DNA of 64,000 nucleotides from Sphaerodactylus townsendi (taxonomy: Eukaryota), in assembly GCF_021028975.2 (NCBI RefSeq), contig NC_059427.1, positions 78,616,001 through 78,680,000 on the forward strand. The letters run 5' to 3'. The first letter of the stretch is position 1. Every line of letters begins with the position of its first letter. The position numbers were made by a program, and so were the translations under genes. Under the pieces are notes generated by a model, which was not told the origin of the DNA, searched no databases, and worked only from the letters and a program-made list of their open reading frames with translations. Positions 1 to 64,000 of this stretch are shown here, in pieces.

Positions 1-1193
1 GAGAGGGTGGGGAGAAATTGCTCTGTAGCTTCACTTGGCATGAAGATGCTTTGAGATTTTTGCAGGGAAGGGCAGGCATGGCTGAGGCTTTGCATTTTAT
101 TTTTTAATGCTCATCTTGAAAGTAGCTTGGGAAGTTATTGAAAACGCAGCTAAGCTCAATAAAAATAGCATGTGCTTGGATGGAGCAGTGATGGAATTTG
201 GCTTTTTCTTTCTTAAAAAAGAGAACTTTTGGGAGGGTGAGGGGGATTAATTTATATTCTTACTATGCCCAGTAGGAAAATAAAGAAAGAAATAAGCATC
301 TGTAGCACTTGTCTCAGAATGGGAAAAGGCTGACCATATTGAAATTTTTGCCTTCTGTTTCCCCTACCACCATCCCAAGAATGCCTATATAGGGCATGCG
401 TCTTCTTAAACTGTTGAAAGGAATCGGCTTTTGTGCAGCAGGCATTTCTCCAGTGCTCTGTTAATAGTCACACAAGCTTTTGCTGGATGACTATAACCAT
501 CATTGCATCATTGCAGCCTAACCATTCATAATAATAGCCTGTCTTCTATTCCATGCCTGTTCCAACCCCTACTGTGACTCTCTGCATGGTTGTTGCTTCA
601 TCTATAGACAGGTTCTCTATCTTGTCACTGTTTATGTTGCACTGAATCTGTGCTTAGAAAAACACTGGATGTGGAACAGTGCATAATTCTCAGATTGAAC
701 AGTTTACAAATTATAGTTTGCTTTCTGACATCTGCTGCTCAATAGCTGGTGAACATCTGAAGCCCTGTTGTGTGGTTTGTAACTGGAGAATAGTGGTTGT
801 AAGTCACTACCATACTATTTCAACAACAGAGATCTTGGTTCGGTTCTGGCAAGATGGGGCCAATTCCACTCATGGGAAGAATGATGTGTGCCTGCTATTG
901 CATTGAATCAGTATTGAAACTTACCATTTTTCAAAGTGAATGTGGAATGTTCTTGCAAAAAAGGAGGAATGAATGCAGAACAAAATCTCTTACAGGTCAT
1001 AGTATTCCAGCAGTGTTTAGTGACCATCACTAGGAAGGAACATCTCATGCTTCTTAGTCTGTGTTGTAATTTATTATTATTGAATTTTTGCATAAACATA
1101 CAGGATATAATGAAAAAAGGAGAGAAAAGTAGCTTTTCCACAATGCCCTGAATTTTCCATAAGAGAAATGAGCCGCTGCTTTTCATTTAAGTA

Positions 1194-2279
1194 CCATATA
1201 TACTTGAGTATAAGACAACCTGAATATAAGACGAGGCACCTAATTTTACCAGAAAAAAACTGGGAAAACTTATTGACTCGAGTATAAGTCTAGAGTGGAA
1301 AATGCAGCAGCTACTGGAAAATTTCAAAAATAAAAACAGATACCAATAAAATTACATTAATTGAGGCATCAGTAAGCTAAATGTTTTTGAATATTTATTT
1401 CAAAGAAAAACAGTAAACTAGCTCTGTAAGTGGAAAGAGAGCCAACAAAAACAATATGGTATCAACGATAATTTTTAAAGTACAAAAACCTTAGCTCAAT
1501 TAGCAACCAAGCTAAAACACAAGAGTTAAAATCCTTCAAACTGGATTCCTCCTCCTCATCTATATGTACAAATGTAACCCAACTTAGATTTTAAGAGGGA
1601 TATTATCAGAAATGGAACAGGAGTTCAAGTCTTTGACAGTGTGAACCCACCTTGTGACCCTTAACATTCACCAGACTTACAACAAAATAAACTTTAAATC
1701 TGTTTTCTGTTTCATAAACAATAGTGTGCAGTATAACAATGAAATATGACAAACCAATACAGAAAGAATAATCAACATATAATAGTTCTGGCCTACTATG
1801 CAAAACAGACTAGCAGGGTCTCAGTCCTTTACAGTTCTCTGTAGATGTGGCACTGTTGATGGACTCTAGTCCTGTGGCACTGTTGATGGACTTGCAGCTT
1901 TGCTGTTCTTTGCTGAGCCTTCTCTCCTTATTGTCAAGCCTTCAAGGGTAGCCTTGAACTATGCAAAAACAGTTCATAACAACTGAACTCTGTGAAGTTG
2001 ACTGGCTCCAGGCCTCTTAACTGAACTCTGTGGAGTTGACTAGCTCCAGGCCTCTTACCAATTCTGAGGAAATGGGAGCCTTTTCTTCCTTATATGGAAA
2101 ATCGGAGCTCTTTAGCTTCCCCTAATGGACCCTGGGTTACACAGAACTTCAGCTATAGCACATACAGTTGTATATGAATACCATATATACTCGAGTATAA
2201 GACCCGAATATAAGCTGAGGGGGCTTTTTCAGCATAAAAAATGTGTTGAAAAAGCAGATTTATACACGAGTATATATGG
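1194..2279. mobile_element. Non-autonomous Tc1/mariner-superfamily (Tc2/pogo-like) DNA transposon
   Basis: Terminal inverted repeats (TIRs) CCATATATACTTGAGTATAA ... TTATACACGAGTATATATGG flanked by TA on both sides; extra internal TIR copy at 2181; no transposase ORF. Confidence 0.8.
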
Positions 2280-3127
2280 TAATATATTCAGGATCTTCAA
2301 GCTGCATAAATGTGTGAAATATACCACAAAATAGCAAGTCTTACACTTTGAGAGAGGACACAAAACACTGTTAATTTGTTTCTGCTCCCTACTGCTCTCT
2401 ACTGCAGTTTTTGAGTGCAATTTGCAGCCATGAAACAATTGCCATTGCCCTTGACCACTATAAGTTAACTCAGGTGTTTTGAGGATAGAAGGGAGTTGGG
2501 CACCATGCAACTAAGGGACAGCTGTATGTATGATTAGAAAGAACTCCACTAGCTAGCTAGTTAAGTGAAAAGGAAAGCAGAGACCTGGAATAAGGTATGC
2601 TGGTCACATCTTGCATGCATGGAAGATTTGCTCTTCCTCTCCATTATTGTACCAAGTTCTTGAAAAGATGCAGTTGAGTATGTAGCATACGACATTGACA
2701 TTTCATGCCCTGGTAAATTGCTGGTCTGCTCCCTGCTTGCAGTACATCCAGGTTTCTCTAGATTGGGTTGATCTGTGCACACTAACAGTCTTGCCTTCTG
2801 GGAAGGATTTGGACTTCAGGTCCCACAGATCAATATCTTTTGTTCCCAGGGCTGCTTGGCTGAGAGATAAAATTGTTTGCTTTAAGGGAAAGCTGTATGA
2901 TTGTATATTGGGGGCCAGGGCTTAACTTTTACTCAGCTTCAGATTTAGAAGAAATAGATTGCTGTAATTATTGTTAGGACCTAGTGGTGATAAGTGTCCC
3001 TTTAAGCTTATGCAGAATCCATGGTTTAGTTTCTGCAAGAGTTCATTCCTAGCCTTGGGGCTTTTTTCTTTTCCAGGCTGAAAAAATGTAGCTTTGTGCG
3101 TGCGTGCATGCATGTATGCATTCACGC

Positions 3128-3128
<1 letters not shown>

Positions 3129-3181
<53 letters not shown>
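3129..3181. repeat. (TG)n microsatellite, about 26 units
   Basis: Perfect TG run, preceded by TGCG/TGCA units. Confidence 0.99.
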
Positions 3182-3184
<3 letters not shown>

Positions 3185-6100
3185 AAATGGCTTTTGAATA
3201 TTTGCAATGTAAAGGTTCCTAGGGGGAAAAATCAGGTTTTCAGATCTGCAGCCATGGGTGTATGCTCCCCAATGCAAATTCAAGCCCTCACCTTGAAGGC
3301 TGTTTAAACTGTGAGGAGACCTTTTCTGCCCTTTTCCTATGCTCATTTTTATGTGTACATTTTTAGTCTGTATGTATTCAGTCTGTATACGTGCTTCAAA
3401 ACAGATTTCTATCTGCTGTAAAATTATCCAGACAGTTTTGATATCCCTTTGATCTTGTCAAGGTGATACAATCACCTTTTCACATGTAGACACCAGGTGA
3501 AACATGGAGTTCTCTGCAATTATCACTGATCTCCATTTACTGAATTCAGTTTCCCTAGAAGAAATTATAGTTGTGGAGGGTGGACTTTATGGCATCCCAT
3601 CCCTGCTGAGCTGACTCCCCTTCCCAAACTCTGCTCTCTCAAACACTGCTCCCAAATCTCCAGGAGTTTCCTAACTTGAGTTGACACCACCAGAGGCTAT
3701 CTAGGGAAAATGTAGCCAGAGTAATATCTGAATTTTTGCCCCACCCCCACCCCTACCCCTGTATGGGTGGCTGACCTCCCCCACCATGACCAAATAACTT
3801 TTTTTGCACCAGGTCTTGAAGTCAATGTATGGACCCGAGGGAAAGGAGGAGGTGTGTGGGGGGTAATTTTCCACCCCTCACATGACTAAATGGCTACAGC
3901 TCAGGGATGCTTGACCCCATATGTCTCCCTGGGCGGTATGCCCCAGGACACCCATACCCCAGTTTTTAACATTGTCCTTCCTTTCCTGTTCTTGATTTTG
4001 CTGGACTATATTATGTGCCTGTAGCTTCACTGGGTTGCACTGTTCTACTTTTGTCCATCCTTTCTCAAAGAGATAAAGCAAATGTTTTCAATTAACAAGA
4101 TGTTATTGCTGAAAGCAATAGGAGCCAGTTCATTTAACACAGGCAAATTAATTGAAATCTAAATGTACATAGTCAATTTATTGCTAGGAGAGCAATTATT
4201 TCAATTGCTTGGCCATTACAACATTAGGAAAAAAAGGCCCTCTTAGACAATTTTTATTTAAGCTCAAATAATTTATTGGCTTGGAGTGGTGAACATTTGC
4301 AGGTATTCCACTAAACTCCCTTTCACTTCTTGGTATGTTTTTCAGCTAGGAAATCTGGAAGCAAATGGCATATCTGAAAATGGGCAAGGTTCAGATTTAG
4401 GGTATCAAAAGGTGATCAAATCTAGAAAGTTTACTAGAGAACTTTAACCTTCAACTTTAGCAACCATCTTACTGCTGGTGACCAATTCTAATAGGGGTGG
4501 CTGCTGAGTTTTCTTGTTTGGTAACATATCTCCCGCTTTGGCCACCACCATTGTTCTCTTGACTTCTTCCATTCTGTACTAAAGTACTTGACCAATATGT
4601 TACCTACCAAGTGGGATGAACTTTGTACACCTCTATCTCCTGGGTTACTGAAATGGCTGTACAGTAGGTTGTGCAAGACAAAGCTTAGGAAAACATTTAC
4701 ATGAATATCTTGATATCAGGGCCCAGTAGGATTTGAAAATAATGATACGTATCTAAAATGTGCAGACTTTGCAGAGTGTGACTTTACTACGACTTCCCTG
4801 TTTTCACCTACTGACCCCTCCCACAATTTTGTTCCTGGTGATCAGTGGGCTTTCAGGAACAGTGGAGGAGCAAAGTGGAGGTCTGCAGTGAGAGAGAGGA
4901 ATCAGCACCAACTGATGTGCTTGCTTAAGGAAACTAAAGTACTTCCTCAGTTTGAAAGCTGCATGACTGGATACATGCCTTTAAAATGGTGAGCAGAGTC
5001 ATGAACTCAGTAACAGTGAAGAATGGGGTAGTTTGATTATGGATAAAAAACTTAATTAAGTTAAATAAAACACTGCAAGTTAGAGAGTAAATGGAAAATA
5101 AAACACAACTAAAACAAAAGATGGGAAACTTAATGAAATGTAAAAAGTGTAGGAGCTTACAATATTTGAGATAAATGAAAGCAAGTTTACAATTTATTAA
5201 ATTAGCAAACTAATAGCTTAGCTAATAGCAAAGCAAACCTGAGTAAAACTAATAGCAAAGCAAACCTGAGGCAGACAGAACTTACTGAGGTGGAAGTTGG
5301 TTCAAATCAAGTTGGATATGGACCATACATGGAGAACAACTGAACCTTGTCAGTCCAATTTCCAAAACCTTTAATGGCATAAGAAAAACAATGAATTGCA
5401 ATAATCTATAAAATGACATAAAATAAGATAAAATTTATATTTAAAACAATATTAGTTAATTCTATCTTCCATTAAAATATAAAGTTTTTCTACTATGCTG
5501 AAATTAAGGGTCTGTAACCATCAGTTCTAGGATGTGATTTCACTCTATCTTGGAGATTTTCAAAGCTTCTATAAAGAACTTGGCCACATAACCTTGCCAG
5601 TCACAATACTTCTATTAAAATTATCATCCTGTTTCTACAGACAGTTACTCTTAATTGTGTAATGCAATATGCTCAATTTTGGCAATTCTTGCAAGCATCT
5701 TTTTGAAAACTCTGGATAGCAAGTTTCTGTTAAAATGCACAAAACATGTACTTGATGCGGACTCAAATATATGACATGTAGAAACACTGAAGTCCGAATA
5801 AGTGGCTGGTGAGATTTCACCTTTCCATGAATAACATAACACTGTGCCAGGAAACATTAAGAAGCCAAAAAAATTGCCCCCAGCCAATAATAGTGTGGAA
5901 AAATCCAAAAGCGCACTAATCAGGCAGCAGAAAACCTAAGTACCCTTTCAAATATAATTGTTAGGGTAAAAACTGAGACTTCACTTTAATTCAATTGATT
6001 GCTCAGTATTTTGTGGAATATATTTTAATAAAAAGAATGAGCAATCTGTGCTGAGGAAAAAATGGAAAACTAAGGATCAAAAGAAAAAATATATTTCATA

Positions 6101-6363
6101 AGCTCTGGTTGCACTTATTTACCAGAGTTAACCCCATTTGTTGTTTCATGTCCTTGGTACATTAATGGGTTGAATCCAGTAGTGCACTTGCACAAGGACC
6201 AGGGATCTTCCCTGTTTCTCTTCCCTTAGTAGTCTCTTCCAGCTATGGATTCCCAGGGTCATGGGACCCATGTGGACTATTAGTCAGATGGGTAGATGGG
6301 CTGAAGTAAGGAGGAAAAAGCTATACAATCCTTTCCTCTATCCTTTTCCATAGGTACTGCTCC

Positions 6364-6754
6364 TGTCATGGCCCCTCCTGCAGCAGCTGACAGCTCATCT
6401 GAGGAAAAGTTAACTGAGCCTCACAGAGAGATGCTAGTTGAATCAGTAGTCTGAACCAGCACAGGCCTCTGGCTCAGTGCTAATTAGCAGGGGTAAGGAA
6501 GATTCTAGCAGCTCTGGGACTCCAGATGTAAGTCAGTGTTGCAGATAGAGATTGAGACTGGCCTTAAAGGAGAGGCGGTACTCAGCAAGATTGCAAGCTA
6601 GGCATTACCTAGAGTCTTTGCAGGAGCAGTCCCAGGCAAGTAGCTCCGAGGAATAAAAGGCCTTTGGCAGAAACTGCACTTGTGGTTGCAAAGTGTCTTC
6701 CTGACTTTGCCAGCATGCCACTGTTCTCTCCAGACCCTGACTGACCACAGGACA
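6364..6754 (+). mobile_element. Probable solo LTR (Gypsy-like)
   Basis: TG...CA termini (TGTCATGG ... CACAGGACA), internal AATAAA at 6652, flanks gctcc/gcttc as a near-perfect 5-bp TSD. A similar TGTCATG start recurs at 7252. Confidence 0.5.
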
Positions 6755-8160
6755 GCTTCTTGACCTTGATTCTTGGATTCTTCTTGTTGCTGTATACATT
6801 CCTGTTTTTTTACTCCTGACTTGATCAACATTGCTCTGGATTCTCCAACGGATTTGGTATCTTTGGAAGTATTACTGACTAAACTTCTGTCTCCCAAGCC
6901 CTGGCTTTAAGTCTTCTCAGTGCTGTGTGTTGCTGTGGCAGCAAACCAGTCCAGCCTTCACAGCTCCATTGATGGACATATGGATCTTTTGTTCATGTTT
7001 AGTCTCTTGGGTCAAGCATACATTACTTTCAGGCCAGATTCTCAATTGAGCATGCATATCCCCCTCTTCAGAACTGACCATGCTGCACATCAGAAAAGCC
7101 CTACAGTTTCCAAGAGCAGACAAAGTGTGATGCTTTCCCTGTGCATGGAAAATGGAGTGGAGTGATCTATAACTTGCTTCCTTCACTTTTCTGGTGCTCC
7201 CCACCTTCCCCCGCCCACAGAGTAGCAGTTCCACTTATATATTTGGGAGACTGTCATGAATCAGTCCTGGGACAGTGGAGAAAACTCTGAGGAGCCGCTG
7301 CAGAGGCAGGGACCAGCTCCAACAGATACCCAGCACAATGAGTCTAAAGAGTAGGAGAAGGTATTGATAGAAGCTTACCTACCTTACAGGCTGCTCCCAA
7401 CTCTTGCAGGCACCAGCTGAGTGAACCCAGGCCCCTAATTCACAAGATTCACCTGCAAAGCAACTCTGACAGCATTTTCAATTGCAAGTTAAAAGATGCA
7501 GTGCTTCCTTATTGCACAAATGCTGCTTGCTTGAAAGGAGTGCGTTTTCTATGTGACTTTTTTCCTGGTTGTTGCTTATCCCTGAAAACTTGACATGCAT
7601 CACAGCTGGGTTTTTGGGTGGAGTGACATCACATGTCACTGGACATCACTTCTGGCCTGGGTCTTTCTCATGCAGTTCAGATGAGCAAGAGCAGGAAGAG
7701 GGAGCAACCACTGAGAAACCTCCAACTATAAGCAGGCAACTGGCCTCTCTAAGTGGAACATTTAGCAGTGTGTAATAGTGGGAGACAGAGGGGGAGGCTA
7801 GGCAACATTCTTTGAGGTTTCAGTGGAATGTACTTGTTTTCATCTGAACAGTGTTTGAGGGTATGTTATTTCTGTGGAGGTTGTTAGGGACAAAGACAGG
7901 GGGTAGATTGGACAAGAGGATCTTGAAATTTTGATCCATACAGAAAAGCTAACTTGGCCAGTGGCATGGGACCATGACCTGAAAAAGTGGTGCTTAAATA
8001 GTCATTTAACTGTTATTATTCCTGAACCGTTTAAAAATTAAAAATGGTGGATTTTTCCTTTTAAGCATCTGGAACACAAATTGTAAACTTTCTTGTACCT
8101 TTTACTTTCCCAGGGATGATCCTGAAATGTTTGGTGCATTTAGCATCAGAAACATCCGTT

Positions 8161-8401
8161 AGTCAGTATGGTGTATGGATTAAGAGCAGCGAACTCTAAT
8201 TTGGTGAACCAGGTTTGTTTCCCCACTCCTCCCCATGAAACCTACTGGATGATCTTGGGCCAGTCATAGTTCTCTCAGAACTCTGCAGTCCTACCTACCT
8301 CACAAGGTGCCTGTTGCGGGGAGAGGAATGGAAGGAGTTTGTAAGCCACTTTGAGACTCCATAAAGGTACAGAAAAATGGAGTATAAAAACCAACTGTTC
8401 T
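8161..8401 (+). mobile_element. Squam3-like tRNA/CORE SINE, diverged
   Basis: tRNA-like head, CORE-like gatcttgggccagtca, cctacctcacaagg body; same family as the 27241 copy. Confidence 0.8.
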
Positions 8402-9830
8402 AAATGATAATGGCAGGGTTTTCACCTTTATGGCTCCTAGCAGGTTACAATACTTTAACTGCTGAATAAGAGTTGGGCAGGTGAAGGTTTTCTTTAAATT
8501 GTATTTGAGTGCCAGGAAGGGCCTAACTTGTTTGTTAGGCAACTGTTAAAGGCACAAGATTTTTGCCTGGAAAAAAAGCATGGAGCATAAATAGCTAATT
8601 GGGGGATTTGTCCATCCAATATCCTTAGAGGACAGAAGGAAAAATCTTTTACAATTTCTCTCAGCACCTGGCACTTCTAGTTTTGAATGGAGCTGGAGAG
8701 ATTTGTGAAATTCTACTGCATATGCTTACATTGGAAGAATGTGGTGCAGCTGACTATCAGGGACCATGCTCCAACATCTCCTGCAAACCAAATACCACTG
8801 GTTATTGTAATTACTGTGCTATTTTTCTGTTAAAAACAAGAATGCCAAGCTTGCCACTACCTAGAGGTGTCAAACTGCCTGAACATGCTGTGATATCCCA
8901 ATTTAATTGCTTCAAAGCTGTTTCTGATTAAGCATCCCCAGGTGTCATCTTCTGACTTCCATACAAATGGAAATGTTTTTTTAAGCCTTGATTTTTTTAC
9001 ATTTTGATTTTTGCCTCTTTACCACTAGAGCAATGAAGTAGAAAGTCCCTATGAAACAATTAGAGAAAAAATCCATTCTTGTGTGAACTTCCCAGAACCA
9101 AGAGTTATAAGATTCTGGAAGCAGCACAACCTCTCACTTCTTTCCAAGTCTGGTTGACAATGGGAAGCTGAGAATGGCTTCCCAGCCAGATTAAATGACT
9201 GGTGCTTCCAAAGGGGAATGCTCTCACTAAGCAGCCAAAGCACACTGCACTCAGGAGAACACCTACAATACTACACACAGCAGTTGCATTCTCTGACTGT
9301 TTAGTCTCTCTTTCCATTAGTCTGTTATGTACTATGTAGTTTTGGTGTCTTGAAACTCATTTGATTTTAAGGTCTGCTCATTTCATCACTATCATGCAGG
9401 CAATTTTCTCTTCTTTCTCTCCACCAACTGCCATTTAATGTCAGGCTTCATCTGTCCTTTTCCCCCAATGCTCCTGAATTCTTATTACGTCTATTTTGTC
9501 TTAGTTGCCTCATATCTCTACACAATATCTCTCCAGACAGGCTGCAGAAGCAGTGGCATAGCCATCTGTTGAAAAACTAGGCAGAAACATGGATGAGATT
9601 GTCTTATACTGCCCCTCAAAAGCATCTGGAGGAAAACCCCAGGAAGTTGTATAAAATACACACCTTATCTATATATATAAAAAGCTAACTGTTTTTGTTG
9701 ATGACAGTATACCTCAGTAACTGCTGGGCCAATTCCTCTGAAAATTCCCAGCCACTATAGTCAGCCAGGCGAGAGCGTTTTTAGATGTTCACGTACCTGA
9801 AATTTCACACCTGGCCCAGGTAAAACAGCT

Positions 9831-10087
9831 TAAGAACATAAGAACAAGCCAGCTGGATCAGACCAGAGTCCATCTAGTCCAGCATTCTGCTACTCGCAGT
9901 GGCCCACCAGGTGCCTTTGGGAGCTCACATGCAGGATTTGAAAGCAATGGCCTTCTGCTGCTGCTGCTGCTGCTCCTGAGCACCTGGTATGCTAAGGCAT
10001 TTGCAATCTGAGATCAAGGAGGATCAAGATTGGTAGCCATAGATTGAAATCTCCTCCATAAATCTGTCCAAGCCCTTTTTAAAGCTA
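9831..10087 (-). mobile_element. CR1 LINE 3' fragment nested in Helitron 1
   Basis: taagaacataagaac tail; closely matches the 3' end of the CR1 at 43612-43866. Confidence 0.9.
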
Positions 10088-10261
10088 AAGCTTTTTCCTG
10101 GCGCTCCCTGGTGAAGGACATGCAGCTGCTTTTGTGTAACTGTCACCGTTAGAATGTTCATGCTGCTTAGAATGTTCACTCAGATGGCCAGATATGAGCA
10201 GTGAAAACAGTACATAGGCAGTAACTCGAGCGGAAGTGAAATACATACACACACATACACA

Positions 10262-10545
10262 CGAGGGAGAGGGAAGGGAGGGAGAGGGAGGAGTGGCATG
10301 CAAGGGAAGAGGAGGGAGAGGAAAGGGACGGAGGGGGGGCATGCAAGGGAAGAGAAGTGAGAGAGGGGAGAGAGTGAGGGGTGGCATGCAAGGGAGGGGA
10401 GGCAGGGGACCCAGCATCTTGATATGACCCACCCTAGCGGAGGGAAAGGGAAGGGAGGGAGGGGGAGGGGGGGCATGCAAGGGAAGAGAAGTGAGGGAGG
10501 GAAGAGAGTGAGGGGCGACATGCAAGGGATGGGAGGGAGGGGCCA
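10262..10545. repeat. Purine-rich degenerate minisatellite (GGCATGCAAGGGAAGAG units) inside Helitron 1
   Basis: About five recurrences of catgcaaggg separated by GA/GGGA tracts. Confidence 0.85.
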
Positions 10546-10936
10546 GGCACCATAGATTCCCTGAATACTGCGGTTACAGTTAAGAAAACCAGGCATGCAT
10601 TACTCAGGAGTAAGCTCGGTAGAGCAACCGTGACATACTTTGAATGGCTGTGTCGCGCCCCTCAGAGGGTTTCCTCAGAAGCGACACCCATTGCCACCAC
10701 CCCAACTTACTCCGAGGTAAAGGATCGTGACCAGCCAGCTTAGATGTGTGGGAGGGGTGCCTTTCCATTCCCCTCTCCCCAAGAAATGCGGGCACACACA
10801 TCACTGACATCGCACAGTATCAGGCTGCGTGTTTGCATAAGCACGTACTGCTGGCCTCTGCAATTGATTTGCTGCTACTGTTCCTTTCCCATTTCACCAC
10901 AATAAGCCACAACAACATGTGGCCGGGCCCCGCTAG

Positions 10937-11663
10937 TCTATATACATAAAAATCTATCAGTGCATTTTTCTGCTGACAGGTAATCTCCCAAACTACTGGA
11001 CCGATTGCTTTGAAATTTTCACACGTCGCATTCGCGTGTGGCCAGGTTCCCATACTGTTTCCACACCTCCTATTGTGTACATGTCACAACTGTGCCAGTT
11101 ATTGTGTACATGCCACACCTGTGACAGTTGGAACCACCAGTTCCTGTTCACGCGAACAAAGCTGCCGCATCTGCTGGCCGTCAAAGCAACACCCTCTGAT
11201 ACAAGGGAAACAACCATGCCTTCCTTGAAAACCACTGCCTTATGGAGTGAAAGGAATGGGGCCCACCATCTGGACATGACCCTCCCACCCTAGCAAAGGA
11301 ATGGGAAGGTGAGGGAGGGTCTGGGGGTTTGCTGGACCAAACGCTGTGAAATTTGATCACAACGTAGCTCATGCCTCCCAGCGTGTTTTACGCTAGATAA
11401 TTCGCCTGCAAGGGAATGGAGTGAAAGGGACAGGATCAGCCATCTGCACATGGCCCACCCACCCTAGCAGAGGAAGGGGAACATTAGGGAGGGACCGACC
11501 AGGTTGCCATGCAAGGGAACAGGAGGGAGGGGAGCGAGGGGCCCCTTGCCCCTCCCCTCCCTTGCAAGCATTGTGCAACGACACATGTTCGAACCATTCG
11601 CTTCCCCTTTTCTTTTCCACTTCACTAGACTGAGCCACAGCAACGCATGGCTGGGCCCGCTAG
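10937..11663 (+). mobile_element. Non-autonomous Helitron, copy 2 (different subfamily), abutting copy 1
   Basis: Starts TCTATATACATAAAAA immediately after the CTAG of copy 1; ends AGCCACAGCAACGCATGGCT hairpin plus GGGCCCGCTAG, followed by T. Confidence 0.8.
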
Positions 11664-12666
11664 TATCTGATAAAATATGATGACAGAAACATGTGAAGGT
11701 TACAACAGTACAGAATCCTAGAATATATTACTTGAAGGAATCAATACCATCATTTATCAGTGGGATTTCCTCACAAGTTTGCTTCAGATTGCACCAGCTA
11801 GGATTACCTTTTGCAGGGTCCTGTGCATAGCTGCATAGCAGGTAGAAAATCAGAGGCAAAACTTTTCCCATCAGTGCTGTAAAAAAATTCTCCTGTTTGA
11901 ATTTCTGTTTGTCATGCAGCTGTTAAAGGGCAAAAAGGGTCTGCAAGAAACCTGCAGTTAGTGCTTTGGATCATAAAGCAAGAGTTGTCCTTTTGTCCAC
12001 AAGACTGCTTATTTGCTCAGCACAGTCAGCCATTTTGAAGGAAGTGAAGATGTCATTGGCAAGAGCCATTTTTGCCCAACTGCAAGGAAAATTAATACAG
12101 ATATTGCAATTTCTTAGCTCATTATAAAAAGCAGCATGGTGGATTTGATCCATTTACAATGCAGTCTTAAGCAGAGTTACACCCTTCTAAGTCTATTGAA
12201 GTTAATGGACTTAAAAAGATGTAACTCAGGTAAGAACTTCACTATTTATGTAAGCGTAAAATCTGGGTTGCATTGATTCCCTTAAAATATATTCCTTTGT
12301 CATCATCACTTTTAAACAGTCCTCTTTCTAATATTATTTCTCAGAAATAAAGAGGGAAATCAGAACACTTCTTTCCCCTTGGCTTGAAGCCAAATACTAC
12401 ATACAACTCTTTCTTGATAACCTGGAGCAATGGATTGAACTGGGACATAATAAATGCATGTAAAGCATTAACTATGAGCAGGTTCTAGGTTTTTGAAAAC
12501 TGGCAAGTGGTAGGTGGTTCTTCTCAAAAAAAGACTTCTATTTTTCCAGTGTCTTGCTTCAACAAGCTCAAAATAGTATACATAGATGCTCACCTGCCCC
12601 ATCCACTAGCCACCATCTTACCTTCTCACAATCCAGTGGAAAAAATGAGGTCTAAGTTTCATATAG

Positions 12667-12845
12667 GGAGGGTATAGCCCACTCTCACCAGATCTTGGAA
12701 GCTAAGCAGGGTTGATTCTTAGAAGGGGGACCTCCAAGGAAGACTTTGAAGACGAAGGAAATGGCAAACTACCTCTGCTTCTCAGTTGTCTTGAAAGCCT
12801 CTTTCTGAAGTCAACATAAGTCAGCTTTGACTTGATGGCACTTTA
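12667..12845 (+). mobile_element. 5S rRNA-derived SINE with RTE/Sauria-type tail
   Basis: agcccactctcaccagatcttggaagctaagcagggt resembles 5S rRNA gcccgatctcgtctgatctcggaagctaagcagggt; tail cataagtcagctttgacttgatggcac is RTE/Bov-B-like. Confidence 0.7.
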
Positions 12846-13052
12846 GATGTACACAATATAATTTGATGCTGGTGAGGCAAAACTCACCCATGTGGTTTGG
12901 CATATGCCCAGCACCTTGGTATAAGTAACATACACTCCATATTACAATTGAACTGTGTTATCATCTGGGCAAAGCAGTTGTACATGCTTAGGTCACAAGT
13001 CAACAATGGCAAAAACTGTAGATTTTAGGGCGCAAACTAAAGCTGTGGGGCA

Positions 13053-14211
13053 CAGTGACATAGATATAGATTTTTATGGGGGGGGTTCGGGGGCGAGGCC
13101 ATGTCCCCACCTGCCTCTGGGGGCATAGCCACGCCTCCCTAAGCCCCACCCCAGCCTAAGTGCTTATAAAAGCAGTTCTCTGAGGCAAGGGATGGCAGAC
13201 TCCCGTGACCCACCTGCCCTGCCTCCCCCACTGGCTGGGCTCCCAGCTGGCAGCCGGCAGTCCCTTCTCTCTCCCCTCCAGGCAGAGGGGTAGCTAGGGA
13301 AAATGGAGCTCAGTGCAAAATGTGAGGTTTGCGCATCCCCACCCCCATGGGCAACTGCTGTGATGCTGGAATCCACCCCCAAACAGCATCACTTTCAATG
13401 GTGTTTAAATTAGGGAGCCCATATTCTCCTTTTAAATCCACTTTAAAGGGAGAATCTGAGGTCCCCAGATAAAACAATATCAAAAGTGATGCTGTTTGGG
13501 GGTGGATTATCCCCCACCCTGAAACAACATCACTTTCAATGTTTAAACTGGGGACCTCAGATTCTCCCTTTAAATCCATGCTGAAGGGGGTAGATTTTAA
13601 AAGAGAATCTGGGAAAATTTGGGGGGTGCCTGCTGTCAGGGGTACAATTGTTAAGCTAGCAGCACCAAACTTTCAGGGTATCTTTGGGAGACTCTCCTGA
13701 TGATACCGCCCAGGTTTGGTGAAGTTTGGACTCTCAAAGGTGTAGCCCCCATCTCCCATTAGCTTACATTGGAAACAACGGGGGATGGAGGCACCTCTTT
13801 GGGAGTCCATATCTTTGTACCCCCTGGACCAACCTTCACCAAACCAGGTTGGTATCAGAAGCAGACTGTCCTGATGATACCACCTAGGCTTAGTGAAGTT
13901 TGATTCAGGGGGTCTAAAGATATGGACCCTCAAATGGGTAGACCCATCTACTATTAGCTCCCATTGGAAACAATGGGGGATGGGGCACCCCTTTTGGGGG
14001 TCCATAACTTTGGACCCCCAGAACCAAACTTCACCAAACTTGGCTGGTATCATTAGGCCAGCCTAAAACTGCTAGCCTAAAAACTGTGCCTCCTGCAGGT
14101 CAAAAACCGAAAAACACTTAAAAATACAAAAACCCACAAACGGGGGGGGGGGGAGCTTCGGACATGCATTGGGGGGTCTGAACCCGAGAACCCCCCTTAC
14201 CTACGTCCTTG
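13053..14211. mobile_element. Full-length non-autonomous hAT transposon
   Basis: Perfect 8-bp TSD GTGGGGCA (13045-13052 and 14212-14219); imperfect TIRs CAGTGACATAG / CTACGTCCTTG; internal direct and inverted subrepeats. Confidence 0.9.
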
Positions 14212-14904
14212 GTGGGGCATGACAAAGTTGTACAGGGAAATTCTTTTGCCTTCTCAGCATCTATTTAAATTAGGCTGAATGACCCAAGATCACTCATTGA
14301 TTTTTGCAGCCATGCAAGCAATTTGAACCCAGCGTTCCCTACTCCAGGTTCCACACTGGTTCACACCATATATCATTTACCTTGAGTTCCATTCTAAGTG
14401 CCACATGAGCAGCAAGAAAGGTGCTTTAGAGATTGTAGCCAACCTAGGACTTGGCTGTGGCCCTTTAGACGTCAATCTGAACCCTTTGCACCTGGCTCAT
14501 CTTACTGAAGCTGGCTGTGCTAACCAAATCCTAGATGATCAGTCATAATATCTTTGGCATAACTTGAATGAGGCATTCATACAATCCAATGATTCTAGTG
14601 GAGGAGTGATTATGTAAGTTGTCCGTGATGTCAAAAGAGTTTAGCACTTCTTATGTCCTTGAGCAATAAAAAACCCATTTCCAAGTTCTAAAGTGATTTA
14701 GTTTCTTTTGGTGGGAGAGGTTTGGAACCTCCTGCAGTTTAAATTATAAATACTTATGCAGAACATAGTGAAAATGAACAGATTCTTGCAGCATGAAGCA
14801 AAACAACTGATCTTCCATTTAGTTCTCTACAACCTCCCCCTCCCCCAATTGTTCCAGTCCATCTAGGATCGCATTTTTATGTATCTTTATTTGTCATAAA
14901 TTCC

Positions 14905-14982
14905 ATGTGGACGGTCCCAGCGTCGTGGGGGCGGCGTGGTTTACTCTGACCCAACCCCTTCCGCCTCCGTGCGGAAGGGGCC
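14905..14982. mobile_element. Partial PIF/Harbinger-like MITE (one end only)
   Basis: CpG-rich piece ending GTGCGGAAGGGGCC, the TIR shared with other copies in the window. Confidence 0.6.
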
Positions 14983-16525
14983 TCCATGTAGCTAAAGGGT
15001 GTCATCCTCCAGCGGCTGGTCAATTATTCCATTCCATCATTAAAATGATTTGTTACGTCCTTGATCACCATCAAATATGTCAGGCAAGACCATAGACACA
15101 TCCATGCTAATCAGGACAGTGAAACTTCCAGTAATATGAATACATGCATGAATACTTAAATTCAGTGAGGAATGGGGATACATCCCAGCATGGATCTGCT
15201 CTCTAGAGATACTTACATTTCACTGTCTGTTTACTAACTCCAGCTGTGCATATCTACATGTACCAGCTGTATTGGACCACAGAGATACAACTACTTAGAA
15301 AAAATACTATTTTAGACTTCTGGAAGACATGGTGTCCCGTTCAGTCTGAGCTTTGGCTGCACTCACTGAAAGGGGCAAATAGCTGGGTTAAGAGCAGACT
15401 GGGTCTAACTCTGGTCTCCTCTTTTCTTTTCTTTTTGAGGACCTTTAATTCAACAGGTAGGCTGGTTTGAGTTTGTTTTGACCCACTGGCTCTGATGAAA
15501 TCTGAGATCAGTGACTGCTAGTGTGCTGACAGAAAGGACAGTCCCTTCATCCCTCCCTTTTTTCTTTTCTTCTAAGTTTCCTTTTTTCCCCTTCTGTCTA
15601 AAGTTTTCTTTTTCGATCTGCAGTAAAAACAGGTTGAGTATTGAAGGACTTCCTTTTTCTTAAGGTACCTTTACCAAGAAAGAGAAGCTGTTGTTGAAAC
15701 GATTTTAAGACTCTCAGACACTTAAGACAAATGGCTGGTTACAAGCTGATTTATTGTCCCTTGATTAGGTATATGGACTTTCTCTCAGTTCTGAGAAGCT
15801 TTTGGAGTAATTTATAAGCATTTAGGAGACCCTTTTGCTAAAACTCATTGTTTGAAATTTGTTTAGCCTTTTGTACTGGAGTTGCAGGGCTCTTTGCTAC
15901 CAAATGGATTACAAACTATTTTGGCTCAGATATCAGAAGATTTTGGGATTTAAAGGCATTTAGGACTGACTTTTTGGTTATAAGGAGTGGTGACAAGGGA
16001 GTTATGGGTTGATTTTATTAACACTTGAAGAACCCTTTTGCAAAAGTGTGAAAACAGTGGGTGATGTTTGGTTGAAACTTGCCTTCAGTTGCCTGACTGG
16101 AAACAGCTTCATACCAAAACTGTTTACTACAGGCTGTGGAAATGGCAGCGTTTTCCATAACATTATTACAACCAGATAACTATATCAGCTTTGTTGGAAA
16201 TTTTTATAGTTGCCATTTTGTGGATTTTCTGAGACATTTTAGTTATTAAAAAAATGCCTGCAAGCTTAACAAAAAATAAATTACTCTCTTTGCAAATAAG
16301 CCAATCAGAAAACAACATAAGACAAAATCTCAAGAGTTTAAAAAAGGATTTTACGCAAGTGGATCTTAATTTAAGAGCAGAACTACAGAAAGAGTTACAG
16401 AATATTAGACCATCAATAATTAGTGGAGAACCCAAAGGAACATATTGGACAAAGAAATAACAAAGACTCATTTGGAATACATTCACCAAAAAGAGAGTTA
16501 TGAGAAAAAATATAGTAGTTTCAGA

Positions 16526-17777
16526 GGCTCATTCTGCACACAACGATGAAACCGCATACAGACGGGAGGTTGAACAACTAGCCTCGTGGTGCCACTGGAA
16601 CAATCAAGAACTGAACACACTTAAAACCGTAGAAATGGTGGTAGATTTCAGGAGAAACCCTCCCATCCTACCTCCTCTCACAATACTAGACAACACAGTA
16701 TCAATAGTAGAGACCTTTAAATTTCTAGGCTCCATCATATCTCATGACCTAAAATGGTCACCTAACATCAAAAATGTCATCAAAAAAGCACAACAAAGAA
16801 TGTTCTTTCTCATGTCAACTCCAGGAAGCTCAAACTGCCCAAGGAGCTGCTTGATACAGTTCTACAGAGGAATCATTGAGTCTTCGTCATCTGCACCTAC
16901 CTCTATAACTGTGTGGTTTTGGTTCTGCAACCCAACAAAGATCGGACACAGACTTCAGAGAATAATTAGAACTGCAGAAAAAACAATTGCTGCTAACCTG
17001 CAGCTTCCATTGAGGACCTTGTATACTACGCATCGGGTCAAAAAAAAAAAAGGGCTGCATGAAAATATTTCACTGACCCCTCGCGATCCTGGTCATAAAA
17101 CCTGTTTCAACTCCTTACTCCTCTGGAACTGATCGCTACAGAGCTAAGCACTGCACACCTCAAAGACAACTAGACATAAGAACAGTTTTTCCAGAATGCC
17201 ATCACTCTATTAGCAACAAAATAATTTCCTCCGATAATGTTAAACTATTTTATTATATATTTATTATATAATTACTGCACTACTTTTTTCATCATTCTTA
17301 TTACCCATCTCCTCCCACTTATGACTGTATGACTATAGCCTGTGCTGACATTTCATTTTAATTTATTTTATTTTATGATTTTACATTTTATGGTTTCGTT
17401 ACTATTGATTGTTTCCTGATTGCTTACTAGACCTATATGACAATCATTAAGTGTTGTACCTTATGATTCTTGACAAATGTATTTTTCTTTTATGTACACT
17501 GAGAGCATATGCACCGGAGACAAATTCCTTGTGTGTCCAATCACACTTGGCCAATAAAGATTCTATTCTATTCTATTCTATTCTATTCTATTCTATTCTA
17601 TTCTATTCTATTCTATTCTATTCTATTCTATTCTATTCTATTCTATTCACATGCAGAATAATGCACTTTCAAACTGCTTTCAATGCTCTTTGAAGCTGTG
17701 CGGAATAGCAAAATCCACTTGCAAACAGTTGTGAAAGTGGTTTGAAAACGCATTATTTTGCATGTGCGGAAGGGGCC
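16526..17777 (+). mobile_element. PIF/Harbinger-like palindromic MITE split by a LINE insertion
   Basis: Left TIR GGCTCATTCTGCACA at 16526; remainder resumes at 17648 and ends GTGCGGAAGGGGCC; 3-bp TSD AGA/AGA. Confidence 0.85.
16541..17647 (+). mobile_element. 5'-truncated Rex1/Babar-type LINE with (TTCTA)n tail
   Basis: RT C-terminal region DETAYRREVEQLASWC...LNTLKTVEMVVDFRR...FKFLGSIISHDLKWSPN...KKAQQRMFFL; AATAAA at 17553; about 17 TTCTA units; CACA duplicated at both ends. Confidence 0.9.
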
Positions 17778-18169
17778 AGAAATTCAAGGAAGAGGGAAAA
17801 TTCCAGGTATTCCTGAAATAAGAAGCAAAAGAGACCTCCAAAAAAAAAAAGAATTGGGGTAGAAATACCTGCAGAAATACCTCTCAGCTAGTGAGAACCT
17901 TTCTGATACTGTGTGCAAACTTGCAGAGTTGGTCAGGATTTATTGCATACTTTGAGAATACAACCTGCTTCGGAACTTTTTCTATCTACAGAAAATACAA
18001 TTACAGAAAATTAAACATCTGTGCTATGCAGAGGCATAGAAAGGAAAAATGGAGTCCAGGTTAAAATCTGAGTTTTCTGCCCCCAACCCCCCATTGGCAG
18101 CCATCCTCCCTCACCACAGCCAAACAATCTATTAGTAGCAAAGCCCATTGCTGGGGAGATGAAATGGGC

Positions 18170-18745
18170 CCTAGAAAAGGGTGGAAGAGGAAGGCTCTCC
18201 CCAGCAATGGGCTTTAGTGGGGCTGTAGCAGCCCCCACCCCACCCTTGCTGAAGGTGTGACACTTACCTGGGTGTGCATCTGTGGTTTGGGGGTGGCTCG
18301 AAGTAGGAAGGAAGGTGAGGATAGGAGGATGGTGTAGAGGAGTGGGGTGGGGGAGGGGTGGCAAAGTGAAGGCTGGAGTGGAAGAGGATGGAACAGAGTG
18401 GCTTGGGGTGGTGGCAGGGTTGAAAGGGCAGGCTTGGGGTGGCATATTGGGAGAGAGTGGAATGGGAGGCTTCAGGTGGGGAGGTAAAAAAGCGAGGGTT
18501 CTGGTGGGACAGGGTGGCAAGGTGAGGGTTTGGGTGGGGAGGGAGGGAGGGTTGAAAGGTAAGGCTTTGGGTGGTGGGAGGGTTGGAAGGTATGGCTAGG
18601 AGGAGAGGGTTGGAAGGTGAGTTTGAAGGTGGGCAGGGTTGGAAGGTTAGTATTAGGGTGGGGGAGAGTGGCAAGGTAAGGGCTGAGGGGGTTGGGAGGG
18701 TTGCAAGGTGAGGCTTGGCGCAGGGGAGTATTAGAAGGTAAGGCT
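18170..18745. repeat. G-rich degenerate tandem repeat (GGGTTGGAAGGT / GGGTGGCAAGGTGAGG units)
   Basis: Strong G skew on the + strand with many GGG tracts. Confidence 0.75.
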
Positions 18746-20635
18746 TGGTATTCTGCCCCCCAAGTGAATCTGTTTTTGGTGCCCTGTACTTGGCTAGGAC
18801 AGAGTGGGGGAGACACAAGCCAGGTTCAACAGTTCAACAATAGATTTATTGCTTAAGAGAATTAAGACCCTAAGTCCTCCTTTGGGTCTGTCTAAATCAG
18901 AGTACATGCTTGTCTTGAGCAGATGTGAAGCTGTAGACTGTGTCTTCTCTTGGCTGCTTTCAAGGAAGTCCACTGTGTCACACAAAGGGGATAGTGTATC
19001 AATTCCCTATTGGGTTGACAGGATTCTGTGGCCAGTGTCCAAGGGGAGACATGTGCATGCTGAGTGATTTCCTCCTCCCCTCATCATCTGGGATGCTGAC
19101 ATGCTGTGCCTATCCTGTGAACTGGAGTTTTGTGCTTTGCTTCAAACTCAAAAACAACAGGACTATTTCCCAAAATGCTGGGATCTACCCATAGCAGGCC
19201 CACCTTTACTACAGATTTAGGCTACATTATTTTTGTTAGCTTTTTCGCTGCCATGAGACTCTTTGTTGCGTTCAGATGTGCAGATGCTTATCTGGTGAAT
19301 AATCACAGGACACATCGTGAAATAAAACGCTCCAGCATCACAGTTCTTTTTTCATGATGGTAAACAAAAATGAAATGCAATGAAGAATTTTTGAATGAAT
19401 GAAGGAGTAAAAACAAGGACAGTCCAAACTATTAGAAATTTAGAGAAAAAGAAGTTTAAGTTCGGAACTCTTCTTGTGTCATCTTTGTGAACTTTATTAT
19501 GGCTGACTCGCTGTCTGTCAGAGAACTGCCCTCCAAAGGCCATGGCAGCCAACTATTTTACAAGCGTAAAAGGCACAGTATGATGTTACAGTCCCAAGTG
19601 CTATTAAAGCATTCTTCACTCCTGGTGGTCAACCATGCCACTGTATCTTGTTAAATTCAGGTACAGTCCATTCTTGCTTGCAAGTGACCGTTCCTGATGT
19701 GCTTATTGGTCCCAGGGAAAGTGTGCCAATAAAAATGCAAGTCTGTCTTTGATTATGTGGAGTTGCTCTCAATGGCTACTTCAATTAAGTTGACATTTTC
19801 TTTTTGAGATTTTAATAAACTGCTGTCTAAATCTTGTCAATGTATTATTTCAGAAAGCACAATTAACAGCATCACAGGATGCCCCTTTACTGTACTTTAT
19901 GGATTACCACTCCAAAAGGATGTTATTTATAAGGATCTAAAGGTCCTGACATTTCTGTGTTGAAAAAGTCATTCTCTAAAGAAGTACTTGATTTTGTTGT
20001 TGATGGTTTATTTTTAGACTCTTTCACATGTGCACACACACTCTCTTAAAGTCAAAGTCCCTTCCCCTAAAATCTACTTGGATTTCTAGCTGTCTTTAAT
20101 CTAAGGTAAGTAACTCATAATCCTAAAATAAAAACTCCCCAAATTCTATAAAAAATATATCTTACCCATACCATGAAGTTATGCCCAAATAAAAATGTCG
20201 CACAACACTTATGGAAACCTTTTGGCTTATGATTATCCAAAAGAATGGGGTTGATGGGAGAGAGTATAAAACTTCTTGCTATAGACTTGACAACTCACTG
20301 TACAATTTGTGTAGTATTATAGATCACAATGTCTAAGATTCAGATTCAGAGCTTTATTGCTTAAAGGCAGCATTTAGAACTGTCATAGAAAAGAAGAAGC
20401 CAATGAAATAATGAATCATTAGTATGGTATTCCATTATGTGTAGTTCCACAGTGGTTAGACACCATAAATAGGTTGAGGATACCCAAATCTGAACATTGT
20501 ATCCGCCAGAACATTTCTACAGATAGAAGGATTTCTACTGAAGGTGCTCAGCTTTCCCACCTCCCTACAGCTCAAAATGCCCCCCATGTTATACTTTTGG
20601 GTTACATGGGTGCCCTGACCTGGATGATCTAAGAG

Positions 20636-20815
20636 TTACCCCAGTCTAATCAGACAACAAGTTAAGCATGGTCAGCCACCATTTTGGATGGGAGATCACC
20701 AAGGAAGCCCAGGGTTGCTATGCTGAGGCAGGCAATAGCAAACTATCTCTGAATGTCTCTTGCCTTGAAAATACTGTGGGGTTGCCATATGTGGCTACAA
20801 CTTTGCAGCACTTTC
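20636..20815 (+). mobile_element. 5S-derived SINE, diverged second copy
   Basis: aagttaagcatggtcag...ttggatgggagatcacc resembles the 5S internal control region; body similar to the 12667 copy. Confidence 0.6.
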
Positions 20816-20994
20816 CATCCCCACCTCCACCTAGATACAACATCTGGGGGATTTACAAGGTACAGTGCGAAGGGAAAGGAGAGAAAGTTGTACTCTGGCA
20901 GAAATTCTTCAATTTGTGGAAATGCTATTGTGAATCCAACCCAGTATTTTTTTTGCCTAGAACACTAGAGGCTGCTGCTGCAACTCTGAGGCAT

Positions 20995-21225
20995 TTTCTG
21001 TCAGGCTTGGTCAAGTGGATAAAAGTAAACATGCTGAAGGTAAATCCCAAAAAGATGGAGGTGATGCTGGCCTTTTAGAATGCATTATAAGCCCCAATTA
21101 CATAAGGACTTCAGGGATTATTCTGGATCCAGTGTTGTTGGAGAAGCAGGTGAGCTCAGCTGCTAAGCATATTCTTTCTGTCTTAATTCGACATGGAAAT
21201 TGGTTCCCTATCTTGAGAGCATGAG
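20995..21225 (+). mobile_element. Old L2 LINE fragment
   Basis: Translates WIKVNMLKVNPKKMEVML, resembling the L2 WMxxNxLKLNPxKTE motif, followed by GIILDP. Confidence 0.6.
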
Positions 21226-23590
21226 ACAAAATCTGTAAGAACTCCGCACCAGGAATGGTAGATCTCTTGCTTGCTTGTTTATTAGATTTGGTAGGCCACC
21301 CCTCCCCTTCCAGGCTCAGGGTGGTGTACAATAATCATATAAACATACAACTAAGTGGTGAAACACTTCCTGCTTGGCACCTCCATGGAGCAGTAAGAGC
21401 AAAATGAGGTGGGGGGGATTATCATTGAGCTAACACTGTGACATCACTCCTGGCACAAATCTGGAATTGATGTCATCATGTTGGTGCAACATTGCACTTA
21501 CACATACAGTTGTTCTTACCTACCAGAGTCTCTTGCTGATGCCAACTGCTCAGCTGACAACCCTACTCTATACTCAGAGGTGATCTGATAATAATGAAGG
21601 GTTTCCAGTAATATTATTTTTTTGTGTTCGTTTTGTCTTAAAAGGCTTTTCTTTCCCATATTTCCTCTGTTTTATACACAAACTAGAACCACATCTTGGC
21701 TGCAGCACCCTCAAGTCGTGTCCCCATTGATCCTCTTTTGTGCCAAGAATCTACACTCTTTGGTCCCAAGGCTGTTCCTCCACCTTGGTGCATTGTACAA
21801 TTGTCCTCTAGTAAACTTCATAACTGATTTTGACTCTGTTTGAGATTCAGAAGCAGAGGCAGCAGTAGTAAGGGAACAGAATTTGAATTAGGAATGGGAA
21901 GTGAGAAGGAGAGTGAAGGAGAAATTTTCGCCTTGTGAAAGAGAACTGCAGGGCCTGCTGTAATTCTGGATAGTTCTGCCTAATAAAACCCAAATGTTTA
22001 TGTCAAACTGAGAGTCCTCCTTGGTTGACAGGAGTCTTAGGAAGGTCTACACAGAATCCTACTAAAGTCTATTCAGTGGGGCTTACTCCCAGGAAAGTTT
22101 CTGTGGATTGCACTATAAATCATTGATACTACAAGAAATGTCTTGGCAAGGAAACTGTGGGAGCAGCAGTGATGGAAGTATATGGTATGAAACTTGAAGG
22201 AATTGAGGCCCCCAGGATAACCAGATTTCAACACAAAAAGTTCAGCCCTGAGACAGAAACAGCAAGTTTGCACACTGAGTTGACTATGACTGAGAAAGAT
22301 GAGGAATGGAAAGCACAGCTATTTTAATATTTAACTAGGAAAAATGTGTGAGAGGAGAAAGTGGGAAACCCTAAAACAACTGACAGAGGCAGTTGACACA
22401 TACCATGACCACATAGTGTGTGTGTGTGTATTATACACACACAAACACACACATTCCTTATTCGAGGATAAGATAGAGAGTGATGCAAGGGACTCTGTGC
22501 AAATTCCTTGAATGCCTTCCTCTCTTCAAGTAAATCAAACTGTCCTTTGAAATCTTGCTCATGGGGAATGGGGGAATTGGAACAAGAACTAAATAAAGAG
22601 TACAAGTTCAGATTATGACTTCGAGAAGTAGGAAACTGATTTGTGAATGCAAGCATTCTGATTTAATGAATGAACTGCGGAAAGCTATATGCAATGCAAA
22701 AAGAAAATGTCCATCCTATGGCAAAGAATAAACAGGATGTAGGAAAACAACCATTTCAGTGTTCACCCACATAAGGAAAAAACAATTTATTCAGTGAGGG
22801 GACAGGGAGATGATGCTTGAGGGAGAAATCTTCAGTGCAGCTCTCATTTATCCACAGACTCAAGTGCATTACAGAAGCAATATTTGTAACTGATCATGGA
22901 AAAAAGACCAAGAAGATTATTGGTGGGAAAGGAGCTATTTGCAGTGTTCTACTTGTAATTACATCAGAATTAGGTAGTTCTCTGAAACAATTTTGTGCAC
23001 ATGGGTGACATTTAAGTAGTATGACATGGGTCTACAGACCACTTTTACGTATAGACACGGATGTCATAAGACTAGGCTGGAATGAAAAATTGAGGCTAGT
23101 TCTTCACAGGGTAGGAATCTGACAGTATGCCACATTTCACAACAGCAAGCCAACCTTATAGTGCTTTAAAAATAATGAAGTTGCTGAAAGTAAGAGTTGT
23201 CATATCATGATAAATATTCCAGTGTGCACATGTGTAAGCATGTAACAGAGAAAGGGGAGAACTGTAGTTGTCACAAATTGCATGCCACAGGACTGGAACT
23301 TACTCTTTTATTTATTTGCTTCATTTCCTTTCACTTCAGTGAGAACCCAAACTTATCTGCTGCATTAAGATTTGTTTAACTGGTTAAAGTGAGCACCTAG
23401 GTCTCTCCTGGTTTATTGTGGAATATTAATTCTTCCTCCTTGACAGAGTTATTTCTACCCTCTTAAAAATTATCACACTAACAATGCACTCTTAAATAGA
23501 TCTGCTACTGGATCCTTTCCAATCTGATTTCCTTTCCAGTATGGTTTCAGGCCTACCTATAAGAGTGAAAAAACCTTGATCACTCTACAG

Positions 23591-23726
23591 CAGTGGTGGG
23601 AAACCTGTGGCATTCCAGATGTTCATGGACTACAATTCCCATCAGCCCCTGATTGGTCATGCTGGCAGGGGCTGATGGGATTTGTAGTCCATGAACATCT
23701 GGAGTGCCAAAGGTTTGCCACCACTG
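23591..23726. mobile_element. Palindromic hAT MITE
   Basis: Perfect 8-bp TSD CTCTACAG; CAGTGGTGG...CCACCACTG TIRs; whole element self-complementary. Confidence 0.92.
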
Positions 23727-23844
23727 CTCTACAGCATAGCTTGGACTGTGAGATGGGCTGGAGGAGTTATTTGGAGATTTGGGCTGGGTTCTCACTACTG
23801 CACAGATGTTCTTGTGCTTCCAGTAGATTCCAAGGAGGCTGTGA

Positions 23845-24720
23845 ACTGAACTGTTGCCTGGAGGCAGTTTTGTGGTGGATGGAGACTAATAAATCAAAGT
23901 TATATCCTGACCCAATGGAAATGCTACTGGTGAGCAGTATCTCCTGTTTTTGGTATCTCCTGTTCTGGATGTGATTCTACTTCTCCTGAAGGTACATAGG
24001 TTGGGTGGTACTGGTGAACCCATGCCTCTTGTTGGAAAGATGAAGAGTTTGGATTTATACCCCACTTTTCTCTCCTGTAAGGAGTTTTAAAGGGGCTTAA
24101 AATTCCTTTCCTTCCAACCCCTCAACAGACACCTGGTGAGGTAGGTGGGGCTGAGAGAATTCTGAGAGACCTGTGAGTAGCACAAGGTCACCCAGCAGGC
24201 TTCATGTGTAGGAGGGGGAAACAAATCCAGTTCACCAAATAAGAATTCATGTGGAGAGCGGAGAATCAAACCCAGTTTTCCAGATCAGATTCCACCACTT
24301 AACCACCACACCATACTGGAACTCCAGAGTGGTTGAAAGGTCATGGAAAAGAGTGTTTTCTACTAGCTGTGACTGATTAATCAGCTGTAGCTCTTCCTGG
24401 ATAGAAAAGGTCTGACTACTGTGGTACATGCCCTGGTTATTTCTAGGTTAGGTCACTGCAAAGAACTGTATGTGGGGCTGCACTAGAAAAATGTTTGGAA
24501 TATTCAGTTAGCACAGAATTCAACAACTAAGATATTGACTGAAGTGGGTTGTAGGGACCATATCACTCCAGTTTTATTCCATCTAAACAGGCTTCCAATA
24601 TGCTTTGGGTTCAATTCAAGGTGGGGCTGATTCAGCATACTTTAAGGACTGCTGATATTAACCTACCCAACCACTACGATCATCTTCTGATGCTCTGCTT
24701 AAATCCACTTAGTGAGGCTT
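23845..24720 (+). mobile_element. Old L2 LINE fragment interrupted by a SINE
   Basis: CCLEAVLWWMETNKSKLYPD motif. After the SINE it continues with VHALVISRL-like and QLAQN-like segments similar to the 26447 L2. Confidence 0.7.
24037..24319 (-). mobile_element. Squam3-like SINE inserted into L2
   Basis: Reverse complement of the ...ataaatccaaactcttc tail and ccccacctacctcac body. Confidence 0.85.
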
Positions 24721-26446
24721 ACTTCCAGGAGAATATTGGTGATATTTAGTACTATCCTGTGCCATGTTGTCCCCGTCTAAGCCTACTGAAATGCACCAGC
24801 TTGCATTTTAAATACATTAAATAACGACAGAATAACAGACTTGTATTAATTACATAAGTCTGAACAATACTCAATTCTTGTCTAAAGACAAGAAATATTC
24901 AAAGGAGTTAAACAGTTTGTTTTATAAGGTTTTCTTTAACACAAAATCACAGAATGAGAAAGGACGGGATGGAATCCTGCAGAAAAATTCCTACCAGTTT
25001 TCATTCACTGGCCCTTAACTATGAGGCACATTTACTTAACAAATAAGAATCTAATGGATTAGGCCTTATCTAATTATGGATTCTGCTTTAAGCTGCTGCT
25101 TGTACTGTCTATAGTTGCTGTTGGCATAATTAAGTTGAATGTACTTTTAATGATGTCGTCTTAACTCATACATGATTAGAATCAAAGGAGGATGAGCTGT
25201 CAGCAGTCCAAAAGAGGGCTTCTTTCTGCAGCTTTTGATGGGGCTCGCACTGAGATATTAATACTGCAGACTTCGAGGTTAACAATAGTGGTGTTGATGT
25301 GGGGAAAGCTTGTCATACCATTTGAGCTAATCTAAGACAAAACCCACCCCCAGTTCTTTGAAGCTGAGCAAGCCCATGCATCCCATACCAGGCCACTGCA
25401 AGTACCACTTGACTTTGCAGAGGAATGCCTAGTCAGCAAAATGACATGGGGTGGGGGTGGGGGATGGGGATGGGGGGTGTAATCAAATTAGGTGTGCTGG
25501 CAGCTACAGACAGCAGCTTCTACAAAACAGGGGTAATTAGCACCTGAAGTGCACTTCTGATATCAGATGCTTTGTTGTTGTCCGTTACCTCTGGGAGCTC
25601 AGTTTTTGTTTACCAGCTCTTGTTCGGATCCAATCAGCTGTTTCGTTAAGTCTTTTTCAGTTCTATTTCTTATCATGTGGCATTTGTCCCTGGAGTCCTC
25701 ACGATCCCCAGGATGGCCTTTTAGGAGCACAAAGAAGTCCCTTATCTCCTTGTCCACCCCACTGTAAAAGCTGGTTGGCTCCATATCCTTGCTTCAATTC
25801 CTGTGTCTTTTGCTCCAATGAAAATAAAGGGCTAGATCCAGAGTAAAGCCACTTCCATGGAGAAAAAGCTTCTGCCTCCCCCTCCTTCTGCAGCCCATTG
25901 ATCTCACCAAAATGCTGCTCCTAGGGGACAAGAGACTCTCATGAACAATGTGAGAGGCAAACTGGGGACCTGTAGTAAAAAGAGGAAATAGGTAGAAATT
26001 ACCTCTCCCCTTCCATTAGCAAAATGTGTAGTCTGGAAGTACCACTTGACTTTGTGCTGTGAAATTCTGAACAGAGAATCATGAAGTTTGGCATCTTTCC
26101 TTCAGTTTTTATAAAATTTTGCATGCATAATCCCTAAATTTAGCATTAAAAACAGGATATGTACTCAACTTGTGTTGATTTTGAAAAGAGTTTTCCAGTC
26201 TTTTCCAAATACATTTATATTCCTCTTTGATTCCTATTGAGGACCCAAAGTAGTTTACAACACCATTACAACACCATCTACTCCTTCTCCATTTTATCCT
26301 CACAGTAACGATCCTGTGAGTCTGAGTGACTGGCCTGAGACAACCTAGCAAACTCGTGTGACTGATTTTCAGACCTGGATCTTCCAGATGCTAGTCAAAT
26401 ATTTTAACAACTGCAACATGCCGGCTTTACATAGTACAGAACAACC

Positions 26447-27235
26447 TACCATCTGCGGCAGGCTAGACAACTGGCCCCCTACCTCTCCCTCTCGGATCTG
26501 GCCACAGTGATCCATGCCACGGTCACCTCTAGGTTGGACTACTGTAACTCGCTCTACGCGGGCTTACCTTTAGCCATGATCCGGAAATTGAAGCTCGTAC
26601 AAAATGCGGCAGCCAGGTTGCTGGCGGGAACATCTATTAGGGACCGGATTACTCCGGTCCTGTACCAACTACACTGGCTGCCGATCGAGTACCGGGTCAT
26701 GTATAAAGTTCTGGTTTTGACCTTTAAAGCTATTCGCGGCCTTGGACCAGCATACCTACGGGACCGTCTCTCCCTATATCACCCTGCTAGGTCCCTCCGC
26801 TCCTCGGAGGCAGACCTCCTGGTGATCCCTGGCCCCAAAGTGATCCGGCTGGCCTCTACAAGGGCCAGGGCTTTTACAGCCCTGGCCCCTACCTGGTGGA
26901 ACAGGCTCCCAAGTGAGGACATACAGAGTGCGGGACATACAGAGTTTCCGCAGGGCCTGTAAAACGGACCTGTTCCGCCAGGCATTTGGCCAGCCGGGAT
27001 AACACCTCACTTCTGTGGAAAAATCTGGCCTCCTGGTGGGGGGGCAGGAAGGGGGAAGGGGAAATAATTTTAATCGCCATCGGGACTTTGAATTTTATAA
27101 TTTGTATATGGTTTTAACTGGGATTGGGGTGAAATGGATTTTAACTGTTATTTGAATGATGGACACCGCCCTGAGCCCTTCGGGGAAGGGCGGTATAGAA
27201 ATTTAATAAAATAAATAAAATAAATAAAAAATAAA
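26447..27235 (+). mobile_element. Young 5'-truncated L2 LINE
   Basis: IHATVTSRLDYCNSLYAGLP...LKLVQNAAARLL...LHWLPIEYRV; CpGs retained; ccgccctgagcccttcggggaagggcgg stem-loop and (TAAAA)n tail. Confidence 0.92.
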
Positions 27236-27240
27236 CCTAA

Positions 27241-27542
27241 GGAGCAGCAGTGGCGTAGGAGGTTAAGAGCTCGTGTATCTAATCTGGAGGAACCGGGTTT
27301 GATCCCCAGCTCTGCCGCTTGAGCTGTGGAGGCTTATCTGGGGAATTCAGATTAGCCTGTACACTCCCACACATGCCAGCTGGGTGACCTTGGGCTAGTC
27401 ACAGCTTCTTGGAGCTCTCTCAGCCCCACCTACCTCACAGGGTGTTTGTTGTGAGGGGGGAAGGGCAAGGAGATTGTAAGCCCCTTTGAGTCTCCTGCAG
27501 GAGAGAAAGGGGGGATATAAATCCAAACTCTTCTCTTCTTCT
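27241..27542 (+). mobile_element. Squam3-like SINE, young full-length copy
   Basis: A-box-like tggcgtaggaggtt, B-box-like ggtttgatccc, CORE-like gggtgaccttgggctagtcac, CTT-rich tail. Confidence 0.9.
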
Positions 27543-27705
27543 AACAGAGAGGGTTTTATCTGAACTATCTGCAACTATGGAGGTAGCATGCAAGGTGGTT
27601 AAAGTGCTGGCCTTGGACTGAAGCCACCTGAGTTTTAGTCTCCATTCAGTTATGAAAAATCCTCTAGGGACAGTAATTGTCTCCCAACCTAAAATGTCTC
27701 ACAAA

Positions 27706-27821
27706 GGCCCCTTCCACGCAAAATAATGCGTTTTCAAACCACTTTCACAACTATTTGCACAGCTTCAAAGAGCATTGAAAGCAGTTTGAAAGTGCATTTT
27801 TCTGCATGTGCGGAATGAGCC
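27706..27821 (-). mobile_element. PIF/Harbinger-like MITE, internally deleted
   Basis: GGCCCCTTCC ... GTGCGGAATGAGCC; same family as 16526 and 32871. Confidence 0.85.
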
Positions 27822-29544
27822 AGAGGGAGGATGGGGTTGTTAGCGCTGGCTTTGCAAATTCCTGGAGATTTGTGGTTCTGCTTGGGAAAGGTAGATTTTT
27901 GAGGAGATGAGGGAACTCAAAGGGGATGTGATGCCATTGAGTTTGCCCTATGAGTTTGCCACTGTTTCCAGTGGCATCGATTTCTGCAGTCAGTTGCAAT
28001 TTGTGGTCCCACCTTGAAGTTGATAACCCTAAGATGCCACTGTAGCTGAACCAGATACCACTGTGAGATAGTAGTAGCATTTGCTCAAATCAAGCATCTT
28101 CTGTATTGTCTGAATGAGAGAGGGAACTGTGGTAAAGGCTCGTTGAGAATGAATCTTTATTTGAGGATCTGCGATGGCTCTTCATAGTTCTGGCTGTAAG
28201 CAGAGTGATGGATTACAACATTTGTACCACTATGAGTTGTGAGAGACAAATATATACATGGTCTACAATGCTGCTGCTAATTTTCTTTGCCTGAGCCACA
28301 TGTATTTAGCACACAATAGTTTTATTTTGAAGTTGTTGCATTTTCCAGTGTGTCTAGTCAGTCAGCGGAAAGTTCTGAAGTACCTGAAAGGAATGTGAGA
28401 AGATTTCGTCAAAGGAAGATGAATACTTTACAATATCCTTCTCTATTATTTGTGCTCTTCTGAGAATGTACAGCTGCATCCGCTTCCTCCTCTTTGTGGC
28501 CACGTCACAATGCAGCATGGGCGTGGGGGCACAGCTGTCAGCCTTCCACTAAAATTAGTACAGTATTTTTCCCCTTTATACACATTTTCCCTTCCAAAAT
28601 ACACCACAATCTGGAGTCTAAATTACTCTAAGAGGTAGCAACATATTTCACACAATTAGGTACAATCACTGTACATGGAAGAAAAAGTGAAAGTTCTAGT
28701 GGAAAAGTTAAACTGCCCTATCTCTGATTAAATCAGCTGGAAAAGGAACCTGGAAAAGTATCTTGAAGGGCAACCCTAAGCAAGCCTGTCCAGGATCCAA
28801 CTGAAGTCTTTTGAGATTGCACTTTTGAATAGCTGAATCAGGACTGAATTTCACTTTCAGATTTTTCTGTCAAAGAAGGCTAACATCAATAACAGCAGCC
28901 CTCAGAAGATGAATCGATATCAACCAATTTCTTCCACAGGAGAAGAGAAGTATAAAGTATCAGAAATACAGCACATCATATTATTTTAACGTTTGCAAAT
29001 GGCCATTGATTCTCCACCAGAAGAAAAACCTTCAACAAATCCATTCACAGCTGTAATTTGAGAACTAAGTATTTGTATAACCAAAAAGATACAAAGGAAG
29101 GGCATTATCCTGAATTGCATTAAGGTTGCAATTTAAATATGGAATCTGTTTATAAAAATAGCAATAATAGCAATAATTAACAACATTCACCTTGACCATT
29201 TTCTGCAACCTTAACATTAACTATAAAAGTCAGAACAGTAATTCCTCGGTAGTGGCTTACGAATGGTATGTGGGTGGAAGACAAAGCAAGCATTTTATAT
29301 GAGCTTCCATGGTTACCATGATTTCGTTTCAGTGCTTTGCTATAGAACAAAAACACCAAAAGCTGAAATGTAATTCTGTGAATTCTTAGGGAACAGAAAA
29401 GACTGTGGATGTAGTGGGTGAAATCAGGGTTTGTCACCATCAGTAATGGAACAAGCATGGGTCAAATCAGAAGAATTAGTGTTGCCCAATGTGTTTAATC
29501 TTGCTATCAGCCAGGATTTGGCATCAGAAAGCAAAGCCATGTTA

Positions 29545-29748
29545 TTTGGGTGCTGTGTGGTTTCCGGGCTGTATGGCCGTGTTCTAGCAGCATTCTCTCC
29601 TGACGTTTCGCCTGCATCTGTGGCTGGCATCTTCAGAGGATCATGATGCAGGCGAAACGTCAGGAGAGAATGCTGCTAGAACACGGCCATACAGCCCGGA
29701 AACCACACAGCACCCAAGTGATTCCGGCCGTGAAAGCCTTCGACAATA
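29545..29748. mobile_element. Penelope-like retroelement terminal fragment with inverted pseudo-LTR
   Basis: 13-bp TSD CAAAGCCATGTTA (29532-29544 and 29749-29761); perfect 73-bp inverted repeat 29546-29618 / 29645-29717; ends gtgaaagccttcgacaata; carries a hammerhead motif typical of Penelope-like elements. Confidence 0.85.
29598..29640 (-). ncRNA. Minimal type I hammerhead ribozyme
   Basis: Minus strand UCCU-CUGAAGA-U-GCC-AGCCACAGAUGCA-GGC-GAAAC-GUC^AGGA: helix I UCCU/AGGA, CUGANGA core, helix II GCC/GGC, GAAA, minimal palindromic ACGU helix III, GUC cleavage triplet. Confidence 0.8.
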
Positions 29749-30092
29749 CAAAGCCATGTTAGTTTTAGTTCTGTCTTTTATTCTGTTTTTTTTATTTTCA
29801 TATACACTACCCTATAATGGCTGTGGAGCAGCCATTTTACATTTAACTAATAATGATTTATTAATATACCCAGCGATAGTTTCAAGTGTATTAAAGCTCA
29901 TTGATCCTCATGAAGATGAATTTGAACATCCTGTGCAGTTATCGGTTTTGTTATCAGCAGATAGCACTAGTTCTGTATGTAATTCTTTTTTGAAGAATGG
30001 TTTCTTTAAGACTGACCAAAGAGAAAGGCTTAAATAGAGGAAGATAGGAATGTGAGCAGTCATGTAAATATGCTGTGAAGCGTACCTAGCTC

Positions 30093-30731
30093 CAGGGATA
30101 TAGGTATAGATTTTTTATGGGGGGGGGGTCGGGGCAGGGCCATGCCCCCACCCACCCTGGGGGCATGGCCATGCCTCCCAAAGCCCCACCCCTGGCCTCA
30201 GTGCTTATAAAAGCAGCTCTCCGAGGCTGGGGATGGCAGGCTCCCCTGCCCTGCTTTCCCCTGCCCCCCCCCCACCAACTGGGCTCCCAGCCAGCAGCCC
30301 CTTCTGCCTTCCCCTCTGGGCAGAGGTGTAGCTAGGGAAAATGGAGCCCAGTGCAAAATGTGAGTTTTGCACGCACCCCCTCCCAGATGGGCAGCCACTG
30401 TGATACTGGAATCCACCACAAACAGCATCACTTTCAATGGTGTTTAAACTAGAGAGCCCAAATTCTACTTTTAAATCAACCTTAAAGGGAGAATCTGGGG
30501 TCCCCAGTTAAAACAACATTGAAAGTGATGCTGTTTTGGGGTGGATTCTCTCCCACCCTGAAACAGCATCACTTTCACTGTTTAAACTGAGGACCTCAGA
30601 TTCTCCCTTTAAATCCATGCCAAAGGGTGGGGGGATTTAAAAGGAAATTCTGGGGAAATTTGGGGGGTGCCTGCTGTCAGGGGTGCAATTGTTAAGCTTA
30701 GCAGCACCAAACTTTCAGAGTATCTTTAGGA
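30093..30731. mobile_element. Truncated copy of the non-autonomous hAT element at 13053
   Basis: Begins CAGGGATATAGGTATAGATTTTTTATGGGG; collinear with 13053-13690; right end missing. Confidence 0.9.
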
Positions 30732-31623
30732 TACATGCAAATGGAAGGAATCCAGATGGAGCACAGAAGAGGGACATAAGAACTTTAGAACAGATGTTTA
30801 AAGGACTTCGATAGGGAAATTTCTGAACTGTAACTAGAGGAGATGTTCTTCATGAGAAAGGGACTACTTTTATGTGAAAACATGCACAAAGAACAGAGCA
30901 AGTAGGGAGTTTATTACTAGGCAGTCAGTCAAAGTCTCTTAGGGCTTATCTGTGCTACAAAAATTGGTTTTATATCACTTTAACTGAAATAGAACTCTTG
31001 GAATAGTAGTTTAGCAAAGGTGCTGAAGATTCTCTGTTACAGATCTCACAGAATGACAGTTTTCAAAATATATGCCTACTAAGCCCGTATCAACACTCCA
31101 TTTCATTTTTTTTCCATTTCACAGTCCCTTCCTGGTCTGAAAGAATCTCTCAGCATTTTCCATCTACCCATATCATGATATTTCATGCTCAGATATTTGG
31201 TTTGTTTTAATTAATGCCCCCTACCCCCAGCCAAACCACTGACTTTGCACAGTTGCATCCAAAGACCTATGTGCCTTTTCATCAGTTTTAGGCAATGAGC
31301 CACAGAGAAAAAAATAGTTTGGGGAAATTATTAGATGATTTCAAAGAACAGTCAGCAGTTCAGGGATCTAGCTGTTTAGGCTTAAATTACCATGGCAGTG
31401 GGGACCTATGATCAGATATTCTGATGTAACCCAATAATCTTCAGTAGGAAGCCCTCAGTTTGGAGTGAAGTTGCAGTGCCAGAAATAGAAGATAAAGATC
31501 TCTCCTCCAACCTCCAAGAGTAATTTCCCTGATCAAATCTGCCCCTGTCTTGGATCTCTCCCCCATCCCTGGTTGGAATTATAAGAGGTACTATTATGCC
31601 TTCTTGGGCGTCACAGTCTCATT

Positions 31624-31752
31624 GGCTGATTCCGCATGGGCCAAAAACAGCAGTGTGAAAACTGTGTGAAAATGGTGTAAAAGGGTTTAAAAAAGTGTAA
31701 AAGGGTTCAAACCATTTTCACATCGCTGTTTTTGGCCCATGCTGAATCAGCC
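31624..31752. mobile_element. PIF/Harbinger-like palindromic MITE, second family
   Basis: TIR GGCTGATTCCGCATGGGCCAAAAACAGC with inverted copy at the right end; TSD ATT/ATT. Confidence 0.9.
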
Positions 31753-31849
31753 ATTCATTATTGCTCTCCTCACAGCTACGTTTTATGAGTAAGTTACATG
31801 TCAGGAATCAGATTATAGATCCCCAGTGACAGATATAATCCAGCCCTGA

Positions 31850-32760
31850 GCTTTGGCTATGAGACAAAACTAGAATCATGTTTAGGAACAGCCAAACAAT
31901 AAGGAATGGTTTAATAATACAGGCAGCAGAAAATGCCAAGAAGAGAGACATTTTTAGCATGAGAAAATCAAAATGAAAATGCTGAAGATCTATCACTAGA
32001 GTTATTGACCTAGTAAAATTCACATGAAATTTATATGGTCTAGCAAAGTAAACCTGGACCAAAGATGAAAAAACAAAGAAGATGGCAGGAATCTCCCCAC
32101 ACATGGAGGTTACACAGAAATAACAAGCAAATGGTGGGTGAGCAAAATGGCAGCTAGGCTCAGTTAGGGACACTTTGGAGGGGAAAGAATCCCTGTGTAA
32201 ACAAAACAATAACAACATGAGATCCTGAATGAAATCCACACAGCTAGGTCCAAGGTTTCTATAGTGAAATTGTTCTGGTATAGAACTATACCCTGTTCCA
32301 AATAAAGACCTAGGACTAGGTAAAATTATAACTTCATCGACCATTTTGGAAGTCAAATTTCTGATAGGGATTATGTTTTTTAAAAGAATTAAGATCAGGG
32401 ATGGCCAAGTAGTATTCTGCAGGCAGGATCTGTCCCTTGAAGACATTTTATCTGGTCTTTAGCAACCATGTTTTATTCATTAAAAATACATTGTTGTCAG
32501 ACAAACTAAAGAGAGGCATCTCCCTCTCTCTCTTTGGATTTCATATGCTTTCATCCAAACCCGACAACCCATTATTCACTGAAGACATGAGCTTTTATTC
32601 CAGATCCAGACTCCAACAAAGAGGATGGTTTAAGCAACAAAATATATTTGTGGCTCCAAGGCTTGAAACAGAATAGCCTCCAAAATGGCTCCGATTAGAA
32701 GTTGACCATCACCAACATGCACTGTGCTTAATTCACTGTTTTACAACATTCTGGCTGCAC
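31850..32760 (-). mobile_element. Possible highly degraded RTE-X-like LINE ORF2 fragment
   Basis: Broken minus-strand segments (LEAILFQAL.., SPRSLFGTGYSS..) loosely resemble the post-RT region of squamate RTE-X elements. Recognition only. Confidence 0.35.
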
Positions 32761-32792
32761 CAGGCACAGGTAGACTAATTGCATCAGTCAGA

Positions 32793-33076
32793 GGCTGATT
32801 CCACACGGGCCAAAAACAGCAATGTGAAAATGGTGTGAAAAGAGTATAAACCCTTTTACACTGTTTTAAAGGCCCCTTCCGCACACGCAAAATAATGCTT
32901 TTTCAAACCACTTTCACAACTGTTTGCAAGAGGATTTTGCCATTCCGCACAGCTTCAAAGAGCACTGAAAGCAGTTTCAAAGTGCATTATTCGGCATTTG
33001 TGGAATGAGCCAAACCCTTTTACACCATTTTCACACTGTTTTCACACTGCTGTTTTTGGCCCATGCGGAATCAGCC
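32793..33076. mobile_element. Harbinger-like MITE (31624 family) containing a nested MITE
   Basis: GGCTGATTCCACACGGGCC ... GGCCCATGCGGAATCAGCC; TSD AGA/AGA. Confidence 0.9.
32871..33011 (-). mobile_element. Harbinger-like MITE (16526 family) nested near the centre of the 32793 MITE
   Basis: GGCCCCTTCCGCACACGC ... GTGGAATGAGCC; TSD AAA/AAA. Confidence 0.9.
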
Positions 33077-34319
33077 AGAGTTAAATTAAATGAAATTGAT
33101 ATTCTCATCTAAATTTCCTGTGTTTCATGTTATAATATTTGTGAATCCTAAAAGCTTTGATGTCTGTTTTCTAGGGGTACTTGTTTTGTTACTAAATGTG
33201 ATGACTTTAAATATTGCTGACTTCATATTAACCCAACAGCCTGTTGGAAAAAGAATGACTTTTTGGGTTTCCATGACACATCTCCAGAAATCCTTTGGGC
33301 AGGAACATATCGATTTATCGTGCTGTTGTATGTGAACAACACTGAGTACTTTTCATGTAAAAAGTCAGGACTTATGCAACAAGACATGTTATTAATTTTG
33401 ATGCCAGCTTGAATGGAGAAGGAATTACTGGTAAGGGGATCTGGGGAGCATGTTAAACCATCCCTGCAGAGTAATGAACATACTTTGTGACTGTCACATT
33501 ATCCTATATTGATCCTCAGGAATGGAAGATGCTGTGACAGCCAGACTGAGCCATCAAAGACTCTTGCAAATAAATAGGATGTGCATCCTGTACATAATCA
33601 TTCCACAGAGAGTACTGTGCAAACATTAGCTTATTAAAACTCCCAAAGAACTTTCACAGTGGGGATTAACCCCATTTCCAAGAGGTGGAGAGAGGCACAA
33701 TGTGATGGATTTGCTGTATATTACTTCAGAAATGACAGCCCAGGCTTGGAATTTACTGTACATTTCACAACAGTTTATATGGCCACATTTATGCTATAAA
33801 CTGCAGAATCTGAAAATCTACTTACTTTACAAAAAGTAAAGCTATTATTTGCAAAAGCAGGACAGCTTCTAGCCATTAGCCCTCCTCCTACAAAAAAAAT
33901 CAAATCCAGAGAATCCCTAATCAGTTTCTGTTAAAAGTTTAGGAAAGAGAAACCAACTTCTCCCAGTACAGTTCCTTCTCCCTCTTTGCATATCCTTATT
34001 TCCTTATCCACAAAAATCTATTATCCAAAATTGTTGCCTTTCATTTCAGTGGCAAATCATTCCCCCTACCCCCACGTTATATGTAATAACAGTTAGTGAT
34101 AAGAGCAGTAGTCTTGGACCAGGAATAACCCACATTCAGATCCCTACATCTATGAACTCCACTTGATAAGCTTCAGCCAGTCACATGTCCCAATCTTGTC
34201 TACCTTATAGGTTTCTTATAAGGGTAAAATAATTGTTACTGTCTTATTGTTATTGTATTATTTTATTGTATAGGCTATTGTATATATGGTATTTTGTTAG
34301 AAGTCTTGAATATTTTAAA

Positions 34320-34583
34320 NNNNNNNNNNNNNNNNNNNNNNNNNNNNNNNNNNNNNNNNNNNNNNNNNNNNNNNNNNNNNNNNNNNNNNNNNNNNNNNNN
34401 NNNNNNNNNNNNNNNNNNNNNNNNNNNNNNNNNNNNNNNNNNNNNNNNNNNNNNNNNNNNNNNNNNNNNNNNNNNNNNNNNNNNNNNNNNNNNNNNNNNN
34501 NNNNNNNNNNNNNNNNNNNNNNNNNNNNNNNNNNNNNNNNNNNNNNNNNNNNNNNNNNNNNNNNNNNNNNNNNNNNNNNNNNN
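34320..34583. other. Assembly gap (264 N)
   Basis: Run of N. Confidence 1.
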
Positions 34584-34662
34584 TGAATACACCAATCCAT
34601 ATATTCAAGATCAGTGGCCTGATGGAAGAAGCTGAAAGGTTTTCACTCTATCCCCTCAGTCT

Positions 34663-35184
34663 GGCTGTTTCTGCACGGCGTCGACGGGGGTTGGGTCGGC
34701 ATAGTCCACGCCGACCCAACCCCCCTGGGACCATCCGCATGAATAGTCCCAGAAACAGCCGGGACGACGGCGCCGCGGAGCACCATTGCCTGGCCGACCC
34801 AGCGTGTCCCTGGCCGTCCGGCACGTCGGCGAGGCCTGGAGACACACCCCCCAGCCCTGCGCAACTGCTCCAGCGTCGCAGGGCAGGGGGGCGTGTCCCC
34901 AGGCCTTGGCGACGTGCCGGACGGCCAGGGACAAGGTAAGTGAAGGGCCGAAGGGGGGGAGGGCACCTTGGAGCTGCTGCCGTTCGCACAGCAGCGGCTC
35001 CAAGCCGCCATTTTCCAAAAACCTCGCTCCCCAAGCGAGGTCGGAAAACGACGGCCTCACGCCAGTCAGGCGGAGCAAGGGCGGCGCGGCTGCGAAGCAG
35101 CTGTGCCCCCTGTGCGAATGGCTCCTTGGGGATGGCATTTTTGCCGTCCCCAGGCCGCCATAATCCGCCCGTGCAGAAAGGGCC
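34663..35184. mobile_element. GC/CpG-rich Harbinger-like MITE, third family
   Basis: GGCTGTTTCTGCACGG ... CCGTGCAGAAAGGGCC; TSD TCT/TCT; internal hairpin at about 34806-34932; homologous to 63551. Confidence 0.9.
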
Positions 35185-38100
35185 TCTGCCATAGTTTCCT
35201 GACCCATGTAGCTATTACTCCACAACTTTTCTGGTGCTGAAAATGGAAAATGGGTGAAGAGCCACATGTGTCATCATCTACTATTGACAGATTGCTGGAA
35301 CCACTTCCCTGAGTTACTTGAACAGAGGGTGCGTATGAATGATGGAACTTATGGGGGATCAGTTAAAACCAATAGTTTCCAAATTGCTTTAGATCTCTAC
35401 ACCCTTTTACTTGCCTCTCTAAATTACCTTTTCTTTTCTCTTTCATTCCTTGCCTTGCCTTTTAGTTCATATATTTATTTAAAAATACTTTTACCTCTTT
35501 CCACTGTATGACAAGTGTAGCCAACCTAAGACCTGTAGCAGTGCAGAAAATTTTTTTGGAATAAAATTTGATATGAAAATATGTAATTTTGTATTACTTC
35601 TTTTATTGTAGTGTGGAGTTCTAATTTTGTATTTCCATATTTATCAAGCATGCTTGTTGGATTTTATTGATATGTGAGCTGGTAGTGTAAACCAAGAACT
35701 CCTAGGAATCCTAATGCCATACAGTGCCATGTAATATATGCCAAAATTGTACCAAGAATCCACATTCTCTTTCCTGTAAATCCAGAGCCTAAAAACAAGA
35801 GAAAGATTCAATTTTTAAGCCTGTGAGTTTCTGCAACGAAATTAAAAGAAAATTAAAATTAAAAAGTGCTATCTCAAGGTGAGGCAACTAGCTGTCCTTT
35901 AAGAAGTATGTAATATAACTTGTGGGCTTATTTCTCTGGTCATGAGATTCTGGCCATATAAGAATGACCAAGGTTCATGAGAAGTTAGTAAATATCTCAG
36001 AATACTTAAATGGATTTCCAAAATAACACCTAGACCATCATATCTGGCAACATAGCTTCATCCCTGATTTCATCATCAAGATAGACCATTTTCATACCAA
36101 AAATAACTTTGCTTCAGAGCATCCCTCTGTGAGTGCTAAAAACAGCACCTCTCCAATGGACAAGAAACAGGGGCTAAATGCCCCATCTTTCAGGCAGGTC
36201 TTCAAATTATGCTCCTCTTTCTGACTCTCCCACACTTTGTCCAACTCTATGTCATGTTTTTTTCTGTCCTCTGTGCTTCTCTTGGCTGCCACCAGCTCCC
36301 ATGTCCACTCTCTACCCGAAGTCTGTCACAACCACCTTGTGCAGTGTCCTGGAGACGTTGTCAAACATGCTGAAGATATTTATACTGTGTGCAACTTTCA
36401 GCAACAAATCCAAAGTCATAGTCTCTCATTTGTTCATCCCAAGAAGTGTACTTTTTAAAAATAAAACTAGTGTGACTTTTCTTAAGTATCGGTGAATTCT
36501 TAATGGGGATAGCAGGGGCAAGCTTGATGGATTTCATCTTGCTATATTTCAAGTGCTTTTTTCCCCAGTAGAGACTCACCTTTGGCCCTTCCCTGCAGTT
36601 CCCTTGGATGCTCCCATTCATGCATTAAATTGATGATTAATTCCTTCTGTTGGCACTTAACTCATTTAAGCTACTTATGCTGTATCTTCTGATTTTCCCT
36701 TTGTATTGGTGACAAGGATTCACTGGATAGTTTTAAGAGCTCATGTTGGTTTGGGTGGGGATAAAGCCTTCTTGTGATGCAAAGACTGAGATGACCAAGC
36801 TTGGCATTCTATCCTGCTACCAAATCTGTTCTACTAAGAATGGATTGGTTTACCCTGACATTTTTTCTCTTTCTTCTCCCCCTCCAGAAGAATGAAATTT
36901 AAGACAAGAATTATCTCCTGATCCTGAAATATCATCAACATCAAGGGTATGATTGCCTATCCACCTGCCTGCCTACCTGTCTGTCTATTCATACATTCTT
37001 GAGGCGCATTAAAGTGTACCACAATCATGGTATCACAAGCATTTGAGAGCTAGAACCCTTTTAGTCAGATGGAGAAATAACTGAATTTGCCTCTAAAGAC
37101 TATACAGAGGAATAGAAGCTACTCATGCCTGGGGTTCCTTGTGTGGGAAGCAGTCACAATCCAGCACTTGGTTTTGGTGAATTAGCTTATTGGTTTTAAT
37201 GGTTTTAAGCATGCCTAATATTGTTTTGCATTGTGATCAAGACCAAGAGGAGAGGTTCAGCATTTTTCAAACTGATAATAACTAGAGCAATTTAGGTGAT
37301 CAAATGGCTGTGTTAGATTACTAGTAGCCTTGATTTCCTTCATTGAGAAGAAACTGTTTCTTTTGTTGGGCATTTTGGAGATAAACTAATCAATTTTGCA
37401 GATTAATATTTACTTTTGTCAAAGTTCTACCATGTAAATATTCATAAACATACAAAGAACAATGTCCTTTAATTTTTTGAACAAACTCAGCTTTTTATTT
37501 ATAACAAAAAACCTCCCTGAAAACTGTCAATGCAAAGTTTGTTATTAATCCCACAAAGGGGGGGGCAGTGCCTATAATTTGGGATGTAATGTGTCTGCAC
37601 TCTTCAAAATAAAAAAAATGCTGTTGTTTAATAATATTAAAATTAAAGAGTGTTGAGGTGAATTATGGGAAAATTTTATTCTTGCAATTAATGAAAATAC
37701 CACCATATAGTTGAAGTCATAGCAAAAGGTACCAAAACTTTCATAATTCACAGATATGAGGAATCAGTGACCACTTCTAATGTATTTTTCAATATGAAAG
37801 AATGGCTGTGTAAAGGGCAGGTGATTTGCAGGACAAACAGGAGTGCAATCTTTTCTCCATAACATTTTCATGATTGAAATATTTCCTTACAGGTGCTAGG
37901 GAAACACTGCTGGCTGCCACAAGCCAGTAATGAACATGAAGGAAGGTGTCTGTGGTATACTTTTCTTTCCACCTGCCATGTGTCAAAAGCAACAGAAGAC
38001 CAGTTGTTTTGAGGAAGGATTGTGATTAAAAAGAATTCTGAGAAGCTTACTGGATGTTCTGTAAAAAAGTGTTGTGGTGTTGAATTCCTGCTTCTCCTAC

Positions 38101-39783
38101 CCAGTGAAAAAATTGGGATTTCTGCTCTAGAAGCTCCTTAAAACAACTTATTGGGTTCCTGACTCATTTTGCATTAATATCTCAGCATTACCCTTAACAT
38201 TGGAGGAATAAAATTTTGGTAATATTTATGTGAATCTGAATTAAGGGAGAACAATTACTTTTGACAGAAGGAATTTTCTCTTATTGTAGAGATTAATATT
38301 TGTGACATGATAGTCACCTTGGCATGCTGAGATAAAAGTCTGCATCAACAGCTGTCTTTTTTTCCATCTTAGGACACCCGCTCCCCCACACAATTTTCAA
38401 AAGTCATCTCTAGGTGTAAATTGGTAAATGAAAAACAAACAACCAGTGCACTGGAACACATAATCCTTGGCTACTGAACAGTTTACAAAGACAGGCAATT
38501 TGACAGAGAGACAGAGAGGAGATGATTAGGAAGACAGTTGTTTAAGTGGCAGTGGGGGGGAGCCCTCCTTCCTTATTAACACTGTTTAAAAATCAGTTTA
38601 ATCCAGCTCTCCAGCTACTGTGCCACCAGCATAAATCAAATCTGTCTAGAATTAACAGGATAAGCATTCCACATAGACATGCCCTGACAGTCTGTCGCCT
38701 CATGAGTAACCTGGGAAATTCAATTGGCTCTCTACAGACAGACAATTTGGATCACCAAAGACTGTAAAAATAGTTGCATATTAGAGATGTGATGGCAGTG
38801 CGTATCATGGTTGTTTTAGAGAGCACAACTGGTACACATAATGTAGGGCTGAACCTGCAGTTCTCCAAGAATTACAACTGATCTCCATACTTCAGAGATC
38901 ATTCTCTTGAAAATGAAATCTTTGGAGGAAGGACTCACATACCTGATAACTGTCCTCTACTCTCCCAATTTCTTCTCCCCCTAAGGTCCACCCAAAACCT
39001 CCAGTAATTTCCCAGTCCAGAACTGACAAACTTAACATAGCATTTACAGATTGAGGTAAGCAAGATATGGCCCTGACTCAGTTTACAGTCTGAACTGTGG
39101 ATAAAAAATCAATAATGGAAGAGGAGAGGGAGGAAGAGGCAAGTGTAACAGATGGTAACTTGTGAAGGCCGAGGTACCAGAGATGAATGTGAACAAGTTC
39201 ATTTGTTAGGGGTTCACTAAGGAATTAAGCAAAAATATTGATGACAAACACATATTTAAAACAGAGCTAGGGGCAACTGGGACACTTTGTTTGCCAGTAC
39301 TTACTACTAGAATGTACAATTATGAATTCCAAAATATTATTGGACCCGTTCCCAACCACGATGCAGTAAATGTTATGCATAGATGTGTATGAAATAAAAC
39401 AGCTGCTAATTTGATTATTTGAGGGGTATTTGCTCTGGAAGAGGTTAAATAAATTATTTTTGCTCTTTGTAGTATAGGTTGCAGTGTCACTGTACCAGCA
39501 CTTTTAAACCTTCTGAGCAACTCTTATTTCAAGGAGGGATTTGAAGGAAGAAGAACAGATGGCAAATACGAGTTCTAGGATAAGAGCAACATACAAAGGA
39601 CAGCAAGACAGAATGCCAGGGCCATTCTGTAACTAGTGAAATTTGAAGCTACAAGGGCTGGATTTATGCACAACATAAGTAAACTAAAGTTTAGGGATTT
39701 CAGATTATGACAGGACTGTAAGTACCAGCAATTACTACAGATTTCTCAATTACCCCTTTTGGTAATTCAAGGGGCATAAACTA

Positions 39784-39986
39784 AGGTTGCCAATTTTGAG
39801 CTGGGAAATTCCTACAGATTTGGGTGTAAAGCCTGGGGTGGGTAGGATTTGAGAGGAGGTGAAGTATAATGCCATTAAGTCCACCCCCCAAACCAATCAT
39901 TTACTCCATAGGAATGTATTTCTGTAGCCTGTAGATCAGACTTAATTCCTGGAGATCCCCATGCCCAATCTGGAGGTTGGCAACCT
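39784..39986. mobile_element. Old non-autonomous DNA element with AGGTTGCCAA TIRs
   Basis: AGGTTGCCAA ... TTGGCAACCT. Related degraded copies near 3470-3690, 21290-21565, 27836-28030, 38845-39033 and 42505-42713. Confidence 0.7.
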
Positions 39987-40367
39987 CAGCCTTAATCTAG
40001 CTTTGAGAGGAGCTGAGGAATGCCTGACCTGGAGAAAGAAAGCATATAGATTAAAATATAATGAGAAATAGGAACTAAAGTAGGGTGAGGAAAAGTCATA
40101 AAGAGCCATGTGATTTGGGCGAGATCTACACAGTGTTGGATATTATGCTGTTTTTGCCCCGTGCAACTGGATTTTCCTGTAGTGTTGAGACAGAAGGGAA
40201 GGGTTTGTTTCAGGTAAAATAATGTGTCTCATGAACAGCCAGAAGAATGGAAGCATTCAGAAATAAAACTACAGGCTTATTGCTTGGAAAACAAGGTTGA
40301 TTGTGAGATTGGCACCAGATAATAAAAAAAGGAAAACTTAGAAAGATTAATAGTATGGCATTGATTA

Positions 40368-40529
40368 AGGTTGCCAACTCTGGGTTAGGAAATATCTGTA
40401 GATTTTGGGTGTGCTACAACGTCTACTGTCCAAAGCAGTCATGTTCTCTTGGTGAACTGATTTTTGCTGCCTGAAGATCAGTTGTAATAGCAGGAGACCT
40501 CCAGCTGTCACTTGGAGGTTGGCAACCCT
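40368..40529. mobile_element. Old non-autonomous DNA element with AGGTTGCCAAC TIRs
   Basis: AGGTTGCCAAC ... GTTGGCAACCCT. Confidence 0.7.
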
Positions 40530-40988
40530 AGTCTTGGGCTTTTCCCACATTCTTATTTTCCTCCCTTGTAAATTCTTGTTTCTTGGGTGGGGGGAGGGGT
40601 TTCTCCTGTTTCACATGTGCTTTGCTCCTTCTAGTGGTCCATGGGATATCACACTGGTTTACGTCCAGCTTAAAAATGTGCAATGTAAATCTGCTGGGAG
40701 ATGTGCTGGACACAAACCTGTGTGATATTGAATCAACTACTGAAGGGGGCCAAACACATCCAGAACTGGGGCCTGCCACCAAAGAAGCAGGAACTTACAA
40801 GTGAGGAAAATGAGAATGCAGAAAAGCCTGACATATTGAAATGGATTATAAATGACACTATTAGAAGGCATTGGAGGGAGTGGATGTTGTGCCCAACACA
40901 CATAAGCACCCCATTGGCCCAGTGAGGGCATGGCAAAAACATTTCCAGAGTTGGAGATGATATTTGTTGGCTTCTACCGTAGTTTTAC

Positions 40989-41953
40989 GGCCAGTTCCAC
41001 TGCGGGCTGGGTCATGGACTTATACCACGCTTTTGGTGTGAGGTCCCGCCAGGCGTTTCCGCGTGAATGTGGCGTGTATAGCGAGGAAGAAGGCGTCAGG
41101 CGAGGCGTTAAGCGGCCCTTTAATGTACGGAGGAGTCGCGCCAGTCGGCGCCCGTCGCCCGAAGCGCTAAACCGGTAGCGAAGGCAGTTGTATTCAGAAA
41201 GCGCTTAAAACCACTCTTTTTCCCCATGTAGCGGCGCTCGGCCTTACGCACTTCGGTCACGAACAGCGCCCGCCGGGCTGCCGTCTGATGGCGTCCAGAC
41301 CTGCCGCGGCCATAGTCTCGCGAAGTATAGCGTCGCCAGGCGGCTTCAGCTCGCGGCTTCCGTCGCGAACCGTCACATTTCTCGCGGGGTTTCTGGGGCG
41401 CCATGGCTCCGCCCTATCTGTATGAGCGCTTTTTTTTTGGGATGCGTGCGCCAATTTCGCGGCGATCATCAGCGTCGCTTCTTTGGCCGTCGCGAGGCTT
41501 GACCTTAGGCCGCTCTCCGCGACGGGCAAAATACTGGCGACGCCGTCGCGAACGGTGCAGCGCCAGAGCAGATGCTCGCCGTTAGAAATGGCGAGGTGCT
41601 GCGAGTCGCTGCCGTCAGCGAAACGCTTAAACCGGGCGAAGACGGTATTCCGAAAACGCTTAAAACCACTTTTCCCTCTATGTGACGACGTGACGCCGCG
41701 ACTGCGCGTAACAGTCAGCCACGAGCTGCCGCCACAAATGGCGCCGGCCTGCACGGCTTCAAGAAAGTGGGCGATACGCGAACGCCGCTGGTGACGCCGC
41801 TCGCTGGCGCCTCCGCGGGCGTAACCGCCATATTTTCTGCTGGCCGCGGGATCACCGCAGCCCGCCTCGTCTGTGTGAACGCTTTTTTTTTGGGATGTCG
41901 CAATTTGGCGCACGCCATCGCTGGCCGTTGCTTTTACCGCAGCGGAAACGGCC
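40989..41953. mobile_element. CpG-dense ~1-kb Harbinger-like non-autonomous element with internal ~455-bp duplication
   Basis: Imperfect TIRs GGCCAGTTCCACTGCGG / CCGCAGCGGAAACGGCC; internal motifs recur at 41161/41621 and 41418/41871. Confidence 0.65.
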
Positions 41954-43611
41954 TTAGATTCTATGGAGAGCTTTCTGGTGGAGTTTTACACCCTCCCTGT
42001 GCCATCAGAAATCCCTCTGCAGGTGGAAGGGCAGTGCCTCAGTGGCACAATCCCTAGCCACCAAGAGCTACAGAATGGACTACCCATATGCAGGTGTTAC
42101 AGAAAGCTATGGAATTTGAGGAGGACACCCAGGAACAGAGTGTAGAACTGAAGACAACCAAGGATTCTGTGCAACTGAAAGCAGACCTGTGATCATAGTT
42201 AGTATGCATGTCACAAGCATAGTTAGCATGCATGTCACAAGCAGAAACAAGTCACAGATCATAGTTAGCAATGCATGTCACAAGCAGAATCCATAGAGCC
42301 TAAGGATTACCATTAAAATATTCAGAATACTGGGATGTTATAACTTTTCAAAGGCCATCCAGAAAAAATTCAAGATTTTCAGGCCATGATACTAAACCCT
42401 GATCATTGAAGAGTAACAGGCATGATATATTTGTGACCATGTTGGTCCTGAAAAACAGGACAGGTGTTCGTTATTTAAGTTCATCATAGTTAAAAGAAGC
42501 ATCTGGATTACATCTGCCAAGTCCAGTTTTGGAAATTCTTGTCTTGAATATTTGGGGGTAGGACAGTGAAGGGTGGTGTTTGAACAGGAAGGAACTCAGC
42601 AGGGATGTGCTACCATCAACTCCATAATTTCCTCCAAGGGAACTCACTGGCAGTCTGTAGATCTGTTGAAATTATGAGAAAAATCCAGACCTCATCTGGA
42701 GGTTGGCAACCCTAATCCAGTTTTACCCTAATCTAGTTTGTTGCATAATTTTAAGGCTGGATGTTCAGGAATAAGACATGTTCCAGTGCTCCAGTTCATC
42801 TGTTCTCAGCCTTATTTTGATTAGTACAGTAATTTTATAATACCTCTCTCCTGCTTGTTATTCATGAGAACAATTTGCTTTTGATTATACCATGTCTAGA
42901 AAATCTGGCAACCAAAAATTTTCAACAATCATGTATCTTTAGCTGTACTGACCCCCCTCCCCCACCCCAAGCAGCCATCTGGTAGATCTAGACTGCTTCT
43001 GAGTGTGTTGATGCATAACTGCTGGAAGATGCCTGAGGCATATGTATGACCCCTTGCTGGGCAAATAACTGTCCATACTTGTGCTCTCTGATGTGTTAAA
43101 GGAAACTAGAAATCTGCCAAAGTAGAGAATGCAAACTTCAGAAACAATAAATAGCCAAGTCATATATAATGTTTGCATGCATAATTTTCTATACAACAGA
43201 TGCATTATATATATTGTACTGAGCTAGTCATACCATTTATATGATTAAAAAGCAGCTTTGTATGTGTTTGCATGTGTATGTAATATATCCGTTATATAGA
43301 TAGTTGTGTACACTGTGTATGCTGTAATGCGAAATGCTGCTCTTGGGGTACAGGGACCTCCACGAACAGTATGGTAGTGGGTCAGATGTCTGCAGTGAGA
43401 GAGAATTTGCAAAAAGGGCCCCTTTCCATTCACAGAAATCCTCCACAGCATCTAACACTTTGCCCAGGACTTGTGAACTGACACCTTTTTAACTACCATA
43501 CCAGAGTTTGAGGTTGGAAACTTTTGCATGCAAAGCTTTTGGAACCACTGCCTCTTCCTGCAAACACATATTTGGGGATACTGTTGTAGCCTTAGTCATA
43601 CTCTGCTAATA

Positions 43612-45340
43612 AGAACATACGAACATAAGAACAAGCCAGCTGGATCAGACCAGAGTCCATCTAGTCCAGCTCTCTGCTACTCGCAGTGGCCCACCAGGTG
43701 CCTTTGGGAGCTCACATGCAGGATGTGAAAGCAATGGCCTTCTGCTGCTGGTGCTCCTGAGCACCTGGTCTGCTAAGGCATTTGCAATCTGAGATCAAGG
43801 AGGATCAAGATTGGTAGACATAGATCGACTTCTCCTCCAAAATCTGTCAAGGCCCTTTTTAAAGCTGTCCAGGTTAGTGGCCATCACCACCTCCTGTGGC
43901 AGCATATTCCAAACACCAATCACACGTTGCGTGAATAAGTGTTTCTTTTTATTAGTCCTAATTCTTCCCCCCAGCATTTTCAATGTATGCCCCCTGGTTC
44001 TAATATTGTGAGAAAGAGAGAAAAATTTCTCTCTGTCAACATTTTCTATCCCATGCATAATTTTGTAGACTTCAATCATATCCCCCCTCAGCCGCCTCCT
44101 CTCCAAACTAAAGAGTCCCAAACGCTGCAGCCTCTCCTCATAGGGAAGGTGCTCCAGTCCCTCAATCATTTTTGTTGCCCTTCTCTGCACTTCTTTTTCT
44201 ATCTCCCTCAATATCCCTTTTTTTGGAGATGTGGCGACCAAGAACTGAACACAGTACTCCAAAGAACAGTGGTCTAATCTCACTGCTTTATATAAGGGCA
44301 TGACAATCTTTGCACAGTTTTATTATCAACTCCTTTTCCTAATGATCCCCAGCATAGAGTTTGCCTTTTTCACAGCTGCCATGCATTGAGTTGACATTCC
44401 CATGGAACTATCAACTAAGACGCCCAAATCCCTTTCCTGGTCTGTGACTGATAGCACTGACCCCTGTAGCGTGTATATGAAGTTTTGATTTTTTGCCCCA
44501 TGTGCATCACTTTACATTTTGCTACATTGAACTGCATTTGCCATTTCTTAGCCCACTCACCTAATTTATCAAGGTCCGCTTGGAGCTCTTCGCAATCCTT
44601 TGCGGTTCTCACCACCCTACATCATTTGTTATCATCCACAAACTTGTCCACCCTGCTACCACCCCTACTTTCAGGTCATTTATGAATAGGTTAAAGAGCA
44701 CTGGTCCCAAAACGGATCCTTGGGGGACGCCACTCCCTACATCTCTCCATTGTGAGAACTTGCCATTTATACCCACCCTTTGCTTCCTGTTCCTCAACCA
44801 GTTTTTAATCCATAGGAGGACTTCCCCTCTTATTCTTTCATTGCTGAGTTTTCTCAATAGTCTTTGGTGGGGAACTTTGTCAAAAGCCTTTTGGAAATCC
44901 AAGTAGACAATGTCCACTGGTTCACCCCTGTCCACATGCCTGTTTACACCCTCAAAGAACTCTAGTAAGTTTGTAAGACAGGGCTTGCCTCTGCAAAAGC
45001 CATGCTGACTCTTCCCTCAGCAGGTCTGTGCTTTTCATACATGTTTATATAATTTTTATCTTTAATGATAGATTCTACTAATTTACCAGGAACAGATGTC
45101 AAACTGACTGGCCTGTAATTTCCCGGGTCCCCCCTAGATCCTTTCTTAAAGATTGGTGTGACATTGGCCATCTTCCAGTCTTCAGGGATGGAGGCAGATT
45201 TCAGGGATAAGTTGCATATTAAAGTGAGAAGATCAGCAATTTCATGCTTGAGCTCTTTAAGAACTCTTGGGTGAATGCAATCTGGGCCAGGGGATTTGGT
45301 AGCATTTGGTTTATCAATGGCTGCCAGAACTTCTTCCTTG
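43612..45340 (-). mobile_element. 5'-truncated CR1 LINE (RT domain plus 3' UTR)
   Basis: [77 protein letters not shown]; (TTCTTATG)-type tail; possible TSD TAATA. Confidence 0.95.
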
Positions 45341-45635
45341 TAATACCTTTACATGTTCAACTCAGGCACTCATTTTTTTAATTTTATTTTTTCATGATAA
45401 ATGTACCTAGCTGGCTGAGTCTAGCCAATATGGCTAGTCAATGCTGGTTATTGATCAGAAGTTGTGATGTCTATTTCAGACAGTTATAAAGTTTTTGGTG
45501 GCCTATTAATGCAGCTATCACTGCCTGCACAGAATCTTGTCTCCATTTCCAAAACCTTTGGGACACAGATGGAAGCAATAACATCTATAATATGTACAAT
45601 GTGAACTGTAACCAAGAGCCATAGTTGTAGCCCAA

Positions 45636-45915
45636 GGCCAGCATGGGTGGACTCTGGTGGACTCCAATCTGGAGAACCAGGTTTGATTCCCCACTCCTCC
45701 ACATAAGCAATTAGCTGTAATCTAGTGAACTAGATTTGTTTCCCTGCTGCTCCACATGAAGTCTGCTGAGTGACTTTGGGTTAGTCACAGTTTTCTCTGA
45801 ATTTTCAGCCCCACCTACCTCACAAGGTGTCTGTTGTGAAAGGAGTTTATTAACTGCTTTGAGACTCCTTACAATTGAGAAAAGCAGGGTATGAATCCAA
45901 ACTCTTTTCTCTTCT
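45636..45915 (+). mobile_element. Squam3-like SINE
   Basis: aatctggagaaccaggtttgattcccc head; aatccaaactcttttctcttc tail. Confidence 0.85.
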
Positions 45916-47639
45916 TTAAAGCACATAAAAAAGAGTTGTCAAGCAACTTGTATATCTTCCTAGATGGATATCCCCAAAGATACAAGTATGCAGTATTTAT
46001 ATATATATACCATTCCAGCCAATATTTAAGAAGGATCAGGAAACATGAAAGCAGGTTAAACAACTTTGATGTGACAAAACAAGATTCCAGATAACAGGCA
46101 TAGGATAAAAGTCAAGACAATGTAGTGGTTGAACCTGTGAAAATGTGAGTAGACACTCTCCTTCTCCACAATCCTCATAAATGTTTTGGCTGTTTTCTCA
46201 TAGTAAACTGCATTTTATTACATTGCTTGTATAACAATTGTTTTACATTTGGTTGCAAGCCACTTTGAGATTGTGCTGAAATGGTAGAATGGGGTAAACA
46301 TGATTTAAATAAAGCAAACACAAGTAGTCATCCTTGCTCTTAAATATGCTGATGTTGTAAAAAGCAGCAGGTGAGGCTAAGGTACTAGAAACAATCAAAG
46401 ACAGAAAAGAGTTTCAGTCCGACTGTTCTGAATCTTCATAGAACTGTTTTAAAGAAAAAGCCCTTCTCTGATCCTACTGTACTGTATAGCATATTGGCAA
46501 TATGTGACTTGCTAGCTCCTGAATGCTTCAGCATGGAGTCTGTTGTTTGCCCACAAATATTCATCAGATTATGTCTAAAGGTGTTACCAGGAAATGTTAG
46601 GAGAGGAGAATGAAAATTGCTCATATACTGGAAACAGTGAACTGTAAATTTTCTAGTTTCACAGTTCTTTACTTACTGAACACAATAATGTCTGTCCAAA
46701 CTAAGTCCCAGCCTGAGGCTTAATGGTCACTTTAAGGAACAGCATACAGGAGCTTGGAGTGGGAGATCATAACCAGATCAAAAAGTAAATAATGCAATGC
46801 CTGCTGTAGAAAGGACTGTCAGGTGGCTAGCCCAATGAACAAGTGGTTAAACTGTAAACACTGCTTAAATAGAAATAAGCTACTTTCTGTTCCTCCTTCT
46901 TGTTCTTCTACCTGCCCTGTTCTACTTGTGAACAAGTATGGAATACTGTTTAGTAAGTGGGTGAGGAAATTGTATTGTAGGAACAAATGCAGTTGATAAC
47001 CTTATCCCTTGCTTTGTTTGTTTGTTTTAAACGGTAAATGCTGGTTCTTTGGGTTATGAATCTGACCTGGCAAGTTTTGTATTTGTAACAACTTTGTTTG
47101 GGCAGCAAGATTTTAAAAAATAATCTCAAAATCTATAATCCTCACCAGCATTCCAAAGTAGTGCCTTTTCTTAATGGACTCATGTCAGTTCCATACCTTG
47201 GTATTCACCTGTCTGATATCCAGAAGTCAAATAACCCTTTCCCCATATTTACCTGAAATATGGCAAGTTTAGAATCAGGCAATAAAACTGCACAATATAT
47301 AATCATATTTACCAGTTGTTTTACCATACTTTTTATTTAATCCTGTCCATGAACACTTTTGATAACTACTGTGGGAATGTATTAATTTAGGAGGTATGTA
47401 TTATTGTGCAGCAGTCTGGTCCATTCCAGATTGGAGCAGAAACATTAGATCACCATGCACAAAACAAAACAGCCCCCCCCCCCAGAAGTGGTATCAAGTG
47501 TCATAGACAATCCCAATTATTTGAGTCAAAGTGGGGTGATGGGACACCACTTGTTTTGTCATTGGAGGACAGATGCCAATAAGACCAGCAGTATTTACAT
47601 GAATGTTCATGAGAGAAGATGCTCTTGGTTGATTGTCAC

Positions 47640-48110
47640 AGGTAATTGATATTAATCAAGTCACCACAGTTATTTCCATGGCAGAAAACCAGGATATTAT
47701 ATCATGCAAATGTTCACAAGAGCAACATTAAAAAGAATAGATGAGAGGATTTGTGCTTGTGACTATAACTTTACACATGGGATCATGTTTTGATAGTACT
47801 TCATCACTGGGACATAACCAGTATTAATTCCCTGTCAAGGGGACACTTAGGAATTCCACATAAGGAAAGGATATGTAGTGTTACTGGCTGTGAAGAATTG
47901 GTTTTGCGTGACCTGTTATATTGCCCCCTATATAATTTGTCTAGAAATATACATCTATGCCCATTGCTGGAAGGGACTGAGAACTGATTGGATGAACAAA
48001 GAGTTGTATTTCTCTTAAATGGTGAGCCCAAGGACAAGTTGGAACCCATGGCCAAATTTTTATGTGATGTTATTGCCTCACAAGCCTAACTGGTTCTAGT
48101 ATTGTAAGCG
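47640..48110 (+). mobile_element. Degraded RTE-X-like LINE 3' end (C-terminal Cys motif)
   Basis: GIPHKERICSVTGCEE...LLYCPLYNLSR resembles the PxxERxCxxC...LLxCPxYxxxR zinc-knuckle region. Confidence 0.5.
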
Positions 48111-49804
48111 TATTAAGTTTACTTATGCCATTAAAGGTTTCTTTGAACTTTGAAATTCCCTGTCAAGAACATAAACTTTGAAATTCCCTGTCAAAAACAT
48201 AAATGCACAGACTTTCTTCATGGGAGATGTTTACATCCCTTAAAAAGCAGTTATAAAAGAATGGTACTTATTGTAAGTCTTGTATAATTGGCTAATGGTT
48301 CTAATATCATCAGTTGCATAATATGAATAGCAATTCTTTTCTGTATAGTCAGAATAATTTATTCCTCTGACAATAGAAAAGGTGTATTCTATAAGTATGC
48401 AAACAACCATCAAGAGGAAATACTGCTTAAGTCATATTTGTACCTCAGATGGTACTTGGCTAGAACATATAGCTCCTCAGTCTGGAGAAAAGTCATGCCA
48501 GAGTTCCAACTAGTGTGGATGATCTTTAAATGCTGTTTTAGTTCACAGATGTAAAAACCTTACATGTAAGCTTCATTTGATTTTAGTGGAACCTGTTTCC
48601 TTATGAATTTGCTCAGAATTGTAGCCCTATATAACTTTTGGCTTTGGCATATCTAAGAACATTAACGAAGTATAGGTTTTCAAGGCTCACTGTTCTGAAT
48701 GGTATTGTTGTGTGGCTCAGTCTCACATTTAATTTGATAATGTGAAACTGTCAATTGTTAAATGAGCATCTTTACAGAAATTTAATATGAAATTAGTAGA
48801 AAGGTAGAAGGACTATTTATGTTGGACAGAAACAGTCAAGTTGGCCAGAAATTGCTTTGGTATTTTTCACAACCTGACCTTTCCTTTTCTGGATCCAGTT
48901 TTAGCTTAATGATTACTGTCAAATTGTGTTCCATGGAGTAATTATGGATTCTATTAAAAGTATTAAGAGATGGTAAAGAACATCTTTAATGTCTAACACA
49001 CACCCTCCCCCATTTTTCACAATTAAAGCTCCAAATTATCTTTCAACAGACCATTCCTAGTATACTATACTGAGAAATAAAATCAAGTTAACAAAGTATC
49101 CTCCTAAACCAAATTGTATTTATATTTTCTCTCTTGACCATTTCTGTTAAATATTCAATAGACTCTCCAAGTCAGCTTGAAGCAGTTTATTTGGCTGCTA
49201 CCAAGACAAAGGATGTGGTTGACAAAGATGTCATGATCCCTTTTCCCCCATGCTATAGTGAGACAGCTGGTCCTGGTACCCTAGACACACTGAAGAACAA
49301 ATATTGTTTGGCCTACAAGTCATCCAGCAGCTACCAGTTTCTGGGTCATCTGGGCTGGGCTTTAAATATATCAGGAAATTGCAAAACATTGATTTATCTG
49401 GTTGTTTGACCCTGCAGTCAATTTCAGGATAGATCTCAAGCCAAAATGAATTTAGATTGGGCCCTTACCTGAACGTCAACTTCTATACCCAGGCATCATC
49501 ATATTGTACTAGGGTGTACAGTCTGAAATAGCTTTCTAGAAATATGAGAAATTATTCTGTGTCTTCTGGAATATTTATGGATTGGATTCAGTGGAGTCCA
49601 CCTGCCTATCCTGGGCAAGAGGTCTAGAAATAGTGCCTAACCAGTAACATCTCTTCCCCCACCCCCTTCTACTCATTACTGAAAAAATTCCAGGCAATAT
49701 AATTCAATTTCTCAAAAATAAAGACAGAGAAAAAATTCTGTTAACCTTTGTAGCAGCCCAAAGATGGTAAATGGAAAAAAAAACCCAGCCCTCTTAAATA
49801 AAAA

Positions 49805-52610
49805 AAATCCAGGTACCAAAGAGCAAAATTTAATGAAAGCCAAAACTCTTAAATATGGATTCTTGTTGAGAAAAATGTCAATGTCTTCATGGTTCTTCCC
49901 CACTCTTATTCTATATTTAAGAAAAGTGTAGTAAAAATGCATATTACAAGTTAACATTTCCCCTCTTTCTCTGCATCATTTTTTTCTTTTCCTCCTCCCA
50001 CCTTTCCATTCATCAAAAACATTTTAAAGATGAGTTTTATGTCTTATTATCACAGGCATTTGTCTTATCACAGAAGGCTCCTTCCCTAAACCCATCTAAC
50101 TGGCTGCATGAATTATCAGACAGGTCTTTTTGATTCTTTTGCCACCAAGGCAACAGTTTTTGTGTAGCTTATTTTATACTATTATGCACTGAAGGAAATC
50201 CCTGTTCCCTGCTCCCATTGCATTTTAAAGTGGAAAATAGGGAGGGGAGCTATGAAAGTTCTTGAGATTGCAAGAAGGATCAGATCTTCTTGGACACCCA
50301 AAAGATTTCTTCATCCGAAGCAGGATTGGTTTCTTTAGCCCTACACAGTATGAGCACATACACAAAACTAAAATAAAAAAATAATCAAAGGCAGACAATC
50401 TTTGTTTTAAAGTACAGAGAACAACAACTCAAAGAATTATTATTGAAGGCTGAAATTAGCATCTTGACTGATTGCTGGATGAAAGATGAGACAGAAAGGC
50501 TTCTGGTGGCACTGAAAGAAAACAAAGAGCCACTAGGCATGCTGTGCCCTCTGAAGGGGATCTGTAGTTTCTGTCTTGCCTGTCTTAATTAAGGTGCCAT
50601 CTTAAGACAAGTGCAAGAAGTTGATGGAACAATAAAGAGTTGAATGGTAAAACAGTTCATAGAGACCAATCGTCAATGGTTGATGGCACTTTTATATAAT
50701 AGCAACTCATATACGACAGATTATTTTAGAGCCAGCTGCCAGTTCCATTTATAAAGAAAGTTGCTTGAGGAAGGTCCTCACAATAGATCCATTTCTATTT
50801 GTAGCCTGTGTTGCCTTCTTGTCAAATCTTTTGCCTCCATTCTAAGTTGAAATCACCTATGTTACACATTATGTTACCCACAGATCTGAGAAATCAGATA
50901 CGACACATTTCTGTCACTTGGAGGAAGTTTTAGCCCCTTGAAAAGTCTGGAGTTACTATCCAATCATGGGCAAGTGGATTATGAGGACAAGGGTTTCAGG
51001 GAAGGGCAAGGCCTCCTCCAGACCATGGTGGAGTAGAAGACATTCCCTATTGTTTTTTTCTTCAAGGGAATGTTTTTCATTCAAATATTTCACTGTTTAT
51101 TGTGGTATCACATACCCACATACAAATGAAGCTCTTGTTTAGATGTAGACACTTACACACACATGACTGGGGAAATACTGCTAGCAGGTCCACTCTCTTG
51201 TGCTTTATGGATTTCAGTGTTTCATTGCAAGCTTGGGTTTTGGATCACAAAGTTTTTAATAGCAAGCAGGGTACCAGCTGGTGTGTTCTATGTGTTCCAC
51301 TTCCCCTCATGATGATAAATGAGATGAAAACCAAATTCGTTTGGCTTTTCTGCAAATCATATCACTGGCAAAAACTTGATTCTTGAATCCGCTGAAAGGA
51401 ATTTTTATCAGATGTGGAAGGCAGAATGAAGGTGAATGTTGATGTCATTCAGTGAAATCTTGAGTTTTTTCATAACAAATCTAATAATCCACAGATCTTT
51501 CACCTAAATCAGATGTGGCCTTACGGAACAAAATGTTCTCAAAACAGCCCCAATGTTTTTAAGTCTGTTTATTGGTTTATGGAGACCCATGGAGCGATCT
51601 GCAGACATTTTTCTGGGAAGGGGAAGGATTGTCTACTCAAAGGTCACAATGCCAAGGAAACCTTACTGAAATCGAGGAATGAGGAAATGGCTGGCAATTG
51701 CCTCTTCAATTTTAAGGAAGCAGACTGGGAGGATGATATGTAATATATGTTTTGCATTTATTTGGTTTCCCTATATGCAAAAGATGGCCACTGTTTTAAT
51801 TGGATGCTGACATTTCCATGATAACTTGCCAAGTCCATATTTTGTGGGCTGGCATGCCCCAAACTCGCAATACTTTTCACTCAAATAACCACTTCGGAGG
51901 TTGGGAATAAGGATCGCATTAGTTCTGCTTATCTGGGCTCTTTTTAGTCCAGATACAATTGTTGATCTCCATTTCCATAAAAGTCTTCCAATTCCTTTCT
52001 CCATGTGAGGCTTCTCTTTCAACTGTCTTTGAAGTCCTTCAATTAACAATGGAATGGAGAACTCTTTCGATAGCCTGGTTAGCCTTGTAGCAACAATTTT
52101 AACACAGTAGAGTTCTGTTGCGTCAAAGGAATTTTGCTTTGTTTTCCTTTCACTGTTAGTAGCATAGACATTTATGGTTTTCATCCCCAACTAAACCTGA
52201 TTTTAAACTGTTGAGCAGAGCAGGGCAGACATTACCCTGACATCACGGGAATTAGTAAGAAAAATATATATTGCACACACTAAGAACTTATTAACAACCA
52301 AGTTAAAAATAAAATGGCGCTGTCTTCCTCAGTGTTCCTGTAACCGTGTACTCAGGGATGTCTCCAAATTCTGTTCAGTTCGGTTGCCCTCTCCTTATTG
52401 CAGTACAGGTTGTACTTTCTTCTGCCTGTGGATTTACTGTAAAACAGAAACACACACGCATACACACACACAAAAGAAAATAGATCTGATTTCTGCTGAA
52501 GGATCCACCGAATTGTCCCTCTTCTTGAAGGTTTGCTTTGATTTGGTTTTGGCACTGGAGATGCTCAGGCCAGGGAGACCCTGCTCTCACCCAAGATCCA
52601 TCAAGGGCAA
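49805..52610 (-). other. GRIA1: Probable GRIA1 3' UTR (~2.8 kb)
   Basis: Repeat-poor stretch following the stop codon. Candidate ATTAAA signal at 49834-49829 followed by a U-rich tract; alternative AATAAA at 51101-51096. The 3' end is inferred. Confidence 0.6.
49829..49834 (-). terminator. Candidate GRIA1 polyadenylation signal (ATTAAA)
   Basis: Minus strand reads gctttcATTAAAttttgctctttggtacctgga followed by a U-rich tract. Confidence 0.45.
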
Positions 52611-52802
52611 TTATAATCCCGTTGCTCCCAGGGACATCCCAGAGCTGTGACCCATGCACGGAATCTCCTGCATGGATTTAGGGAAATCGTGGCTCACCAC
52701 CCGTCCGTTTTCTCCACTGCTGGTTCCCGCCGCGGCTGCTCGAGGAAGGGTTGATGTTCGTATGGCTTCATTGATAGATTGCTGTGGGATCAAACAAAAA
52801 CC
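52611..52802 (-). CDS. GRIA1: GluA1 terminal coding exon (long cytoplasmic tail ending in PDZ ligand ATGL)
   Basis: Acceptor ttgtctctcttaaaag|GGT. Translates [63 protein letters not shown], matching the GluA1 C-tail, in frame with the upstream exon. Confidence 0.98.
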
Positions 52803-53096
52803 CTTTTAAGAGAGACAAGGGGGTCTCCCCCTGTCCTTAGCAATGACTGAATACTCTTAATATACAACACTTTGTAACTTTCCCCTTCTATCTGCTGAAT
52901 GTTCTTGTGATCTTTCCTTACCCAGTCTGCTTGAACTTATTACTTTTAATTCAAGAGTCTCTAAATATCAAGTTTCTGTAAGTTCAGAACATATTCCTAA
53001 CTGCTCAGATAAATTTTGCGACAGAGTTTACTGTTTTATCTGTCAGGCCTAGGAGGTGCTCTACATAAGCTAGAGTATGTGTATCCATGTTGATCC

Positions 53097-53214
53097 TACA
53101 GAGGCTGGATGGCCATCTGTCAGGAGTACTTTGATTATGTGTTCCTGCATTACAGGGGGTTGGTCTTGATGGCCCTTGGGGTCTCTTCAAATTCTATTAT
53201 TATATAATTCTATG
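53097..53214 (+). mobile_element. CR1 3' tail fragment in GRIA1 last intron
   Basis: agaggctggatggccatctgtcagg...gggggttgg...gtctcttc...ttctatga. A similar piece lies at 55339-55453. Confidence 0.75.
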
Positions 53215-53335
53215 AAAAGAGATACATAGAATAGATGAATTGATAGAGGACCTAATCGAAACAAAGCTTTATTAAGCCTGAGCCTTGGAACCTGACAGGA
53301 AGAAAATTGTTTCTTTTGAAATTCACAGATACGAT

Positions 53336-53648
53336 GGATAGCCTAAAAGACAAATCAGTGTGTTCAAGATCAGTTCAACCCTGAACTTCCCCTAGAAATG
53401 ACTAGACAGAGATTATTGTACTTTGGTCACATTATGAGATGGGAAGTGACAGGAAAAGACAATAATGTTGAAGGCAGCAGGAAAAGAGGAAAGGCCAACA
53501 TGCGATGGATTGACTCAATAAAGAAAGCCACTTGGTCCTCAGTTTACAAGCCCTGAGCAAGGTTGTTAACAGTAGGACATTTTGAAGGTCATTAATTCAC
53601 AGGCTCACCATGAGTCCAAAGGATCATGACAGCACTTAGCACATATAC
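53336..53648 (+). mobile_element. RTE/Bov-B-like LINE 3' fragment
   Basis: YFGHIMR and GSRKRGKANMRWIDSIK-like motifs with an RTE-type 3' end. Confidence 0.75.
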
Positions 53649-54801
53649 ATTCAGCTGGGAATAGGCAGCTACCATGAAAAAGAAATAATCTTCAGAGTAA
53701 GATACCAGTCATGAAGCAACCACACCTTCTGAACTTTTTAGAACAAGTCATGGTGTTTCCAGGAGCTCTCATCTAACAATTCAATCACTGCTTCATTCAG
53801 TTGGGCCACTATATGTTTAGTAGTGATTGAGGTTTCAAACCTAACAAGCCATTTTTCAAGCATACAGGTTCAAAGCACTTTTTATAAAAATAAGGCATAA
53901 GAATTTGCACTGACATTTATATTTAGACTTAGAACACCCAGGTGTGGAAGATCATTTTTTGGGCTTGAAAGATTGTCTGAGCTTTAAAGCAACTAGTTGG
54001 TTCAATACAAATGTTATTTCACTTGTTATGAATCTGTTATATACTTCTGGCCTTTTGATTTTAAATTTTAGTTTTATGTTTTTACTGTATTTCATCCTAT
54101 ATGTTTTATCTATGTTTGTAAACCTCCTTGAGCTCTATAAACAAGAAATTTTTAAAATAAATGAAATGGTAATGGTAATGAAGTCCTTCCAATTCAGTCC
54201 TGTGAGCCCTATGACTTTCTCTATACTGTCAGGTGTACTTGTAGTTAAAAAATCAGGACCATAACTCCAAAGCAGAGTAGTTTACATTGGCAATGGATTT
54301 CAAGGTCCTTAGGAAACACAGTCCCATTCTCAGTTCAATTATTTGTGAACTCAAGGTATACCCAAAACAATGGCCATTCAATCTTTTGTTATTTTTCCCC
54401 TCAGAAACTACTTTTTTATTATGTATAGATGCATCAAGAAATATTAGCAATGCACTCTCCTAACAGCATCCTTTTCTTCCCTACTCAATTACCCCAGTTA
54501 ATTTTAGGACTAAACTCTTCAAAAAAATATTGAATATGCTACTTCAAGGAATTAGGAAATTTCAAACCTCCTTATTATATGGGGATTTAACAGAACACTG
54601 TGCCAGATGCCCAAGAGCCTCAACCTCCAAGACAAGTTGTGAAGAGAGCTTGATTTGTACAAGGCTAGCTAGAGAATGTTATATCTGAGGGACTGCCTAT
54701 CCTTATCTTTCCTGTGCAACTGGAAAGCTGCCACAAGGAAGAAAGCAAAGCCTATTTTCTGCAGGACTTAAGTTACAGATGTGTAGTTTCTGATTGAACA
54801 T

Positions 54802-55262
54802 TAACAGCCCAATCCAGTTGGGTGGGGTGCAATGGCTGTGGGAGCAGTGGAGGCCTGCCCCAACACGGTTGCCCATGCCACTGGTGTATGTGGTACCTAT
54901 GTCAATGGGGAGGGCAAATATAACAGTGGGCAGGCACCATGCAACTCCACGGCATCTGACCTGGAAGAGGCTTCTGCCCCCAGAGCTGGGACAGGCTAGG
55001 GGCATTCCCGGGAGTGGAGCCAGCAGTAGTAGGCCCCCACCAGGCTTTTGGCCTGAGAATACTCACACTGCAGCCAAGTAACTTACACCATGAAAACACA
55101 TGACAAAAAGTTACTTTTTCAGTGGGGTTTTCTAGGCAGCAGCGAGCTTTCTCCCTGCTGCTTGCTGCATCACCCAGAACTCCATTGCAGACTACGCAGT
55201 GCTGCCTCCCCCACACCATCCCCAGCCATGGCAAAGCCCCCCACAACTGGATTGGGCTGTTA
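54802..55262. mobile_element. Non-autonomous DNA transposon with 19-bp perfect terminal inverted match
   Basis: TAACAGCCCAATCCAGTTG ... CAACTGGATTGGGCTGTTA. Confidence 0.8.
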
Positions 55263-56158
55263 GAGAATCTTTTTCAAACTGAGAGCAGTATAACGATGAA
55301 ACCTATTATGTTGGAGTGTAGAAGGCTATTCTGTTGTTAAGGGTTTTCAAGCAGAAACTGGGCAATCACTGTTAAGAATGCTCTGAGTTTCCTGTATTGG
55401 CAGGGGACTGGCCTAGATGGTCTGTAAGACCTCTTCCAAATATAAGTCTGTAACAGCTTTGATTTACCAGCAGCAATGCAACAAAATAATTGAAAAGAAC
55501 TTATACAACCAGATGGTTGTGGATGTGGTAATGAAGGAATTACAGTCAGCTAATGGCAAGATCAGTGAAGTGTATGATTCAGAATTTGAATTTCTCCAGC
55601 ATATAATATTTGGATCCTTTACAAATGACCTTTTCTCCTGGCATACTGCATTGAATATGCTCAGCAACTTACACAAGGTTGAACTAAAGAACACATTGTT
55701 TCCCAGGCAACTGATATTCCTATGGAGAACTTGGGTACTGTATCCAAGGGTCTCTGTCATTGCACATTTATTGTTTCCAACACCAACTAATTTCTACATT
55801 TATGGGAGTTTTTAAAAAGAATGTGAGGAACTTCCAGTGGTTAGAAAAAACATTCAAAACTAAGTTTTAAAATTGTGGAATACATTCAGAAAAAGCAGGC
55901 AATATTTGGAAAATATTAGCTGAATCTATTCTAAATACAGCCAAAGAGAATGTATCCATCACTAATTGTTGAGGATAAATAATCATCATGTTTCAAGAAT
56001 GACTTACCAGGGTTAGCCAAGTAGCTATTTGGTGAGACATGATGAAGCTGAGTTAAAGTGATTATTTTTAACCCATAGGTCAAGACTTTCAGGTGGGTAA
56101 AGATGTGCTGGAATGTAAGTCCCTATAAAGTTACCATATTTTTGCTGTTGGTATAGAT

Positions 56159-56304
56159 CAGTGGTGGCGAACCTTTGGCACTCCAGATGTTATGGACTAC
56201 AATTCCCATCAGCCCCTGCCAGCATGGCCAATTGGCCATGCTGGTAGGGGCTGATGGGAATTGTAGTCCATAACATCTGGAGTGCCAAAGGTTCGCCACC
56301 ACGG
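56159..56304. mobile_element. Palindromic hAT MITE (young), GRIA1 last intron
   Basis: Perfect 8-bp TSD GTATAGAT; near-perfect hairpin; same family as 23591. Confidence 0.93.
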
Positions 56305-56766
56305 GTATAGATAGTAGCTTCCTAGTGCTTGCCTTACATCTTCTGTCACCAGCTCTCTTGGTATGCACACAGTTCTGGTTTTGACACTGTGAAGTCTTTT
56401 TCTCTTTCTGTCATGTGATCAGGGTTACACACCATTACATAGTTTGCCTTTCTATCACATGACTATGATATGATATGTCTACCATCACATGACTGCCTGT
56501 CATGCGCTTTCCATGCTGCTGCCTGTGAATTAAAGTTGGGCTCCTGATCTTGAAATGTTAAAGACCACTGGTGTAGAGCAAGTCAATTTGGGCAGGGGAA
56601 AAGAAGAAAATAATTTGGTTGTTTTAGACTAACGGTCCCTAAACTCCACATTAAAGCAAATTGTCTTTATTATGGGTCAAGAATGTTGAACTAGGGACTT
56701 AGCAATTTTAGGAATCTGAGTGGTGTCAGAAAGAAGGTGTGAAAGGCCTGGGGAATGTGTTGCCAC

Positions 56767-56901
56767 CTTCATCCGTTTTGATTCACTTCTGGACTTGTAA
56801 CAAAACTCGATTAAGGCAACCAGCATGGCTAGTCCAAGCCCACCGATGAGGATGTAGAAAACACCGGCCACATTGCTGAGGCTCAAAGCACTTGTTTTGT
56901 C
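56767..56901 (-). CDS. GRIA1: GluA1 AMPA receptor penultimate coding exon (pre-M4, M4 helix, proximal C-tail)
   Basis: Translates [51 protein letters not shown] and SRSESKRMK are GluA1-specific. Minus-strand acceptor cctttcatctctcttatag|GAC and donor AAG|gtggca; 135 bp, phase 0. Confidence 0.98.
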
Positions 56902-59126
56902 CTATAAGAGAGATGAAAGGGAGAGGGGAGGGGAAGGAAAAATCTGTTAGTGAAGTATTATATTTTCAAAAGAAGGCACAAGAGTTTAATACAATAAAAT
57001 GCACCAGCAAGCCACCACTTTCAAATACACATAAGACATTTTTGTTTCCTTTCATTACAGTTGAACTGTACACACAAAAACACTAAACATTTCAATGCAT
57101 TTTCAACGTTGGGAAAGTTTTATTGTATATGTTTTTTTAATCAGCACCCTCAATAATGTATTTGCTCTAAATGTCTTGGTAGTTGAAGTTATTGATAAAA
57201 ATGATATCTGCTTTGAGCTGACATTTACTAGTCTCCAATCTCTTTCACTTTCTCCTAAAATAACTTATGAACGCCTGTTATTTTCTTCCCTGATTGTTTC
57301 CCCCGCAACGTCTGTTGCTGAGCAACATATTAAAAGGTTTATTTTATTTCTCCTAACACACCCCTCCTCCTTTGTACAATACTCAGGTTGCAGTGACATT
57401 ATAAAGGTTTTGTCCGTAGACATTCATTTGATATATTTAATAAAGTAGAGATTTTTGTCTAGGTTCTGGCGATGCATTTTAAATTCATTATATGATTGTT
57501 AATTAGAGGAATTAAACACCAATTGATCATACTTGATTCTAGTTACAAATGGATTTTATAAAAAATCTCTGGAATTAAAACAAACAGGGAAAATAGGAAG
57601 GTATAATTGGTGCTAATTTGGTAGAAGAAAAAGGTGAACATTTATAAATGTTTCAGCCAACAAACATTGCCTGTAATCTGACCAATATTTTGGAGTTGTT
57701 TGATTTCAATCTATTTGTCAAATGAACTCAATACTTGGTTTCAAATTTAAACTTGGAAAATATTGTTTCACTTCTAATTAATTATCCTGTCCACACACAT
57801 TAGAAAAGACTTGAATTAGCATTCTGGGACTCACTGAATAGTCATATAAGATGGTGTTTATACAGATCAAATCCCATCATGCTACACTTTCAAGTTACTC
57901 CTACAAGGAAACAGATGCCCTAAATGGAAACAATTTGTATGTGTGTGCATGTATTCCCAGCCATTCCTGGCTTCTCAGCTACATGGTTCTGAAACTTTCC
58001 TTATATTATATGTTAGGTTTAGTAGTGACGTGTTCACTTGTGGACTGCAAAAGATAATGTAAATGTAAATGAAATGTAGATTTGCAGCTTAAATGTTTGA
58101 AAGAAGTTTGAACAATCATTCTCTGCCTTGAAAATAAATCCCTCATAAAGCAGCATGTGTTGACTTGAAACCACTTCTACCGCACTTTAGAATATTGTGC
58201 TTTATTGGAAGATATGACAATTGAATTTTTTTCCAGCCAGGGCTGGTCTTATGGTCATTTACAGTTATTGAAGCCAGGGCATGGACATATGCACAAGTTT
58301 TTGGCATAAGTTTAAGGGTAAGAACAACAGATGCGGCTCTTAGTCAATAGCCTGCAGCCTATGGCCCACAGACCCAAGCTAAACATGATGGCATCCATGG
58401 AGCTGACCTATGGGTGCACCTTCCATTTTAAAGTGATTTATGTCAGAAGGATCTGGTCATGATTGGACTGACAGCAAAGCAGGCTGAAATGGTCTCGTTC
58501 CCCCAGTGTCTTTTCAAGTGCTGGAACAGCCATGGTGTATGTGGGTGTTCATTTTTGGCACTTGAAAAGACACAGTAAGGACAGTAGCACGTTAAGCTAC
58601 CTCACTGTAGCCCATATTCATGGGTAGGATCTATGGATGCTATTGCATCTAATTTTGTCCTGACTAAATCGGCCCAGAGGATCCCAGACCAACCCAGAAA
58701 AGGAATTGTTCCATGTATTTTTGTTTGTCTAAATGTTTTATTTGTAAACCCCTTTGGGTCCCAAAAGTAAGAAAAAACATGATATAAATATTTATATAAC
58801 CTTAATTAAATAAGGATAATAGATTTGACCTTTACCCTGTCTCCAGCTGTCTTGAGGTCCCTCATTCCCATGGTTGTAAAGTGCCCTTTACATATTATTG
58901 CCTTGCCAAAAGAGCTGGTTTTTATGGGCACATCTCACTTTATAACTGTAATGTTTAAAGGCCTGAAATCAAGTGAACAGAGCTAATCACATACCTATAT
59001 CTTTTCTATAGAATTGGACCAGTTCTGACAGAAGGATACTCATGATTTTGAATTTTTATTGGATTCAGGTATAAAAGGGTTTTGTTACAGAAAACTGCAT
59101 AAAGGGTGAAATGACTAAAATGCCAT

Positions 59127-59270
59127 NNNNNNNNNNNNNNNNNNNNNNNNNNNNNNNNNNNNNNNNNNNNNNNNNNNNNNNNNNNNNNNNNNNNNNNNNN
59201 NNNNNNNNNNNNNNNNNNNNNNNNNNNNNNNNNNNNNNNNNNNNNNNNNNNNNNNNNNNNNNNNNNNNNN
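59127..59270. other. Assembly gap (144 N)
   Basis: Run of N. Confidence 1.
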
Positions 59271-59297
59271 GGCCTTTGTGGTTTCTTCCATCTCTAT

Positions 59298-59846
59298 GGT
59301 CCTTTCCACACAGCAGAAAGGGCGCTGCTCCACTGGCAGAAAATATGCCGGTGGAGGGGAGGGGGCCATTCTGACATTTGGGAGTGTGGGAGCTGCCCTC
59401 AAGAGAGGCCATGCACAGAAGAGGCGTGCTCCGCGACAGAAAGCCAGCCTCTCTTTCAGAACTTCACTACCTCGCCCTCCCAGGATCAGCCCTGGAGGAC
59501 TGCAGGGACCCGCCCATGCTGCCCTCCGACCTCCAGGAGTCGGAGGGCAGCGTGGGCAGGTCTCTGGAGCCCTGCAGACCGACGCTGGAGGACGAGGTGA
59601 GTGGGGGGGGGGACGGGAAAAAAGCGGCGCCTCCAGCGTGTTGCGGTTTGCACCGCGCCGATGGGAAGGCAGCGCTTTCCAAAAACTCCCTCAGGAAGGG
59701 AGGTGGAAAGCGGCACCTTCTCGCTGCTTGGGGCCGCACAGGTCGGTGCTGCTGCGTTGCAGCAGCGCTGCCTGTGCGAACGGCTGCCCAGGGACGGCGT
59801 TTTTGCTGTCCCTGGGCCGTTGTAAATGGCCTGTGCAGAAAGGGCC
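59298..59846. mobile_element. GC-rich Harbinger-like MITE
   Basis: GGTCCTTTCCACACAG ... CTGTGCAGAAAGGGCC; TSD TAT/TAT; right third homologous to 34663 and 63551. Confidence 0.85.
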
Positions 59847-60451
59847 TATGATTCTATGATCCTATCCATCTATCTAATTTGTGATGATACTGAGAGGGCC
59901 ATTCTTCTTAGGCTGGTGGGGGTGGGGGGGATTAGGATTGTTAAAGTGGTGGATGGTAGCTTCTTACAAATTGTTGAAAAAATTGTTAAAAATGAAAAAA
60001 CAAGCCTTTAGGTCTTCAAATGATGATACATAATTATTTCAGAAAATTTTAGCTTCTGTAAAGGTATAGCTATTGAAATGGGTACCATGAAGCTGTTGTG
60101 CTAGTAATGACACTTTCACACAAGACAAGGATGCAATACAGCTTCCATTGAAGGAAAGCACTGACATTAGCTGAATGGATCAGTGAAATAAATAAGGGTT
60201 TGTATCTCATTCCATTTCTAATGACAGAACAGAATGACACCTTTCTCTAGCAGAGGAGTAGGGAAAGGTGATTTGTGCCCATTCCCCATTGTGAAAGCCC
60301 CATGTTCTTCCCAGTGTTGTTCATTATGCCCTAGGAGCAAAATGGGGTAGGCCAGTTTTTGTAGGTGGAAGGGGACAATGAAAGTCTTGCACCACAGACA
60401 TTTGTGAATACTGTAGAAAGCAGATCCCTTCATTTGTCTCTTCATTGCTTT

Positions 60452-60727
60452 GAGAGCAGCAGTGGCATAGTGGTTAAGAGCAGGTGCACTCTAATCTGGA
60501 GAACTGGGTGTGATTCCCTGCGAGGCTTATCTGGGGAACTAGATTAGCCTGGGCACTCCAACACACGTCAGCTGGGTGACCTTGGTCTAGTCACAGCTCT
60601 CAGCCCCACCCATCTCACAGGGTGTTTGTTGTGGGGGTGGGCAGAAGGGCAAGGAGATTATAAGCCCTTTTGAGTCTCCTACAAGAGAGAAAGGGGGGGT
60701 ATAAATCCAAATTCTTCTTCTTCTTCT
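60452..60727 (+). mobile_element. Squam3-like SINE
   Basis: Same head, CORE and (TTC)n tail as the 27241 copy. Confidence 0.9.
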
Positions 60728-61034
60728 TTGCCAAATTCTCTTGCAAATCTCTTGTAATATCTTGGCTTCAATCTTTGTAAATGTCCAACCCCCCACCCCC
60801 CAAATCCGGATGTCTAAAATGCATGCCTCTTGGAACATTTTAATTACAAAATTATCTTTCAGAAACTTTCAGATATTTTTCAGAATTTTTCCCACTTTTT
60901 CTCTAGGGGGCATGCAGTCCCCTGCTCTTTTATTTCAACCTTATAACAATCTGAATGAGAGAGTGACTAGTTAGTGAGCTTTATGCTAGAGTCAGGATTT
61001 AAACTTCAGTCTCCCTTATCCAAGTCTGCCACTT

Positions 61035-61330
61035 GAGAGCCAGTGGAGTGGTTAAGAGCAGGTACACTCTAATATAGGGAATAGGGTTTGATTCCCCGCT
61101 CTGCCACTTGAGCTGTGGAGGCTTATCTGCTGAACTAGATTAGCTTGTGAACTCCAGCACATGCCAGCTGGGTGACCTTGGGCTAGACACAGTTCTTTGG
61201 AGCTCTCTCTGCCCCACCTACCTCACAGGGTGTTTGTTGTGAGCGGGGAAGGGAAAGGAGATTGTAAGCCCCTTTGAGTCTCTTTACAGGGGAGAAAGGG
61301 AGGATATAAATCCAAACTCCTCTTCTTCTT
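61035..61330 (+). mobile_element. Squam3-like SINE
   Basis: Same head, CORE and CTT tail as the 27241 copy. Confidence 0.9.
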
Positions 61331-62390
61331 GTATTTATTACCTCTCAGACTTTATTACTGGGCATTTTATTTTACCTTGCATAAGTACAAAAGGAAAAAC
61401 TGGAGACAGGACAAAAGACTTTAAAGACCACTTATATTTTTAGTGACACTCAAATCTTCCTTCCTGAGGCAGGAGGGTTTTCAGACATAGGGGCTTCTCT
61501 TTGATTATCAGCTCTTTCATCTTTGAAGTTCAATATGTACAAAAGAAATGACTGATAACAAAATATTTAAATGGATCTTATTGTAAACCAATTAGCAAGT
61601 AAAATCAGGAAGGGTGCCATTTGTACAACTGGTCAGTGTCTTAACGCCTGTATGGACAGATGTGGAAAAAAATAAACTGCTGGGATGATTAGGTATGTGA
61701 GTCTAATTTTCCCTACTACCACCTCAGCTGACACAGGCCAGAAAAATGACATGGGGCATATGGTGAACAAAGTGGATAGAAGCTTGGCTGGAGAGGCATA
61801 GTGTGTGTGTGAGAGAGAGAGAAAGCGTATCATAAAGCCAGCTGTCACAATGTAGATTCAGATATAAAACTGCTCCATTGGCATCTCCTTGGTTCTCACG
61901 TTTGGATATGGTTTCTAATTGCAAAGAGGTTCTCTGGAGAGTGACTATTGTCTTGTATTTCTTTCCCAGTGGGATATTAGCACTGGGGTCATATCCGCTC
62001 ACAGCAAAGGCAAGAAAACAATCCCTGCCTGCCATAGCTTGCTTTGACTCACTGGTTCCAAAAAGCCTTGCCTGCTGTTCTTTGTACAGGCTTGTGACTT
62101 AATAGTACTAATAATAATAGGACATAAAGAAAGGCACCAATCCCACACTTACTGCCTGAGAGAATCAAACCCTTTTGCTGAGCTGCAGAGCTTTGCCTTT
62201 TGGGCTTTGTGACAGATGCTCTCCCAAGGAGTTTGCCCATCATGCAGCCAGCTTATTAGTGGGAGTGTAAATGTCACAGCTTGTCTCCTGCAGAGGGAGA
62301 GTTACATTTGAGGGGAGAGAAGGAGGGGAGAGGAAGATTGGCAGGTGAAAAGAAAGCAAAAAGCCTATCTTTCAGAAATGTTCCAGCCTG

Positions 62391-62404
62391 GTTGCCATGG
62401 TGAC
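62391..62404. promoter_or_regulatory. RFX X-box motif in GRIA1 intron
   Basis: GTTGCCATGGTGAC; its reverse complement GTCACCATGGCAAC fits GTNRCC-N(0-3)-RGYAAC. Lies in repeat-free sequence. Confidence 0.45.
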
Positions 62405-63550
62405 AAGACACCTTCCCTGTTGGCTTCTTTTTTCACTGGTGAAAGCTTATCCATCATCTTGTTTGTTGCCGTATATTCTGCTTTGTCAGAAAATGTTTAA
62501 AGCTCTGCAATTGCCACTTTATCTTAAGGAAGAAAATGAAGGCAACTGTGCACCATTTAACATTGAGACAGTGGATAATGATCTTTGGTGAAATAATGAA
62601 TATTTAAATCCTATGAAAATATCCTCAATTCATTTATTTTAATTACTTCATTGTACCCGACCCTTCTCCCAAATGGGGACCCGAAGTCACTTACATTACT
62701 CTCCTGTCTTGCATTTTATCCTCACAACAACGCTTTGAAATGCATATGACTGTTAAGCCTATCGTTTGGGAACTATGTGTTTGTCAGCTAAATCCATCAG
62801 CTGCTAAATCCCCTTTGCTTTTTGTGAATTAATTTCTCAGAATTCTAGATTTTGGACATTATGCAGTATATGTGTGTAAAACTGAATCACATATGATAAA
62901 TATGATTTAAAATTCTCTATTTTGGGGGCTATTGATGTAAAACTACTGAAGTGGGTGACTGACTGACAGTATTTTTAAGCAGTGTGATTTCACATTTGAG
63001 TGTGCATTAAAAATTAATATAGGGTAGGATCCAGACTATGTTTTTCATTAAGGTAATGGATGTTTCCTCCCACTAATCACTATGAAATGTTGCTCCTGAC
63101 TGATCAGGGACCCAGAGGAACAATATGAGAGGGGTCTGAAGTGGAAAGGGAAATTGTCAATTTTGTCTAACTCCAACACATAAACCACAGATCTGGAAAA
63201 GTGGCTTTACTGGCCAAGGGAACAGGGTTCAGATCTATCAGTGATCATAGGATTACTGAAAACAGTTATCAAATCAGCATTATTTGTCAACTCTTTCACC
63301 CCTGAAAATCCCCTACTCAGCACTTTTTGGCTCTGGCAGCAAAAACACAAATGGACACTTGGTCAAAAGGACCAAAAAAACTACACACAATGCGTAGTCT
63401 ACCCATGAAAACTAATGTTGAAGAAAGTACTTTTCTCTCAAGTATAAAACACTGAAAGTTATTTTTTTTTAACGAGGGCTACAGTTCTTTGCATTAGACA
63501 ATAATTTATGTCAGTAGTTTTCAAACACTAAGATTTACTTATTTATCAAA

Positions 63551-63971
63551 GGCCGTTTCTGCACGGTGTCGACGGGGGTTGGGTCGGCGCATCCCACGCC
63601 GACCCAACCCCCCTGGGACCGTTCGCATGAACGGTCCCAGAAACAGCCGGGACGACGGCGCTGCGGAGCTGGGCAGGGGGCGTGTCCCCAGGCCTCGGCG
63701 ACGCGCCGGACGGCTGGGGACAAGGTAAGTGCAGGGTGGGAGGGGGGAGGTGCCTTGGAGCAGCTGCCATTCACACGGCAGCGGCTCCAAGCCGCCATTT
63801 TCAGAAAACCTCACTCCCTGAGCGAGGCCGGAAAACGGTGGCTTCGTGGCGGTCGGGTGGCGCGAGGGCAGCGCAGCTGCAAAGCAGCTGCGCCCCCTGT
63901 GCGAATAGCTCCCTGGGGACAGCGTTTTTGCCGTCCCCAGGGCACCATTAACCGCCTGTGCGGAAAGGGCC
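63551..63971. mobile_element. GC/CpG-rich Harbinger-like MITE (34663 family)
   Basis: GGCCGTTTCTGCACGG ... CTGTGCGGAAAGGGCC; TSD AAA/AAA. Confidence 0.9.
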
Positions 63972-64000
63972 AAAGTCTCTTGAACATTTTACCACACCTT

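Follow-up and report, generated by a model that had tools for sequence, protein, structure and literature searches.

The window, a 64,000-nucleotide stretch of the Sphaerodactylus townsendi genome, contains the two final coding exons of GRIA1, both on the minus strand. The features are as follows.

52611..52802, minus strand: last coding exon of GRIA1, encoding the GluA1 cytoplasmic tail (63 amino acids plus stop), 100% identical to RefSeq S. townsendi GluA1
52614..52622, minus strand: terminal PDZ ligand (Thr-Gly-Leu)
52713..52733, minus strand: linker, residues 846-852, whose Thr and Ser residues lack a basic residue (Arg or Lys) at both -2 and -3
52734..52736, minus strand: codon 845, GCC (Ala), which is Ser in mammals, amphibians, and other squamates
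52740..52742, minus strand: Arg843 (CGA), the basic residue at -2 of site 845, kept
52749..52760, minus strand: Arg837-Thr838-Ser839-Thr840, basic-residue motifs left upstream of 845
56767..56901, minus strand: penultimate GRIA1 exon, M4 helix with C811, S814, S816, and S818, 100% identical to RefSeq S. townsendi GluA1

The tail exon starts at 52802 and is preceded by an AG acceptor, and the M4 exon (56901-56767) is followed by a GT donor. At this predicted splice the two exons join in frame, with the PDZ ligand at the end, as would be expected of a GluA1 orthologue. Among the best 120 of 632 matches, the named ones are glutamate receptor 1 and the others are unnamed products. The PDB matches of the gecko tail are GluA1, so that the long tail fits GluA1 rather than GluA2-4. 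Runs of N occur at 34320-34583 and 59127-59270, neither near the tail or the M4 exon. Within the last exon there is also a donor-like GTGAGC at 52697-52692 (minus strand). RefSeq gene models of isoform X3 from four geckos and Hemicordylus (P0124, P0127, P0132, P0134, and P0140) end exactly at GTGAGC, and an isoform ending at 52697-52692 would omit the distal tail and the PDZ ligand.

Residue numbers were counted from the C-terminus of the human record, which yields the usual S831, T840, and S845. The gecko codons after Arg843 are then Ala844 (GCA), Ala845 (GCC), Ala846 (GCG), Ala847 (GCG), and Gly848 (GGA), followed by Thr-Ser-Ser-Gly. At the GluA1 PKA/PKG phosphosite, the Ser/Thr acceptor is replaced by Ala and the Arg at -2 (R843) is present. 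The original prediction had placed this alanine codon at 52736-52734, two residues past the Arg, and both the minus-strand codons and the 100% identical RefSeq protein confirm it. The other regulatory residues that it listed as kept (C811, S818, S831, T840, S863, K868, C875, and the PDZ ligand) are all present. We take S863, K868, and C875 to follow rat numbering; each is one lower in human numbering.

The tail had also been described as having a short Gly/Ser linker that leaves the alignment locally ambiguous. The linker is short, but it is equally short in platypus and marsupials, and the long form results from an insertion in placentals, located after residue 847. Column 845 is gap-free in 24 of 24 aligned rows, from tilapia to seal, and lies two residues past an invariant Arg. 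Alignment ambiguity at 845 is thereby ruled out. The Glu reported at the S872 position (rat numbering; 52667-52665, minus strand) is indeed there, but it does not set this gecko apart, because it occurs in all 19 of the listed squamates whose tail is complete; other clades carry Ser, Thr, or Ala. Glu872 and the short linker, the latter being the general state, were therefore rejected as gecko novelties. The Glu itself could be a constitutive phosphomimic.

Residue 845 was surveyed in 155 vertebrate rows, with one row for each species or for each record identical across several species, taken from source listings that included the best 120 of 632 and the best 120 of 575 matches. Extra isoforms of counted species, unnamed records, and isoform records that lack the last exon (such as those from Anolis, Crotalus, Pantherophis, Terrapene, and Engystomops) were left out. 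Crocodilians are represented by one named row (Alligator sinensis), tuatara by one named row, and Sphaerodactylus by one species. Among the matches listed, Ser845 is present in 30/30 mammals (1/1 monotreme, 8/8 marsupials, and 21/21 placentals), 27/27 amphibians (21/21 frogs, 3/3 salamanders, and 3/3 caecilians), and 5/5 named teleost rows. It is also present in 19 of the 20 squamates listed (5/6 geckos and 14/14 other squamates). The sole squamate listed without it is Sphaerodactylus; Euleptes, a member of its family, carries the serine. Ala845 is found in 63/63 birds, including chicken NP_001001774, in 8/8 turtles, in Alligator sinensis, and in tuatara, which amounts to 73/73 rows among the matches listed.

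The gecko change had been proposed as lineage-specific. This stands within squamates (1 of the 20 listed), but every row from birds, turtles, crocodilians, and tuatara shows the same state. The original prediction conceded that a change already described and widespread in reptiles would not be novel, and widespread it is. As far as sequences can tell, the main result is the clade-wide Ala845 pattern, and the gecko is a convergent recent case. Four unnamed fish-like GluA1 tails (P0331, P0334, P0335, and P0337), presumably from a second teleost paralogue, have no Arg-x-Ser, and their Gly-rich linkers are expanded; the site is therefore not universal among fish paralogues. A metagenome pattern scan gave one match (L001), a bird-type DNA with GCT, a GCN alanine codon, at 845. 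No squamate Ser845 codon was found in that scan.

Parsimony was applied to site 845 on the accepted tree, whose topology is established. The minimum is three changes, and two histories tie. One has separate losses in archelosaurs, tuatara, and Sphaerodactylus. The other has a loss in stem sauropsids, a regain in squamates, and a renewed loss in Sphaerodactylus. The Sphaerodactylidae node has Ser845 under both, and the gecko change is therefore recent and independent. Aligning GluA1 across reptiles, as had been suggested for dating the change, places it after the split from Euleptes, which has Ser845. The two proteins differ at 9 of 903 residues, 845 among the nine. The gecko shares Ala845 with chicken GluA1 (NP_001001774/CAA61681), other archelosaurs, and tuatara. 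However, those proteins have Pro844 where the gecko has Ala844, and turtles and alligator have Thr846. Shared descent would predict the Pro844-Ala845 pair, but the gecko carries Ala844 and sits within squamates that have Ser845. Because it keeps the squamate Ala844 and 63-residue tail, its loss is independent of that in archelosaurs and tuatara. We infer a one-base T-to-G change from Ser TCC to Ala GCC. Judged from these alignments, Ala845 in the gecko is real, correctly placed, and independent, yet convergent on the bird, turtle, crocodilian, and tuatara state.

Our preferred reading, held with modest confidence, is that this is the normal GluA1 tail of Sphaerodactylus. Ser845 would have become Ala after the Euleptes split, likely by one base change, leaving the PKA/PKG acceptor gone and the receptor likely without direct PKA control at 845, as in birds, turtles, crocodilians, and tuatara. 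Ala takes no phosphate, and its presence would remove the acceptor that PKA/PKG phosphorylate in mammals. With direct PKA control at 845 lost, trafficking of the gecko receptor would rely on S818, S831, T840, and the PDZ ligand, and PKA would act via targets other than GluA1. Candidate PKA targets outside GluA1 are GluA4, TARPs, and L-type channels.

The mammalian PKA/PKG site at Ser845 and the gecko tail are alike in position, in Arg843, and in the flanking S831 and T840. They differ in that the gecko acceptor is Ala, residue 844 is Ala rather than Asn, and the placental linker insertion is absent. According to the available text of two mouse studies, Ser845 is needed for NMDAR-dependent LTD and homeostatic scaling-up; in S845A mice basal transmission and theta-burst LTP are normal, LTD is nearly absent, and scaling-up is impaired (PMC7119613, PMC12926376). 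The knock-in carries the identical substitution at the identical residue. Unlike it, the gecko change is natural, germline, and in a wild lineage that has had time for compensation, and it is known from sequence alone. The most likely account of the gecko change is a loss that was tolerated and went to fixation by drift, given that entire clades do without Ser845 and that basal transmission and theta-burst LTP persist in S845A mice. In animals with Ala845, synaptic tuning likely proceeds without this switch, on which some forms of plasticity in mice depend.

Squamate Ser845, in its Arg-Ala-Ser context, might instead be a non-working PKA site. The gecko change would then be neutral, and sauropsids as a whole would already lack PKA control of GluA1. 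The tied history with stem-sauropsid loss and squamate regain agrees with this, and a lone Arg at -2 is a weak PKA consensus. Linker residues 846-852 are invariant in 20/20 squamates among the matches listed. They are as invariant as 845, and conservation therefore does not mark out Ser845 as a phosphosite in use. We nevertheless consider a non-working site unlikely. Ser is kept in 19 of the 20 squamates listed though residue 844 varies between clades, and the mammalian site, likewise with only an Arg at -2, is a proven substrate in the available text of PMC7119613.

PKA control could also have been kept through a shifted site. We scanned for Ser/Thr residues preceded at -2 or -3 by Arg or Lys; the gecko is missing the R843+2 site and has gained none. 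The scan found no substitute basic-residue motif in the downstream linker, where Thr-Ser-Ser has no basic residue in place. The claim that no Arg-x-Ser is left holds at 845, but R837-x-S839 persists upstream, as in placentals and birds. The gecko shares this motif and R837-x-x-T840 with placentals and chicken, and both could serve as alternative PKA acceptors. The candidates would be S839 (Arg at -2) or T840 (Arg at -3) in the gecko and in birds such as chicken, and Thr846 (Arg at -3) in turtles and crocodilians. Thr846 with this Arg occurs in Trachemys, alligator, and frogs; birds and tuatara have Ala846. A shifted site strikes us as distinctly unlikely. Placentals have S839 and T840 too, and S845A deficits appear nonetheless (PMC7119613, available text). 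Furthermore, tuatara has neither S839 nor Thr846, and the gecko has no newly arisen site.

Less probable still is that Ala845 belongs only to the individual sequenced or arose as an assembly error, although the sequence comes from one assembly only. As a check, 83 sampled words over 52300-53100 were sought in sequencing runs X1, X2, X3, and X4. Runs X1 and X2, which may be the source sample and not independent, contain all 83/83 words. Assuming random sampling, the chance that no sampled word covers a given base is ~0.03, so an assembly error is unlikely. Run X4, a second sample of the same species, contains 0.94 of the words (~5/83 missing), and run X3, from a related organism, contains 0.98 (1-2 missing). 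These two fractions leave room for polymorphism at codon 845. A mismatch there would cost 3.3 words on average, more than X3 lacks, but this is a weak test (P(<=2) = 0.34). Ala845 is probably fixed in the species. Loss under selection in Sphaerodactylus, for example with miniaturisation, is very improbable, as nothing beyond the importance of the site in mice speaks for it, 845 is one of nine differences from Euleptes, and large-bodied clades share Ala845.

The history with a regain admits a wider reading, which we regard as possible but rather doubtful. Ser845 would behave as an evolutionary toggle: the sauropsid ancestor lost it, squamates recovered it, and Sphaerodactylus lost it a second time. 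In birds, turtles, and crocodilians, LTD, homeostatic scaling, and neuromodulator-gated plasticity would then proceed without a direct GluA1 PKA site, a situation that would be as yet undescribed. If so, Sphaerodactylus and Euleptes would form a near-isogenic natural pair (9/903) for finding what replaces Ser845.

The phosphosite itself is already known. The gecko change is a variant at this site, most of the significance lies in the clade-wide pattern, and a functional effect is predicted. If all birds and turtles lack Ser845, plasticity models in chick, songbird, and pond turtle must rely on a different mechanism, and rodent pS845 antibodies should detect no genuine GluA1 signal there. The gecko contributes a recent loss of separate origin, against a background that is otherwise 99% identical. 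The significance is limited to a single residue that is visible in public sequences, including a chicken GluA1 record that is presumably decades old.

An earlier mention of the Ala845 pattern is quite possible. A literature search on S845 loss in birds and reptiles, whose coverage did not extend to primary chick and turtle GluA1 papers, found no description. In their available text, a chick imprinting review discusses only Ser831 and has no "845" (PMC4726915), a turtle glutamate review has no occurrence of "phosphoryl" (PMC9428285), and an evolutionary review of receptor palmitoylation lacks "845" by term count (PMC8634674).

Other sites in the tail also vary between clades. Thr831 is found in most frogs and all three salamanders, and Thr818 in Trachemys (P0195-P0260, P0233, and P0282). 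Ala839 occurs in turtles, tuatara, platypus, marsupials, and amphibians. Thr846 of turtles, alligator, and frogs (P0233, P0109, and P0214) is a possible substitute site.
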